64,000 nt of DNA from an uncultured delta proteobacterium (GTDB lineage Bacteria > Desulfobacterota > Binatia > UBA9968), in the NCBI GenBank assembly GCA_963840855.1, contig CAWJBB010000034.1, forward strand, positions 1 through 64,000. Direction: 5' to 3'. The notes beneath the pieces were generated by a model. The model was not told where the DNA came from. It was given only the letters and a program-made list of their open reading frames with translations, and did no database searches. Made by a program: the position numbers and the translations under genes. Of the stretch, positions 1-64,000 are shown one piece after another; position 1 is the stretch's first letter, and each line of letters begins with the position of its first letter.

Positions 1-35
1 TCAAACACTTGAAGGAAGAGATCGAAGGCCAATAG
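1..35 (+). CDS. 3' end of a gene entering the window (..KHLKEEIEGQ*)
   Basis: Open frame from the window edge to TAG at 33-35; too short to identify. Confidence 0.3.
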   Translation, partial: KHLKEEIEGQ

Positions 36-263
36 TGCCCAAGATTCATCATGTCGCGCCCACCGTTTACGAAAGCGATGCGGCTGTCGTTTCGTTCAGT
101 AAACGACTGGCACAATCATCTGTTTCGCGTGAAAATACGCCGCCATCAGGGCGGTGCGGGCTTCCGACGAGAAGAGGCCGAGGAGCCGATGATTATCGCC
201 CGCAGGATATGAATGTGCCCAGGCTACAACAGCAATTCTGTCGCCAAACAGGCCAACGCCGGT

Positions 264-434
264 TCAATCGCAGCGGCGCTCATGCATTGCGTAACGCTGG
301 CAGAATTGCAGGTACTCAGCCCCGCTGGCGAATTGGGACTGCTCGTAGGCCAAGCGCGGGGCGGGGCGAGTCGAGCAGCCGGCGAAAAAAGCGGCGCTAA
401 GAGCTACAGCGAGAACGATCGATGTAATATTCAT
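264..434 (-). CDS. Small lipoprotein, 56 aa
   Basis: ATG at 434 with AAAGGA RBS; hydrophobic signal ending in lipobox FAGC; two further Cys. Confidence 0.6.
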   Translation of the reverse strand: MNITSIVLAVALSAAFFAGCSTRPAPRLAYEQSQFASGAEYLQFCQRYAMHERRCD

Positions 435-448
435 GTTTTTTCCTTTCA

Positions 449-754
449 TCAAGCGGAGTGAATCAAATGGAAAACTAGGTACAAGCCTAGGACCGAATAG
501 ACTATGGCCACGAAGGTCAAGCCTCGCAGCGGCAGGATCGGCTGGTAGCGCCGGAGCGAATACAGAATTACCAGCAGAACACAAACGAAGACTTTCCAGT
601 AGACCAAAGCCCAGACAAGGCCCCACGCATCAATCGCAGCGGCGACCAATGGGTTTAGTTCGGCTTCGCCGCGGGACAGAATGAAATAGGTGGCCATCCC
701 GTCAAATCCCTGGAGGAGAATGTTGAAGCCCAAAAGTTCTCGAAGAGTCATCAT
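449..754 (-). CDS. Small membrane protein, DUF5658-like (101 aa)
   Basis: Three hydrophobic segments, D-x3-T and E-L-N-P motifs; ATGA overlap with the upstream ORF. Confidence 0.6.
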   Translation of the reverse strand: MMTLRELLGFNILLQGFDGMATYFILSRGEAELNPLVAAAIDAWGLVWALVYWKVFVCVLLVILYSLRRYQPILPLRGLTFVAIVYSVLGLYLVFHLIHSA

Positions 755-1026
755 GTCGCCCCCGCTGGTTGCGAAACGGTTCCGGCGTCGAATCGTTGCG
801 CGTTGGAGTGCGGTCGAACCATCTTCCGCGCTTGAATGTACCCGGCCATGAGAGCAACGACTGTGCAAAAGCCAACGATGACGAAACCGAATTGAAACAC
901 ACCCCGGAGCGGCGCATCTCCGGTCAACTCTTTGCTTAGCGAGATGAGCAGCACAAAGAGAAGCGTCACAAGAAAAATCCCAATTACCGTGTAACTGATG
1001 GCCTTGAGTGCAAGTTCCGATTGCAT
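751..1026 (-). CDS. Two-TM hypothetical membrane protein
   Basis: Two hydrophobic helices; stop overlaps the next start (ATGA). Confidence 0.55.
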   Translation of the reverse strand: MQSELALKAISYTVIGIFLVTLLFVLLISLSKELTGDAPLRGVFQFGFVIVGFCTVVALMAGYIQARKMVRPHSNAQRFDAGTVSQPAGAT

Positions 1027-1032
1027 CGAGTT

Positions 1033-1266
1033 TCATCTTTCATTGAGGGTTTTCGGCCACCGGCCTTTGGTCATAACGAATAGCTCCGCTTGTTTCTTCT
1101 TTTCCTCAAGTGACAAGGGTGGAGCTGCGTTCTTTTCGCGTTCCTGGACCAAGGCTACGCCGCCATTAGTAAAGGCCCACCCCGCTATCCACGTTTGAAC
1201 GGTTTGGGAATTTTGTTGCTGGAGCGCGTTATTAAAGAAATTCCACGGGATCAATGATATCGGCAT
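1033..1266 (-). CDS. Small hypothetical protein (77 aa)
   Basis: ATG at 1266, co-oriented and 6 bp from the next ORF; no recognisable motif. Confidence 0.4.
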   Translation of the reverse strand: MPISLIPWNFFNNALQQQNSQTVQTWIAGWAFTNGGVALVQEREKNAAPPLSLEEKKKQAELFVMTKGRWPKTLNER

Positions 1267-1555
1267 CGAGGTAGCCCCCCGATGATCACTATAGCCAAGG
1301 GCGTGCCGTGCCAATTTGACCAGTGTTGGCGTACCGTGTTCCCAAAATCACGCTTTTGCCGCGTGCTTGACGGAGGTCATTTCGGGCAGAAAATGGGAGG
1401 TGGGCGTTACTGCCCTGGGAGCACACGAATTTAGTGGAATGAGAATTGGACTAAACCGCTTCGCAGAGGGTGAGAGGCCGCTCCATCGCTGCGCTTTCGG
1501 TAATGTTCCGGCTGATATTTTCGCATCGCAACAGACAAGAGCTGTGAACTACGAG

Positions 1556-3361
1556 CTATTGGGATCTCGCTTTCCGCCCGGTCTCCGCCTGTCGGGCGGT
1601 GCCGAGCCCGGCCGACATATCATGTCGCACGCCGAAACGCAGACCAAGGGCACGAACGGCGAGTGCCCCCACAATCGTGATGCCTATAATGAAGATGCTG
1701 ATAATGCTCGCTGCCTCCCGGTTGTTGATGCCCGGCGAGGAAAGTTCGAGAGCGAGGAGAGAGAGCGTCATGGTCTCCCGGGAGGCAAGCAAGATAATTT
1801 GTGCCGTCGCGCCGGCGGCGCTGGTGAAGTTCAAAACGGCCAAGAGGGCAAGCGTGGGCATGAGCAACGGAAGCCAGATGCGAAAATATGTCTTGATCCA
1901 CCCGGCACCCGCTACCCGGGCGGCCTCCTCCATGTCCGGTCCAATCTGCACAAACACCCCTTTCATGATGTTGACGCCGGTCGTTTTCCCCTGCAGGAGA
2001 ACCACGAGGAACAACGCCCATATGGTGCCGTAAAGGGCGGCTAGACCCGGAGTGCCAAGAAACAGCCACAACAACCCCAGTCCGGAGAGGATACCCGGTA
2101 TGGCCGCGGTACCCCATACCATCAAATCCAACGCCGAACGGCCGGGCAAGCGCGTTCGTACCAAGATATAGGCGATCAGCGAGAAGAGTAACGGGCTTCC
2201 GATCGAAGCAAACAAGCCGAGGATCAGGGTAGTGCGCGCTGCGTCTAGGAACAGCGGATCGCTCAGGATCAGTTTCCAGTGATCGAGGGTGAAACCAAGT
2301 ACGAAATATCCAATTCTTGTCATAAAACTGCCCAGCACCAGCATGAGCAATGGGGCGATAGTCAGCAGCACCAGCAGGGACGCGACGGCGACGAACAGAG
2401 CGTAATTCCATCGTCCAAGATCGATAAGGCCGGGCTTGAAGGTCCCACTAATAGTGGTGTAGCGGCGCCGCTCCAGAACCCAGCGCTGCAGCGGAATAAT
2501 CAATGCGATGACCAGAAGGGTGATGCTGGCCAACGCGGTGGCCTCACCGTACTGGGGAACATCAGTCCGGATCAGTGCAAAGATCTTTGTCGAATATACG
2601 TAGAAGTCGATGGGCGTCCCCAACAAATACTCAACCTCAAAGGATTGGAAGACCCGCAGGAGTTGGAGAGCGAAGACAAGCATTATCGGCGAAATCATCA
2701 AGGGAAGCGTTACTCTCAGCGCGGTCCTGATGTTGCTGGCGCCGCTGACCCGCGCGGCTTCCTCCAAGGCGGCGTCCATGTTGCGGAATGCCGGCGTCAG
2801 CAGCATGACCTTGACGGCGATGCCATTACCCATCAAGTTCGCCCACACGATGCCCCCGACGCTGAAGATGTTGAACGGGCTTTGCTCAATAAAGGGAAGG
2901 GCCGTCAGCGCCTTGTTGAGCAAGCCAAGTTGGGGATCCAACAGGCCAATCCACGCGATGGTGGTGGGAAGCGAGGGGACCATGTATGCCACCCAGAACA
3001 TAAACTCCAGGGAGTGGCTGAAGGGAATTCGAGTCCGCGCGAGGGTCCAAGCGATGCCTATCCCGATGGGTAAGCTCGTGACCGTTGTCCATCCCCAGAT
3101 CAGCAGCGAGTTACCCAGAGGAGACACCAACTCTCCCGGTCGCTGATACGCGGCCCGCCAGTGGTCAAGGCCCCATCGACGAGGTTCAACGAACCAGTCG
3201 GCAGCGGCGTTGAAGCTATTGATCAGCACGAGAAAGACGGGCCAAACCATGAAGAAGCCCAGCGACAACAGAATGGCGGCCATGATGAAATGGCCCTTGC
3301 GCGGACCCGCCAGTGCAACACTTTTGGCAGGGACCTCCGCGTAGCCTAGCGTTTTCGCCAT
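1556..3361 (-). CDS. ABC transporter permease, FbpB/ThiP-type (two fused permease domains)
   Basis: About 12 TM helices, two EAA loops (LEEAARVSGAS, MEEAARVAGAG). Confidence 0.9.
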   Translation of the reverse strand: MAKTLGYAEVPAKSVALAGPRKGHFIMAAILLSLGFFMVWPVFLVLINSFNAAADWFVEPRRWGLDHWRAAYQRPGELVSPLGNSLLIWGWTTVTSLPIGIGIAWTLARTRIPFSHSLEFMFWVAYMVPSLPTTIAWIGLLDPQLGLLNKALTALPFIEQSPFNIFSVGGIVWANLMGNGIAVKVMLLTPAFRNMDAALEEAARVSGASNIRTALRVTLPLMISPIMLVFALQLLRVFQSFEVEYLLGTPIDFYVYSTKIFALIRTDVPQYGEATALASITLLVIALIIPLQRWVLERRRYTTISGTFKPGLIDLGRWNYALFVAVASLLVLLTIAPLLMLVLGSFMTRIGYFVLGFTLDHWKLILSDPLFLDAARTTLILGLFASIGSPLLFSLIAYILVRTRLPGRSALDLMVWGTAAIPGILSGLGLLWLFLGTPGLAALYGTIWALFLVVLLQGKTTGVNIMKGVFVQIGPDMEEAARVAGAGWIKTYFRIWLPLLMPTLALLAVLNFTSAAGATAQIILLASRETMTLSLLALELSSPGINNREAASIISIFIIGITIVGALAVRALGLRFGVRHDMSAGLGTARQAETGRKARSQ

Positions 3362-3419
3362 CGATCGGATCCTCCGGCGATCTCGGCCCATCGGCGCCCG
3401 TTAGTAGGGGCTCAACCTT

Positions 3420-4601
3420 TTAGCGACCTCTATTCTTCCACGCCTCCACGATGGCATCCCGTTGCTCCTTATCCTGCGCCACGTATTTGGGATCCGCGTC
3501 CCGAAATATGTACTGCTTTCCGGAAACCCTGCGGTAGGTCGGCGGCACGTTGCCGGGCGGAATGTCCTCTCGCATGGATTGCCGCGATATTCCAGGCGTG
3601 ACTTGGTGGATCGCGGTTTGCCCTTCTTTTGAAAGAAACCAATTCAAAAAAAGCTTCGCCGCATTCGAATGCGGCGCTCGATTGTAAACCTGGATACAGC
3701 AGCCGGAGCCACCGGCGGTGAGAAAGGGAAGCTTGAATGGAATTGAACGCATGGCAACCGGGATCCCAGCTTTCTCTAACTTGGCCAATTCACGGTCTAG
3801 ATCCCCGTCGCTGAATCCAATCGGCACACTGCCTCCGACGATCCAAGACTCCCGTATTCTCACGTCGTCCGAAAACCTCGCGTCGGCTTGACGAAAGAAG
3901 GCGCGTATCCACTCGATGCCCATATCAGGCTGGAAATAGATGTTTTGCATCTCGCCCACCCGACCTCGGTCTCCCCAGGTTCGACTGGTAATCTTTCCTC
4001 GCCACTTTGGGTCCAGCAGGTCCGCGGCACTCTTGATCGTCGCAATTTCATTTTTACTGATCGCGTCGGTGTTGTACCAGAAACCAAATGTCTCGGTCGG
4101 TTCGGCCGCGTAGAGGAATGAAAACTTCTCTTCTTCGGGATCGGCATACCAGTGACGCCCGCCGAACCAGGCGGGTTTATCAAGAACCTCGGGATGGATT
4201 AGCAGGGACGGAATGGGCTCCAGTGCTTTGGCAGGGATCAGTCTCGTCCGAGTTCCGGCGACGCTGGTGAGACCGAGATCGACGGTGTACTTTCCGGCGT
4301 TTCGCTCCGCAAGCACGCGGTCTACGCTCGCCGCGCCGCTTCCCGTTGACAGTGAGACCGGTATGCCGAACTTTTTTTGAAACAATTCAACGACGGAGCG
4401 GTACTCGCGAGAAGGCGCGCCACCTGCGGCAACCACAACTCGTCCCTCTTGCTGGGCGGCGACAATAAGCTTGGCCCATTCCTTGTCAAATTGAGATGTT
4501 GCCGAAGCCCCGTAGGCCGGGGGCAGGAACAGGAACAATACTCCCAGAGCTACTAATTGGACCGGCGCAACGAGTTTGCCTATGGTGCAGTCATGGATCA
4601 T
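3420..4601 (-). CDS. ABC transporter substrate-binding protein (Fe3+/thiamine/polyamine-like fold)
   Basis: AAGGAGG RBS before ATG 4601, signal peptide, AAQQEG start motif, APHSNAAKLFLNWFLSKEGQ C-terminal motif. Confidence 0.85.
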   Translation of the reverse strand: MIHDCTIGKLVAPVQLVALGVLFLFLPPAYGASATSQFDKEWAKLIVAAQQEGRVVVAAGGAPSREYRSVVELFQKKFGIPVSLSTGSGAASVDRVLAERNAGKYTVDLGLTSVAGTRTRLIPAKALEPIPSLLIHPEVLDKPAWFGGRHWYADPEEEKFSFLYAAEPTETFGFWYNTDAISKNEIATIKSAADLLDPKWRGKITSRTWGDRGRVGEMQNIYFQPDMGIEWIRAFFRQADARFSDDVRIRESWIVGGSVPIGFSDGDLDRELAKLEKAGIPVAMRSIPFKLPFLTAGGSGCCIQVYNRAPHSNAAKLFLNWFLSKEGQTAIHQVTPGISRQSMREDIPPGNVPPTYRRVSGKQYIFRDADPKYVAQDKEQRDAIVEAWKNRGR

Positions 4602-4689
4602 CGCGCATGCCTCCTTTATTTTTTTGCGGCGCAAATTTCGTTTGCCGGCGCTACTCGTCACTTGCCTTAGGCGACCAATCGGATACCCA

Positions 4690-4880
4690 TGCGGTATGCC
4701 CCCGTCCGGCCGCGGCTTCAGCCAGACTTTGCCGCCTTCCTCCAGTTGCTGCCCGCCGCTCAACAGCGGTCCCGGCCGATCCTCATATCCGGCCATTCCG
4801 ACCAGCTCCAGCGCCCGGCGCAGGCGATCGCCGATCTGCCGGCGCGGAAACCTGCGCGCTTTCAGAGGATTTATAGTCAA
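4690..4880 (-). pseudogene. Relic of the ABC ATPase (signature LSGGQQ joined to a C-terminal tail)
   Basis: RALELVGMAGYEDRPGPLLSGGQQ followed directly by LEEGGKVWL; no Walker A, Walker B or H-switch. Confidence 0.7.
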
Positions 4881-5072
4881 TCAATTCTTCCGCACAGCCA
4901 CCCGCCTGGGAGGGCGACGGCCTCCTGATGGAAATGATTCATCATTGATGTGGCTAGGCGACAGGCGCGACGCTCTCACGGATCCTTTCGCGAAATTGGG
5001 GGCGGGATGTTGGCCATGATCAACTGCCGATGTCGCGTTGCCACCCTCCTTGAGGTGCTCGCCACCGCCGCC

Positions 5073-6236
5073 CTACTTTCCGTCCAGATGGAAGAACTTC
5101 ACGGCATTGCCGGCCAGCATTGCGTGCTGCTCTTGTTCCGGCACCCCGGCGAATTGCTCCTCCACCAGGTTTCGCGATTCGGGCCAACGAGTGACGATAT
5201 GCGGAAAGTCCGTGGACCACATGATCCTGTCAACGCCGATGTGATGGCGCACTTCGACACCAAACGGGTCATCCCAAAATCCCCAGTGAGCGTGCACTTT
5301 GAGATACTCGCTGGGCAATCGCGAAAGCCGTTTGAGCCCCAATAACCGCTCCGCCCAGGAGCAGTTTACTCTATACGTTTGATCCATCTGCTGATAGAAG
5401 TAAGGGATCCAGCCGATATTATTTTCCGCCCAGTAGATTTGCAGCTTTGGAAAACGATCGAAGACGCCGCTCAAAATCAATTGCACGGCTTCGATAGTGC
5501 CGGAGTGAAATATCCCATGACGGGCAATGCGCTCGAGAAAATCCACCGGTCGCTCTTGACCCTCGGGCTCCCTGGGATATTTCATCAGAAAATGATCACG
5601 CCCGCGGTATTGCCTAGGGAAGGAGGTATGAATCGTCAGCGGCATATCGATATCCAGAGCGGCGGCCCAAAACTTATCGTCTTCCGGAGTCGGGAAGCTC
5701 TTTCCGCTTGGAAACGTGTGCAAGCGAACGGCTTTGAATCCTTTGTCTTTGCAGCGTCTCATTTCAACGATGTCCTCGTCGACGCCGATATCGGGAAGCA
5801 CGGCGACGCCCACGAGCCGATGCGGAGCCACGCCGCAGTATTCCTCGATAAAATAATCGTTGAATGATTTAACGATCGCGAGGAACGCGGCTTTATCCTG
5901 GATCGCAGGATTGCGCGCTTCACTGGCGAAGAGCAGCTCTGCATCAATTCCGTCCTGGTCCTGCTCCTTCAACCGTTGCTGCGGCGGTCCCGCTCCGACG
6001 GCATGGTCGAAATCCAATTCCACGGGGGAGAATGTTTCCAAAGGTTTCCCCGCGAACTGATTGGTTCCCCTGAACGTGATCGGCCGTCCTTCTTCTACGA
6101 TGATGTCATTGCCGTTAGGCAATTTGACCCGCCGCGGCGCGCGTTCGCGGTAGGCCTTGGGAACTCGGTGCGTCCACATATCCGGCGGGCACTCGAAATG
6201 GCTATCGGCAGAAAAATAGCGATATTGCTGAACCAC
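5073..6236 (-). CDS. Amidohydrolase family protein (Amidohydro_2 type)
   Basis: SADSH, IHT, AENNIGW, WSTDFPH, GNAVKFF motifs. Confidence 0.88.
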   Translation of the reverse strand: MVQQYRYFSADSHFECPPDMWTHRVPKAYRERAPRRVKLPNGNDIIVEEGRPITFRGTNQFAGKPLETFSPVELDFDHAVGAGPPQQRLKEQDQDGIDAELLFASEARNPAIQDKAAFLAIVKSFNDYFIEEYCGVAPHRLVGVAVLPDIGVDEDIVEMRRCKDKGFKAVRLHTFPSGKSFPTPEDDKFWAAALDIDMPLTIHTSFPRQYRGRDHFLMKYPREPEGQERPVDFLERIARHGIFHSGTIEAVQLILSGVFDRFPKLQIYWAENNIGWIPYFYQQMDQTYRVNCSWAERLLGLKRLSRLPSEYLKVHAHWGFWDDPFGVEVRHHIGVDRIMWSTDFPHIVTRWPESRNLVEEQFAGVPEQEQHAMLAGNAVKFFHLDGK

Positions 6237-6631
6237 GTGTTGATCCTCCCAGGATTTATTCTTTGGTGTTTGCTATCGTAATCATAACCTGCTGGAGCCC
6301 TTGTCGCGGCATCCCGATTGCCGTGGAAAAATAGAAAATACGTACTCTGTCCGTATCCCAAACATCTCCGGCTCATGTCAAGACTCAGACAGAGGAGGAG
6401 GACGCCAACGCGACAAGCTTCAAATCTCTAGACCAAAGGAAGGTCGGAAACGCCCCGATCCGCTGCGTGAGGCGTCGCGTAGAAAGGTTCGGGACTTGTT
6501 TTGATATCCCTATCTGATGCATATCTCTGCGGAGCTACGCGTGGAACGCCGGCTGTTGCTCCTATGAAAATGAAAACTGCTCTAGTGATGATGCTCGATG
6601 AAGTGGCGATAGGGTGCCTCCAGGTCTGCCG

Positions 6632-8764
6632 TTAAACGAACAGCGGCGCCAAAACCAGTGTGATCGTGGCCAGAAGTTTGATTAATACGTGCAGGCTGGG
6701 ACCCGCTGTGTCTTTGAATGGATCGCCGACGGTGTCGCCGACAACGGCGGCCTTATGAGTGTCGGACCCTTTGCCGCCGTGCGCGCCGCTCTCGATAAAC
6801 TTTTTGGCATTGTCCCACGCGCCGCCGCTGTTATTTAGAAACGTTGCCATCAGAATCCCGGCGATGGTGCCGACCATCAAAAACGCGGCGACCGCTTCGG
6901 CGCCGACACCCAAAAACCGGAAAACGAGCCCCACGGCTATCGGCATGCCGATCGCAATCGCGCCCGGAAGCACCATTTGCTTTAGCGCGCCCACGGTAAC
7001 AATATCCACGCAACGCGCGTAGTCGGGCTTCGCCGTCCCCTTCAAGATGTTGGGATTTTCCTTGAACTGTCTTCTGACCTCGTTGATCACGACGTAAGCT
7101 GCTGCGCCGACTGCTCGGATCGCCAATGCGGAAAAGAGAAAAACCAACATGGCGCCTAACAACCCACCGACGAAAACTTCGGGCTTAGCGAGGTTAACCG
7201 ATTCCAACTTAGCCCCGTAATGGGCCACTTCGTCGAGATACGCGGAGAAGAGCAGAAACGCGGCCAAGGCCGCCGAGCCGATGGCGTACCCCTTGGTCAG
7301 CGCTTTGGTGGTATTACCGACGGCATCAAGCCGGTCGGTCTTGTGGCGCACCTCTTGGGGCTGTCCGCTCATCTCGATGATACCTCCGGCGTTGTCGGTG
7401 ATCGGGCCAAAGGTATCCATCGCCAGAATATAAGCCGCTGTTCCGAGCATACCCATGGTGGCAACGGCCGTGCCGAACAAGCCGGCATGGGGGACACCGC
7501 TCATATTGCCCAGGTAATACGAGGCGATAATGGCAATTGAGATCACGACGACCGGAATCGCGGTGCATTCCAGGCCGACCGCGATGCCGGCAATAATGTT
7601 GGTGGCCGGACCGGTTTCCGAGGCGTCGGCAATGGATTTTACCGGACGGTATTTATACTCGGTATAGTACTGGGTAATGTACACGAAAGCTTGGGCCATG
7701 ACGATGCCGATAACGCCGCACAAAAAGAAATAGAACCATGCCGACGAAGCTTCGGGATACTTTGCCGGATCAACTCCCAATAGCCATTGCGCGGCGAAAA
7801 AGAATCCGATGATAGCCAGCGCGCTGGTCACGTAATAACCGCGGTTGAGCGCCGCCATCGGGTCTTCGTTCTCCTCGCACTTCACTATCATGATCCCGAC
7901 GATCGACGCGATCAGACCGAACGCCCGCGCCACCAGGGGGAACAAGATTCCCTTGAGCCCGAAATAAGGATACAGCCCCACGCCAAGGATCATAGCGCCG
8001 ATGTTTTCCGCGGCGGTCGATTCGAACAAATCCGCGCCGCGACCCGCGCAGTCGCCGACGTTGTCGCCGACGAGATCGGCGATAACCGCCGGGTTTCGCG
8101 GATCGTCTTCGGGAATTCCCGCTTCGACCTTACCCACAAGATCAGCTCCGACATCGGCGGCCTTGGTATAAATACCGCCCCCGAGCTGCGCGAAGAGCGC
8201 CACGAAGGAAGCTCCGAAAGCAAATCCCACGATGGTGAAAGGAATTTTTTGCGGATCATGCCCGAGGGTATTCAGTAGAGCGTACAAGCCTCCAACGCCC
8301 AACAAACTCATCGCCACCACAAAAAGCCCGGAAACCGCGCCGCCGCGCATGGCGATGCGCAGGGCCTCATTTAAGCTCGACCGGACCGCCGACGCCGTGC
8401 GAATGTTAGCGCGAATCGACACCCACATGCCGATGTAACCGGCGATGACGGAGCAAAGAGCCCCCAGGACGAACGAGAGCGTGGTCCAAAATGCCAGCTC
8501 CACGGGCGGCACTGGATCCGCGGGGCTGGGCGCCCGCACAAATGCGTAAAGGATAAAAATCAGCACCGCCAACACCGCGGCAAACAGGATGATGGTGCGA
8601 TTTTGTCGGGATAAAAAAGCCTCCGCGCCTTCCTTGATGGCGTTCGATATCTCCTGCATCCTGGCGGTGCCCATATCCTTCTGAACGACGTGGCGGGCAA
8701 GATAGACGGCAAACAATAAGGAAAAACAACTAATCGCAATAACCAGTAAAACCATGATGTTCAA
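6632..8764 (-). CDS. hppA: Membrane H+-translocating pyrophosphatase, K+-independent type
   Basis: GGGIYTKAADVGADLVGKVE, EDDPRN, DNVGD, GNTTKA (Lys form), GGAWDNAKK, GDTVGDPFKD. Confidence 0.95.
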   Translation of the reverse strand: MNIMVLLVIAISCFSLLFAVYLARHVVQKDMGTARMQEISNAIKEGAEAFLSRQNRTIILFAAVLAVLIFILYAFVRAPSPADPVPPVELAFWTTLSFVLGALCSVIAGYIGMWVSIRANIRTASAVRSSLNEALRIAMRGGAVSGLFVVAMSLLGVGGLYALLNTLGHDPQKIPFTIVGFAFGASFVALFAQLGGGIYTKAADVGADLVGKVEAGIPEDDPRNPAVIADLVGDNVGDCAGRGADLFESTAAENIGAMILGVGLYPYFGLKGILFPLVARAFGLIASIVGIMIVKCEENEDPMAALNRGYYVTSALAIIGFFFAAQWLLGVDPAKYPEASSAWFYFFLCGVIGIVMAQAFVYITQYYTEYKYRPVKSIADASETGPATNIIAGIAVGLECTAIPVVVISIAIIASYYLGNMSGVPHAGLFGTAVATMGMLGTAAYILAMDTFGPITDNAGGIIEMSGQPQEVRHKTDRLDAVGNTTKALTKGYAIGSAALAAFLLFSAYLDEVAHYGAKLESVNLAKPEVFVGGLLGAMLVFLFSALAIRAVGAAAYVVINEVRRQFKENPNILKGTAKPDYARCVDIVTVGALKQMVLPGAIAIGMPIAVGLVFRFLGVGAEAVAAFLMVGTIAGILMATFLNNSGGAWDNAKKFIESGAHGGKGSDTHKAAVVGDTVGDPFKDTAGPSLHVLIKLLATITLVLAPLFV

Positions 8765-8802
8765 TCATCCCTTCTCTCAGTGAGATATTGCCTCGGGAAA
8801 AA

Positions 8803-9525
8803 TTATTTGCGCCAAACGTAGGCCACTCCGATGCTGGCAACGTATAACACCAGCATGGGCAAAGCCAGTAAACATTGGTTGATGATATCCGGCGTCGGGG
8901 TCAGCATGGCCGCTAAAATAAAAATCACCACGATGGCATAGCGCAAGGAGCGGATCATGAAGCGGTAATCCCACACCCCCACGCGCACCAAAAAAAATGT
9001 AAATACCGGCAGCTCAAAAGTCACGCCAAAGGCCAGCACCATGCGAAAAAAAAAAGTAAAGTACTCCGCGACCCTGATTGCCGGCGCCACGCCCATGGTT
9101 TGGTACTGCTCGATGAAGTACTTAAACGCTACGGGGAGGACGATTCGGTAACAAAAATAGGAGCCGGCGGCGAAAAACAGAGTCGCACATAGCACGAACG
9201 GGATAACCAGCTTTTTCTCGCTGCCTGTCAAGCCGGGCGCGATGAAGCGCCAGATTTGCAGGAAGATGTACGGACTTGCGAGTGCCAGACCGCCCAGGAG
9301 CGCAACTTTTATTTCGATAAAAAAAGCTTCAGTGACCCCGGTTCCGATCAAGCTCTGGCCCGGCCCCAAATGCGCCACGAGCGGAGCCACCATAACCGCG
9401 AAAATCTCGGCCGAAAAAACATAACACAAAGTCGAGATCAAAAAGACCGCTAGCAGAGCTCTTAACAAGCACCAGCGAAGCTCTTCGAGGTGCTCCGTCA
9501 AAGTCATGTTAGAGTCGGCCGCCAC
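8803..9525 (-). CDS. tatC: Twin-arginine translocase subunit TatC
   Basis: EHLEELR, QIWRFIAPGL, FELP, LTPTPD motifs. Confidence 0.95.
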   Translation of the reverse strand: MAADSNMTLTEHLEELRWCLLRALLAVFLISTLCYVFSAEIFAVMVAPLVAHLGPGQSLIGTGVTEAFFIEIKVALLGGLALASPYIFLQIWRFIAPGLTGSEKKLVIPFVLCATLFFAAGSYFCYRIVLPVAFKYFIEQYQTMGVAPAIRVAEYFTFFFRMVLAFGVTFELPVFTFFLVRVGVWDYRFMIRSLRYAIVVIFILAAMLTPTPDIINQCLLALPMLVLYVASIGVAYVWRK

Positions 9526-9549
9526 AGACGATTAAGCCAAACAAATTGC

Positions 9550-9585
9550 AAAAAAGGGGAAGGATAATAACCCTTCCCCTTTTTT
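9550..9585. terminator. Bidirectional intrinsic terminator
   Basis: A6-GGGGAAGG-loop-CCTTCCCC-T6, downstream of the Pro-rich lipoprotein. Confidence 0.8.
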
Positions 9586-9618
9586 GGTTATGAAAACCGT
9601 AATAAGGTTTGCTCTTCC

Positions 9619-9867
9619 TTACTTGGTTTTTCCTTCCTCTTTTTTCTCCATGCCCTTCTCCATAGGCGCATCCTTCGCCGGCTCGCCAGCTTTCTGTTCA
9701 CCGCCGGCCGGGGCCGCTGGGTCTGGAGCAGGAGCCGGCTCAGCCGGTGCCGGTGCCGGTGCCGGAGGCGGTGGAGGCGGCGGTTCTTCTTTTTTGCCGC
9801 ATCCCGCGAAGGTCAGAGTCGAAGCAAAGAGTGTAATCAACGATAACGAAAATATCTTTCTACCCAT
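9619..9867 (-). CDS. Pro/Ala-rich low-complexity lipoprotein (82 aa)
   Basis: GGAGGTG RBS, signal peptide with FAGC lipobox, P7 and (AP)n tract. Confidence 0.8.
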   Translation of the reverse strand: MGRKIFSLSLITLFASTLTFAGCGKKEEPPPPPPPAPAPAPAEPAPAPDPAAPAGGEQKAGEPAKDAPMEKGMEKKEEGKTK

Positions 9868-10737
9868 CCTTAGGTTCACCTCCTTTCCCGTCACACATCT
9901 CGCTAATCTGTTTTGGTTAAGTTTTTTATATCGCACAAGTCTTTCAGACTTTCAAGGGCAATCCGCAAAATTACCCGGCGCAACCGCACCATGAATTGCG
10001 CCTCGGGTCTCGACGTATTCTTTCCCTCGACGATTCTTGGACAATCACAGCTCAGAAATTTGCTCGGCCGACATCCAAAAACTCACCGCTTTCTTTTCTT
10101 GCGGAATCACCCAATAGATTTTTCATCACCTCGGACAATAGTTCTGCGCAGTCGCGCATTTCTTCGCCGCAAATCGCAGACGGGGAAAATAGTTTGCATG
10201 CGCGGGCATTGTTCCAAAACAAACCGCGCTCAATCACCCGCCCGGTCAAAGCTGAAAAAATTTCTTCGCGCGGCAAAACTTTGAAAAAAATCCCAAAAGA
10301 ATTGTTTTCAAACAAAAAATTCAACGCCGGCGCCGCGGCTCGAGAACCGATGGTGTTCGGACAAACCAACATCAACTGTTAATAACTTGTTGATAATCGA
10401 ATAACCACGGGCCGCGGAGCGCGTAATAATCGCCCCCCTCAGCCAATTGCATAATTTCACGGCAATAAAACCTGCTAAACTCCGAAGAGTTACAGATATT
10501 GCCGACATTTTACGCTGCGCTTGGATTGGGCAACGATGATTCAAGCATCGAGGTCGTGACGGCCACTCAGCGCCGCACGATTGGCGATTATTTTCGTTAA
10601 CCAAACAGGGCCCTGTCCCGGCATCGTCAACCTGCGCCCAGTCACAGAATTCTCGAACACACACTGCCGGCGCTGCATTGGCAATCAATTGCGCTCCGAC
10701 CGCGCCGAATCGAAATATTCGCTACACAGCTGTTACG

Positions 10738-10766
10738 TTGACTCAGCGGCGGTCAGATGGTACAAA
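10738..10766 (+). promoter_or_regulatory. Putative sigma70 promoter of rpsT
   Basis: TTGACT-17 bp-TACAAA with an extended TG. Confidence 0.5.
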
Positions 10767-10792
10767 AAGCCCATCGAGTTTCGGAGGAAAAT

Positions 10793-11053
10793 GTGGCACG
10801 TCATCCGTCGGTCATCAAGAGACATCATCAAAGCCTAAAGCGGCACAAGCGCAACATGGAGACCAAGTCCAAGCTTAGAACGCTGATCAAGAAAGCGCGG
10901 CAACTTATTGAAGGCAAAAATCACGAAACGCTCTCAGCCCAGCTTCGCGTTGTCAACAAAGCTCTGGATAAGGCCGTGAGCAGGGGTATCATCAAGCGCA
11001 ATACCGCGTCGCGTTGGATATCTCGGCTCTCCAGCGCCACCCCAGCCGCCTAG
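10793..11053 (+). CDS. rpsT: 30S ribosomal protein S20
   Basis: GGAGG + GTG; SVIKRHHQS..RN..KS..RT..KK, DKAVSRGIIKRNTASR. Confidence 0.93.
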   Translation: MARHPSVIKRHHQSLKRHKRNMETKSKLRTLIKKARQLIEGKNHETLSAQLRVVNKALDKAVSRGIIKRNTASRWISRLSSATPAA

Positions 11054-11092
11054 TTCACTTCAACCAGAATTTAAAATGGTGCAGGCAGCCTG

Positions 11093-11698
11093 CTAGAACA
11101 TTTCCATAAGCCGCTGGAAAAGCTCCTGTGCAAAACGGTCCATCAACTGCTCCCGCGACCTGCTTTGCTGCGCTTCCGTGAGTTGGATATCAGTCATGCG
11201 GCGCACATCCGAGGTGTTGAGCGTCCCGGTTCGGAACTCTGACGAACTTATAACGACGGCCCCCCGCGAACCAGCGTAAATCTGCGTCAGCGTAATTGCC
11301 GGACCGCGCCAGAGAATTTCGTTGGGCTCGCGCCGGCGGAGGTTGAGGTCCACGATCATTTGGGCCTGCATCTGGAGCACTTCATCAAAGCGGTTGACCG
11401 AAGCGGTTATGCTTTCGAGCGACCGCACCACGCCGCTCAAAATCACATCCGCCTGCTCCGCCTGCTCCACCAGTCGCAAGCGCCCTTTGCGATACAATTC
11501 ACCGCGTATCGCCGTCGTCAGTTCCTTATCGATGCCCACTTCGCGGCTGCGGTTGATGAAAGGCTCGACATAGATAGTCTGGGCGTCTTTCGGTAAGAGA
11601 CCGCCTCCGCCACCGAATTGATACCCGCAGCCGCCCAGCGCCGCGCCCAGAACCAGCGAGATAATCGCGATAATCCACCGGCCCATTGTTTGTGCCAT
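11093..11698 (-). CDS. lptE: LPS assembly lipoprotein LptE family
   Basis: Lipobox GGCGYQF, directly downstream of leuS. Confidence 0.85.
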   Translation of the reverse strand: MAQTMGRWIIAIISLVLGAALGGCGYQFGGGGGLLPKDAQTIYVEPFINRSREVGIDKELTTAIRGELYRKGRLRLVEQAEQADVILSGVVRSLESITASVNRFDEVLQMQAQMIVDLNLRRREPNEILWRGPAITLTQIYAGSRGAVVISSSEFRTGTLNTSDVRRMTDIQLTEAQQSRSREQLMDRFAQELFQRLMEMF

Positions 11699-11704
11699 AT
11701 TCGT

Positions 11705-14302
11705 CTATCCCTCCACCACGATATTCAGCAAACGCCGCGGCACGTGCACGAGCCGCTGGATTTTTCTTTCGCCCAGAAAAGCGCTCACCCGCTCGTCCGC
11801 CAAAGCCACCCTTTCGATCCGTTCTTGGGTCACGTCCGCGGGAACCGTAATCTTGCCGCGCACCTTGCCGTTGACTTGCACGACGATGAGCAGTTCTTCC
11901 TGTTCCAGCGCTTCCGGCGCATAGCTCGGCCAGGGCGCGCGGTCCAGTCTGTCTTGATGCCCCAAATGCTGCCATAATTCGCTGGCGATATGGGGCACGA
12001 ACGGCGCCAATAAGACAACTATCGTTTCGACGCCGGCTTTCACCAGCCCGGCGCCGTCTCGCGTAAGCCTGGCATTTTGGGCAACGCCGCTCACCGCGTT
12101 GAAAAGCTCCATGATCGCCGCGATGGCGGTATTGAAATGGAACCTGCCGTCTATATCTTCAGTAACCTTCTTGATGGTCCGGTGGATCATGCGCCTGAGC
12201 TCGCGCAATTCGCCGCCCGTTTCTCCCGATCGTAGATCTATCCGCGCCCCCGCCAGCGCTTCTGAGTGCTGGTGCACGAAGCGCCACAAGCGCGATAGAA
12301 ACCGGAAGCCCCCCTCGACGCCTTGATCACTCCATTCGAGGTCTTTTTCCGGCGGCGCGGCAAAGAGCGTAAACAGGCGCGCCGTGTCCGCGCCGTAGGC
12401 GTTGACCAAGTCTTCGGGGTCGACGATGTTTTTCTTCGACTTGGACATCTTTTCGACCCGCCCCTTTTCCACTGGCCGATCGCATTGGGGGCACTTCCAA
12501 CCCTCTTTTTCAGAGCCGGCGAGCTCGCTGGGGAGAAGCCAGCCGTGCTCGCTGCAGCGGTAGGTTTCCTTGGACACCATGCCTTGCGTCAACAGATTCG
12601 CGAAGGGTTCATCCACTTTGGCCAGGCCGAGATCGCGCAGCGCCTTGGTAAAAAAACGCGCGTAGAGCAGATGCAGCACGGCATGTTCGACGCCGCCGAT
12701 GTATTGATCCACCGCCATCCAGTAGCCGGCCTTCTCCGGGTCAAAGGGAGCGCCATCGTAGCGCGAAGAGGTGAAGCGCAAGAAATACCAGGACGAATCT
12801 ACGAAGGTATCCATGGTGTCGGTCTCGCGGCGGGCGCTTTGTTGGCATCTGGGACAGGCAACTTGCGCGAAAGACTTGCTATCCGCAAGCGGCGAGCGGC
12901 CTTTGCCGGTGAACGGCACGTCCTTTGGCAGAGCCACCGGAAGTTGATCATCAGGCACGGGAACGATGCCGCAACTATCGCAATAGATGATTGGAATCGG
13001 GGTGCCCCAGTAGCGCTGGCGCGACACGCCCCAATCGCGCAGGCGATAACGAACCGCCCCTTTGCCCCAGCCTTTTTCTTCCAGATAGGTAGCGATCTTC
13101 TCTTTGCCCTCGCTATTGGCCAAACCCGAAAATTGCCCGCTATCCACCATCACGCCGTCATCGACATAGGCCTCCGTCATTTCCTCGGCCAGCAATATTC
13201 TATCCCGCGGCTGGATCACGACTCGGACCGGCAAACCGTATTTGCGGGCAAACTCGAAATCTCTCTGATCATGCGCCGGCACGGCCATCACCGCGCCCGT
13301 GCCATATGCCATCAAGACAAAATTAGCCACGTAGATGGGAATATTCTCCGCGGTAAAAGGATTACGGCAATAGGCGCCGGTGAAGACGCCTTCCTTTTCG
13401 CCTTCGTCGGCGCCGCGCTGGCTCTGGCTGGTGTTGCGGACCCGTTCGACGAAATCTATAACGGCGGCTTCTTGCCGAGTCCCGCGGCAAAGTTCGAGGG
13501 CCAGTGGATGTTCCGCGGCGATGGAGATAAAGGTCGCCCCGAAAACCGTGTCCTGGCGCGTGGTAAAGACCGTGAGGGATTCATTGCGTTCTAGGATCGG
13601 GAACCGGATCTCCGCGCCGATGGATTTGCCGATCCAGTTGCGCTGCATTGTGACGACCTTTTCGGGCCATCCCCCGAGCTGCTCCAGATCGCCGAGCAGC
13701 TCTTCGGCGTAATCGGTGATGCGGAAGAACCACTGCTCCAATTCCTTTTGCACCACCGCGGCGTCGCAGCGCCAGCAAGCGCCCTCGATAACCTGTTCGT
13801 TGGCTAACACCGTCTCGCAGGAAGGACACCAGTTGACCGATGAGCGCTTCTTGTACGCCAGCCCGCGCTCGAAGAAGCGCAGGAAGATCCACTGATTCCA
13901 GCGGTAATACTCCGCTTCGCAAGTCGCAACCTCGCGCTCCCAATCATAGGAAAGCCCCATGCGCTTTAGCTGCGTTTTCATGTAGCGGATATTTTCCTCG
14001 GTCCATTTCTCCGGGTGAATTCCCCTTTCAATGGCGGCGTTTTCCGCCGGCAGCCCGAAGGCGTCCCAGCCCATCGGATGAAGGACGTTATGGCCGCGCA
14101 TCCTTTTGTAGCGCGCCACGACGTCGCCAATTGAATAGTTCCGCACATGGCCCATGTGAATCCGCCCGGATGGATAGGGAAACATCTCAAGCACGTAATA
14201 CTTGGGTTTGCCGGCCGCCTCGTCGACCCGAAAGCTATTTTCTTCATCCCAAATTTTCTGCCACTTTTCTTCGATATCTTTGGGCCGGTAACGTTCTTCC
14301 AT
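11705..14302 (-). CDS. leuS: Leucine--tRNA ligase
   Basis: [31 protein letters not shown] editing motif, VQVNGKVR. Confidence 0.98.
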
Positions 14303-14317
14303 ATTCAGATCGCTTCA

Positions 14318-14400
14318 GTTCAAGGTTCAATGTTCAAGTCGTTCTGAAACTCGAACCTCCTATCCAAATACTTTGAACTTTTGAACATTGAACCTTGAAC
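14318..14400. repeat. Heptamer (GTTCAAN)n inverted-repeat element, copy 1
   Basis: GTTCAAGGTTCAATGTTCAA ... TTGAACATTGAACCTTGAAC, a perfect 20-bp IR. Confidence 0.85.
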
Positions 14401-14404
14401 TCCC

Positions 14405-14839
14405 CTATCCCATGATACCGCTCGCCCGCGCCACCTGGTCCAACACGCCATTGATAAACGCCGGGGAGTCGCCGGTGCCGAAGCGTTTGGCGATCTCGAT
14501 GGCCTCATCGAGGCTGACATTGGCGGGTATATCCGGGCAAAAAATCAATTCATAAGTGGCCATGCGCAACAGCACGAGATCAACCTTTGCAAGCCGCCCC
14601 AGTTTCCAGTTCTCCGTGCATTGTGCGATGCGACGATCGATCTCCACCCGTTGGCTAACGACTCCGGAAACCAGTTCGCGCGCGAAATCCTTCGCCCTGG
14701 CGTTACCTTCAAAATGACCGAGAAATAGGTCCACCGCGTCCGCTGAGGTGTCGCCGGTGATCTCGATTTGATACAGCGCCTGTAGAGCCAACTCGCGGCC
14801 CTTGCGCCGGTTGCTTCTGCTCGAGCCGGCGGTCTCCAT
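14405..14839 (-). CDS. nusB: Transcription antitermination factor NusB
   Basis: RRKGRELALQALYQ, EAIEIAKRFG, FINGVLD. Confidence 0.95.
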   Translation of the reverse strand: METAGSSRSNRRKGRELALQALYQIEITGDTSADAVDLFLGHFEGNARAKDFARELVSGVVSQRVEIDRRIAQCTENWKLGRLAKVDLVLLRMATYELIFCPDIPANVSLDEAIEIAKRFGTGDSPAFINGVLDQVARASGIMG

Positions 14840-14900
14840 GGTTTCCTGATTCGGTGACAAGAATATCTCCGGATGGCCCGGGTCGCTCTGCCGCGGACGG

Positions 14901-15374
14901 TTACTCACGGGGGAGAAGTCGAATCACGTTGGCCATCTCCACCGCTGTCAGCGCTGCCTCGTAGCCTTTGTTGGCGTCTTTCGTGCCGGAGCGTTCCATG
15001 GCTTGCTGGCTATCGTTAGTAGTCAACACGCCGAAGCCGATCGGTATTTGATACTGTCGCATGGCCGCTAAAATGCCGCTCGTGACCGCGTCCGAGACAT
15101 ACTCAAAGTGCGGCGTATCGCCCCGTATCACCGCGCCGAGGCAAACCAGGGCATCATAATCGCCGCTGGCCGCCATTTTTTCCGCCATGAGCGAGATCTC
15201 AAAGGCCCCCGGCACTCGCGCTACCGTAATCCGTTCATCTTCGCCGCCGTGGCTCTTGAGTCCATCGAGGGCGCCGTCGAGCAATTTGTCAGTGATGAAT
15301 TGATTGAACCGGCTGACGATGATGCCGATCCTGAGCCCGCGCGCGTCGGCTTTACTTTCAATAATTTTCACCAT
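14901..15374 (-). CDS. ribH: 6,7-dimethyl-8-ribityllumazine synthase
   Basis: SRFN, VPGAFE, LGAVIRGDTPHF, FGVLT. Confidence 0.96.
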   Translation of the reverse strand: MVKIIESKADARGLRIGIIVSRFNQFITDKLLDGALDGLKSHGGEDERITVARVPGAFEISLMAEKMAASGDYDALVCLGAVIRGDTPHFEYVSDAVTSGILAAMRQYQIPIGFGVLTTNDSQQAMERSGTKDANKGYEAALTAVEMANVIRLLPRE

Positions 15375-15401
15375 GGCTCGATAAAAAACGAACCGCTCAG
15401 C

Positions 15402-16625
15402 CTAAGACTTCACGGTCCTGGCGTCAAGATTTGTAAACAGATGGCCGAGCTTGCTTTGTTTGGTCCGCAGATACTGAAGATTGGTCGCACCGGGCGGGAT
15501 CTCTAGAGGCACCCTCTCGACGACATCGAGGCCGTAACTTTCCAGGCCGGAGATCTTGCGCGGATTGTTGGTCAATAGTCGAATTTGCTCGACGCCCAAT
15601 TCGCGCAACATCTGGGCGCCGACGCCGTAATCCCTGAGATCCTCCTTGAAGCCCAACTCCAGATTCGCTTCCACGGTGTCCCGCCCCTGGTCCTGTAAAC
15701 CGTAGGCCCTGATCTTGTTGGTAAGGCCGATCCCTCTGCCTTCTTGATGCATGTAAACCAGCACGCCCCGGCCCTCAGCGTCGATGAGTTTTAGGGACTG
15801 GCGAATCTGATCGCCGCAATCGCAACGCTCGGAGCCGAACACGTCGCCGGTGAGACACTCGGAATGCAACCGAACGAGTACGCCGCCGCCGCCGATGTCC
15901 CCTTTCACCAGCGCCATATGTTCGGCATTATCCACTTCGTTGCGGTAAACGATCGCTTTGTACATGCCGCCGTGGATCGTTGGAAATTCTTCTTCGGCGA
16001 CGCGCTTGACCAGCCGCTCATTACGCAAGCGGTAAGCGATCAAGCTAGCCACGGAGATAATTTTGTGCCCTTGCCGCTCGACGAGACGCTCCAACGAGGG
16101 CAACAGCGCGACGGAGCCGTCGTCTTCGAGAATCTGGCAAATAGCGCCGGCGGGTTTGTAACCCGCCAGGCGCGCCAAATCCACCGAAGCTTCACTGCGG
16201 CCCGAGCGTGCCAAGACGCCGCCGCTACGCGCTTGGAGCGGCTGGACATGTCCCGGCACGACGATATCTTCATGCCGGGTTTGCTCGGCAATGGCCGCCT
16301 GGATCGTATGGGCGCGCCCCTGGGCCGAAACCCCATGCACGCCTTCAAGACGGACAGTGAAGGAGGCGCCACATAGAAGCCCGCGCAACTTGCTGTTTTC
16401 CTCGGGCACCAGCAGAATTCCCAGCTCGCGAATGCGCTCGTCGGTGAGAGTGACATACACGATCCCGCGCCCGTGGCTGAGCATGTAATTGACGCTCTCA
16501 GCGGTCACCTTCTCGGCTGGTAGAAAGAAAAAACCGTCGCTGTCGGGGGCTTCCTCGTTAATGAGGATCACCATGCGGCCGGCGCGAATTTCTTCTAGAG
16601 CTTCTTCAATACTGGCGAGGGGCAT
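15402..16625 (-). CDS. ribBA: RibBA fusion: intact GTP cyclohydrolase II, degenerate DHBP synthase domain
   Basis: RLHSECLTGDVFGSERCDCG, QEGRGIG, RDYG and TNNPRK intact; RibB motifs substituted. Confidence 0.92.
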   Translation of the reverse strand: MPLASIEEALEEIRAGRMVILINEEAPDSDGFFFLPAEKVTAESVNYMLSHGRGIVYVTLTDERIRELGILLVPEENSKLRGLLCGASFTVRLEGVHGVSAQGRAHTIQAAIAEQTRHEDIVVPGHVQPLQARSGGVLARSGRSEASVDLARLAGYKPAGAICQILEDDGSVALLPSLERLVERQGHKIISVASLIAYRLRNERLVKRVAEEEFPTIHGGMYKAIVYRNEVDNAEHMALVKGDIGGGGVLVRLHSECLTGDVFGSERCDCGDQIRQSLKLIDAEGRGVLVYMHQEGRGIGLTNKIRAYGLQDQGRDTVEANLELGFKEDLRDYGVGAQMLRELGVEQIRLLTNNPRKISGLESYGLDVVERVPLEIPPGATNLQYLRTKQSKLGHLFTNLDARTVKS

Positions 16626-16669
16626 GGGTCAAGATTTGACGAGAGTGCCGTTACTGCCTAGCCCGAGCA

Positions 16670-17263
16670 TCACCTGCGATTGGCCATGAAACTATGAACA
16701 TATTTGCCGATTAAATCCGTTTCGATGTTGACCTTATCACCAACCCTACGGGCGCGCAAATTAGTGTGGCGCAGAGTGAAAGGAATGATCGCCACGGAAA
16801 AACGCTCTCTACGACATTCATTGACCGTCAGACTGATGCCGTCCATTGCGACGGAGCCCTTGGGCACGAGCAGCACGCCGAGCTTGGCCGGCACGTGAAA
16901 GGTAAAAAACGTGAACTCGCCTTTTCTCAAAATGTCGGACACCGTAGCGATCCCATCCACATGCCCGGTGACCAGATGCCCGCCGAGCGGAGCACCGAGG
17001 CGCATGGGCCGCTCCAGATTGACCAGGGAGCCGGCGCGCAATTTCTCTAGATTCGTACATCTCAGGGTTTCCGGTGATACATCCACGACGAAAGCGCCGC
17101 GTCCCTTTTTCACCACGGTGAGGCAGGCACCATTGACGGCGACGCTGGCACCGAGCTTCATGGCGCCCACGGGCAATTCCGTGCCAACCGTGAGCACCAC
17201 AGAGCGGTCGCCCTTGCGCAGGGCTTTGATTCTTCCCACGCCCTCAACGAGTCCGGTGAACAT
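16670..17263 (-). CDS. ribE: Riboflavin synthase (alpha chain)
   Basis: MFTGLVE start, NGACLTV, GGHLVTGHVD, GISLTV. Confidence 0.96.
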   Translation of the reverse strand: MFTGLVEGVGRIKALRKGDRSVVLTVGTELPVGAMKLGASVAVNGACLTVVKKGRGAFVVDVSPETLRCTNLEKLRAGSLVNLERPMRLGAPLGGHLVTGHVDGIATVSDILRKGEFTFFTFHVPAKLGVLLVPKGSVAMDGISLTVNECRRERFSVAIIPFTLRHTNLRARRVGDKVNIETDLIGKYVHSFMANRR

Positions 17264-17274
17264 AACGGTAAATT

Positions 17275-17449
17275 CTCGTGTCCTGTCCCTAAAGGTGGCA
17301 AGAGAAGCCGGTGGCGTTTCCAACGTCATGCCCGCGAAAGCGGGCATCCAGATGCAGTTACTTTTTCTGGATTCCGGGTCGCGCTAGCTATCGCCAGCTT
17401 GCCCGGAATGACGAATGAATCATGTAACGATCCCGAGACACCGCACTAG
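17275..17449. mobile_element. About 175-bp MITE-like element with CTAG-type ends and a GTCAT...ATGAC palindromic core, copy 1
   Basis: Core CTGGATTCCGGGTCGCGCTAGCTATCGCCAGCTTGCCCGGAATGAC shared with the copies at 39194 and 52472. Confidence 0.75.
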
Positions 17450-17469
17450 CCTAAAGTCTGCGCCATGAG

Positions 17470-18573
17470 TCACAAATAGCCCGACACTACGATATCAGCA
17501 CCCGACTTGGCGACCTCCAATCGCTGCACCTGGAGGGATTTTTTCACCGACTTGATTCCCAAACCATCGATCATCACCCGCCCGTCGCCGCCGATGATCT
17601 TCGGCGCGTAGAAAAACAATATCTTGTCCACGGCCTTGGCCTTGAGAGCGCGGGCGGCGGTTGCGGCCCCTCCTTCGATTATCACGCTCTGTATGCCCTG
17701 GCGCGCAAGTCCTTTTAGTACCGCCCTCCAGGTAATTTTGCCATTGCGCTCCGCCAGCCGCAAAACCTTTGCGCCCCGCGCTTCCACCGCGCGAACGCGC
17801 GCCGCGGGACTTCGGCGACTGGTCACCACAAGGGTCTTTTCCGGGTCGCGCAGACGAAAGAGTTGTGCCGACGGCGCGATACGGAGCCGCCGGTCCAAAA
17901 CCACACGCCACGGATTGCGCCCTCCGGCTATCCGGCAAGTGAGCTGCGGATCGTCGGTGATCACAGTGCCGGAGCCAACCAAAACCGCGTCCACTTGGGC
18001 GCGCAGCCGGTGGACTATTTTGCGCGAGTCCTCGCCGCTTATCCAATGCGAGTCTCCGCTCACGGTTGCGATCTTGCCGTCTAAAGAAGCGGCAAGTTTC
18101 AATATCACGAACGGCAGCCCTCGGCTGATGAATTTAATGAACGCTTCATTGAGCGCGCGGCATTCATCTTCTAATAGGCCGGCAGATACGGCGATGCCGG
18201 CGCGCCGAAGCGCGCCGAATCCGCTGCCCGAAACCAACGGGTTGGGATCCTTCATTCCGGCGAAGACTGCTTTGACTCCCGCCCTTATAAGCGCGCGGCT
18301 GCACGGCGGCGTGCGCCCGAAATGGCTGCAAGGCTCCAGGTTGACGTAGAGCGTCGCGCCCCGGGCTTTCTTGCCGGCCCGCTTCAAAGCGACGATCTCG
18401 GCGTGGTCGGTGCCGGCTGCTTTGTGATAACCGGTGGCGATAACTCTTCCGCCGCGCACGAGCACCGCGCCGACCATGGGATTGGGAGTCGTTCGTCCGG
18501 CGGCTTTTAGCGCCAGGCGGCATGCCATGCGCATGAAGCTGCGGTCGGCGTCGCGCCAGGATGGCTCGGTCAA
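17470..18573 (-). CDS. ribD: Bifunctional riboflavin deaminase/reductase RibD
   Basis: PNPMVG, HAE, LEPCSHFGRTPPC, ASLDGKIA, IEGG. Confidence 0.96.
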   Translation of the reverse strand: MTEPSWRDADRSFMRMACRLALKAAGRTTPNPMVGAVLVRGGRVIATGYHKAAGTDHAEIVALKRAGKKARGATLYVNLEPCSHFGRTPPCSRALIRAGVKAVFAGMKDPNPLVSGSGFGALRRAGIAVSAGLLEDECRALNEAFIKFISRGLPFVILKLAASLDGKIATVSGDSHWISGEDSRKIVHRLRAQVDAVLVGSGTVITDDPQLTCRIAGGRNPWRVVLDRRLRIAPSAQLFRLRDPEKTLVVTSRRSPAARVRAVEARGAKVLRLAERNGKITWRAVLKGLARQGIQSVIIEGGAATAARALKAKAVDKILFFYAPKIIGGDGRVMIDGLGIKSVKKSLQVQRLEVAKSGADIVVSGYL

Positions 18574-18575
18574 CG

Positions 18576-19082
18576 TTAAGGCTCTCTTCTTTGCCTGCCG
18601 GCGCCGGCCGGCTCCGTGGGATGGCGCTTGCGCTCTTTGATCAGATCTTCCAACTCAGCCATGAACTCGCCGATATCCTTGAAAGACCGGTAGACGGATG
18701 CGAACCGCACATAGGCCACCTGGTCGATGTCATGCAGTTCGCGCATGAGCGCTTCGCCGATGACGGAAGCTGGAATTTCTTTTTCACCGCGTTCCGAGAG
18801 CGTGCGCTCGATGCGGTCGGCGACAGCCTCGATGGTATCAATACTCACCGGGCGTTTTTCGCAGGCGCGCTTGAGACCGTTAATGATTTTCGTCCGATCG
18901 TAATTTTCGCGCCGGCCGTCTTTCTTCACCACCAGAGGTATCATCTCCTCGACCCGTTCATAGGTTGTAAAGCGCCGACTGCACCGGTTGCATTCGCGCC
19001 GGCGCCGAATCATGTTGCTGTCTTTGCTCAGCCGAGAATCGATGACCCGGTTATCGGTCTCGTGGCAAAAGGGGCATTTCAT
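18576..19082 (-). CDS. nrdR: Transcriptional repressor NrdR
   Basis: MKCPFC, IRRRREC..C..RFTTYE, ATP cone, [10 protein letters not shown]. Confidence 0.97.
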
Positions 19083-19154
19083 GGTCTTGAGGCAGTAGGC
19101 AGTAGGCAACAAGCATTCGGGTGAGGGACCATTGCCGAGTGCCTAGTGCCTCTT

Positions 19155-20408
19155 TCACTGCTTTGGCAAACGGTGAGGATATACGGGAAATTTTTGGCAC
19201 AGCTCGCCCACATCAACAGCGATGGCCGTGAGCGCGCCTTCATCGCCCACGGAGTTGAGCGCCCGCACGATAAAATCACCGATCGACTTCGCTTCCTGCT
19301 CCTTCATGCCCCGGCTGGTGACAGCAGGGGTGCCCAAGCGAATACCGCTCGTAACGAAGGGGGAGCGCGTGTCGAAGGGCACCGCGTTTCGGTTGACCGT
19401 GATGTGCGCTTTGTCCAGGGTCTCCTGAGCGACTTTGCCGGTCAACTCCGACTGGCGCAAGTCCACTAACATCAGATGATTATCCGTGCCCCCCGACGTT
19501 AACCGGAACCCATGGGCGGTCAACTTGGCCGCCAATGCCCGCGCGTTCTTGATAACTTGGCGTTGGTAATCGTTGAACGCTGGGCTCAGGGCTTCCTTCA
19601 ATGCCACCGCCTTGGCAGCGATCACGTGCATGAGCGGCCCGCCCTGCATACCGGGAAACACTCTACTATCGATGGTCTTGGCATGTTCCGCGCGGCACAT
19701 GACGAGACCGCCGCGCGGACCGCGCAGCGTCTTGTGGGTCGTCGTGGTTACGAAGTCGGCGTAGGGCACCGGGCTTGGATGCAAACCCGCCGCCACTAAA
19801 CCCGCAATATGCGCCATGTCGACCATGAACAGCGCGCCGACTTCGTCCGCGATCTGGCGAAATCTGGCGTAGTCGATGACCCGCGGGTATGCGCTGGCAC
19901 CGGCAATGATCAATTTCGGTCTATGTTCCTTCGCCAGCCGTTCGACTTCGTCGTAGTCGATGGTTTCGGTCTGTTCGGATACTCCGTAGGGAACGACCTT
20001 ATATAGGATGCCGGAAAAGTTAACCGGGCTGCCCATCGATAGGTGGCCGCCGTGGGCGAGATTCATGCCCAAATAAGTATCCCCCGGCTTGAGCACTGAA
20101 AGATACACCGCCATGTTTGCCTGAGAACCGGAATGGGGCTGGACGTTGACATGATCGGCGCCGAATAATTCCTTGGCGCGGGCGATGGCCAGGGATTCGA
20201 CGATGTCTACATATTCGCAGCCCCCGTAGTAACGCTTGCCGGGATAGCCCTCGGCGTATTTGTTCGTCATCACGCAACCCTGGGCCTCTAACACAGCCTC
20301 GCTGACGACGTTTTCCGAAGCGATGAGTTCCAGGTTGCCTTCCAGCCTTTGAGTTTCTTTTTGAATCGCCGCAAATACTTCGGCGTCCGTGTCCCGCAAA
20401 TATGACAT
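19155..20408 (-). CDS. glyA: Serine hydroxymethyltransferase
   Basis: [35 protein letters not shown]. Confidence 0.98.
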
Positions 20409-20431
20409 GCTATCGCTCGTTTCTCCGCGGT

Positions 20432-20902
20432 TCAGTTTTTTGATGCGTTGCGAATCTGCGTACCCAGTTCTCTTTCGGCCGCGGAAATTTTGTCCACCCG
20501 CCGTTGATGGCGCCCGCCCGCGAAAGGCGTCTCGAGCCATGTTTCGAGTATCCGCTGCGCCAAGGTCTTTTCGGTCTTGGCGCCGCCTAAGACTAGGATA
20601 TTCGCATCATTGTGCTCCCGGCTGCTGCGCGCGCCATCGAGATCTTGCACCAGCGCCGCTCGAATGCCGGGATATTTGTTGGCGACGATGGACATGCCGA
20701 TGCCGCTCGTACAAACAAGCACGCCGCGCTCGGCGTCGCCCCGAGAGACACGGAGCGATACCTCGCGGCCGAAATCCGGATAATCCACCGGCTCTTCGCC
20801 CTGCGTGCCGCAGTCGCGGACATCGATACCCCTGGCGCGCAGAACTTCGACCAGGAAGTCTTTCAGCTTCGCGCCGCCATGGTCACTGCCAACGACGATC
20901 AT
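20432..20902 (-). CDS. rpiB: Ribose-5-phosphate isomerase B
   Basis: GSDHGG, DYPD, CTSGIG, EHNDAN, GGRHQRR. Confidence 0.95.
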
Positions 20903-20951
20903 CGTTCTTTTCCTTACAAAAACAGTTCAAAAATGAACGCAACTCCGGGCA

Positions 20952-21004
20952 ATAAACAAAATCGCAGCGCCGTGGCTGATTTCATTCCACGGTTGCTGCG
21001 ATTT
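20952..21004 (-). terminator. Putative intrinsic terminator after acpP
   Basis: Long imperfect stem (AAATCGCAGC..CCGTGG / CCACGG..GCTGCGATTT) followed by TTTTGTTTATT on the minus strand. Confidence 0.55.
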
Positions 21005-21070
21005 GCGCTTCAGACCACTCGAGCGTTACCGCAATCGCCCGGACCTTGTTTGCCCCGTGACGCCGGGAAT

Positions 21071-21307
21071 CTACCGGTGGCCCTCGATGTAGGTGATAAC
21101 ATCTTGGACGGTTTTGATTTTTTCCGCGTCCTCATCGGAGATTTCCATCTCATACTCTTCTTCCAGAGCCATCACCAGCTCGACGATGTCGAGAGAATCG
21201 GCTCCCAGGTCTTCGATAAAGGAGGCTTCCGGAGTTACTTCCTCATCACTCACCCCCAACTGTTCGCATACAATCTCCTTGACTCTTGCTTGAACCGACG
21301 CAGCCAT
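21071..21307 (-). CDS. acpP: Acyl carrier protein
   Basis: [14 protein letters not shown]. Confidence 0.97.
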
Positions 21308-21335
21308 ACAATCTCACCTCCTGTTTACGATTTCC

Positions 21336-22082
21336 TCACATATATACGCCGCCATTGACACTGATCACCTGCCCGGTGATATACCCCGCCGCCGGTCCAG
21401 CGAGGAAAGCGATGGATTCCGCCACATCTTCGCAGGTGCCAAACCGCCCGAGAGGAATAGAACGCAGAAATTCCTCCTGGAGTTTAGCGGGCAACTTTGA
21501 GGTCATTTCCGTCTCGATGAAACCCGGAGCCACCGCGTTCACCGTGATCCCGCGGGAGGCCACTTCCCGCGCCACCGCTTTGGTAAATCCGAGGATGCCC
21601 GCTTTGGTCGCGGCGTAGATCGACTGTCCCGCATTGCCCGTTTGGCCGACCACCGACGATAAGTGAATGATCCGGCCGTAGCGCTGCCGCAGCATAACCC
21701 GAGTCACTGCTTTAGTACAGAGAATTGTGCCCTTCAGATTGATTCCGACAACCTGATCCCAATCATCGGGCTTCATGCGAATTAGAAGGTTATCGGCGGT
21801 GACGCCCGCGTTGTTGACGAGAATATCAATTTTGTGATGCCGGTCAACGATTATTTTTATCGCCGCCTCGATTTGATTTTCGTCCGCGATATCGAACCGG
21901 CAAAGTTCGCCGCGCCCCTGGCCGTCCGCCGTCAACGCGGCTAACGTTTCCTCGGCGGCCGCCTGGTTGTTCCTATAGTTAATTACCACATGGGCGCCAA
22001 GCCGGCCCAGGGTCAAGACCGTGGCTCTGCCGATGCCGCGGCTGCCGCCGGTCACCAGAGCGATCTGCCCGGCGAGATTCAC
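21336..22082 (-). CDS. fabG: 3-oxoacyl-ACP reductase
   Basis: TGGSRGIG, NNAG, YAATK; fab operon context. Confidence 0.95.
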   Translation of the reverse strand: MNLAGQIALVTGGSRGIGRATVLTLGRLGAHVVINYRNNQAAAEETLAALTADGQGRGELCRFDIADENQIEAAIKIIVDRHHKIDILVNNAGVTADNLLIRMKPDDWDQVVGINLKGTILCTKAVTRVMLRQRYGRIIHLSSVVGQTGNAGQSIYAATKAGILGFTKAVAREVASRGITVNAVAPGFIETEMTSKLPAKLQEEFLRSIPLGRFGTCEDVAESIAFLAGPAAGYITGQVISVNGGVYM

Positions 22083-23023
22083 CCGGCCGTCTCCCGCTGC
22101 ACCCTGGCAAGATCTTGCGCGCTCTCAAGATTTTCGGTGTCGAGAGACGAACTGATCCGTTTGATGAGCCCACTTAACACCTTGCCGGGACCAACCTCCA
22201 ACACCCGCTGGCAACCGAGAGATTCCAACTTGCGCACGGACTCTTCCCAACGCACCGGTCGCACCGCTTGCTCCGTGAGTAGCGACTTGACCCGGCCCGG
22301 ATCCTGGTTCACCTCGGCTTCAACGTTCGTAACCACCCCCACTGACAAGGAATTAACGACGATAGAGGCCAGCGCCTGATTCAGCCTTTCCGCCGCCGGT
22401 CGCATAAGCTCGCAGTGAAACGGCGCGCTCACGGGCAAGTCCAAAACTCTTTTCGCGCCGCGCTCCTTCGCCAGCACCGTAGCGCGGGCTACCGCGCGCT
22501 TAGCGCCCGCGATGACGATCTGGCCGCCGCCGTTATAGTTGGCGGGCGCAACGACTTCACCCCGGCTCGCCTCGGCGCAGAGCGAACCTACCTTGTCCAT
22601 ATCCAAACCGAGAATCACCGCCATCCCGCCGTCACCCGTGGGGACCGCCTCTTGCATGAAACGGCCGCGTTGGCCGACGATTTTGACCGCATCGACGAAA
22701 CTAAAAGCGGCGGCGCAAACCAACGCGCTGTATTCGCCGAGACTGTGGCCGGCGACGAAATCAGCGCGCAGCGGAGTTTCCGACTCCAGTACCCGCAGAG
22801 CGGCGATGGACGCGGTCAAAATTGCCGGCTGGGTGTTTTCCGTCCGCTTGAGTTCCAGATCCGGACCATTGAAACAAAGCTTGCTCAATGAATAGCCGAG
22901 CGCGTCGTCGGCTTCGGCGAAAATCCTCTTTGCCGCCACGAACCGTTCACAAAGATCCTTTCCCATGCCAACATACTGGGAGCCCTGGCCGGGAAACACG
23001 AACGCAACTTTACCCGTCGCCAC
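22079..23023 (-). CDS. fabD: ACP S-malonyltransferase
   Basis: FPGQGSQ, GHSLGE, VSAPFH; GTG start at 23023. Confidence 0.95.
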   Translation of the reverse strand: MATGKVAFVFPGQGSQYVGMGKDLCERFVAAKRIFAEADDALGYSLSKLCFNGPDLELKRTENTQPAILTASIAALRVLESETPLRADFVAGHSLGEYSALVCAAAFSFVDAVKIVGQRGRFMQEAVPTGDGGMAVILGLDMDKVGSLCAEASRGEVVAPANYNGGGQIVIAGAKRAVARATVLAKERGAKRVLDLPVSAPFHCELMRPAAERLNQALASIVVNSLSVGVVTNVEAEVNQDPGRVKSLLTEQAVRPVRWEESVRKLESLGCQRVLEVGPGKVLSGLIKRISSSLDTENLESAQDLARVQRETAG

Positions 23024-24125
23024 TCTCTGATTTCTCCCTCGCCGCGGCTGCTTCCGGCTTCTCCGCCAGCGCATCGATTTTCGATTTGATACGGCGCCAG
23101 ATCTTTCCCGGCAGGCTGTGCTTTCCACCACTTTCCAACGCCGCCGCGTCGGCGAGATCTTCCATGATATGGCGGTTCATGTCGTGCTCCACCGCGTCTC
23201 TGGCGGCGCGTATGGCATTCTTGATAGCGAGCGGACTCGAGCCCCCATGGGCGACGATGGCCACGCCGTCAAGACCAATAAGCGGCGCGCCGCCATACTC
23301 GGCATAGTCGAGACGGCGGTAGGCTTCGCCCAGAGCTTTGCGTGTCATCAGATAGCCTAAACGGCTGGACAGATTTTTTTGAAAAGCGTCTTTTAAAACT
23401 TCGCCCGCGAAATTCGCGACGCCCTCCATCGTCTTCAGCGCGACGTTGCCGGTAAAGCCATCGCAGACAACCACGTCAACCGTCGCGTTAAAAATATCTC
23501 TTCCTTCAACGTAGCCGACATGATTCAGCGAGCTTGCCGCCAACAGCGCGCTCGCCGCGCGGGTGAGATCGGTGCCTTTGCCATCTTCCTCGCCATTGCT
23601 GAGAATGCCGACGCGAGGATTTGCAATCCCCAATATGCGCTCTGCGTAGATCGCCCCCATGATGCCGAACTGGGCTAGATGATGAGGCTTGCAATCGACA
23701 TTGGCTCCCGCGTCCACGACGATCGTTCCCTTGCCGGCGCTGGGAACGACCACGAGAATCGCCGGCCGCGCCACGTGGGGCAACCTGCCCATAACAAACA
23801 TACCCGTCGCCATCATCGCGCCGGAATTGCCTGCGCTGACCACCGCTTGGACCTGACCCGATTTCATCCGGTCGAAGGCGACCTTCATCGACGAGTCCTT
23901 TTTTTTGAGGGCGCTGCGCGTGGACTCATGCATTGCCACGCACTCAGAAGCCGGAACAATTTCCATCGGGCCGGCGTTGAGCCGGGACAGTTCCCGTTCC
24001 ACGGCATCCTTCTGGCCGACGAGGACTACTTCGACGCCGAGATCTTTGGCCGCGCGCCACGCTCCCTCAACGATAACTCCGGGAGCTCGGTCTCCACCCA
24101 TAGCGTCAACGGCGATTTTCGGCAT
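23010..24125 (-). CDS. plsX: Phosphate acyltransferase PlsX
   Basis: IAVDAMGGD, DAGAN, DGFTGNVALK. Confidence 0.95.
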   Translation of the reverse strand: MPKIAVDAMGGDRAPGVIVEGAWRAAKDLGVEVVLVGQKDAVERELSRLNAGPMEIVPASECVAMHESTRSALKKKDSSMKVAFDRMKSGQVQAVVSAGNSGAMMATGMFVMGRLPHVARPAILVVVPSAGKGTIVVDAGANVDCKPHHLAQFGIMGAIYAERILGIANPRVGILSNGEEDGKGTDLTRAASALLAASSLNHVGYVEGRDIFNATVDVVVCDGFTGNVALKTMEGVANFAGEVLKDAFQKNLSSRLGYLMTRKALGEAYRRLDYAEYGGAPLIGLDGVAIVAHGGSSPLAIKNAIRAARDAVEHDMNRHIMEDLADAAALESGGKHSLPGKIWRRIKSKIDALAEKPEAAAAREKSESGDG

Positions 24126-24134
24126 GGGGAGTGC

Positions 24135-24317
24135 TTAGCTCTGCTCGGTTGGCACGACGGCGCGCCCTCGGTAAAAACCACAGTGAGCGCACGCGCGGTG
24201 CGGTAACACGGTTTCGCCGCAATTGGCACAGGTGCTCCATTGCGGCTTGGCGATAGCGTCATGGGAACGGCGTTGATTTTTGACTCTTTTCGACGTTCTT
24301 CTCTTGGGAACCGGCAT
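24135..24317 (-). CDS. rpmF: 50S ribosomal protein L32 (Zn-ribbon form)
   Basis: MPVPKRRTSK, CxxC..H..CxxCG.Y. Confidence 0.96.
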   Translation of the reverse strand: MPVPKRRTSKRVKNQRRSHDAIAKPQWSTCANCGETVLPHRACAHCGFYRGRAVVPTEQS

Positions 24318-24377
24318 AGGCTTGATCCTGTCTTTCCCTGCTTTGAAACAGCAGCTGTAAACTTTTGAATGTCCGAT

Positions 24378-24914
24378 CTAGCGATCGATCCTGAGCGTGC
24401 GAAAAAACGCCATCCGCGGATCCTCCGCGGCGCGGGGACATCGGCAGTCCTCGTAATTGAGATCCACTCCACAACCGCCACACAGCCCCCGGCAATTTTC
24501 CCCGCAAAGCGGGCGTGTCGGCAACGCCAGCATGACTTGTTCACGAATCAGCGGCGCGAAGTCGATCTCGTCACCCGAATAGTAGCTCAAGCCCAACTCT
24601 TCCCGCCGCAATTCCTCCGTCGAGCCATTGGAGCCAAACTTATCCGGGCTCAACACGAAGTCAAACTCATGCTCCACGGGCATGGAAAAGTCTTTCAGGC
24701 AACGGCTGCAACTGCTCTCGATCCGCCCGTGAAACGAGCCGCGAAAAAAGAGTTGGCGACCTGAACGATAGCAAACGATATCAACGTCAACCAGCGGCGG
24801 AAACCGAAATTCGCGGGTCTTTCCCTTTCCATAGGTCTCATTCAGCTCCTCGATGCTCTCCGAGAACTCAATCGCCTTAGGCGACTCGGGAATATCGTCG
24901 ACGAGGACTTTCAT
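24378..24914 (-). CDS. yceD: DUF177/YceD family protein
   Basis: CSRCL, LALP..PLC...CRGLC..CG..LN; upstream of rpmF. Confidence 0.9.
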   Translation of the reverse strand: MKVLVDDIPESPKAIEFSESIEELNETYGKGKTREFRFPPLVDVDIVCYRSGRQLFFRGSFHGRIESSCSRCLKDFSMPVEHEFDFVLSPDKFGSNGSTEELRREELGLSYYSGDEIDFAPLIREQVMLALPTRPLCGENCRGLCGGCGVDLNYEDCRCPRAAEDPRMAFFRTLRIDR

Positions 24915-24947
24915 GAGCGGAAGGGATCGGAGCGCTAGATTCACTTG

Positions 24948-24975
24948 AATATAGATAAAACATCTCCGTTGTCAA
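24948..24975 (-). promoter_or_regulatory. Sigma70 promoter for the yceD-rpmF-plsX-fab operon
   Basis: TTGACA-16 bp-TATATT on the minus strand. Confidence 0.65.
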
Positions 24976-25201
24976 GGCGAAGCGCTTCAAGAGCAACTCA
25001 AAACATCGCGCAATATTCAGCACTTCCGAGCCCCGTTCGGTTGTAATTGACCGCTCTTTACGGAAACCCTCATGAAATCAACCAGCGCTGGGATCCCGCC
25101 AGGGCTCCGCGGTGCCTTGATGCTATTTGGCCGCGGCCGCGACGTTAGACCATTCGCTTGAGTATTCGCCGCCATTTTGTTAACGAGTTTTTATCCAAGC
25201 G

Positions 25202-26197
25202 ATGAATTTTCCCATTTCATTACAAAGAATCTGGGGCGGCAAACGATACAACGCCTTTAACCGCGTGCTGAAGGAAACATTCGGGACGCGAGTTTACAAG
25301 ATCGGCCTGCGCATGGATTTCACCTGTCCCAACCGCGACGGCGCGGTGGCCGTGGGGGGCTGCATCTACTGTAACAACGCAAGTCATACTCCGGTAGCCT
25401 ATCGTCCGCGCGCGTCCGTCATCGAGCAATTGCGCCAGGGCGCTGATGCCGTGCGCAAAAGACATCGGGCGGAAAAGTTCATCGCCTATTTTCAGAGTTA
25501 CACCAATACCTATGACTCGGTCTCGAAGCTGGAGAAACTCTACCGTGAGGCTCTCGATTTCCCCGGCGTCGTCGGCCTCTCCATCAGCACGCGCCCCGAC
25601 TGCGTTCCCGCGGATGTGCTTGATCTGTTGACCGACTTGTCGCGTGATACTTATTTGTGGTTGGAGCTAGGCTTGGAATCGATTCACGACCGGACGCTCA
25701 AGTGGGTTAATCGCGGCCATGGACTGCGCGAATACATGGACGCGGTGGAGCGGTCGAAAGCGCGCGGTCTTAGAATTTGCACTCACCTAATTTTTGGCTT
25801 TCCCGACGAAAACCGTGACGACATGCTCGCCGCCGCGCCCTTGCTCAACCGGCTCGGCATTGATGGTATCAAGCTCCACAATCTCCACGTGATCAAAAAC
25901 ACCGCGCTGGAAAACATCTATAACGCCCACCCGTTTGAAATTTTCAGCAAAGAAGAATATGCCGCCCTGGTGGCGGATTTTCTCGAGTTATTGAATCCGG
26001 AAATGATTATTCACCGTCTGACCGGAGAAACCTACCGCGCCCTCACCGTGGCGCCGGACTGGTCGGTGAACAAGATGGGCGTGCATAACGCCATCACCCA
26101 AACGCTCGCGGCACGAGACACCTGGCAAGGCAAGCGATACACCACCCAGATGCGCGGGCAGATTACCTCCTATGACTCCGAAGGAGCACAGCCGTGA
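25202..26197 (+). CDS. Radical SAM protein, TIGR01212 (YhcC/YtqA) family
   Basis: FTCPNRDG...GGCIYC, AYFQSYTNTY, TRPD, ELGLES, IKLHNL, HRLTG. Confidence 0.9.
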   Translation: MNFPISLQRIWGGKRYNAFNRVLKETFGTRVYKIGLRMDFTCPNRDGAVAVGGCIYCNNASHTPVAYRPRASVIEQLRQGADAVRKRHRAEKFIAYFQSYTNTYDSVSKLEKLYREALDFPGVVGLSISTRPDCVPADVLDLLTDLSRDTYLWLELGLESIHDRTLKWVNRGHGLREYMDAVERSKARGLRICTHLIFGFPDENRDDMLAAAPLLNRLGIDGIKLHNLHVIKNTALENIYNAHPFEIFSKEEYAALVADFLELLNPEMIIHRLTGETYRALTVAPDWSVNKMGVHNAITQTLAARDTWQGKRYTTQMRGQITSYDSEGAQP

Positions 26198-27096
26198 ACG
26201 GACATATCGGTTTGATACATTCCATCTTACCCGCGACGGTCGACCTGCACGTGACTATCCCGGAAACCCACGCTTCGGCACGCAATCTAGGTTCGGAGCG
26301 CGCCGGCTCTGGGGCAATTATCGCTCCAGACGGTTATATCCTGACCGTTCACTATGTTACGGTCGGCGCTTCGTCGATTACGGTAACGACCACAGACGGT
26401 GAGCAGTTTCCCGGTAAAATTGCCGCCCAGGACCAGGAAACCGGGCTCGCCCTCGTCAAAATTCCCGGCCACGATTTGCCGTTCCTGCGTCTAGCGCCGC
26501 CGAACTCCGCGAACCTCGGCGACCCGGTGGTCATGATCGCTAGTGCCGGCCAGACTGGGAGGCGCATCGCGGGCGGCTATATCAGTTCCACGGAGTCTTA
26601 CGACGGCCAGTGGGAGTATATGATCGATAAGACCATTCGCGTGACAGCATTCAATCCTGGCTTTGGCGGCGGCGCATTAGCGAATTTTCGCGGCGAACTG
26701 GTCGGTATCGTTTCGTTGAACTTGAACGAAGTGGGGAAATTTACCCTGGCGATACCGGTCGATTACTACCGAACCTACGAACAGGAATTGAAACAATACG
26801 GCCAAGTGCGCAGCCGCCCTAGCCGGCCGTGGCTCGGGCTATATTCCAATCCTTTGGCCGGACATGTTGTTATAAGCGGCGTCGTACCCGGTGGCCCCGC
26901 GGCAAAACACGGGCTTAGAGAGGGAGACATTATTTTAAGCGTGGAGCAAAAAGACATCCGCTCTCGTTCGGAACTTTACCACGAGATGTGGAAAAAACGC
27001 CCGGGGGAGCGGATCTTGTTTAAGGTTCTCAGAGAAGAACAGTCTTTTGAGTTGGAAGTCATCGGCGGCGACCGCGCCGACCGTTACCGTTCTTAG
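26194..27096 (+). CDS. HtrA-like trypsin + PDZ protein lacking the catalytic triad
   Basis: GSGAII..DGYILT, NPGFGGGAL, RPWLG PDZ; GTGA overlap with the radical SAM gene; no signal peptide. Confidence 0.85.
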   Translation: MNGHIGLIHSILPATVDLHVTIPETHASARNLGSERAGSGAIIAPDGYILTVHYVTVGASSITVTTTDGEQFPGKIAAQDQETGLALVKIPGHDLPFLRLAPPNSANLGDPVVMIASAGQTGRRIAGGYISSTESYDGQWEYMIDKTIRVTAFNPGFGGGALANFRGELVGIVSLNLNEVGKFTLAIPVDYYRTYEQELKQYGQVRSRPSRPWLGLYSNPLAGHVVISGVVPGGPAAKHGLREGDIILSVEQKDIRSRSELYHEMWKKRPGERILFKVLREEQSFELEVIGGDRADRYRS

Positions 27097-27098
27097 TG

Positions 27099-27190
27099 GT
27101 TCAAAGTTCAATGTTCAAAGTTAGGAACGTCGGCTCTGCAGCCCAACAAATGATCGAAATACGTTGAACCTTGAACATTGAACCTTGAAC
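27099..27190. repeat. Heptamer (GTTCAAN)n inverted-repeat element, copy 2
   Basis: GTTCAAAGTTCAATGTTCAA ... TTGAACCTTGAACATTGAACCTTGAAC between convergent genes. Confidence 0.85.
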
Positions 27191-27211
27191 ATCGAGCGAC
27201 GCGAGGTTGCG

Positions 27212-27646
27212 CTAGTCATCCCCACCGACTTTTTTTATCTCGCCCTTGCCCACGACTTTGATCGCCAGCGCCGGCGTATAAGCCTCAGGCTCGTAGTTAA
27301 TGAGAGCCTTATCGGTTTCCTGCAGATCTCTTAACTTGACCGAATTACCACTTTTTTCAATCTTGGTTTTCTCATCGACGCCGACAACTTCCTCACGAAC
27401 TTTTCCCTTGCGTTCCATCTGGAAGGTAATCGTCCGTTGGCCGACGCTGCTGATCACTCCCTCTACTTCGACGGCTTTAACCTTGGTGGTTTTTGTTTCT
27501 GTTTTGGCTTCCGCTTTGGCAGCCGGTTGTACTGCGGCCGGCGGAGCTGCTTTCGGTTGCTCCTCCACCGAGCTACAAGCAATCAAACCCACTGCCACCA
27601 AAATTGCCCCAGAGGACAAAGCCAAAAGCCCCGATAACCCATTCAT
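27212..27646 (-). CDS. Lipoprotein with a small OB-fold-like domain
   Basis: AGGAGG RBS, lipobox LIAC, VEGVISSV...VDEKTKI...L.DL..GD-like pattern. Confidence 0.7.
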   Translation of the reverse strand: MNGLSGLLALSSGAILVAVGLIACSSVEEQPKAAPPAAVQPAAKAEAKTETKTTKVKAVEVEGVISSVGQRTITFQMERKGKVREEVVGVDEKTKIEKSGNSVKLRDLQETDKALINYEPEAYTPALAIKVVGKGEIKKVGGDD

Positions 27647-27934
27647 AAGATGCCTCCTGATTTGCTGATTAGATTCAACTCCCGGTGGTAAGCCCAAAAT
27701 CGCCCGGATAATCGCCAGCATTTAAACCATATATCCGAACGCGCTGTCAAGCTACTTTGGCCGGAAAATCCACGGAGAGGATCGCCAGTTAAACCGAATC
27801 GCGCTGGCAGAATGGCTAGAATCTTCATTCAATGGCGCCAGACTAGGTGATTCTTAAGAATTTTTTGACACCGGCGATAAGACTTATAACTATATACTCA
27901 TACGGGACAATTGAAGGGTCCTGAATAATCCACC

Positions 27935-28489
27935 ATGCCATCTCAACGCCCCTATAGCGAACGCCATTGGTACGTCGTTTACAGTAAGCCTCACAAGGAG
28001 AATAGCGCGAAATTTCATATATCCGCAAAAGGACTTGAAGTTTTCTTCCCGCGCCTTTCTCTTCCGAGAAATACCAAGAGAGCGAACCCGGTCATTGCAC
28101 TGTTTCCAAGCTACTTATTTGTTCGTCTGAATATAGAATCCGAAGAGTACGGTTACGTATCGTGGTCACCAGGTGTCAATCGAATCGTGGGATTTAACGG
28201 CTACCCCACTCCCATTGATGACGAAGTATTAAGCTTTCTGCAGTCCCGATCGGATTCCGAGGGGATAATTCCAGCCGAATCGAACTTAAGACGTGGCCAA
28301 GAGGTCCGCATAACGGAAGGACCTTTGAGTGGCCTTTTGGGAATTATACGCGAGCCGCCTACCGCCAAAGGCCGTGTAAAGGTTCTGCTAACGCTGCTCA
28401 ACCGTGACGCCGCCGTCGATCTTCCCCTCGATTTCGTCGAAACAACATGGATCGCCGCAAATCCCGAGACGGGAACGCGGAAATTCTGA
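27935..28489 (+). CDS. NusG paralog (RfaH/UpxY-like antiterminator)
   Basis: WYVVYSKPHKE, LFPSYLFV, KOW motif GQEVRITEGPLSGLLG. Confidence 0.88.
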   Translation: MPSQRPYSERHWYVVYSKPHKENSAKFHISAKGLEVFFPRLSLPRNTKRANPVIALFPSYLFVRLNIESEEYGYVSWSPGVNRIVGFNGYPTPIDDEVLSFLQSRSDSEGIIPAESNLRRGQEVRITEGPLSGLLGIIREPPTAKGRVKVLLTLLNRDAAVDLPLDFVETTWIAANPETGTRKF

Positions 28490-28593
28490 CCCATTCCTCG
28501 GTTGTAATACCTAGCCAGAAAAAAACCTGCCGATCCGTCTGCGCAACAAAGCGTTATCCCGGATTACTCGTACATTAACGAGTCGTTAAAAAA

Positions 28594-28648
28594 GTTCCAA
28601 TTGTTCCAGCCGTTTTGAATGTTTTGAACGGCTTGAACGATTTGAACC
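28594..28648. repeat. Nonamer (TTGAACGNY)n repeat
   Basis: TTGAACGGCTTGAACGATTTGAAC; same family at 34666, 42088 and 50119. Confidence 0.7.
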
Positions 28649-28671
28649 CTGTTTGATGCCCGATCTCGGCT

Positions 28672-30354
28672 TCAGATCCGGCGCGATAACGCCTCGGGAT
28701 AATACCGACGGGCTTTTTCCTCGGAAACATAACCTAATTCCACATCTCGCAAGACCGCGACGGCATCCCTTTTTGCCGGTTGTCCATATCCCCCGCCACC
28801 AGCCGTCAAAAACGTCACGGTCTCACCAGGTTGCACCGGCATATGGCTGAACTTTCCGGGCAGAGTCTCTTTTTTGCCGTTGCGCTCGATAAATGTTTGG
28901 TTGGTCGCCCCTTCTTCTCCCCCGAGAAGTCCCCAGGGTGGGCATCGGAGACGATCGGTGTTGCGACTTACCAGCAGCTCGTGCAGCGGCGTCACTTTAA
29001 CTTCGACGCCGACGCCGCCGCGGTATTTTCCCGCGCCGCCGCTATCGGGGCGGAATCTGTGGCAATCATAGAGAAGCGGATAATATAGCTCTTGCAGTTC
29101 GATCGGAGTGTTCTTGACATCGCCTTGGCACATGGAAACCGACGCTGACGCGCCGTCTTCGAATGGCCGCCCGCCCCAACCGCCGCCGATGATGTTTTGG
29201 CAAACGTAGCGGCGGCCGGTTTTGGGATTGGCGCCGAATATCGCGTAGCCGCCCATGTCGCCCTTGTGCGCCGCCGGAATACGCTGCGGCAAAGCCGGCG
29301 CCAGCGCGCGCAAGATCGTGTCGAGCACCGTCGGCAGCGATAGGCTCCAGCCACCGATCGGCGCGGGTCGTCGCGCGCTGAGCAATTTTCCCGGCGGGAG
29401 AATCACTTTGAGCGCGCGGAACGAACCTTCGTTTACTTCGCGTTGCGGCGAAGTCAACGCTTTGAAGGCGACGCGCGCCGCCGCCATCCCTCCCGACGAT
29501 CCGCAATTAATGAAGCCCGGCACCTGATCGCTGACTTCGGAGTAATCGATGGTCAGTTCATCGCCGCGCACTTCTACCTTGATTTTAATCGGAATCGTTT
29601 TGTTCATCACTCTGCCGTCGTCGTCGAGAAACGACGAGGCTTCATAATCGCCGTCAGGGATTGCGCGCACGGCTTCGCGCACGAGTTTGTCGGTCTGGTC
29701 CCAGATCGTCTCCACCGCTTCCGAAAAACCGCGCCGCTGTACTTGCGGCAAATCTGCTCCAAGCGCTCTTCGCCGGTGCGGCAGCAGGCGATCTGCGCGC
29801 GCAGATCGCCGAGCGAGGATTCCGGAAATCGGATATTGTCTTCGATCAAACGCAGCACTTCGGTATTGGGCTGGCCTTGGTTGTAGATTTTTACCGAGCG
29901 AATCTGCAGCCCCTCTTCATAGACATCGCGAGTATTGCTCGATCCGAATCCGGTGCTGCCGCCGCCGACATCGATCCAGTGGGCCCGCACCGCCAGGAAG
30001 CCCAAGCAATTTTCCGTCCCAAAAAAACGGCGTGTAGACCGCCATGTTGTTCAAGTGCTGCCCGCAGATCTCCGGATGGTTGACCAAAAACACGTCGCCG
30101 GGATGAATGTTCTCCTTCCCGTAGACTTCGATGCCGTCCTGCACCGCCACGCCGAGATCGGCGAGAAAGATCGGCAGCGCGCCTTCGTTCTGCGACATCG
30201 TCCGCCCCTCGTCATCGAGCACCGCAACACAATAATCCTGCACTTCATAGATCATCATGTTGTAGGCGGTCTTCTTCAGCACCGCCGACATTTCATTGGC
30301 GGCGGCGCGCAGCGCGCAACGGATGATTTCCACGGTTATGGCATCGACGGTCAT
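28672..30354 (-). pseudogene. Hydantoinase B/5-oxoprolinase subunit, two frameshifts (about 30002 and 29722)
   Basis: NHP..CGQHLNN, AHWIDVGG, EEGL, SLGDLRAQ, GGGWGG, GAGKYRGG, GGGGYG spread over three ORFs; may be sequencing errors. Confidence 0.85.
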
Positions 30355-30399
30355 TTTAATTTTCGCTACAGGCCTTGCCAGTAATCTAACTTGCTTCGG

Positions 30400-31182
30400 T
30401 CAACCTTTTTTCGGTTCATCCTTGCCTACGTAGCTCTGCCGGTAAGTTTGCAGCGTCTTGCCGCGCAGTTCGTAGAGAAACTGAATGATCCGTTCGTTGC
30501 TCATGAATTTCTCTTGTTCGTAGTGATCGTGATGGACGATTTCTTCCAGCGGACGGCGCACGCCTTCGGACGGCTGTACCGCGGGATAGCCGATGGGAAT
30601 AATCAGATATAACATCATCAAATCCGGCACCCCCAAGACTTTTTTGAACGGTTCCTGGACGTGAATCGTGACCCACTGGGTCGCCAGGCCGAGGGACACC
30701 GCCGCCAGATGCATGAATGTGCAAGTATTCGCCAATCCGTCAGTGAGATGAGATTGATCCCTGCCAAACGTGTGGGCGCCCTGCACCGTGCCCCACTGGC
30801 GCCGCCCGTCGCCGACGACGACGATCAGTGCCGGCGCTTCCGACCAGCCAGCGCCGCGCCGCTGCCGCTCCACCGCCTCGTCGGCAGTCATCTGGTAGGC
30901 TGGATGGCGCAACTCGAAGACCCGCTGCTGTTCCATCCAGTAAATGAAGTCGGTGTTGTCCTCTGAGTAGCAGCGGAATAGATCCTTTTTGACCTTCGGG
31001 TCTTTGACGACGATGTACTCCCAGGGCTGCGAGTTGGCGCCGGACATGGCCCAGCGGCCCGCTTCGAGAATCTTTTGAACATATTCATCGGGTATCGGAT
31101 CGGGTTTTAACTTCCGCACACTCGCCCGGCGGCGAATGATATCGTAAAGCAGATCGTAGTCCCGCGTCGGTTGCTCGTCCAT
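30400..31182 (-). CDS. Nitroreductase family flavoprotein
   Basis: RRASVR, WAMSGANSQPWE, HLAAVSLGL, IPIGYP. Confidence 0.9.
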   Translation of the reverse strand: MDEQPTRDYDLLYDIIRRRASVRKLKPDPIPDEYVQKILEAGRWAMSGANSQPWEYIVVKDPKVKKDLFRCYSEDNTDFIYWMEQQRVFELRHPAYQMTADEAVERQRRGAGWSEAPALIVVVGDGRRQWGTVQGAHTFGRDQSHLTDGLANTCTFMHLAAVSLGLATQWVTIHVQEPFKKVLGVPDLMMLYLIIPIGYPAVQPSEGVRRPLEEIVHHDHYEQEKFMSNERIIQFLYELRGKTLQTYRQSYVGKDEPKKG

Positions 31183-31282
31183 GAAGACCTCCAGAATCTA
31201 AATCAAATATCATTTCGTAATTACTTGCGGCAAGTTTCTAGTTTTGAATTTCCAGCTAACGCGAGACTCTGGACCCTAGACT

Positions 31283-33328
31283 CTAGACCGCAACACCGCC
31301 CACCTCGATCACCAGATGCCCAAACTCATTTACCCGCATCTTGTCGCCCGGATAGACGAGGATCGTCGCGCCGATATCTTCGATGACCGCCGGACCGTCC
31401 AAATTATCCCCGCTTTTGAATCCGCTGCGCAAAAAGATCGGCGTTTCGACCGGCGTGAGGTCAAAAATCACCGCCCGTTTACCGCGCTGCCCGCGGTCGC
31501 TTTCCTGGCATGACGAAACTATGGGTAAGCGGGTATCGCTCTTGCCAAGCGCCGAGAGCCGCAGGTTGACCATCATGACGGGCTCCTTGGGCGCCGAGTG
31601 ACCATAGTGCGCTTGATGTAGCTCATCGAAACGAGCGCGAATCGCGCCGAAGTCGGTGAGCCGGCGCAAATCCTCGGTTATCGGTACGGGCAGCGTGTAT
31701 TCTTGGCCGCGGTAACGCATGTCGAGAAACCGCCTGAGCGCCATTTGTTCCGGCTTGCTTCCCTCCTCGGCCAGTGTCTCCGTCGCCGATTCTTCCAGAA
31801 CCGCGAAGGCTTCGGCGATCTCGGCTCCCGAGGTCTCCGCCAGCTCGCGCACGTAGGTCCGCACGTAATCATGCTTGAGATCGGCGAGTAGCATGCCGAA
31901 CGCCGAGAAATGCGCCGGCATCGGCGGAATGATGACGCGCGGGACAGAGAGTTCACGAGCGATGGCCATCGCGTGCAACGCGCCCCCACCACCGCTCGGC
32001 ACGAGCGCGCAATCGCGCGGGTCGTAGCCTTTTTCGACCGAAACGGCGCGCACCGAGAGCGACATATTGAAGTTGGCGATAGTCAAAATACCCAGCGCCG
32101 CTTCTTCGAGCGACATCCCGAGTGGCCAGGCAATTTTATTCGTAATGGCGGCCGCGGCTTTGTCGCGCTGCAAGCGTATGCCGCTACCGAGAAAATATTC
32201 GGGATCGATGCGCCCGACAATCAAATTCGCGTCGGTAACCGTGGGGTCGCTGCCGCCTTTGCCGTAGCAAGCTGGACCCGGCGCCGCCCCGGCGCTCTGC
32301 GGCCCGATTTTCAAACCGCCCGCCGGATCGATCCAGGCGATGCTGCCACCTCCGTTGCCGACTTCGACAATATCGACGACCGGCAGCATCATTGGATGGC
32401 CGGTCACGTAGCCGCCAACGTAGTAGCTGCTGGTAACTTCCGGATGAAAATCCTTGATCAGACTCGATTTTGCCGTCGTCCCACCCATGTCGAAAGAAAT
32501 AATCTGGCGGCAATTCAGCGATTCGCCCAGACACGCAGCCGCAATCACCCCCGCCACGGGTCCGGACTCCATCATCGTCACCGGCATTTTTTTCGCCGTC
32601 TCCGCCGACATCACACCGCCGTTGGATTGCATCACGCGAAATGTGCCGCGAAAGCCGCCGTCACCGAGCATTTTTTCCAACGATAGCAGATAACGGCTGA
32701 CTAAGGGACCGACGTAGGAGTTCAGCGCCGTCGTCGAGGTGCGCTCGTATTCGCGGAATTCGCGGAGAATTTCGTGCGAGAGCGAGACATACGCTTGGGG
32801 AAATTGCTCGCGCAGCAGTTCGCCCAACCGTTTTTCGTGTATCGGATTGGCGTAGGAGTGCAGCAAACAGACGGCGATACTTTCCACGTCCGCGGCTTTG
32901 AGCGCCGCAATGGTTGAAGCCGCGGATTGTTCATCAAGCCGCGTAAGCACCTCGCCCGTGGCATAAAGCCGCTCGTCAACTTCCAGTCGCAGGTCCCGCG
33001 GCACCAGCGGCACGGGCCGTTTGAAGAATAGGTTATAACCTTCGGGACGGTTGCCGCGGCCGATCTCATATACGTCGCGAAAGCCTTTGGTCGTGATCAG
33101 ACCCGTCTTGGCTCCCTTGCGCTCCAGCACCGCGTTGATCGTCACCGTCGAACCATGCACGAAGAAGCCAGCGCCGGCGACATCGATCTTTGCGTGGCTC
33201 AGACAATCCTCGATACCGCGCGCCAGATCGTCCGGCGTCGTCAACGACTTGCTGCGATACACCTGGCCGTTATCGTCGACGGCGACGAGATCAGTAAACG
33301 TTCCACCTATATCAACGGCGATTCTCAT
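31283..33328 (-). CDS. Hydantoinase A/5-oxoprolinase ATP-binding subunit
   Basis: DIGGTFTD, HGST, EYERTST, ESGPVAG, DMGGTT, SAGAAPGPACY, DMRYRGQ. Confidence 0.93.
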   Translation of the reverse strand: MRIAVDIGGTFTDLVAVDDNGQVYRSKSLTTPDDLARGIEDCLSHAKIDVAGAGFFVHGSTVTINAVLERKGAKTGLITTKGFRDVYEIGRGNRPEGYNLFFKRPVPLVPRDLRLEVDERLYATGEVLTRLDEQSAASTIAALKAADVESIAVCLLHSYANPIHEKRLGELLREQFPQAYVSLSHEILREFREYERTSTTALNSYVGPLVSRYLLSLEKMLGDGGFRGTFRVMQSNGGVMSAETAKKMPVTMMESGPVAGVIAAACLGESLNCRQIISFDMGGTTAKSSLIKDFHPEVTSSYYVGGYVTGHPMMLPVVDIVEVGNGGGSIAWIDPAGGLKIGPQSAGAAPGPACYGKGGSDPTVTDANLIVGRIDPEYFLGSGIRLQRDKAAAAITNKIAWPLGMSLEEAALGILTIANFNMSLSVRAVSVEKGYDPRDCALVPSGGGGALHAMAIARELSVPRVIIPPMPAHFSAFGMLLADLKHDYVRTYVRELAETSGAEIAEAFAVLEESATETLAEEGSKPEQMALRRFLDMRYRGQEYTLPVPITEDLRRLTDFGAIRARFDELHQAHYGHSAPKEPVMMVNLRLSALGKSDTRLPIVSSCQESDRGQRGKRAVIFDLTPVETPIFLRSGFKSGDNLDGPAVIEDIGATILVYPGDKMRVNEFGHLVIEVGGVAV

Positions 33329-33379
33329 GGAGCCTTTCGATCTGCTGTAAAAATTTCTCGGCGGGCCCTCCGATCCGAT

Positions 33380-33432
33380 CCCCTCGCCCACGAATGTGGG
33401 AGAGGGCTAACCCTTCTCCCAAAGGGAGAAGG
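33380..33432. repeat. Palindromic REP-like element
   Basis: CCCTCGCCCAC..GTGGGAGAGGG and CCTTCTCCC..GGGAGAAGG hairpins. Confidence 0.55.
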
Positions 33433-33471
33433 AACAGATGCGAAGGCTCGCCAAACAGGCAAACTCAAATC

Positions 33472-34632
33472 TTAACCGCCCACCAACGTCCTTGCCCCGC
33501 CCGCCGTCACTTGAAAACTGTCGCCGAACAAAACAATCTTCCCTTCGGTCTCGATGGTCACGCGCAACGCCAGCGTCATGTCCTCGTTGAGCGTCGTCGC
33601 GCCGACGGACGAAGCACCCACTTCGCGTGCGTCGCTCTCACTCAAAAACGGCGCTTCCCATTGATTGAGGCCGATGCCATTGGCGAGACCGTACAGTGAA
33701 GCCGTCGCATAGAACTCACCGAGCGCTTTACGTGCGGTCTCATCGATCGCCGCCACCGCGCCATTGGGTTTCAATTGTTGCGCCATCGCCGCGACGATCT
33801 CTTGCGCTTTGCCGTACGCGCTCTGCACCTTCGCGTCATTCGCGAGAAAATACGTCCGCCCGGCCTCGGCCCAATAGCGTTCATGCTGGACCGCAAAATA
33901 AACCGCCCAATGGGCGCCAACGCTCGCCGCTTGCTTGAAACTCGGCGGATTCAGCCGTTTTTCGCCGGCAAGGATGCGAATATCCTCGGCGCCTTTATCG
34001 CGCGCCAAGCGATCGATATCGGCGACGATTTCATATTCTTTCCGCCCCGGCTTGATCACGGCCGCGGCATCTTGGCAAATCTCTCTGAGCAATCGGCCCG
34101 CCTCGCCCATGGCGGCAAGCTCGCGCGCGGTTTTGCGCAACCGGATCGGCTGAAACAGTGAATGGAGATTCTGCCAAGTGACTTGCGGTAGCGCGCTTTT
34201 CATCTCTTCCAATTGCGGCAGGGGAAACCCCTGGCCGGAATCCACCAGTCCCAAGCGCGCGTTTTCGAAACCTCTTTCCTTTAACAGCTTTGCGCCGTCG
34301 GCGCCGACCTGATTGGACGCGCGCACGTCTTCGATCCACGTGAGGGTCTTGGCGAACGGCACGTCGCGGCTGCCGATGTTGAGCAGCATTGATATCGCGC
34401 CGTCGCGCGGCACCACGGCGATGCCGCCGCGAACTTTCGGGAAATAGTTCGTCAGGTAACAAAGATCGGCAAAGGAATAGTTGTCACCGTAAATCACCAA
34501 GGCGTCCAGGTTAAGCCGCGCCATCTCCCGACGCACGGCCTCGAGCCTCGACTGAAATTCCTCCCGCGGCGCAAGCTGGAGGTCCCAAGTAGAACACCCA
34601 CGTTTCAATACCGAATGTCTTCCGAAAATCAT
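33472..34632 (-). CDS. M24 (creatinase/aminopeptidase P)-fold protein lacking metal ligands
   Basis: Creatinase_N start (LDALVIYG..YLTN), RLRKT..EL, ANGIGL replacing GHGIG. Confidence 0.8.
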   Translation of the reverse strand: MIFGRHSVLKRGCSTWDLQLAPREEFQSRLEAVRREMARLNLDALVIYGDNYSFADLCYLTNYFPKVRGGIAVVPRDGAISMLLNIGSRDVPFAKTLTWIEDVRASNQVGADGAKLLKERGFENARLGLVDSGQGFPLPQLEEMKSALPQVTWQNLHSLFQPIRLRKTARELAAMGEAGRLLREICQDAAAVIKPGRKEYEIVADIDRLARDKGAEDIRILAGEKRLNPPSFKQAASVGAHWAVYFAVQHERYWAEAGRTYFLANDAKVQSAYGKAQEIVAAMAQQLKPNGAVAAIDETARKALGEFYATASLYGLANGIGLNQWEAPFLSESDAREVGASSVGATTLNEDMTLALRVTIETEGKIVLFGDSFQVTAGGARTLVGG

Positions 34633-34665
34633 CTCGACCTCATCAAGTGCGAATCCGAATCACGA

Positions 34666-34700
34666 TTTGAACTTTTTGAACGGCTTGAACGATTGGAACG
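34666..34700. repeat. Nonamer (TTGAAC...) repeat
   Basis: TTGAACTTTTTGAACGGCTTGAACGATTGGAAC. Confidence 0.65.
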
Positions 34701-34703
34701 CGT

Positions 34704-35819
34704 TCAATCTTTAATATAGATATCCCACGAAGACTTCATCAGCGACTCCGCCTTGCTCTTCCCCATCACCACCGTATCGCCCAGCGTCAAATAGCCGGTC
34801 TCCGGCAAATATTGATTGGGATGAATGATGAAAGTCATTCCTTCTTCCAATTTAGTTTTGTTCTCGTCTTCCAAACTTCCCGGCGCGAAGGATCCGCAGC
34901 CAAGGCCGTGGCCGCGGACGCGCATGAACGGCGGCCGGCAATATTGTTCGTAGCCATACTCGATAAACGTCCCATTAATCGCCTTGGCAACCGCGCTCGC
35001 CGGCGCGCCGGTCTGCGCCGCCGCCATACCCAGTCCCATCGCCTTGTGTAGGATCGCGTACTTCTCGCGCACCACCGGCGGCGGCTCGCCCAACACGACG
35101 GTGCGGCAAATCTGTACAAACAGACCACCGATGCAGGGCGTGATCTCGCCGATGATGATGTCGCCGGGCTGTACAACGCGGTCGGTGGCGGGATGCAGCG
35201 CTTGATTGTGGCTGTTGGCGACCACCATGCCGAAATTATCCTCGGCGCCGAGCGAGCGCATGCGATGCTCGACAATGGCCGCCAGCTCGTATTCTTTCAA
35301 GCCAGGCCGCGCGTCTTCGTGCAGCGCGGTTACACCGGCATCGGCGATCGCCGCGGCGCGCCGCAATCTTTCTAACTCGAAAGGAATTTTGCAGCGCGCC
35401 ATGTTTTCAATGATGTCCTTGGCGTTTGCTGGAGTTTGCTTGAGCGACCGAACGATCTCATCGTGCAAATCGACATGAATCGCTTCGCGGCCGATGAGTC
35501 CGACCTTGCCGGAAATACTCGGCAAACGTGACCACAATTCTTTGAACGACTTGATGTTCTGGACGAAGGATTCTTCGCGCGCGCGCGGGATATCCCACGC
35601 CGGCGCCAGATAAAGCACCGGATCATCTTCGAGGGGCACCACGAGCATGGTTTCCGGGCCGACGCTGATGAAGTCGGTGAGATAGCCGACGTAGTTCATG
35701 CGCAGGAAGTTATGCCGGCCGGAATCATAAACCAGCAAGGCTTGCAATCCCTGATCGCGCATCGCCTCACGCACCTGGGTCAACCGTTTTTCGAATTCCG
35801 CTCGTTCATCCATAGTCAC
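34704..35819 (-). CDS. M24 (creatinase-like) family protein
   Basis: YLTDF, K..FELE, QICRT, GHGLG, IHPN, LGDT. Confidence 0.85.
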   Translation of the reverse strand: MTMDERAEFEKRLTQVREAMRDQGLQALLVYDSGRHNFLRMNYVGYLTDFISVGPETMLVVPLEDDPVLYLAPAWDIPRAREESFVQNIKSFKELWSRLPSISGKVGLIGREAIHVDLHDEIVRSLKQTPANAKDIIENMARCKIPFELERLRRAAAIADAGVTALHEDARPGLKEYELAAIVEHRMRSLGAEDNFGMVVANSHNQALHPATDRVVQPGDIIIGEITPCIGGLFVQICRTVVLGEPPPVVREKYAILHKAMGLGMAAAQTGAPASAVAKAINGTFIEYGYEQYCRPPFMRVRGHGLGCGSFAPGSLEDENKTKLEEGMTFIIHPNQYLPETGYLTLGDTVVMGKSKAESLMKSSWDIYIKD

Positions 35820-35985
35820 CTCGTAAATCTCGCCGCTATTCTCATTACGTCAACGTCTCTAATCAGCTTGAAGAAGGTAGCAAAGTTATCCCCTCTCCAC
35901 CACGGCTCCTTCGAAAATTTGGGTGGGGTGGAGGAACTATTGCCATTAGATTTGGCGTAAGTTGCGTAAACATTACAATACGAGC

Positions 35986-36084
35986 CCGTCGTTCCGGCAT
36001 GGACTGCCGGAACCCAGGTTCACATGGATGTGTCCGGACGCATCCTGCGGGCCTGGATGCCGGCAATCCCTGCCGGCATGACGG
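35986..36084. repeat. GTC(G/A)T...ATGAC-type palindromic repeat
   Basis: CCGTCGTTCCGGCATGGACTGCCGGAACCCAG ... CTGGATGCCGGCAATCCCTGCCGGCATGACGG. Confidence 0.65.
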
Positions 36085-36280
36085 AGGCTGCCCCGTCGAA
36101 CCTTGGCGTTGGCGTGGAGGGATGTACCTCCTTTTTCATGCTCTGTGGACGAGCGTGTAACGCCCATGAATCACTTCGTGGGGGCTAGGGTGAGAGGTCT
36201 CTACTCGCGACTGTGATAACGAAAGCAACAATTCCCACCAATTTTCGTCAGCGGGGCTGCTTTTAGATTGTCGGACGCGT

Positions 36281-36339
36281 TAGGGGCCGACCTGCGTGTC
36301 GGCCCCTCCGAACGGGCGGACACATCGGTCCGCCCCTAC
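36281..36339. repeat. GTAG-type REP doublet
   Basis: TAGGGGCCGACC..GTCGGCCCC and GGGCGGAC..GTCCGCCCCTAC. Confidence 0.7.
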
Positions 36340-36362
36340 CGTTGCCTGTTGCCTCATCTCGC

Positions 36363-37356
36363 CTATTTAATCAGCCTACTCGCCCGGGCGAGCACCTCCG
36401 GCGGAATCGTCAGGCCGATTTGCTTCGCGGTCTTGAGATTGATCACCAACTCGAATTTCGTCGGTTGCTCCACCGGCAGATCGGCAGGCTTGGCTCCCTT
36501 CAGGATTCTGTCCACGTAATATGCGACGCGCCGGTAGCTGTCCGCGAGGTCCGCCCCGTAGTACATGAGCCCGCCGGCATCTACAGCTTCTCTGTTGCTG
36601 TACATCGACGGTAACCGGCTCTTTAACGCAAAGCCGACAATCCGTTTTTGGTTAACATTCATTAGCGGGCCCGAGGGCACATAGAGTCCATCCGGGCGCT
36701 GCTTGTTTAGCGCGGCGAATACCTTCTCGAAATCGTCCGCAGCTCGTACCTCCCAAGGCTGAAAAGTCAACCCCAGCGCACGCGCCGCGACTGGGAGAAC
36801 CTCTTTCACCTCGAGTACATTGGCCGGAGTGGCCGGATCGTAGAGAACCGCGACACGGGCAATTTTGGGAACGGCTTCTTTGAGCAGCTCCAGCCGCTTA
36901 CCGCCTAGTTCTCCGGAAAGGCTTGTAAGGCCGGTGACGTTGCCGCCGGGACGGGCAAGGCTTTCAACGAAGCCTGCCTCGACAGGATCGGCCCCAGGGC
37001 CCGTCATAACGATGGGAATCGTCTTGGTCGCATTCTTGGCCGCCTGGATCCACCTGGTCCCTCCTGCTGCCACGATGATATCAACCTTGAGACGCACCAG
37101 CTCGGCCGCAAGCTCAGGGAGCCGATCGAGCTTCCCCTCCGCATATCGGTACTCGATGGCGATGTTCTGTCCTTCTATGTAGCCAAGCTCGCGCAGAGCC
37201 AGCCGAATTGCCTCGGCACGGGTGGACTCACGTAGCTGGATCGACCGACGATAGATACCCTATCCGAGGGACCTTCTTCGGCTGCTGGGCGGCGGCGATG
37301 GCACCATAGCCCACCAGTGCCAGCATAATTGCGACGAGCATAGCGATACGTTTCAT
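36363..37356 (-). pseudogene. ABC substrate-binding protein (ABC_sub_bind type), frameshift near 37231
   Basis: Signal + AQQPKKVPRIGYL in one frame; SLARPGGNVTG, KRLELLKE, ILKGAKPADLPVEQPTKF in the other. Confidence 0.85.
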
Positions 37357-37642
37357 AGATCTCCTCAGCAAGCGGCGATTTCCGAGTGTTTTGAGAAAGA
37401 ACGTGAAACAGGTCTCCAATTCGATTCTTCCTCCTGATTGCTCGGCCATCATCACGGATGGATGACAAGTCGCAGAGTATCCGACGACGCGCTTTTGGGT
37501 CAAGCTTAAATCAAACTTGGGTAGCAAACTCCGGTTGAGGTTTTTAAATCGCCGTGCGATTGACACGATGCGCTAGCGAGGGATACTGTCTGCGCCAAAA
37601 AACGTAGACGTAAAAGCACCGTGTTTATCAGAGAGCGTAGAA

Positions 37643-37945
37643 TTGGCAAAGAGAATCCTTTATTCTGATCACCTGAAACTACGGATGAGTCTGCGAAGGA
37701 TACCCAGACCTCTGCCGCGGAGTATCTACCGACGTGCAAAAGAAGTATTTTATGATCACACAACGGGGCACCTTGTAGCCGTAGCTCGTTCCCGTTACGG
37801 CGGCAGATTGCGTGAGATGATGGTCGCTTATTCAGAAATAAAGGACGAAGTTAATTTGATTACTGTGCATCCATTGAAGCCTCGGCAAAAAACGAACAGG
37901 ATTGCGTCAGGGAGATGGATTCCTCATGAAAGAGAAAAAAAATAA
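37643..37945 (+). CDS. DUF4258-like putative RelE/BrnT-fold toxin
   Basis: YSDHLKLRM..RRI N-terminus, LITVH C-terminus; overlaps a DUF2283 gene. Confidence 0.6.
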   Translation: MAKRILYSDHLKLRMSLRRIPRPLPRSIYRRAKEVFYDHTTGHLVAVARSRYGGRLREMMVAYSEIKDEVNLITVHPLKPRQKTNRIASGRWIPHEREKK

Positions 37946-38151
37946 ACCCCTAGTTAGATACGATCCGTCAAGCGACGTGTTGTATATCGCGACCCGAAAG
38001 GGCGTAGAGGAAGAATTTACCGAGGTCGCTCCAGGGGTCAACGTGGAGATGGATGATGAGGGGCAATGTCCTGGGCGTTGAGATACTGAGGGCGTCGCAC
38101 ACTCTAAAGAGTTTTCTAAAATCGTTAGGCAAAAAACGCGCTGCGGCCTAA
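37926..38151 (+). pseudogene. DUF2283 protein (putative antitoxin), +1 frameshift in the G4 run at 38060-38063
   Basis: YDPSSDVLYI..EVAPGVNVEMDDEG then, in the shifted frame, NVLGVEILRAS; not in the ORF track. Confidence 0.75.
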
Positions 38152-38183
38152 TGATCGGCACGCAAAGGGCAGCGGATATCCAG

Positions 38184-39172
38184 TCATCTGATCACCTTAT
38201 TCGCCCGATGCAAGCACCCGGCGGAATCGTCAGGCCGATCTGCTTCGCCGTCTTGAGATTGATCACCAACTCGAACTTCGTCGGTTGCTCCACCGGGAGA
38301 TCGGCAGGCTTGGCTCCCTTCAGGATTCTGTCCACGAAATATGCGACGCGCCGGTAGCTGTCCGCGAGGTCCGCCCCATAGTACATGAGCCCGCCGGCCT
38401 CTACAGCTTCTCTGTAAAAATACATCGACGGTAACCGGCTCTTTAAGGCAAAGCGCACAATCCGTTTTTCGTTATCACGCATTAGCGGGCCCGAGGGCAC
38501 ATAGAGTCCATTCGGGCGCTGCTTATTCAGCGCGGCAAATATCCTCTCGAAATCGCCCGCATCTCGTACCTCCCAAGGTTCAATAGTCAACCGCAACGCA
38601 CGCGCCGCGACCGGGAGAACCTGTTTCACCTCGAGTACACTGGACGGAGTGGTCGGAACGTAGAGAACCGCGACGCGGGCAACTTTGGGAACGGCTTCTT
38701 TGAGCACCTCCAGCCGCTTACCGCCTAGTTCTCCGGAAAGGCTTGTAAGGCCGGTGACGTTGCCGCCGGGACGAGCAAGGCTTTCAATCAGTCCTGCCTC
38801 GACAGGATCGGCCCCAAGACCTGTCATAAGGATGGGAATTGTCTTGGTCGCTTTCTTAGCCGCCCGGAGCATCTCGGACCCTCCTGCTGCCACGATGATG
38901 TCAACGTTGAGACGCACCAGCTCGGCCGCTAGCCCAGGATAGCGATCGGGCTTCCCCTCCGCATAGCGGTACTCGATGGCGATGTGCTGTCCTTCTATAT
39001 AGCCAGCTCGTGCAGAGCCAGCCGAATTCCTTCGGAACGGGCGGACTCAAGAGCTGGATCGACGTTCGATAGATACCCTAACCTAGGGACTTTCTTCGGC
39101 TGCTGCGCGACGGCGGTAAAGCTATGAGCCAAGAGCAGAGCGCATAGCGCCAGTCCAATGATTTTTTTGCAT
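38184..39172 (-). pseudogene. Second ABC_sub_bind paralog with several indels (about 39165, 39003, 38215)
   Basis: Near-duplicate of 36363-37356 at DNA level; reading frame broken at the A7 run after ATG, mid-gene and at the C-terminus. Confidence 0.85.
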
Positions 39173-39193
39173 GGGGTTGGCCTCACCCTAGGT

Positions 39194-39369
39194 CTAGTGT
39201 CCTGTCTCACAAATTCGTTCAATAGTTCGCTCGCCTCTCCACCGTCATGCCCGCGGAAGCGGGCACCCAGACGTCTTCGAATTTCCTGGATTCCGGGTCG
39301 CGCTAGCTATCGCCAGCTTGCCCGGAATGACGATTGAGTTATATTGCGAACTTCTTGGATACCACTTAG
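39194..39369. mobile_element. 176-bp CTAG-ended MITE-like element, copy 2
   Basis: CTAGTGTCCTGTC ... core identical to copy 1 ... CCACTTAG. Confidence 0.75.
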
Positions 39370-39482
39370 TCCTCCCGCGTCCACCAAAGGCGGAGCAGCC
39401 TCAGGCTGAAGCCGCCGCGGGAGATTAGTTGCTTCTATTCAAGACTTCCTAGATAGATTCAAGCCACGCTATGAAATAACCT

Positions 39483-41142
39483 CTATCGACCACTCGTCGC
39501 CGACGCATATCCCAAACGCGAGTCCCGCTCAATTAAATCGCCCGACCGCTCGGCCGGGGCGCCGTATCCACCACCGCCAGCGGTAAAAAAAGTTACACTG
39601 CCGCCAGCTTTTAGAGGATAATTCGGTTTCTTCGTCAGCCAGACTCCTGGATCGTCCTCCGACTGTTTCACCAACGCCTTGGCCTTTTCGCCGCACGCGC
39701 CGCCGAACAATCCCCATGGGGCAGTGCGCTGCCGCTCGACGTTGATATTGGTAGAGGCGTCGCACAGAACGCGCACCGACACTTCGATACCCAGACCGCC
39801 GCGAAATTTGCCCGCGCCACCGCTCCCTTCGCGCAACCGCTGGCGCTCGATCAGCACCGGATAGTAAATCTCTTGCAGCTCCACCGGCGCGTTTTGCACG
39901 TCGCCCTGGCACATGGACACTGTGGCGTTCTCGCCGTCTTCGTGTAGCCGCCCGCCCCAGCCTCCGCCCATGATCGTCTGGCAGAGAAATCTTCTTCCTG
40001 TGATTGGATTGACGCCGAAGAATGCGTAACCGCCCATATCGCCTTTGTGCCCCGCTGCCACTCGATCGGGCAGCGCCGGCGCCAACGCCTTGAGAATCAA
40101 ATCGATCACCGTCGGCAGCGTGCGTTTCCAGTTGCCCACCGGCGACGGGGGCGTGGCGCTGAGAATTTTTCCCTCGGGGATAACGACCTCCAACGCGCGA
40201 AAGCAGCCTTCATCGATCGGCGAATAGGGATCGACCAAGGATTTGAACGCAACCCGCGCCGCCGCCACCGCGCCCGACTTGCCGGAATTGATCGAGCCCG
40301 CCACTTGCTCGCTCATCTCGGAGAAGTCGATGGTCATGTCGCTGCCGGCGACTACTACTTTGACTTTCAGCGGCACCGGCCGGTCGAGATTGACGCCGTC
40401 GCTGTCGAACAGCGCCTCGGCTTCGTATTTGCCCGGTTTGATGCGTGCGACTTGTTCACGCGCCAGTGCTCTCGGATTGATGCCAAATCGTTTTCACGCA
40501 TTGTAAGAAAACCTCGAGTCCGTAACGTTTCACCAGCGCGCCGAGGCCGCGGTCGCCGACGCGGCACGCGGCAATTTGCGCGCGCAAATCGCCGAGACAG
40601 GATTCGGCGAAACGCACATTGTCGGTGATAATTTGCAAAATATCTTGATTGGGCTGCTCGCCGCGGTAGAGTTTCAGCGAACGAAACTGCAAGCCTTCTT
40701 CGTAAATTTCGCGTGTGCCGCTAAAGCCGAAGCCAACCCGCGTGCCGCCGATGTCGATCCAGTGCGCGCGCACGGCGAGAAAAGCCACCAACTCGCCTCG
40801 ATGAAAGAAGGGCGTATAAACCACAACGTTGTTCAAATGCTGGCCGCAAACGTACGGATGGTTCATGATCAGCACGTCGCCGGGCTGAAAACCGTTCTTG
40901 CCGTGCATCCGCACGCCATCAACGATGGCCGGACCGAGATCAGCGAGAAAGATCGGCAGCGCGCCAAAATTTTGCGACAGAATGTTTCCTTCGGTATCGA
41001 CGATGCCGACGCAATAATCGCGCACCTCGTAGATCATCATGTTGTAAGAGGTTTTGCGCAGCACCGTGGCCATCTCGTTGGCGATATGCGCCAGGCCGGC
41101 GCGCACGACTTCGACGGTGATCGGATTGACGGTCGTCTTCAC
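39483..41142 (-). pseudogene. Second hydantoinase B/oxoprolinase subunit, one frameshift near 40470
   Basis: Close paralog of 28672-30354 (NHP..CGQHLNN, AHWIDIGG, HKGDMGGY, SMCQGDV). Confidence 0.85.
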
Positions 41143-41189
41143 TGCGTAAATCTTTCTCTTCGAATCGACTCGAATCAAGTCATTTTCTC

Positions 41190-41259
41190 CCGCCAAGGCG
41201 CCAAGGCGCAAAGTTAATACTTATTGACCTTCCTGACTTGGCGCCTTTGCGTCTTTGCG
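41190..41259. repeat. Octamer (CGCCAAGG/CGCAAAG) inverted-repeat element
   Basis: CGCCAAGGCGCCAAGGCGCAAAG ... CTTGGCGCCTTTGCGTCTTTGCG; also at 44998 and 52762. Confidence 0.7.
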
Positions 41260-41277
41260 GAGTCAGCTCTTCTCCGA

Positions 41278-42066
41278 CTATTTTTTCTCGTCGGCGGTGA
41301 CTGAACGCGATGCCGAATGGATCGGCACGGTGGCTTCGCGCAACGAGTAGAGATACTTGATGACGTCTTCGTTGGACATGTACTTGCTCATGTCGTAACG
41401 CTCCCGGTGGACCATATCTTTCAGTGGCCGCCGCACGCCTGCGGCGCGGGCGGGCACATCCGGGTAGCCGATTGGAATGATCAGGTAGAGCTTCAACAAA
41501 TCGGGCACGCCGAGAATGCGCTTGTGCGGCTCTTCGATGTGGATCGACACCCACTCGGAAGTAAGGCCAAGCGACGCCACCGCCAGGTGAATCAAGAAAC
41601 TGGCATTGGCCAAACTGTCGGTCAAGTGCGATTGATCGCGCCCGAAGGTGTGCGCGCCCATCACCGTGCCCCATTGGCGCCGCCCGTCGCCCAGAACGAC
41701 GATCACCGCCGGAGCCAGGTGCCAGTTGGCTTTCGCTTTGTTGAATCGCAGCGACTCATGGGGATCATTTTTTACCTGGTACGAGGGATGGCGCAGGCGG
41801 TACTCCCGCTGCTGCTCCATCCAGAAAATCAAGTCGGTGTTGTATTCAGAGTAGGCGTCGCGTAGTTGCTTTTTAGTCTCCTGATCCGTCACGACGACGA
41901 ATTCCCAAGGCTGTGAGTTGGCCCCGGACATGGCCCAACGCGCGATTTCAAGAATCTTGTCGATGGTATCGTTGGGAATCGGGTCGGGCTTGAACTTGCG
42001 CACGCTGTGGCGTGCCTTCACGAGGTCAAGCAGCATATTGTAGGTCGGGTTGTCTCCGGTTTTCAA
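41278..42066 (-). CDS. Nitroreductase family flavoprotein (paralog of 30400-31182)
   Basis: GGGAGG + TTG; WAMSGANSQPWE, GDGRRQWGTV.GAHTFGRDQSHLTD shared with the paralog. Confidence 0.9.
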   Translation of the reverse strand: MKTGDNPTYNMLLDLVKARHSVRKFKPDPIPNDTIDKILEIARWAMSGANSQPWEFVVVTDQETKKQLRDAYSEYNTDLIFWMEQQREYRLRHPSYQVKNDPHESLRFNKAKANWHLAPAVIVVLGDGRRQWGTVMGAHTFGRDQSHLTDSLANASFLIHLAVASLGLTSEWVSIHIEEPHKRILGVPDLLKLYLIIPIGYPDVPARAAGVRRPLKDMVHRERYDMSKYMSNEDVIKYLYSLREATVPIHSASRSVTADEKK

Positions 42067-42087
42067 ATCAGCCTCCCGCTCGTTTTG

Positions 42088-42187
42088 GTTCAAAAAGTTC
42101 AAACCGTTCAAGTCGTTCAAACCGATCTCCGGATTGTTCGACGACTTGAACAATTTGAACGGCTTGAACGATTTGAACGCGTTGGAA
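42088..42187. repeat. Nonamer GTTCAA/TTGAAC inverted-repeat element
   Basis: GTTCAAACCGATC..GATTGTTCGACGACTTGAAC core shared with 50119-50183. Confidence 0.8.
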
Positions 42188-42198
42188 GGTCTCTCCCG

Positions 42199-42699
42199 CT
42201 AGGCGCCGGCCAGTTTGTCCAGCGCCTCGCCGGTCACGCGAAACACCGTCCATTCGCTCATCGGGACCGCGCCAAGTTTTTTGTAAAAGCCAATAGCGGG
42301 CTCGTTCCAATCGAGCACCGACCATTCGAGCCGCCCGCAGCGCCTCTCCTTAGCGAGGCGCGCGACGTAGAGTAGCAGCGCGCGGCCAAAGCCGCGGCCG
42401 CGATCACTTTCCTCGACAAACAAATCCTCGATGTAAATCCCGGGACGTCCGAGAAAGGTCGAGTAATTGTGAAAGAACAAAACAAAACCCACCGGCCTGT
42501 CTTCGAAATAACCGATGGCCACCTCCGCCGTCCGCCTGGCACCGAACAGGGTATCCTTTAACAGCTCTTCGCTCGCGACCACTTCGTGGGACAGTTTTTC
42601 GTATGCGGCGAGCTTCTTGATGAATGCGAGAATGATGGGCAGATCGGCCTCAGACGCCGCGCTGATTCTAAAACCGGGGTTATTTTGCGGCGATGACAT
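42199..42699 (-). CDS. GNAT N-acetyltransferase (diamine/SSAT-like)
   Basis: LAAYEK, FHNYSTFLGRPGIYIEDLFV, RGRGFG, EWSVLDWN. Confidence 0.9.
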   Translation of the reverse strand: MSSPQNNPGFRISAASEADLPIILAFIKKLAAYEKLSHEVVASEELLKDTLFGARRTAEVAIGYFEDRPVGFVLFFHNYSTFLGRPGIYIEDLFVEESDRGRGFGRALLLYVARLAKERRCGRLEWSVLDWNEPAIGFYKKLGAVPMSEWTVFRVTGEALDKLAGA

Positions 42700-42707
42700 T
42701 GCGGCGT

Positions 42708-44924
42708 CTATCCTTTCCGGTCCTTGAGCGCGCGCCAGACGCGCTCGGGCGTCAGCGGCAAATCTCTAATGCGCACGCCGGTGGCGCGATCGATGGCATT
42801 GCATACCGAGGGCGCGACGGAAAGAATTCCGCCTTCAGCCATGCCGCGCACACCGAACGGCCCGGGACCATCGCCGTTTTCAACCAGCACGGTGTGAAAC
42901 TCTTCCGGCACCTCCGAGAAAGTCGGAATCCGGTAGTCGATCAGATTGGGATTGAGCAGTTGGCCGTTGTCGTAAATCAGCTGTTCGAAAAAGGTATGGC
43001 CGATACCCTGCATCGCCGCCCCTTCCTCTTGCGCGATGCAGTGCTCAGGATGGATGGCCTTGCCAACGTCGGAGACGGAGATGAATTTTTTCAATTTCAC
43101 TTCACCCGTCTCCTGGTCGAGATCGACTTCGGCGGCGCCCATGGCAACTTCCCAAAAAACCGGCAACTGGTTGCCCGTGATCTCCGGTCCCGCCTCGCCG
43201 CGTCCGATCATTTCGCCGCCGGAACCTTTACCGAAGCGCCGCTCGAAAGCTTCCTTGAAGGTTAACCGCGATTCGCCGCAGACGAGCGCGCCATCGGCAA
43301 CCTCGATCCGGCCGGGTTTGACACCCATCGTCTGCGCGCCGATCTTAATGAGCTGCTGCTTTAAATCCCGCGCGGCTTTTTGCACCGCTGTACCCATCAA
43401 AGTGGTCGAGCGGCTCGATCCGGTCGAGCTATCGTAAGGTGTGACTTTCGTGTCCGCGCCGGCCACGCGGAACTGCTCCATCGGCAGGGTAAGCTCCTCG
43501 GCGGCGATTTGCGTGAGCGTCGTGCGCACGCCCTGACCCATTTCCGTGCTGCCCGCGGCAATATTGGCAATGCCGTCGGACTGCATGCGAATCATCGCAA
43601 CCGACACCGGCGTCGCGCCGGCATTGGTGATCGCGCATCCCATGCCCACCGCCACGGCCTTTTTCTTGATCGACGATTTCCAGTGGCTGGCGCGCATCAA
43701 GGTCTTGAGACTCGCTGCCAGGTTAGCATCGATACCCTTCAAGCCCGGCCGCAGCTCCTGCCCTTTCTTGAGCAAATTTTTTGCCCGCAACTCGGCCGGA
43801 TCCATGCCCAGCTTCGCCGCCAAGATCTCGATTTGCGACTCCCCCGCATAGATCACCTGCGGCGCGCCGATGGCGCGATAGGAACCCGCCGAACCGGTAT
43901 TGGTATAGACCTGATAAGCGCGGGTGCGGATATGGGGAATCCAGTAGGGACCGAGCACCCGCGTCGCGGCGCGCGCGGTTACCTGCGGCCCATTGTCGTC
44001 GTAACCGCCGGTGTCGAGATAAATTTCCGCCTCCCGGGCCATGATCGTGCCGTCGTTTTTGACTCCGGTCTTGATGCGCACCCGCGCGCCATGGCGCCGC
44101 ACCGTAACCATCGACTCGCCGACCGAATTGCAAATACGTACCGGCCGCTTCGCTTTGCGCGCCAGCGCAACTACCAGCGGCTCGAATTTAGTGTATGATT
44201 TACTGCCGTACCCGCCGCCCAGATAGTTGATAATCATGCGCACTTTCGCCGCCGGAACTTTGAAGACTTTGGAAATATCCCCGCGCACTTGGAAAGGATG
44301 CTGCGCCGACGACCAAACCGTGATTTCATCGTTAACGTCATAGTGCGCGATGGCCGAATGAGGCTCCATCGCGTAGTGGTAGACCATCGGAAAAGTGAAT
44401 GTATCTTCGGCAACCACATCGGATTCGGCAAACCCGTCATCGACGTTGCCGCGATCGACCTTTTCGTAGGTGCCGATGTTGCCGCTTTTTTCTTCATGAA
44501 GCCGCGGCGCGCCGTTCTTTATGGCCGCCTCCATGTCAGCCACCGCCGGCAGTTCTTCATAGTCAACACGAATCAACGACAATGCTTCTTCAGCAGTCGC
44601 CAAATCGTCCGCCGCCACCGCCGCCACGGGTTCGCCGATGTATCGCACCTTTTTCATGGCGATGACCGGACGGCCGTTGTAGATCGGATTGAGATCGGTG
44701 ATATCCGCTTCAGTCAGGACCGCGGCGACGCCAGGCAGCGCTTCAGCTTGAGCCGTGTCGATAGAACGAATGCGCGCGTGCGGATAGATGCTGCGCAGGA
44801 TTTTGCCATGGAGCATGCCGGGAACGGCGATGTCGCCGACGAATTTGGCTTTGCCGGTAACTTTCTCGACGCCGTCCACGCGTGGCACGTTACGGCCGAC
44901 ATATTTCAGTTGTCGTTTCGCCAT
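42708..44924 (-). CDS. Xanthine dehydrogenase family molybdopterin-binding subunit
   Basis: RVDG..KVTG, AMEPH, GGGYGSK, YRAIG, EMGQG, GPGPFG..GMAE. Confidence 0.92.
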   Translation of the reverse strand: MAKRQLKYVGRNVPRVDGVEKVTGKAKFVGDIAVPGMLHGKILRSIYPHARIRSIDTAQAEALPGVAAVLTEADITDLNPIYNGRPVIAMKKVRYIGEPVAAVAADDLATAEEALSLIRVDYEELPAVADMEAAIKNGAPRLHEEKSGNIGTYEKVDRGNVDDGFAESDVVAEDTFTFPMVYHYAMEPHSAIAHYDVNDEITVWSSAQHPFQVRGDISKVFKVPAAKVRMIINYLGGGYGSKSYTKFEPLVVALARKAKRPVRICNSVGESMVTVRRHGARVRIKTGVKNDGTIMAREAEIYLDTGGYDDNGPQVTARAATRVLGPYWIPHIRTRAYQVYTNTGSAGSYRAIGAPQVIYAGESQIEILAAKLGMDPAELRAKNLLKKGQELRPGLKGIDANLAASLKTLMRASHWKSSIKKKAVAVGMGCAITNAGATPVSVAMIRMQSDGIANIAAGSTEMGQGVRTTLTQIAAEELTLPMEQFRVAGADTKVTPYDSSTGSSRSTTLMGTAVQKAARDLKQQLIKIGAQTMGVKPGRIEVADGALVCGESRLTFKEAFERRFGKGSGGEMIGRGEAGPEITGNQLPVFWEVAMGAAEVDLDQETGEVKLKKFISVSDVGKAIHPEHCIAQEEGAAMQGIGHTFFEQLIYDNGQLLNPNLIDYRIPTFSEVPEEFHTVLVENGDGPGPFGVRGMAEGGILSVAPSVCNAIDRATGVRIRDLPLTPERVWRALKDRKG

Positions 44925-44997
44925 GATGACTCCGCGTTGCAGGATTCCTTCCGATACCTAACAAAGCCTCTCTGGCAGTGCAAGAAACCAATAGACT

Positions 44998-45118
44998 CGC
45001 GCAAAGGCGCAAAGAACGCCAAGTGATGGGCCGAGGCCCGTCATCCCGAGCGAATGCGAGGGATCTAAGAAAGATTTCTCCCTTCGGTCGAAATGACAGA
45101 GCGTTTTTCTTGCGCCTT
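44998..45118. repeat. Octamer-family element enclosing a GTCAT...ATGAC palindrome (45040-45097)
   Basis: CGCGCAAAGGCGCAAAG..CGCCAAG [GTCATCCCGAGCGAATGCGAGGGATCT..AGATTTCTCCCTTCGGTCGAAATGAC] ..TTGCGCCTT. Confidence 0.6.
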
Positions 45119-45308
45119 ATCCCCTCGACGCGAGCATCGAACTGTTTATTGATTGGTCTTCACGTCAAAGGTTCCTTCACCCTTTCAGACCGTGTCGCAA
45201 TCCGCGCAAACGCCTTGATGTCATGCTGAGCGAAGCGAAGCATCTCGCATTTTCAAGCTGTAACGAAGCCGGTTGGGAACGCAATTCATTTCCGCTATAA
45301 CTGCGTCC

Positions 45309-46004
45309 ATGCGCTTCGAATCCCGCCTCATCCGCGGCACACTCGTTCAGCGTTACAAACGATTTCTCGCCGACGTGCGTTTAGCCAACGGCGAAATCGT
45401 CACCGCGCACTGCACGAACACGGGCAGCATGATGGGCTGCAGGGAGTCCGGCAGCGCGGTTTATCTCTCGCGCTGTGATAACCCGAATCGCAAGCTAGCC
45501 TATACCTGGGAGCTCATCCGCGTGAACAAGATCTGGGTAGGAATTAACACGATGCATCCTAATCGTCTGGTCGCCCACGCCATTGAAATGGGGCTCATTC
45601 AAGAGTTGCGCGGGTTCGATTCCATTCGCCGGGAAGTGGTGACGCGTCCAGGCACGCGGCTCGACCTCTGTCTCGAGGGCAAGAATGGCTCCTGCTTCGT
45701 CGAAGTGAAGAATGTCACCATGGCCGTCGACGGCGCTGCGGCGTTTCCCGACGCCGTCAGCGAGCGGGGCACCAGGCACTTGAAAGAACTCATGCGTCTC
45801 AAGCGTAGAGGCCACCGCGCCGCCGTTGTTTTCGTGATTCAGAGAGAAGACTGCGGGGCATTTCGCCCCGCCGATGAAATCGACCAAGAATACGGACGCT
45901 GGCTGCGCCGCGCTATCAAAGCCGGCGTCGAAGCCCTTCCCTATCGCGCTAAGGTCACGCCGCGAGAGATCGTTCTCACGGAGCGGCTCGAGACGAGATT
46001 GTGA
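45309..46004 (+). CDS. sfsA: Sugar fermentation stimulation protein A (DNA/RNA nuclease SfsA)
   Basis: RYKRFLAD, HCTNTGSM, VEVKNVT, FPDAVSERG..HL. Confidence 0.93.
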   Translation: MRFESRLIRGTLVQRYKRFLADVRLANGEIVTAHCTNTGSMMGCRESGSAVYLSRCDNPNRKLAYTWELIRVNKIWVGINTMHPNRLVAHAIEMGLIQELRGFDSIRREVVTRPGTRLDLCLEGKNGSCFVEVKNVTMAVDGAAAFPDAVSERGTRHLKELMRLKRRGHRAAVVFVIQREDCGAFRPADEIDQEYGRWLRRAIKAGVEALPYRAKVTPREIVLTERLETRL

Positions 46005-46044
46005 ACGAAAATTATTCATTTGCGCAAACCAGGAGGAATTCACA

Positions 46045-46830
46045 ATGAAACTCACCGGGCAGGTGGCGATTATCGTCGGCGGCGCCCGCGGTATCGGCGC
46101 AGCGATCGCGCATACTTTTTCTCAGGAGGGCGCGAGTCTGGTCCTGGTAGACTTGGAAAAAATGAAGCGTGAGCTCGATGCGGTCGCTCAGGCAATTAGC
46201 CAGAAAGGCGGCAAAGCCGTCTCGCTCATCGCCGACTGCACAGACGATCAGCAAGTCAACGCGATGGTCAACGAAACTGTGCGGCGCTTTGGAAAAATCG
46301 ATGTTTTCGTCAACAGCGCCGGTTTTCGCGGGCCGCTGGTGCCGGTGCAAGACATCACGGAGAAACAGTGGGATGACGTGCACAATGTCAATCTCAAGCT
46401 GGCGTTTCTTTGCTGCAGGGCGGTGTTGAAAGTGATGATCAAACAGAAAAGCGGCAGCATCGTCAGCATCTCCGGCACCGCGGGCAAAGAAGGCATGGCT
46501 CTGCGCGGTTCGCTGTGCGCGGCAAAATGGGGTCTTTTAGGGTTGACTCAGACGATTGCTAAAGAAGCCGGGCCTTACGGCGTAAGAGCCAATGTCATCT
46601 GCCCGGGCGGGATGGACGAACCGGACTTGAGAGAAATGTACGCCGAAAGAGCCAAGGGGTTGGGAATGGAATTTTCCCAACTAGAAAAGCAAGTCTTGGA
46701 ACTCACGCCTTTGCGCAAGTACGCCCAGCACGACGAAGTCGCCAAGGCTGCGCTGTTTCTCGCCTCCAGCGACTCCTCGCACACAACGGGTGAATCGCTC
46801 AACGTTTCCGGCGGCCGACTAATGAATTAG
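46045..46830 (+). CDS. SDR-family oxidoreductase-like protein, catalytic Tyr absent
   Basis: AGGAGG RBS, GGARGIG, NSAG, LCAAK in place of YxxxK. Confidence 0.88.
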   Translation: MKLTGQVAIIVGGARGIGAAIAHTFSQEGASLVLVDLEKMKRELDAVAQAISQKGGKAVSLIADCTDDQQVNAMVNETVRRFGKIDVFVNSAGFRGPLVPVQDITEKQWDDVHNVNLKLAFLCCRAVLKVMIKQKSGSIVSISGTAGKEGMALRGSLCAAKWGLLGLTQTIAKEAGPYGVRANVICPGGMDEPDLREMYAERAKGLGMEFSQLEKQVLELTPLRKYAQHDEVAKAALFLASSDSSHTTGESLNVSGGRLMN

Positions 46831-46842
46831 ATGGCTCGGGCT

Positions 46843-46955
46843 GTTTCTGGTTTCGAGTTCCGGGTTTCGGGTTAAACTCAAGACGCGCATTTATCGTGAT
46901 CGTGTCCGTGAAACGTGACCGTGAAATCCGAACGAGCACGAACCACGAACACGAA
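46843..46955. repeat. Short tandem repeats between convergent genes
   Basis: GTTTC(T/G)(G/A) heptamers and (NNCGTG)n / (CACGAN)n hexamers in inverted orientation. Confidence 0.5.
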
Positions 46956-47011
46956 TTTGAGCGAGACAATCGAGCGCAACGAAGCAGGTGAGGCATTTTT
47001 GGACAGCCTGG

Positions 47012-47785
47012 CTATTCCCACAAGCCGTCTGGCAAAGGCAAGCCGGCAAGATCTTCGGCGTTGAGCCGCCCGTCGGGTTCGATGGCGAAGCGCTCCAGCA
47101 CGGCGATCAACTGCCGCGTGTGCTGCGCCGAGTGCCAAGTGGACCGCTCCAATAGCTGATGCATGGGCGGCGTACCGTAGAAGGTCCTTACCGTCTGCGC
47201 GCAGGACTTATCATCGAGCCGCATCCACCAGGCCTCCAGCCGCTCTATGATACTCTCGCCGTATTCAGCGATCTGCGCTCCCGTGGTGCAGGCGCCCTCG
47301 GCGGGAGGGACGTTCGCGTTACTCACCCAGTATTCGATGTCGTCGATGGCCGTCTCGAGGAACGCTTCCCCAATGCGAAAAATATGATGGCCCATGAGCC
47401 TGATCGAGCGGTCGCGGTTGTCGATCACACGCTCGCCAAGCCGCTGGTCGGGAATTTGCCGGATGTAACGCTGCGCGGCGCACAATACGTTTTTCCACTT
47501 CACCAACAGCGTCGGCGGCGGCAACGGTGTGTGCCCGCTGCCTTGCAAGCCGACGAATTCCGCGACGTCATCGAGATTCTGGCAGAAGACAAACTGCTCG
47601 CCTTTGGCGAGCACTGGCACCGTCTGCACTCCGAGTTTTAGCAATCGATCTTGCCCGCCGGCGTCATTCAACACGTCGACGGGAATGAATTCGATGCCTT
47701 TCTGCGAAAGAAACTCTTTCGTTTTTAAGCAACTGCTTCAACCCGGCTGGGTGAACAACACAAATTGATTCGCGGCGTTTTCCAT
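47012..47785 (-). CDS. Selenoprotein: glutaredoxin-like UxxC domain fused to a DinB-like domain (257 aa, Sec16)
   Basis: GGAGG + ATG 47785; FTQPG-TGA-SSC-LKTKEFL..GI.F..VDV..TVPV in frame with the 47012-47674 ORF; DinB His motifs GHH and WHSAQH. Confidence 0.85.
47705..47721 (-). promoter_or_regulatory. Putative bacterial SECIS hairpin
   Basis: CGAAAGA-GTT-TCTTTCG on the mRNA, stem starting 16 nt after the UGA, G as the first loop base. Confidence 0.6.
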
Positions 47786-47861
47786 AGCATCCTCCGTCGA
47801 GCGGATAATCGAATCCGATTTGATGATGGCTCTGTACGAGCCCCGTGCCTCCCCAATTTAC

Positions 47862-47887
47862 GGGCGACCACGTAGGGTCGCCCCTAC
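47862..47887. repeat. GTAG-type REP
   Basis: GGGCGACC-ACGTAG-GGTCGCCCCTAC. Confidence 0.65.
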
Positions 47888-47913
47888 GAGTATCAACCAA
47901 TTCACCCGCTGGA

Positions 47914-48894
47914 TCAAGAAAGATAACCGCGCTCGCGCCAGAACCGTTCGGCGGCGGGATGCAGCGGAATATCGAGCGGTCCATCCGCGGTATCGCGGCA
48001 CATGCGGTCCAGAGGCAGAGGCCCTGGTTCTTGCCAGGCGATCACGTCCTTCCTCGTCTCCAGAGCAGCGCAGATTGACGTCACAATCGTATCCGCGACA
48101 TTCGCGTGGGTATAGACGGTGAAACCGCTGAAATCCAGCGACGGCACGTCGGCCGGTAGTTTAGGATAATTTGCTTGGGAAATTACCGCGCGGCGAAATC
48201 CGAGCCCTTCCAACCGCGTCAACATTGCTTCATCCAGCGGTAGGATGCGAATTCCGGACCCAGCGGCGTCATTGACCCAGGAGCGCACCGCTTCGTCGAT
48301 GATCATGTCCACTTCGCCGCGCTGCGCTGCCCCAAGCCGGTTCGGGTTATTGGGCAACCCGGGGTCGTAGCGCACCTGTCCGCCCCAGGACACGATATCG
48401 TCGAGGGACAAATCCGCCGCCGAAAGCACTTCCTTCACGACCACATGCAGTGAGTGATCCATTTGCCCGCGCATCGATACCCGCAGCGGGTAGCGCCGCG
48501 CGCGAACCTCATGCAACGATTGCAATCCGGTTTTTTCAGACACAGCAAATGCCAACTGGTCCGGCGATGGGATGACGGTGATCGCCCGAAGTGGAACGGC
48601 TGTCTTGAATGGCCCGGTGCCGCGAACTGCCAAGGGCAGCAGGCCTGCGGGGTTGATGATCGCCGCCTGGACTTCGCCGCGCGCTACCTCCTCGATCGCC
48701 GCGGGACCGTCGCTGCCGAAGAGACAAACGGACCACTTATCCGCCCCTTGCTCGCGCAGACTGATGCGCGCCTGGCGGTAAGGCCAACTACGTTGATCAA
48801 CCAACTCGGAAGCGACTTCTAAAACGAGTCGCGAGCGAATTGTGTCCCGCCCCACTGACCGACTTTTTGTGTCACTCGTTGATGTTTTCACCAC
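47914..48894 (-). CDS. TAXI-like periplasmic-binding-protein fold protein with no signal peptide
   Basis: C-terminal IPLHPAAERFWRERG typical of TAXI; hydrophilic N-terminus. Confidence 0.75.
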   Translation of the reverse strand: MVKTSTSDTKSRSVGRDTIRSRLVLEVASELVDQRSWPYRQARISLREQGADKWSVCLFGSDGPAAIEEVARGEVQAAIINPAGLLPLAVRGTGPFKTAVPLRAITVIPSPDQLAFAVSEKTGLQSLHEVRARRYPLRVSMRGQMDHSLHVVVKEVLSAADLSLDDIVSWGGQVRYDPGLPNNPNRLGAAQRGEVDMIIDEAVRSWVNDAAGSGIRILPLDEAMLTRLEGLGFRRAVISQANYPKLPADVPSLDFSGFTVYTHANVADTIVTSICAALETRKDVIAWQEPGPLPLDRMCRDTADGPLDIPLHPAAERFWRERGYLS

Positions 48895-48954
48895 TGGAGT
48901 CTCCTTAACCGCAACTCAGACCTGTAATGAGATTTATCTTCCAAAAATTTCTGA

Positions 48955-50049
48955 CTAAGAGAAGGTCAATATGCCCCTGCCAAGAATCCGCCCATGTTCC
49001 AGATCGTCGACGGCCACGTTAATCTGATCCAGCGCGTAGCGATTCGTCACCAGCTCATTCAAATTCAGCTTGCCGTCGCGGTACCAGCGAATAAAGAGTG
49101 GAAAGTCACGGTCAGGACGGCAGTCGCCACCGCTGGTGCGCGTAAAGGAGCGGCTGCCGGCGAACAAGCTCGTATCCAGAATTGCCTTCGCTCCCGGTGG
49201 CGTCAGGCCGATCAGCAATGCTGTACCGCCCCGGTTGAGGCCGGAGTGCCCCACTCTGACGGCGCGCAGGATTTGTTCCTGGGTTTGCGGCAAACCCACG
49301 GCATCGATGGCATAGTCAACGCCGCCGCCGGTTAGTTCTTGAATCGATTTGACCGCGTCCGCCTTCCGCCCGTTCACGGTGTGGGTAGCGCCGAAGCGCC
49401 GGGCGAAGGCAAGTTTCTCCTCGATGACATCCACGGCGATGACCGGGTGCGCATCGACGATGGCAGCCGCCGCGATGGCGCAAAGCCCGATGCCGCCGGC
49501 GCCGAAAACCGCCACCGACTGACCCGCTCTCACTTGCAGCGTGTTGATGATGGCGCCGGCTCCGGTCATGACAGCGCATCCGACGATGGCCGTAACATCG
49601 GTCGGCATATCCTTCGGCAGCGGTACTACAACGCGCTCCTGCGCCAGCGCGTATTCCGCCCAAGTCGCGGCCGAGTGCATGACCTCTTTGCCTTTCCACG
49701 CGGCGGTGTACTGCGCGCGGTCGTTCAGAGCATGAGCCACGAGCGGCTGCGTGGTCGTCGAACTGTCGCGATCGACCCAGGTCGTAATCACGTGGTCGCC
49801 TTCTTTGACATGCTTGACGTCGCGTCCTTTCGCCGCTACTACCCCGGTCGATTCATGACCCAAAAGCGCCGGTAGACGATGGCCGGGCCGGGGCGGCCGC
49901 CCCATGCTGTGCAGTTGCGAGTGACAAACGCCGCTGGAAAACAGTTTAACCAACACCTGATCGGCCCCGGGGTCAGGGAACTCGACTTCGTCCACGACCA
50001 GAGGTTTGTTGGGTTCTACGAAGATCGCCGCTCGGCCTTTAACACCCAT
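48955..50049 (-). CDS. Zn-dependent (MDR) alcohol dehydrogenase lacking the structural 4-Cys site
   Basis: GVCHS, GHE, GCAVMTG, GAGGIG. Confidence 0.9.
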   Translation of the reverse strand: MGVKGRAAIFVEPNKPLVVDEVEFPDPGADQVLVKLFSSGVCHSQLHSMGRPPRPGHRLPALLGHESTGVVAAKGRDVKHVKEGDHVITTWVDRDSSTTTQPLVAHALNDRAQYTAAWKGKEVMHSAATWAEYALAQERVVVPLPKDMPTDVTAIVGCAVMTGAGAIINTLQVRAGQSVAVFGAGGIGLCAIAAAAIVDAHPVIAVDVIEEKLAFARRFGATHTVNGRKADAVKSIQELTGGGVDYAIDAVGLPQTQEQILRAVRVGHSGLNRGGTALLIGLTPPGAKAILDTSLFAGSRSFTRTSGGDCRPDRDFPLFIRWYRDGKLNLNELVTNRYALDQINVAVDDLEHGRILGRGILTFS

Positions 50050-50118
50050 ATTTCATTCTCCCTCTTTCACCTCGGGGTCTTACACTCGCGACTCACTGCA
50101 GAGGTGCGCCATTTACGA

Positions 50119-50183
50119 CGTTCAAAACGTTCAAACCGATCGCGCGATTGTTCGACGACTTGAACGATTTGAACGGCTTGAAC
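50119..50183. repeat. Nonamer GTTCAA/TTGAAC inverted-repeat element
   Basis: Near-identical core to 42088-42187. Confidence 0.8.
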
Positions 50184-50199
50184 CCAACCCTCACGACCG

Positions 50200-52398
50200 T
50201 CACTTCGCCAGCGGATCGGGCCGAAGCTGAAACTTGACAACTTTGGGCCGCGTCCCTTTTCCGCCCTCGATGTGATTAGTCGCTCGTCCGGCGTAGGCCG
50301 ACCATACTCCCTTGCCTTTCCAGCCGGCTTTTGGATCATCGATGCGTCCATCCATACCCTTGGCATGGAAACCCATGGGGTATGGGACGCGAAGGGTGAC
50401 GAACTTACCATCCACGAGCGCCTCCAGCGAATCGGTGAGATTACCCGTGGCAAATGGTACGTTACGGCCAAGACCGAAGGTATCATGCTGATCCACCCAG
50501 GTGTAATAGCTCGCCTGGGCGCTCCCCGAGTCGGTCACGTCTTGGAACTGAGGTCCGGGAAATGGGTGAAACGTCCATCCTTCCGGACAGTGCTTTCCCG
50601 TCGCAGTGGGGCCATTGAGAGGTCCGTTGCATTTGCGCCGGTCGAAACTCGCGAGATGGCCGCTCGCCAGAGGCACCCAAACGACACCGTTGCGATCGAT
50701 GTCCATGCCGCGGGGCCCGTACCCATTCACGGCTACTCTCGAATCGTCCCACGGTACCTCATAGAATTCCGTCAACGCCGTCGCCGGCGGATTGTCACCG
50801 AGATCGACCCGAATGACACCCCCGGGAAACCTCAACACCGACCCCCAGATGGAGCCGTCGTTGGGGTTCACGCCGATGCCATAGTAGCCGGCAATGATCC
50901 GCTTGTCCTTGCTCGGATCGACCGGTTGGTCGGGCTCGACATAGTCGTCCCGTTTGCCGTTGCCGTTGGTGTCGAGTACGAACGCCGTCCACCCCTGCGA
51001 CTTTTGCGCGTCTCCGGTCTCGTCGAACAACCTGGTATTCAGCCAGCCCAGGATACCGCTGGAAGCGCCACCGCTGCTAAGCCAAAGCGTATTGTTGGCA
51101 TCCTCGGCAAAAACCAGATGGTGCGTGCTGAAGCAAGTGTCGATGAGCGTGAATTTGTTGGTCTTGGGATCGTATAAGGCGAGATGACGGCCGGCTCTCT
51201 CCACCGGGAAGAGCTTTGCCGACGGATGGCCTGAACCCTTTTTGCAGAAGTCGGGATTTTGCGGCGGACGAATTCTCGCCGTGAGCCAAACGCGGCCCTT
51301 TTCGTCGAACATAGGATTGTGAACGCTCGTTTGACTCTTCCAGATGCGCTCCGTTCCCCAGAACGGCGACGGCGCGTACATGATGCTCCCCGATTGGGCA
51401 ATGAACATGGCGTCAGGCGTGTTCGAATCGCGCGCCGGCACCTTGACTTCCGTGGCCTTGTGACGCACCGGATCTAGGACTGGCATGAAATCCGTGCTGT
51501 CCTCGGGTGAACCATAAATCAAGCCGCTGGCGTTTACGGTGGGGTTGCGTTTATCGCTGGCAATCTCGTCGTGCAGATAAGCCTTGGGCGTCGCCCAATC
51601 CCAAAGCGTAACGACGACGTTTCGCTCCACGCCTTGCGGCCGTGACGGCTTTGCCTTGGGCAGCTCACCGGCGGCGATCCGCTCGGTCCAATCGGCGAAT
51701 AACTTCAAAGCGCGATCAGGCTCAAGATCATTGATATTGCGCAGCATGACTTCGCTCGCTTGTCCAGACAGGATGCGGCGCTGCCAGGCTTCTAAATGGT
51801 TCTCGAATTGGCCCAATTCTTTAGGAATCACCCGCGTGGCCTTGTTGCCCAATTGGTGACAAGAAATGCAGCCGAGGGTTTTGATGCCGGCCAACCATTG
51901 GCCCTGGCTTTTGAGTTTCTCCGGCATACCGTTCCCCTTGGGCCCTGTGCCGGGAAACTCGCTCCTGTCAGGAATCTTGAGCATCGAATACCAATGAATC
52001 GCCGGATAATATTGCGCCGCCGCTTGCTCGTTCGGCGCCACGATTGCTTTTAGATTGAGAATCTTGCCGGGCATCGACCGAACCTTCGGAGAATCAACAA
52101 GGCCGTAGCCGCGCACCCAGATGGCGTAGTTTGCTTTCGGCAGATCGGGGATCACGTAGCGCCCTTGATCGTCAGTCACCACGATCTTCGCGTACTTGGT
52201 GGGAAGAGAGCTGGTTTCTGCAATTACCCACACGCCGCCTTCCGGTCCGTTGGCGCTGGTAACTACACCGCCGATATCGTCGTTATCGATACGCGCCGCC
52301 GCGTTCTGTTGACCACTCGAGCGTAACGGCCACGCGGCCAAAAACCCTGCGATACCGACCGCCAACATGCCAAGGCACGACAGTCTTGCCGTCTTCAT
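50200..52398 (-). CDS. Exported protein: carboxypeptidase-regulatory-like domain + c-type heme + beta-propeller
   Basis: Signal peptide, VTDDQGRYVIPDLP, CISCH, DTNGNGKRD, propeller-like WT/WL repeats. Confidence 0.85.
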   Translation of the reverse strand: MKTARLSCLGMLAVGIAGFLAAWPLRSSGQQNAAARIDNDDIGGVVTSANGPEGGVWVIAETSSLPTKYAKIVVTDDQGRYVIPDLPKANYAIWVRGYGLVDSPKVRSMPGKILNLKAIVAPNEQAAAQYYPAIHWYSMLKIPDRSEFPGTGPKGNGMPEKLKSQGQWLAGIKTLGCISCHQLGNKATRVIPKELGQFENHLEAWQRRILSGQASEVMLRNINDLEPDRALKLFADWTERIAAGELPKAKPSRPQGVERNVVVTLWDWATPKAYLHDEIASDKRNPTVNASGLIYGSPEDSTDFMPVLDPVRHKATEVKVPARDSNTPDAMFIAQSGSIMYAPSPFWGTERIWKSQTSVHNPMFDEKGRVWLTARIRPPQNPDFCKKGSGHPSAKLFPVERAGRHLALYDPKTNKFTLIDTCFSTHHLVFAEDANNTLWLSSGGASSGILGWLNTRLFDETGDAQKSQGWTAFVLDTNGNGKRDDYVEPDQPVDPSKDKRIIAGYYGIGVNPNDGSIWGSVLRFPGGVIRVDLGDNPPATALTEFYEVPWDDSRVAVNGYGPRGMDIDRNGVVWVPLASGHLASFDRRKCNGPLNGPTATGKHCPEGWTFHPFPGPQFQDVTDSGSAQASYYTWVDQHDTFGLGRNVPFATGNLTDSLEALVDGKFVTLRVPYPMGFHAKGMDGRIDDPKAGWKGKGVWSAYAGRATNHIEGGKGTRPKVVKFQLRPDPLAK

Positions 52399-52471
52399 GT
52401 TCCGTTTCTCCCCTGTCTGAGGTTGGTCCACCTGTATCAATTGTCGCGGCATCGATCTGCGCCGCCGGAGG

Positions 52472-52647
52472 CTAGTTTGGTGACCCAGAGATTTCGCAAC
52501 AAAGAGTCAAAGCCCTCAGGTGTCATTGCCGCGAAAGCGGCAATCCAGACCTCTTTGAATTTCCTGGATTCCGGGTCGCTCTAGCTATCGCCAGCTTGCC
52601 CGGAATGACGTTTGAACTTTGTTTGCGAGCTACAGTCATAACACTAG
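52472..52647. mobile_element. 176-bp CTAG-ended MITE-like element, copy 3
   Basis: CTAG ... GTCATTGCCGCGAAAGCGGCAATCCAG .. shared core .. CACTAG. Confidence 0.75.
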
Positions 52648-52761
52648 TCTCGAAATTCTTTTTGAATCCTTTGTGCTATTATACTTAGAAGTTTCGCGGC
52701 CCGCGCAAATTTTACCAGCCGTCTTTTGCCCTTTAGTTACGGACGCCTAGGATTATTCTCC

Positions 52762-52844
52762 CGCCAAGACGCCAAGCTCGCAAAGGCCCCACCCGACCCT
52801 TCTTTTTTTCATCTGCTAACTTGGCGCCTTTGCGCCTTTGCGCG
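52762..52844. repeat. Octamer (CGCCAAG) inverted-repeat element
   Basis: CGCCAAGACGCCAAGCTCGCAAAG ... CTTGGCGCCTTTGCGCCTTTGCG. Confidence 0.7.
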
Positions 52845-52935
52845 AGATATTCCGAGTCTTTTGGTTAGAGCTCTGCCACCCTAGGCTCTTTGCGTGAAAA
52901 TTTTATCTTCTCTTTGGCGTGAATCAGCTGCGTCT

Positions 52936-53931
52936 CTAGCGCGCGGCCAACGCCGATTTGATAAAACCGCTCTGGTCCAACTCGCGCACAAACCGGCTGT
53001 CGACAAAGTCTTCCGGCTTGGCAACCTTGGCTTTGGGCGATTGGCCTTCCACGCTTTGGAGTAATCCAGCAACCCCCGATGGGTAGGGTGGAAAGTTGAA
53101 GCCGTTTTGGATGATCAAGTCATAGGTTTCTTCGAGCACTTCCCTGTCGTCGGTGCGAAAGTATTTGCCCATCGCTTTAATGGCAAACGCCCTATCCTTT
53201 TGGCCGCGCGCGGCGCCTTCGATATAGGCTCTGACGAAACGCCTCACCGTCTCCTCGTTGGTTTTGATGAATCTACGCGTGGTCACCAAGCCGTTGACGT
53301 GATAGTCCAGGTCGAGCTTGGACAAATCCAAAATCTCTTTTAGCTTAAGTCTCTTCGCTAACAGCGTCGCCGGTGGGGTAATCGCCGCCGCGTGAACTTT
53401 GCCCGCCGCCATCGCGGTCACTGTCTCTGCCGGGCCACCGGTCTGGACCATGGTGACATCGCGCTCCGGGTCGATGCCGTAGCGCCGCAGCGCGAGGCGC
53501 GAGGCGAGATCCGACTGGGTGCCGAAGCGCGTCACACCAAAAACTTTGCCCTTTAAATCTTCCATGCGGGAAATGTTCGGTTGGCTGAAGATCCACCAGC
53601 TAAAGCGCTTCGCGATGGTGGCAATAATCACCGTATCGGCGCCCGCCAGAGCGGTCTGAATCGGGCCGGCGCCACCCGCCTGGATGACGGGTAGTTCTCC
53701 CGACAACATCGCCTGAAGCGCCAACGAGCTGCCCGGTATGCTGATTACTTCGACGTTGAACCCATTTTTTTCATAGTAGCCCCCTTCCTTGGCGAACCAG
53801 AGCGCCATTTGCGTCGCCGACGCCGAACCGCCGCCGGTGCGCAATTTTTCAAGCTGTTTCTCCTGCGCCGGGGCCATCGAAATGTAACCAAATGCGACGA
53901 TGAAGGCGCATATGCAGTAACGAAATATCAT
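52936..53931 (-). CDS. ABC substrate-binding protein, NMT1/THI5-like
   Basis: Signal peptide, AKEGGYYEKNG, DLKGK..GVTRFG, DFVDSRFVRELDQSGFI. Confidence 0.85.
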   Translation of the reverse strand: MIFRYCICAFIVAFGYISMAPAQEKQLEKLRTGGGSASATQMALWFAKEGGYYEKNGFNVEVISIPGSSLALQAMLSGELPVIQAGGAGPIQTALAGADTVIIATIAKRFSWWIFSQPNISRMEDLKGKVFGVTRFGTQSDLASRLALRRYGIDPERDVTMVQTGGPAETVTAMAAGKVHAAAITPPATLLAKRLKLKEILDLSKLDLDYHVNGLVTTRRFIKTNEETVRRFVRAYIEGAARGQKDRAFAIKAMGKYFRTDDREVLEETYDLIIQNGFNFPPYPSGVAGLLQSVEGQSPKAKVAKPEDFVDSRFVRELDQSGFIKSALAAR

Positions 53932-54159
53932 GGTTCAATCCTTTCTCGCTTTGACGGACGGATCGAGAATTTTGCCCGGCATCCAAGAGTCAGCAGCTCG
54001 GCGCAAGATCGGCCGAGTATACAACAACCCACGGGGAGTTTGTCGAGGGGAAAGACGCCGTCCGTCTGAGCAAACGGCCGTGAAAATCGCAAGCCATGAA
54101 GTCTTGAGTGTCCATGAAGATTCGGAGTAAGGTTAGACCGACCAGTTCGAGAGCGGCAC

Positions 54160-54921
54160 ATGTTTCCTTATCGCGACGAGAACGAAACCCAACGCCTGGC
54201 TATCGTCACGGGGGTGATCATTGCCCTGAACATCCTTGCGTGGATCGCCATACAGGGCGCCGGCGCCACTTTGCCGCTGGCGACATCAATCTGCGAGCTC
54301 GGCCTGATCCCCGGAGAGTTGACGCTGTCGCTTCCCGTCGGGACGCGCTTCCCAATGGGCGATGGACTGGTCTGTACCACCGATCCCGGTCCCCAACCCT
54401 TGCATCTGATAACGTCGATGTTCCTGCATGGATCGTGGATGCATCTATTAGGCAACATGTGGTTTTTGTGGCTCTTCGGCAATAACGTCGAGGATTCCAT
54501 GGGTCGGTTGCGCTTCGTAGTGTTTTATCTCATCTGCGGGCTCGCCGCCGCGCTCGGGCAGGTTATTACGAGCCCAAACTCCGCGATTCCCATGGTCGGC
54601 GCGTCGGGCGCGATCAGCGGCGTCATGGGCGGCTATCTCGTTCTCTATCCCAGAGTTCGGGTTTTCACCTTGGTGACTCTCGGTTTCTTTTTCACTTCCA
54701 TTGCGCTACCCGCGTGGGTAATGCTCGGTTACTGGTTCCTCATCCAGTTTGTCAGCGGATTCGTGTCCTTCGGCGGTGACAAGGGCGGCGTCGCGTTCTG
54801 GGCGCATGTCGGCGGATTCGTCGCGGGCTTGGTGCTGGTTAAATTGTTCGCCCGCTCGGATTACGTAGCGGCGCACCGGTCGCACCACTGGCGCCCGCAG
54901 CGCGTCCTGCGCGAGTGGTGA
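54160..54921 (+). CDS. Rhomboid intramembrane serine protease
   Basis: SMFLHG..HLLGNM, GASGAISG, WAHVGGF. Confidence 0.93.
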   Translation: MFPYRDENETQRLAIVTGVIIALNILAWIAIQGAGATLPLATSICELGLIPGELTLSLPVGTRFPMGDGLVCTTDPGPQPLHLITSMFLHGSWMHLLGNMWFLWLFGNNVEDSMGRLRFVVFYLICGLAAALGQVITSPNSAIPMVGASGAISGVMGGYLVLYPRVRVFTLVTLGFFFTSIALPAWVMLGYWFLIQFVSGFVSFGGDKGGVAFWAHVGGFVAGLVLVKLFARSDYVAAHRSHHWRPQRVLREW

Positions 54922-55131
54922 TCCCTTCATATTCGGTCGAACCCACGCCGGGTTGACAGCTCGATAAGAACCGTAATAAGACTTCGACCAATTCGGCGCT
55001 GCTGCCGCCCAGCGGTTTACGCGCGGAAATTCAATTTAGCCTGAAAGGTAAATTCACGGTAAACTCAATGATTGGCCGCAGTCGCTGGATTAAATTTTTT
55101 TCAATAGCCTAAATCAAATTCGGAGGTACCT

Positions 55132-56484
55132 ATGGATGTCACCGCAAAGATCGCTGAGTTCGCCGCCCGCCTGAAATATGATCAGATTCCTGCGCCGGCG
55201 CTGGAGGTAGCAAAGAAGGCGGTGCGCGATTGTATCGGGGTCGCTCTGGCCGGAAGCAAAGAGGAAGACGCGAAAATCTGCGCCGAGATCGCGCGCCAGG
55301 AGGGCGCCAAGGAAGAGTCCACCGTCTATGGTCAACGCTTGAAGACGTCGGCCATCCATGCGGCTTTCGCCAACGGCACCGCGGCCCACGCCATGGACTT
55401 CGATCATAGCTTCACTTTGACCGGGCAACCCACCGCGCCCATCATACCCGCGGCCTTCGCCCTCGGTGAAGCGCTGGGCGCCGGCGGCCGGCAAATCCTC
55501 GAGGCGTACGTTGCCGGTTTCGAGACCACGGGAAAATTGGTTTTCTCGCTGCGCGAGGCGACTCAAGACGGTTGGCATGCGCCGGGCATTCTGGGGATTT
55601 TCGGCGCCAGCATTGCCTGCGCCAAGCTGCTGGGGCTAAATGCCCCTCAGATTCAAATGGGGTTAGGCATCGCCGCGTCCATGGCGAGCGGCGTGGTCGC
55701 GAACTTTGGCACCATGACAAAGCCGCTGCATGTGGGCCTCGCCGCCAGAAACGCCGTCACGGCGGCCAAGCTCGCGCAGTCGGGTTTCACTGCCAACGCG
55801 CAAGCCATCGATGCGGGAGTCGGCTTCTACGAAAGTTTCTATCACGGGTCGCCCGTAGATACCCGGCCCATCGAAGAGCTTGGAAAAACTTTCGCCCTGG
55901 AAACGGATGGTATCAGAATCAAGCCATATCCATGCGGCGGGCTTACTCATCCAACCATCGATGCCACCTTTGAGCTCTGCGCCAAACATGGCATCAGTGC
56001 CGACATGATCGAGTCGGTCGACGCCGCCGTTACCAAGAATACTTACAACCGCATTGTTTTTAAGGTTCCACAAAACGGCATCCAGGGAAAATTTTGCATG
56101 CCCTATCTTTTGTCGCGCGCGATCATCGATAAAAAAGTCGGCCTCGACATTTTCACCGACGAGGCCGTGCGCGATCAAAATGTTCTCAAATTGGCGGAAA
56201 GAATCGAGATGCGGCTCGATCCCAATCTGAACGCGAGCAACCCCGGCGGCCGTCCCTGCCGCGTCACCATCCGGCTGAAAAACGGCCAGACCTATTCTTG
56301 TGAGAAACAGCACGCCAAAGGAAGCCCCGACGTGCCCATGACTCAGGAGGAGCTTAGAGGGAAGTTCACCGACTGCGCGCGCTTAACTCTGGACCGGGAT
56401 ACTACCGAGCGAGCGCGCGAATACATCGAGGGCCTGGAGACGCTGAGCGATATCAGGCCGCTTTGCCAGTTACTTAGGGGCTGA
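55132..56484 (+). CDS. MmgE/PrpD family protein
   Basis: GGAGG RBS, NGTAAHAMDFD, GWH, GTMTKPLH.G, KPYPC. Confidence 0.9.
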   Translation: MDVTAKIAEFAARLKYDQIPAPALEVAKKAVRDCIGVALAGSKEEDAKICAEIARQEGAKEESTVYGQRLKTSAIHAAFANGTAAHAMDFDHSFTLTGQPTAPIIPAAFALGEALGAGGRQILEAYVAGFETTGKLVFSLREATQDGWHAPGILGIFGASIACAKLLGLNAPQIQMGLGIAASMASGVVANFGTMTKPLHVGLAARNAVTAAKLAQSGFTANAQAIDAGVGFYESFYHGSPVDTRPIEELGKTFALETDGIRIKPYPCGGLTHPTIDATFELCAKHGISADMIESVDAAVTKNTYNRIVFKVPQNGIQGKFCMPYLLSRAIIDKKVGLDIFTDEAVRDQNVLKLAERIEMRLDPNLNASNPGGRPCRVTIRLKNGQTYSCEKQHAKGSPDVPMTQEELRGKFTDCARLTLDRDTTERAREYIEGLETLSDIRPLCQLLRG

Positions 56485-56552
56485 CCTAACTTCAGCCCTC
56501 GCTGGCGATCTAAAGTAAAAAAATTTCCCCGCGGCTGACACCTTTGAATCGG

Positions 56553-58719
56553 TTATTTCGCCAGCGGGTCGGGCCGCAGCTGGAACTTGACGACCTTGGG
56601 CTTAGTGCCTTTGCCGCCTTCCATGTGGAACGGCGTGCGCGTCCCCGTGGTCGCCCACAGTCCTCTGCCCTTCCAGCCGCCTTTCGGATCGTCGATGCGG
56701 CCATCCATCCACTTGGCGTAGAAGCCAAGTGGATAGGGCACGCGGAGATTGACGAAGTTGCCGTCGACCAAGGCGAGCAGTGAATCATTCAGGTTGCCGG
56801 TGGCGATCGGAATATCCTTGCCCAAGCCGAAGGTGTCGAACTGATCGACCCAAGTATAGTAACTCGCCTCGGCGCTGCCCGGCTCTTTCAAGCTCTCAAA
56901 GTTTGGTCCGGGAAGAGTATAGAGGGTCCAGCCTTCCGGGCAGTGTTTGCCCGTAGCGTTGGGGCCGTTGAGCGGGCCTTTGCACTTGCGCCTGTCGAAA
57001 GCGGCGAGATGTCCGCTGGAGAGCGATGACCAGACCACACCGTTTCGATCAATGTCCATGCCGCGAATACCATACCCGCCTTGCTCGAGCGGGACTTCGT
57101 AAATTTCCGCTAGCGCAGTCTCTGACGGATTTGAGCCGGGATTAAGGCGCACGACGGAGCTGGGAAATCCCTGCGAAGAGCCCCAGATCGTCCCGTCCAC
57201 TGGGCTTACGGCAACGCCATAGAAGGCCGCCACGACCCGCTTGTCTTTGGTCGAATCCACCGGCTGGTTGGGCTCGACCCACTCGTCGCGTTTGCCGTTG
57301 CCGTTGGTGTCCAGGATGAGCGGGGTCCAGCCTTGCGACTTTTGCTCATCGGCGGTCTCTTCGAACATTTTCCGGTTTAGCCAGCCGACAACACCGCTCG
57401 TTGGACCGCCGGCGCTGGTCCAAAGCGTGTGATTGGCATCCTCGGCGAACACAAGATGATGGGTTGAAAAGCAGGTGCTGATCAGCGTGAATTTTTTTGA
57501 TTTTGGATCGTACATCGACAGATGCCGGTTCGCGCTGTTCATCGGAAAAACCTTGGCCGAGGGGTGATCCGATCCTTTTTTGCAAAAAGCCGGATTGTCC
57601 GGCGGCCGGATTCTCGCGGTAAACCACACGCGCGCCTTTTCATCCATCATCGGATTATGCTGGTTCGACTGGCTATCCCAGATCGGCTCCGCGCCCCAAT
57701 AAGGCGACGGGGTTAGCGCGTCCGTCCTCGCCGATGGCGTGTTCGGATCGCGCACTGGATGTTTAATTTCGAACGCTCTGTGGCGCACCGGGTCGAGCAC
57801 CGGAACCAAATCCGTGCTTAACTCGGTAGCACCGAAAATCGGCCCGTTGGCGTTGACCGTCGGGTTACGCTTATCCGTAGAAATCTCATCGTGCAGATAA
57901 GCTCTCGGGTTACTCCAATCCCACACCGTGACCACCACATTGCGCTCGACGCCCTGCGGTCGCGCGGGTTTCGCATTGGGGAGCGCGCCGGCGGCGATCC
58001 GGTCGGTCCAATCGCCATACAACTGAGCGGCCAGCTTGGGTTCGATTCTGTTCATGGCGTTGAGCATCGAGGTCATCGCTTGTCCGGAAACGATGCGCCG
58101 CTGCCAGGCGTCTGCGGGATCTTTGAAAGTGCCCAGTTCCTTGGGAATCGTACGGGTCGCCTTGTTGCCAAGCTGGTGGCAAGTATTGCAGCCGTTGGTT
58201 TTGACTACGTCCAACCACTGCTCCTGATGTCGCAGTTTTTCCGGCATGCCGTTGCCTGTTTCTCCGGTGCCTGGGAAAAGTGTCTTGTCAGGAATCTTGA
58301 GCATCGAATACCAGTAGATTGCCGGATAGTATTCCGCCGCCGCAGCTTCACTCGGCGCCACGACTGCTTTCAAATTGAGAGTCTTGCCCGGCGCGGCTTT
58401 GACTTTTGGCGAATCGACGAGCCCGTAGCCGCGCACCCAGACGGCGTAATTGGCCTTCGGCAGATCGGGAATAACGTAGCGCCCTTGATCGTCGGTGGCG
58501 ACGATCTTTGCGAACTTCGTGGGCAGATCCGTCGTCTCCGCGATCACCCAAACTCCGGCTTCCGGCCCCTTGGCGCTCCTGACCACGCCGCCGATGTCGT
58601 CCTTGTCGATGCGCACCGAGCCATTTTGCTGGCTACCCAATTCGACCGGATAAGGCGCTCAGAAGTGCCGCGACGCCGACGGCCACCATGCCTAAGTAAA
58701 CCAGTCTTGTCGTTCGCAT
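56553..58719 (-). CDS. Paralog of 50200-52398 (heme c beta-propeller protein), +1 frameshift near 58652 in the signal peptide region
   Basis: MRTTRL signal in the adjacent frame; CNTCH; colinear with the paralog. Confidence 0.8.
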
Positions 58720-58950
58720 ATCGCGCTCCTTTTCTGGGCTATGCGCCGATTCCTGACTTACCTCGAAACAGCACTGAACAAAAACCAGCCCAGACCGACT
58801 CTTGGATTCAAAGATGTGACCGGTTGGAGGACCCGTTCGAGAACTGCGCGACACTTAACCGAAAACTCAGTTTGCTGTCAAACCGCTCTGGAAGAATAAG
58901 AAACGATCAGTGAGGGGTTGGTAAAATCTGAAATTTCCAATTTCCATCCT

Positions 58951-59172
58951 GTCATTCAGAACGGAGCGTAGCGGAGTGAAGAATCTCGACCGAGATCTGG
59001 AGTTTATCCTGAGCGTTAGACTGTGTGAAAACTCCGTTCATGGTTCGACCGGGCTCACCACGAACGGATGTCGGACATTACAAATCGAGCGTTTAGCCGT
59101 TCGCCCTGAGCCTCGTCGAAGGGCTCCTAAAGGGTTTTCACACAGTCTGGCGCAGCCGAAGGACCGCGATGA
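58951..59172. repeat. GTCAT...ATGAC element interrupted by a TIR element
   Basis: GTCATTCAGAACGGAGCGTAGCGGAGTGAAGAATCTC ... CCTGAGCG|insertion|CGCAGCCGAAGG..GATGAC. Confidence 0.55.
59018..59148. mobile_element. 131-bp MITE with perfect 15-bp TIRs
   Basis: AGACTGTGTGAAAAC ... GTTTTCACACAGTCT enclosing CCGTTC..GAACGG palindromes. Confidence 0.75.
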
Positions 59173-59322
59173 CAGACACTCGCGTGACCATGCATTTGTT
59201 AACTTTATTATTTCTCGGACCCGGAGGTTAACACCATCATATCCGAACATGTCTTTTACCAGTTCCTCTACGCCAAAGTGGCAAAGGTATTCAAAGATCG
59301 GTTTTTCTGGTACAAATGGATC

Positions 59323-59559
59323 ATGAAAGTGAAACGAAAATACCCCATCGTCGTGGTCAAAGAGAAAAAGGACTACTGGGCTTACATCCCTGACATTCCT
59401 GGAATTTATGGCCGCGGGAAAAGTGCAAAGAAGGCTAAGGCAGATATTTATCAGGCACTTTCTCTTTATATCGAAGACTGTCTTGCCGATGGCGATCGGG
59501 TTCCCGTTTCTTCCGCCAGGATAGTCGACGTTGACACCTTATCGATAGCTGTCGGTTGA
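59323..59559 (+). CDS. hicB: HicB-like antitoxin (short, no DNA-binding domain)
   Basis: Y.IVV..E...YWAYIPDIPG....G.S...A...I..AL. Confidence 0.8.
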   Translation: MKVKRKYPIVVVKEKKDYWAYIPDIPGIYGRGKSAKKAKADIYQALSLYIEDCLADGDRVPVSSARIVDVDTLSIAVG

Positions 59560-59562
59560 TAG

Positions 59563-59769
59563 ATGCCTACGGCGCGTGAGGTCGTGAGGTTTCTAAAGCG
59601 CAAAGGATTCGTCGAAAAACGGCAAAAAGGGTCTCATCTTCTATTGCAGAATCCTTCGACGGGTTATCGTACTTCCGTGCCGATCCGCCCAGGTGACCTT
59701 CCCACTGGGCTATTTGTCAAAATTCTCAAAGACGCCGGCATCACGCTGGCAGAGTTCCGAGACGGTTGA
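59563..59769 (+). CDS. hicA: HicA toxin (mRNA interferase)
   Basis: L...GF...RQKGSH, VP...DL..G....IL.DAG. Confidence 0.88.
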   Translation: MPTAREVVRFLKRKGFVEKRQKGSHLLLQNPSTGYRTSVPIRPGDLPTGLFVKILKDAGITLAEFRDG

Positions 59770-59808
59770 TCCAACGCAAAACTCCGATCAACGGATAGGA
59801 GATTTGAC

Positions 59809-59946
59809 GTGACAATTAGACCAATCAAAACCCAACGCGATTATCGCAAAGCGCTTAAGGAGATTGAGAAACTTTGGGATGCTAAACAGAACACGCCTAA
59901 AGGCGATCGATTGGATGTGTTGGTCAAAAGAGCGCGCTCACGATAG
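59809..59946 (+). pseudogene. Truncated HigA-like antitoxin N-terminus (45 aa)
   Basis: AGGAG + GTG; IRPIKTQRDYRKALKEIEKLWDAK..TPKGDRLDVLV then stop; not in the ORF track. Confidence 0.7.
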
Positions 59947-60051
59947 ATAAAATGCGAGGAGTCATAACTATTTTCGGGCTTCAAAAAAAGACCTGAACCT
60001 CAAAATCCTCAATACCTCCACTCGGCAACGAAGCCAGCGTGAATCTGACAG

Positions 60052-61656
60052 CTAGCGAACACGCCAGCTCTTATCGACGTAGCGCTGACTTCCAACGTTG
60101 GTTACCTGGATTGTCGCCCTGTACCCCGTAGTTGTCTCTGTCGTGAATGCCCGGGTTTCTATTGGGATCTGTTCTTCGTCCGGCCCGCCATTCAGAGCCT
60201 CCACAAGGACGCGACCATCGAGGCCTTTGGTGTCGGTGATGCCGTTGAGAGCCAAGAGTGTCGGAGTGAGGTCTACGTTGCCGGCTGGGACCCGCAGCGT
60301 GATACCGCGCTTAAAATCGACGCCCCACGCAATAAATGTGTTGCGCACGCTCCACGGGCTCATGCTCCCGTGGCCGCTGGCGGAGCCGCTGAGCGGTCCG
60401 GTAACCGCGTCGGTATTTGTGAAGTTGCTTCCCTGTACGCCGAAAGCATTCCTCGCCGAGCTCCAGGGGAAAGTAAGCACGATGTCAGGTCCGCGCTCGG
60501 CGTGGAACATGTGGATCAACTCGAGAGAAAAAGTGCCGTCGACCCAGCCGCGAACTTTCTCTTGATCTGGCTGACGTGCTGCTGTAAACACCACACCGGT
60601 CCAACTCTGCGACTGCAAAAAACTCACGGTTTGCTTGATCCGCTCCGGGTCACGCCCCTTGACGTGCACTAGAACAGCTTGGCCGCTGGAGGCAATGACG
60701 ACGTCGTCGGAATCCGGGTTCGCCTTGAGCCCCGCCTTAATCAGCTCTTGGGCAATGTTGACCCCAAAGACGTTGAGCCCGAAGCCATGATCCGAGACGA
60801 CAAAGATATTAGTACGGTCCCCGAGACCTACCTCTTGTAGTTTCTTGAGGATGAGGCCAATCTGCCGGTCAGCGTTCTGGATGCTGCGTCGGGCCTCGGG
60901 GGATCCGGCGCCGAACGTGTGCTGCATTTGATCGGGCTCCGCGATCCAGTTCAGCACCACGTCGGGCTGTAATCCCGGGATCACGTACTCTCGGAGCACT
61001 TCTTGGGTCCAATTCACCGAAGTGTCGAACGGGTCCTTCTGCCCTCCTTTGCGTGGGGCTGGACCAAAGCGGGAGAGAACCTCACTGTTGACGTTTGGCG
61101 GATACCCAACAAGTGCACCCGGCTCAAGGTAACCATTAACAAGGATGCCGACCCCTTTAGGGGCCCGTGGATTAAGTAATAGAGTTTGACCGGATGAGCG
61201 AGAGCTTACGGCCGCCAGCTTCATGCCGCGCGCATGAAGCAGTTCCCCAAGACTCTTCACCAGCAGCATGTTTCCGCCAGTCACGTCGTCGAGCTTGAAA
61301 AGGTTTTTGTAATCATTGATGTCGAAGGCTCGGTTGGGGTTGACCTTCGGCACGTACAAATTATTGCCGACGATGCCATTTGTGCCCGGGTATGTGCCTG
61401 TCGCAATAGCCGCCGCGTTAACGCGGGTCACCGTGGGAAATACAGAATGCCCGTTCAAGTAATTAACGCCCTCTTGGCGAAGTCTGAAGAGGGATGGTGT
61501 GTCGTCGAGGTTGATCGAATCCGGACGAAGTCCATCCAGAATGAAGACCAAATTGAGGCGCGCTTTCCCTGGAACTGGTTGCGCCGCATCGGACGCGACG
61601 ACGGCCAGGAATGACGCCACCAAAGCGACTAGAAACTTTGTGATCATTCTTGTCAC
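60052..61656 (-). CDS. Alkaline phosphatase superfamily (nucleotide pyrophosphatase/phosphodiesterase-like)
   Basis: Signal peptide, DGLRPD, PTVTRVN, EPD..QH, SDHG, GHGS. Confidence 0.88.
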   Translation of the reverse strand: MTRMITKFLVALVASFLAVVASDAAQPVPGKARLNLVFILDGLRPDSINLDDTPSLFRLRQEGVNYLNGHSVFPTVTRVNAAAIATGTYPGTNGIVGNNLYVPKVNPNRAFDINDYKNLFKLDDVTGGNMLLVKSLGELLHARGMKLAAVSSRSSGQTLLLNPRAPKGVGILVNGYLEPGALVGYPPNVNSEVLSRFGPAPRKGGQKDPFDTSVNWTQEVLREYVIPGLQPDVVLNWIAEPDQMQHTFGAGSPEARRSIQNADRQIGLILKKLQEVGLGDRTNIFVVSDHGFGLNVFGVNIAQELIKAGLKANPDSDDVVIASSGQAVLVHVKGRDPERIKQTVSFLQSQSWTGVVFTAARQPDQEKVRGWVDGTFSLELIHMFHAERGPDIVLTFPWSSARNAFGVQGSNFTNTDAVTGPLSGSASGHGSMSPWSVRNTFIAWGVDFKRGITLRVPAGNVDLTPTLLALNGITDTKGLDGRVLVEALNGGPDEEQIPIETRAFTTETTTGYRATIQVTNVGSQRYVDKSWRVR

Positions 61657-61718
61657 CTCAACCCTACGACCCTAAAAAACCCCTATCACTGCAATTGCGC
61701 GGCGCGGTTCGAAGATGC

Positions 61719-62762
61719 CTAACAGCCGCGAACACATTTCGCGCTGCCATCAAACTCCATCGTTTTCCCACTCAAGGGCAAGTGCACCGGCCGGCCTTTG
61801 ACCAACTCCGTAAACTGTTTGGCTCGGGTATTGGGATTGACGCGGCCATCCTTGGTCGCCGCTTCATTGGTATGGGAGACGATCACCGCCAGCGGCTGGA
61901 TCAGCTCGTTGATGGCAAAGGCGGCTTCCTCCGGCTGCATGCTTGAAGGCGCGACATTAATGACTGCAAGATTCGCCTTGTAGAAGCCATTGATGATTGT
62001 CTTCATATCGCCGGACAACGCGTTGTCGCCGGTGAGATAGACTCTCAAGCCGTTGGTGAACGCGACTACGTAGCCCACCGCATTGCCGACGTAAACCGAC
62101 AGGGAATCAGCGGCCATGTTAGCCTTTGCGGGATCCGATAGCAGCTCACTCGCCACGTAATTGCTGTGGTCGGCTCTGACCATCGATATCTGCACGCCTT
62201 GGGCAGCGCCGGAGAATTTGAAAGTTCTTTTTCCGCCAATGTGCATGTTTCCCCGGCAAGGCGCAGACAGCGGCACCGTGGTCTCTCGGGCAAGACCCGT
62301 TTCGGCACACGCCGAGACCTCCTTGCCGCGGATCGCCTGAATCTTCTTGATGAGAAACGCATCGATGGGCGGGATGACTACCAGCGCCGAGTTTTTCGCG
62401 GCCGCGATTTCCGCGGTGTTTGAGTTAGGAGCGGCGCTGACGGTTTTGGGCCGTTCGCAGGTGCCGGAATTCATCTCGGGAATTTTACTGCCGCCGATGT
62501 GGTCGTTGTGTGCGTGACTGAGCAACACCGCATGAACATCGCCGAGGCGAGGGTCCGTGCCTCCGGCAATTGTGGCGCCGGCATCGTAAAGAATCCTAAC
62601 GCCCGTCGGATCTTCAAAAAGAAAAGCCCGATCAGCCGAACAGAATTCGCCGTCGTGGGAGCCCAAGGGGGTAATTTTCACGCTCTGCGCTGAAACAAAA
62701 GCCGGCGCCAGGTTCAAGGCCAAGATGATCGCGGCGAAACTCGACAACAGGTACTGTCTCAT
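61719..62762 (-). CDS. Exported MBL-fold metallo-hydrolase
   Basis: Signal peptide, SHAHNDH, ADHS, TGD, SH. Confidence 0.85.
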   Translation of the reverse strand: MRQYLLSSFAAIILALNLAPAFVSAQSVKITPLGSHDGEFCSADRAFLFEDPTGVRILYDAGATIAGGTDPRLGDVHAVLLSHAHNDHIGGSKIPEMNSGTCERPKTVSAAPNSNTAEIAAAKNSALVVIPPIDAFLIKKIQAIRGKEVSACAETGLARETTVPLSAPCRGNMHIGGKRTFKFSGAAQGVQISMVRADHSNYVASELLSDPAKANMAADSLSVYVGNAVGYVVAFTNGLRVYLTGDNALSGDMKTIINGFYKANLAVINVAPSSMQPEEAAFAINELIQPLAVIVSHTNEAATKDGRVNPNTRAKQFTELVKGRPVHLPLSGKTMEFDGSAKCVRGC

Positions 62763-62853
62763 AGCCGACTCCTTATAATCGGATATTCCTCCGTCCTGAA
62801 AGCGCCCAGGTTAGACTTGCATAGATCAACAAAGCGACCACGCGGCGCGTGCA

Positions 62854-62943
62854 GTTCAACGTTCAATGATAAAATTTGGCATCGTCCTTATGCGCTTCAC
62901 GAATCATCGGAACACGTTGAACATTGAACCTTGAACTTTGAAC
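62854..62943. repeat. Heptamer (GTTCAAN)n inverted-repeat element, copy 3
   Basis: GTTCAACGTTCAAT ... TTGAACATTGAACCTTGAACTTTGAAC. Confidence 0.75.
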
Positions 62944-62953
62944 CCGTAAGTTT

Positions 62954-64000
62954 TCATTCGCCCCGCGGCGGCCGAAACACCGCGAAGACCTTATCGGAGT
63001 TTGTGATCCATGATTCCAAAAACACCGCTTCGTCCGGCTTCCGTTTGAGCTCAGCCATCGCGCCCGCCAGGCAAAACCAATTGAGCAGCTCGTGATGGCC
63101 GCGGTCTTCCGCCTGCGCCAATGTCGTATCGCGCCAGGTATCCCACTCGCCCGCGCGGAGCGCATTAAAGTAGCGCTGATCCGACTCGATGTCCGGGTAC
63201 ATGCGACCATGCTTCGCCGTGAGAAAGGAATGCGACCAACTCGAAGAGGCTACCAACGCCACTTTCCACGGACTTCCGGCAAAAGCGCGCGCTGTCGCCG
63301 CGCCGATCTGGAAACAGCGCCACGGTTGCGGCCCCGGCGGATCTTCATTGCCTTCGAAACTTCTCGCTTTCGACGGCGTCGGCGGGATACCTTCACTAGC
63401 GGTCAGGTAGCGGCCGTAAGCGTTGGTCGTAAACGGCACGAGCGGATACGGAAACCCCTGGCGGTCCCAGTCGAGAAACAGCACGGTATTGGCAAACGCG
63501 TGCCCTAAGCCGGCGTGCAGCGGCTTGTACGCGTAGGCGATGTCGAAGCCTTCATTGAGCAAAAACGACGCGAGATGCTTGCCGCCCTGGCGGTGCCCAC
63601 GAATGGAAAAACTTTTCTCCTTCGGCTCGTTCCAAGAATTGACCCCGCGCTGACTTTGCAGCCAGGGTTGGAACTCGACGGCGTCGTACGCAAGAACCGA
63701 AAACGGCGGCACGCAATCTTCGCGGTAATTCTCGAATTGATCGTCTCCCCAGATGACACAGAAATCCGGGCGGAATTCGTCCAGCGCCCGGCGCGCCATG
63801 CGAAAGCCGTCGATCATCGCTTGACGATGCGCGTCGGAATGCGCCTGCCCGTCGTCCGCTGCCCATTGCCGGCGCATCGGCTCCGGCCAATTTTCGAGGG
63901 AGCGCAGATGCTCGGGCAGCGCCGGATCCGCCAAACACATCTTGATACGGCGGCAGAGATTTCCCTGCGCCGTAAGACCGGGATAATGAGTGACGCCAAG
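62954..64000 (-). CDS. Extradiol ring-cleavage dioxygenase, LigB/MhpB-like (5' partial)
   Basis: Frame open to the window edge: LGVTHYP, WGDDQFENY, GHAF, ASSSWSH, E.LNW. Confidence 0.8.
   Translation of the reverse strand, partial: LGVTHYPGLTAQGNLCRRIKMCLADPALPEHLRSLENWPEPMRRQWAADDGQAHSDAHRQAMIDGFRMARRALDEFRPDFCVIWGDDQFENYREDCVPPFSVLAYDAVEFQPWLQSQRGVNSWNEPKEKSFSIRGHRQGGKHLASFLLNEGFDIAYAYKPLHAGLGHAFANTVLFLDWDRQGFPYPLVPFTTNAYGRYLTASEGIPPTPSKARSFEGNEDPPGPQPWRCFQIGAATARAFAGSPWKVALVASSSWSHSFLTAKHGRMYPDIESDQRYFNALRAGEWDTWRDTTLAQAEDRGHHELLNWFCLAGAMAELKRKPDEAVFLESWITNSDKVFAVFRPPRGE

Follow-up and report, generated by a model that had tools for sequence, protein, structure and literature searches.

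A probable selenoprotein joining a glutaredoxin-like domain to a DinB/YfiT-type helical bundle in an uncultured Binatia bacterium

The 64,000-nucleotide stretch of DNA analysed here (referred to below as the window) very probably carries, at positions 47012–47785 of the minus strand, a genuine selenoprotein gene, in which an in-frame UGA is decoded as selenocysteine (Sec) and the product is a 257-residue fusion of a glutaredoxin-like and a DinB-type domain (‘Grx-DinB’). This reading comes from comparative analysis of sequences and of a predicted structure. A listing of the open reading frames of the window under genetic code table 11 returns only a 220-aa ORF for this gene. A preliminary description, made from the DNA letters, had proposed that this ORF extends upstream through one TGA to an ATG with a GGAGG ribosome binding site, that the TGA falls on the first Cys of a glutaredoxin CxxC motif and is followed by a TVPV cis-Pro motif, that a 7-bp hairpin with a G-first loop begins 16 nt past the UGA, and that DinB-type His motifs (GHH and HSAQH) are found in the C-terminal domain. 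All of these elements were located. The frame contains a single in-frame TGA (47738–47740), the translated product begins MENAANQFVLFTQPG-U-SSC-LKTKEFL, and within its 257 residues TVPV occupies positions 55–58, GHH positions 132–134 and HSAQH positions 218–222. The features of the locus, all on the minus strand, are as follows.

47791..47795, minus: Shine-Dalgarno sequence GGAGG, 5 nt ahead of the ATG (from reading of the sequence)
47012..47785, minus: complete reading frame of 257 codons closed by TAG (47012–47014), with the ATG at 47783–47785 (from translation)
47738..47740, minus: TGA at codon 16, probably read as selenocysteine, the first residue of U-S-S-C (47729–47740) (from conservation and alignment with Cys forms)
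47705..47721, minus: predicted upper stem-loop of the SECIS, CGAAAGA-GUU-UCUUUCG, spanning the codons for (T)KEFLS; whole element ~47690–47740 (from folding and Sec-specific pairing)
47543..47761, minus: glutaredoxin-like (NrdH/YruB-type) domain, residues ~9–81 (from Pfam PF00462 and fold)
47615–47623, minus: cis-Pro motif T55-V56-P57 (from translation)
47060..47530, minus: DinB/YfiT-type four-helix-bundle domain, residues ~86–242 (from VIA-align, Foldseek and Pfam)
47384..47386, minus: candidate for the first metal ligand, His134 (conservation of at least 90% in alignment A1, complete in alignment A5)
47120..47134, minus: His218-x3-His222 within the motif ERSTWHSAQHTRQL, predicted second and third metal ligands (from conservation)
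47015..47050, minus: conserved C-terminal tail LAGLPLPDGLWE (from alignment A1)

We searched 61 related genomes with stop codons read through. Exactly one TGA was present in 12 of 12 full-length close orthologues (66–100% identity, the window included), as well as in all 13 rows of a second fusion subfamily that is ~30% identical. Where loci were translated (18 in number), the first residue of the UxxC motif was invariably encoded by TGA, in the context FTQPGUSSC or YRPGUFTC. A profile scan of one genome per species across 185,579 species confirmed at least 588 relatives, of which the best 80 were kept. Among these 80 loci the codon at the position of U16 is TGA in 40 and TGY (Cys) in 36, with four loci (L084, L090, L093 and L110) missed by the motif parser. 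Cys homologues aligned at the TGA, which the preliminary description had suggested looking for, are found among the best 80 of at least 588 loci. In alignment A1 (45 rows, comprising 44 full-length Cys-form homologues and the query entered with C for U) conservation reaches at least 90% at both C16 and C19, and the PGCSSC of full-length Cys forms from the library aligns with the PGUSSC of Sec forms. An N-terminal CxxC is found in 53 of the best 150 library representatives; many of the others begin just past it, for example with MRTKEFLS or MKEFLS. Two unpublished genomes, G009 and G015, contributed to the 61-genome tallies of the TGA and of the hairpin pattern given below and to the tally of tRNA-Sec genes, and G015 also supplied one of the 18 translated loci; the conclusions are the same without both.

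The hairpin downstream of the UGA is 17 nt long, with 7 bp and a GUU loop, and begins exactly 16 nt after the UGA. A 76-nt fold of this region gave a z of −2.16 relative to shuffled sequences. Published criteria for bacterial SECIS elements call for a loop of 3–9 nt, a stem of 4–16 bp, a G in the first two loop positions, a UGA-to-loop distance of 16–37 nt and a minimum free energy of −7.5 kcal/mol or lower (as listed in the legend to Fig. 2 of PMC13188914). The window hairpin, with its G-first GUU loop, 7-bp stem, UGA-to-loop distance of 23 nt and energy of −10.8 kcal/mol, lies within all of those bounds. The pairing is also specific to genes that carry the TGA: among the best 80 of at least 588 loci, the set of seven pairs is complete in 40 of 40 Sec forms and in none of 36 Cys forms, the latter having two to five pairs at the same position even though the xKEFLx peptide is the same (36 loci). 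A scan of positions 46500–48300 against Rfam (E up to 10) returned two chance matches and no SECIS family.

The codons of the hairpin stretch differ correspondingly between the two forms. TTT, CTT, TCG and GAG are each used at their respective positions in 47 of 47 Sec forms, and AAA in 45 of 47. Among Cys forms, TTT is found in 7 of 34, CTT in 2 of 34, GAG in 25 of 34 and AAA in 1 of 34, while at the TCG position the residue itself varies. CTT accounts for 11% of Leu codons in the neighbouring genes. Covariation across the 47 Sec forms offered nothing to score (six pairs are invariant, and one has a G-U in 2 of 47), so that the test is uninformative because the seven core pairs essentially never vary. 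An extra pair, 25–43, forms in 12 of 47 Sec forms. A proposed lower helix below the hairpin was rejected, since 41% of cells pair, no better than in shuffles.

The exact pattern of TGA, 16 nt and hairpin occurs 35 times in 26 of the 61 related genomes, compared with no occurrence of a reversed control pattern, an excess over what chance would give. Some of these matches are stand-alone Sec-glutaredoxin genes of ~78 aa, in which the motif reads STGUASCH(S/T)AKEFLS. Because the same UGA and hairpin are found in these stand-alone genes, the UxxC motif together with its SECIS forms a shared module. From the pairing, spacing and distribution described above, we conclude that the hairpin is predicted to act as a bacterial SECIS, and it is on this ground that the UGA at codon 16 would be decoded as Sec.

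The preliminary description had also proposed a two-domain protein, and both Pfam and fold comparisons bear this out, with a glutaredoxin followed by a DinB/YfiT bundle. An AlphaFold model of the window protein has a pLDDT of 96.1 and a pTM of 0.92. Residues 9–66 match Pfam PF00462 (Glutaredoxin) with 46.5 bits against a cut-off of 22.9, and 44 of 45 members of the Grx-DinB family match the same entry. Two hallmarks of the thioredoxin fold, USSC at residues 16–19 and TVP at residues 55–57, are present in the N-terminal domain. When residues 5–81 were compared with known structures using VIA-align, the matches were BC3987 (3zij, Z 12.8), Clostridium cGrx1 (7c10, Z 11.8) and NrdH (Z 11.0). The match to cGrx1 extends over 75 residues with an rmsd of 1.9 Å and 32% identity, and a profile search of the PDB gave an E-value of 1e-17 for the same protein. 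The 7c10 structure presumably derives from a natural selenoprotein. The classic glutathione-binding motif GG-x-DD was not evident on inspection of the window protein sequence. NrdH-type relatives employ thioredoxin reductase instead of glutathione.

The C-terminal domain belongs to the DinB/YfiT type by its fold, which is the four-helix bundle of DR0053 (6iz2), YfiT (1rxq), BstA (5wk0) and 8f5v. The top nine rows of a VIA-align search with residues 86–242 are all DinB-type chains (Z 12.8–15.2), led by 6iz2 (Z 15.2, rmsd 2.4 Å over 143 of 144 residues), for which Foldseek gave a probability of 1.00 and a TMt of 0.82. Further VIA-align matches were to the mycothiol S-transferase of M. tuberculosis (8f5v, Z 12.3), BstA (5wk0, Z 9.9), 2nsg (Z 12.5) and the DinB domains of EgtB, OvsA and SenA (Z 9.0–10.8). 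At the level of sequence the window protein differs from the superfamily in the weakness of its signal, scoring 22.2 bits against the Pfam entry DinB_2 (PF12867), just under the cut-off of 24.8; 36 of 45 family members match this entry (best E 2.8e-8) and 4 of 45 match DinB (PF05163). Searches of the PDB with the C-terminal domain alone, either as a single sequence or as a 20-row profile, returned chance matches (DNA polymerase II and designed helical repeats). We therefore make the DinB assignment from the profile of the whole family, which finds 6iz2 in the PDB with an E-value of 1.5e-4, together with Pfam and the fold.

The conserved residues of the C-terminal part include three histidines that may form a metal site. 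In the ERSTWHSAQHTRQL motif, H222, R224 and Q225 are invariant in alignment A1, and conservation is at least 90% for E213, R214, W217, H218 and Q221; in the C-terminal tail L249 never varies, while G248, P250 and P252 are again conserved to at least 90%. The S-transferases of the DinB superfamily hold their metal with conserved histidines in a His-triad site, according to the account in PMC10950700, and the three conserved histidines of the window protein may correspond to the site as described there. In that case H134, H218 and H222 would be placed to hold a divalent metal.

The arrangement of an N-terminal thiol site in a thioredoxin fold, followed by an all-helical domain, is also that of canonical glutathione S-transferases (GSTs) and of E. 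coli Grx2-type proteins. GST chains align to the window model with Z scores of 8–9 in VIA-align and a TM of ~0.3 in Foldseek. The helical domain of the window protein matches DinB bundles far better than the GST C-terminal domain, however, and the whole-chain rmsd is 5–7 Å. The resemblance to GSTs is probably an analogy of design and not one of membership.

The preliminary description had gone on to infer a Sec enzyme that first forms thiol conjugates and then resolves them reductively. A catalytic cycle along these lines can be outlined from the known roles of the two domain families, and we offer it as plausible and tentative. Translation would start at the ATG at 47785, and UGA codon 16 would be read as selenocysteine when the 17-nt hairpin, lying 16 nt downstream, recruits SelB with Sec-tRNA(Sec). 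The resulting protein would present an N-terminal glutaredoxin-like thioredoxin fold, with U16-S-S-C19 as its redox centre and cis-Pro57, connected by a short Gly/Pro linker to the DinB/YfiT four-helix bundle with H134, H218 and H222. The DinB domain might bind and activate a low-molecular-weight thiol or thiol conjugate, the thiol most likely being glutathione in these Gram-negative lineages. Sec16 could then attack an S-S or S-X bond, Cys19 would resolve the selenenyl-sulfide formed by Sec16, and the oxidised U16/C19 centre would be re-reduced by glutathione or thioredoxin reductase.

It is somewhat unlikely, but well worth weighing, that the protein is a selenoprotein with a different task: metal, metalloid or selenium handling, a redox sensor, or a partner reductant, in place of a thiol transferase or resolvase. 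The Sec-glutaredoxin of Clostridium, for example, is the dedicated reductant for Sec-MsrA. Most DinB-fold proteins are without known activity, and the fold, as the matches to 2nsg, EgtB, OvsA and SenA show, is also found in isomerases and in Fe-dependent enzymes that form C-S or C-Se bonds; in addition, the profile of the N-terminal domain also touches Spx/ArsC-type proteins. Weighing in the other direction, the closest functionally characterised DinB-fold enzymes are the thiol S-transferases 8f5v and 5wk0 (as presented in PMC10950700). Two neighbouring genes might also suggest another role: in 8 Sec loci MnmA (tRNA 2-thiolation) is encoded upstream, and in up to 12 Cys loci an Rv2258c-like methyltransferase is encoded downstream, but each is confined to small groups of closely related loci. 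No neighbour common to the whole family was found by crude ORF clustering of 76 loci or by Pfam searches of 18 Binatia-type loci (the Pfam searches covering representatives and nearest flanking ORFs, 35 in all). Since the gene neighbours vary, genomic context gives no support for any substrate. The recurrent neighbours (NMT1-like binding proteins, MmgE/PrpD, SDR and amidohydrolases) belong to families common in such genomes.

A quite different reading of the locus is that the TGA is a true stop, that a DinB-type protein of 220–238 residues is made from a start downstream of it (for example the GTG at 47674), and that the 15 codons before it are a leader or non-coding. Gene callers treat the family in just this way. 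A database search with the family produced 3712 matches at E ≤0.001, and the best 120 are all 200–238 aa in length, in line with the 220-aa table-11 ORF of the window; the protein starts past the TGA in 14 of 14 inspected among those 120. We nevertheless regard a true stop as very improbable. FVLFTQPG, the peptide ahead of the TGA, and the ATG and ribosome binding site are kept in frame in the loci of 18 of 18 relatives, a start past the TGA would delete the first beta-strand and the redox motif from a glutaredoxin fold modelled with a pLDDT of 96, the Cys homologues are full length, and the Sec-specific hairpin would be left with no role. Entries shortened at the TGA are the usual signature of a miscalled selenoprotein. 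Sec forms are deposited in truncated form, and the names given at source to Cys forms are ‘glutaredoxin’ or ‘hypothetical protein’. Soil Binatia and Burkholderiales carry the Grx-DinB family in abundance, nearly always under the annotation of a truncated hypothetical protein.

Also on the side of a true stop is the failure to find selC, the gene for tRNA-Sec, in the source assembly. The preliminary description had called for selA, selB, selC and selD to be confirmed; three of these are present and selC was not found in the assembly, which is 94% complete, by four approaches. An Rfam search for tRNA-Sec reached 43 bits at best against a cut-off of 47 (150 of 901 candidates scored), ARAGORN reported 40 tRNAs and no tRNA-Sec, a motif scan returned none, and blastn with the tRNA-Sec of a congener found no selC. 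A tRNA-Sec of at least 64 bits is present in 21 of 31 relatives, among them that congeneric genome, G002. The genes selA (616 bits), selB and selD (383 bits, with U within its GUAAK motif) lie side by side on one contig (C1) of the source genome, which also has an fdhA gene with one in-frame TGA, matched in three pieces.

The selB gene is in two adjacent pieces, with an apparent frameshift in the assembly. One base at this site (L021:11985) is absent from the contigs of three of three covering soil metagenome runs from three studies, the contigs having a depth of <5 each. Because the extra base is absent from all the covering runs, the break in selB is most likely an error of the source assembly. 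In RNA runs, <0.10 of the sampled words of the selB stretch were present. That the assembly contains indel errors (the one extra base in selB, and fdhA in three pieces) could be taken to mean that the TGA itself arose in sequencing or assembly, or else that a Cys codon has recently mutated to a stop in a pseudogene copy, but the observed errors are indels and not substitutions, and the same TGA, always with the same hairpin, is found in 40 independent loci of public MAGs and in another 24 rows taken from related genomes, which makes this explanation exceedingly remote. An alternative genetic code was also considered as the cause of the in-frame TGA and ruled out: the 326-aa ORF upstream of the Grx-DinB gene terminates at a TGA, which is thus an ordinary stop in the neighbouring gene.

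With the TGA of the Grx-DinB gene read as Sec, the two forms of the family can be compared in their distribution. Among the best 80 of at least 588 loci, Sec forms come from MAGs labelled Binatia or Deltaproteobacteria and from those labelled Burkholderiales or Betaproteobacteria, and Cys forms come from Burkholderiales and Pseudomonas lini. Several of the record labels among the scanned MAGs appear unreliable. The Cys forms share with the window protein the same two domains (30–46% identity) and the ERxTWHxAQHxRQL and GLPxP motifs, and differ from it in having PGCSSC in place of PGUSSC and no hairpin. We built a quick, unrooted tree of 125 rows (47 Sec, 73 Cys and 5 unlabelled), leaving out the four unparsed loci and the duplicate loci L023–L034. 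On this unrooted tree the Sec label needs at least three changes, and the window sequence falls within an 18-row Sec clade (support 100) that is nested among Sec forms from Burkholderiales.

The Sec-glutaredoxin family is already known; what appears to be new here is its fusion to a DinB domain, which is absent from a published inventory of 119 families. The window protein shares with Sec-glutaredoxins (PF00462) the position of the UxxC motif and the KEFLS helix, and with the stand-alone Sec-glutaredoxins of related genomes the identical module of UGA, 16 nt and hairpin, but its glutaredoxin makes up just the first third of the 257 residues and is joined to the DinB domain. Table 1 of PMC13188914, a 2026 inventory, lists the Grx selenoprotein family as experimentally verified and has no DinB fusion among its 119 selenoprotein families. 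The text of the deep-Sep and BSepDB papers makes no mention of DinB or Grx, although the family may sit under ‘Grx’ in BSepDB or in the supplements. In the literature searched, no relevant paper joins selenoproteins or selenocysteine with DinB, YfiT or maleylpyruvate isomerase, and no selenoprotein or covalently attached redoxin is described for the DinB superfamily. The preliminary description had also suggested a comparison with existing profile models, and this gave the same picture: none of 17 listed NCBIfam families, which include YruB (TIGR02196), Uxx-star (NF041212) and NrdH (TIGR02194), scored above its cut-off (best 37.2 bits against 88.55).

On a speculative view, the protein might be the first DinB/S-transferase-like selenoprotein and a self-contained GST-like enzyme assembled from unrelated parts, in which a metal-dependent DinB domain binds or makes a thiol conjugate, the Sec-glutaredoxin resolves it in cis, and the UxxC motif with its SECIS serves as a portable N-terminal module. 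The hairpin is encoded by the KEFLS helix of the glutaredoxin itself, and the module is present in stand-alone Sec-glutaredoxins and in two fusion subfamilies with only ~30% identity between them. The fusion links selenocysteine to the DinB/S-transferase-like superfamily, whose members are mostly without known substrates, and the existence of natural Sec and Cys forms of one fusion provides a ready comparison for the benefit of Sec. The KEFLS peptide and the 17-nt hairpin are locked together, a clear case of one coding sequence constrained through its protein and its RNA alike, and the combination of UGA, 16 nt and hairpin makes a very specific search pattern (35 occurrences in 61 genomes, with none of the control). 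The database entries of the Grx-DinB family that appear to be miscalled number in the thousands; a profile built for the family would put them right and add to the selenoproteomes of soil Binatia and Burkholderiales.

The SelD protein of the genome that carries the window (G000) is itself a selenoprotein, encoded at locus L021 on contig C1:

L021:9491-10579, (-) strand: selD, with U within the sequence KAAGUAAKLGP

A match to fdhA (formate dehydrogenase alpha) was found on contig C40 of the same genome (positions 300397-303685), divided into three adjacent pieces, the first of which contains one in-frame TGA; it is a third probable selenoprotein gene of G000.

The selB gene on C1 is also interrupted: within L021:11977-11990 it breaks into two reading frames, owing to one extra base at L021:11985. 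That base is absent from the contigs of all three soil metagenome runs that cover the site, and the split looks like an indel error of the G000 assembly. The fragmentation of fdhA probably reflects more such errors. In the spacer between selA and selB (L021:12575-12691), approximately 115 nt matched a single Rfam miRNA model in both orientations, at E-values (0.065 and 0.087 for the two strands) that correspond to scores far under the gathering score. The recurrence of a single model on both strands suggests that the spacer holds a long, nearly perfect inverted repeat.

Stand-alone Sec-glutaredoxin genes, encoding proteins of ∼78 amino acids, were present in relatives G017 and G041:

L135:1381-2100: stand-alone Sec-glutaredoxin
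L129:1381-2100: stand-alone Sec-glutaredoxin

Both carry the identical module (UGA, 16 nt and hairpin). The ORF directly after each of them is small and contains four pairs of the CxxC type, as in a zinc ribbon.

Several public MAG records containing Grx-DinB copies (L046, L050, L058, L063, L065, L068, L083 and L097) bear titles that name Chloroflexota, Udaeobacter, Bordetella, Chitinophaga pinensis, Streptomycetaceae, Enterobacteriaceae or Clostridia. The copies cluster tightly with those of Binatia or Burkholderiales despite these titles. The taxon labels, or the binning, of these records look unreliable.

The Grx-DinB gene of the window is flanked by the following genes:

47914-50049, (-) strand: NMT1-like solute-binding protein and Zn-dependent dehydrogenase, both co-directional with the gene and upstream of it
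45273-46830, (+) strand: SDR and SfsA, downstream and convergent

The same arrangement surrounds the gene in the congener G002 (L042). Eight Burkholderiales loci with the TGA codon (the L060-L067 group) have a gene for an MnmA-type tRNA 2-thiouridylase upstream of the fusion gene and in the same orientation. At 12 Cys loci (L079, for example), the fusion gene adjoins one for a SAM methyltransferase whose wHTH domain is Rv2258c-like, in most of them located downstream of it or run on from it. These two adjacencies may reflect synteny within a lineage and not a link in function.
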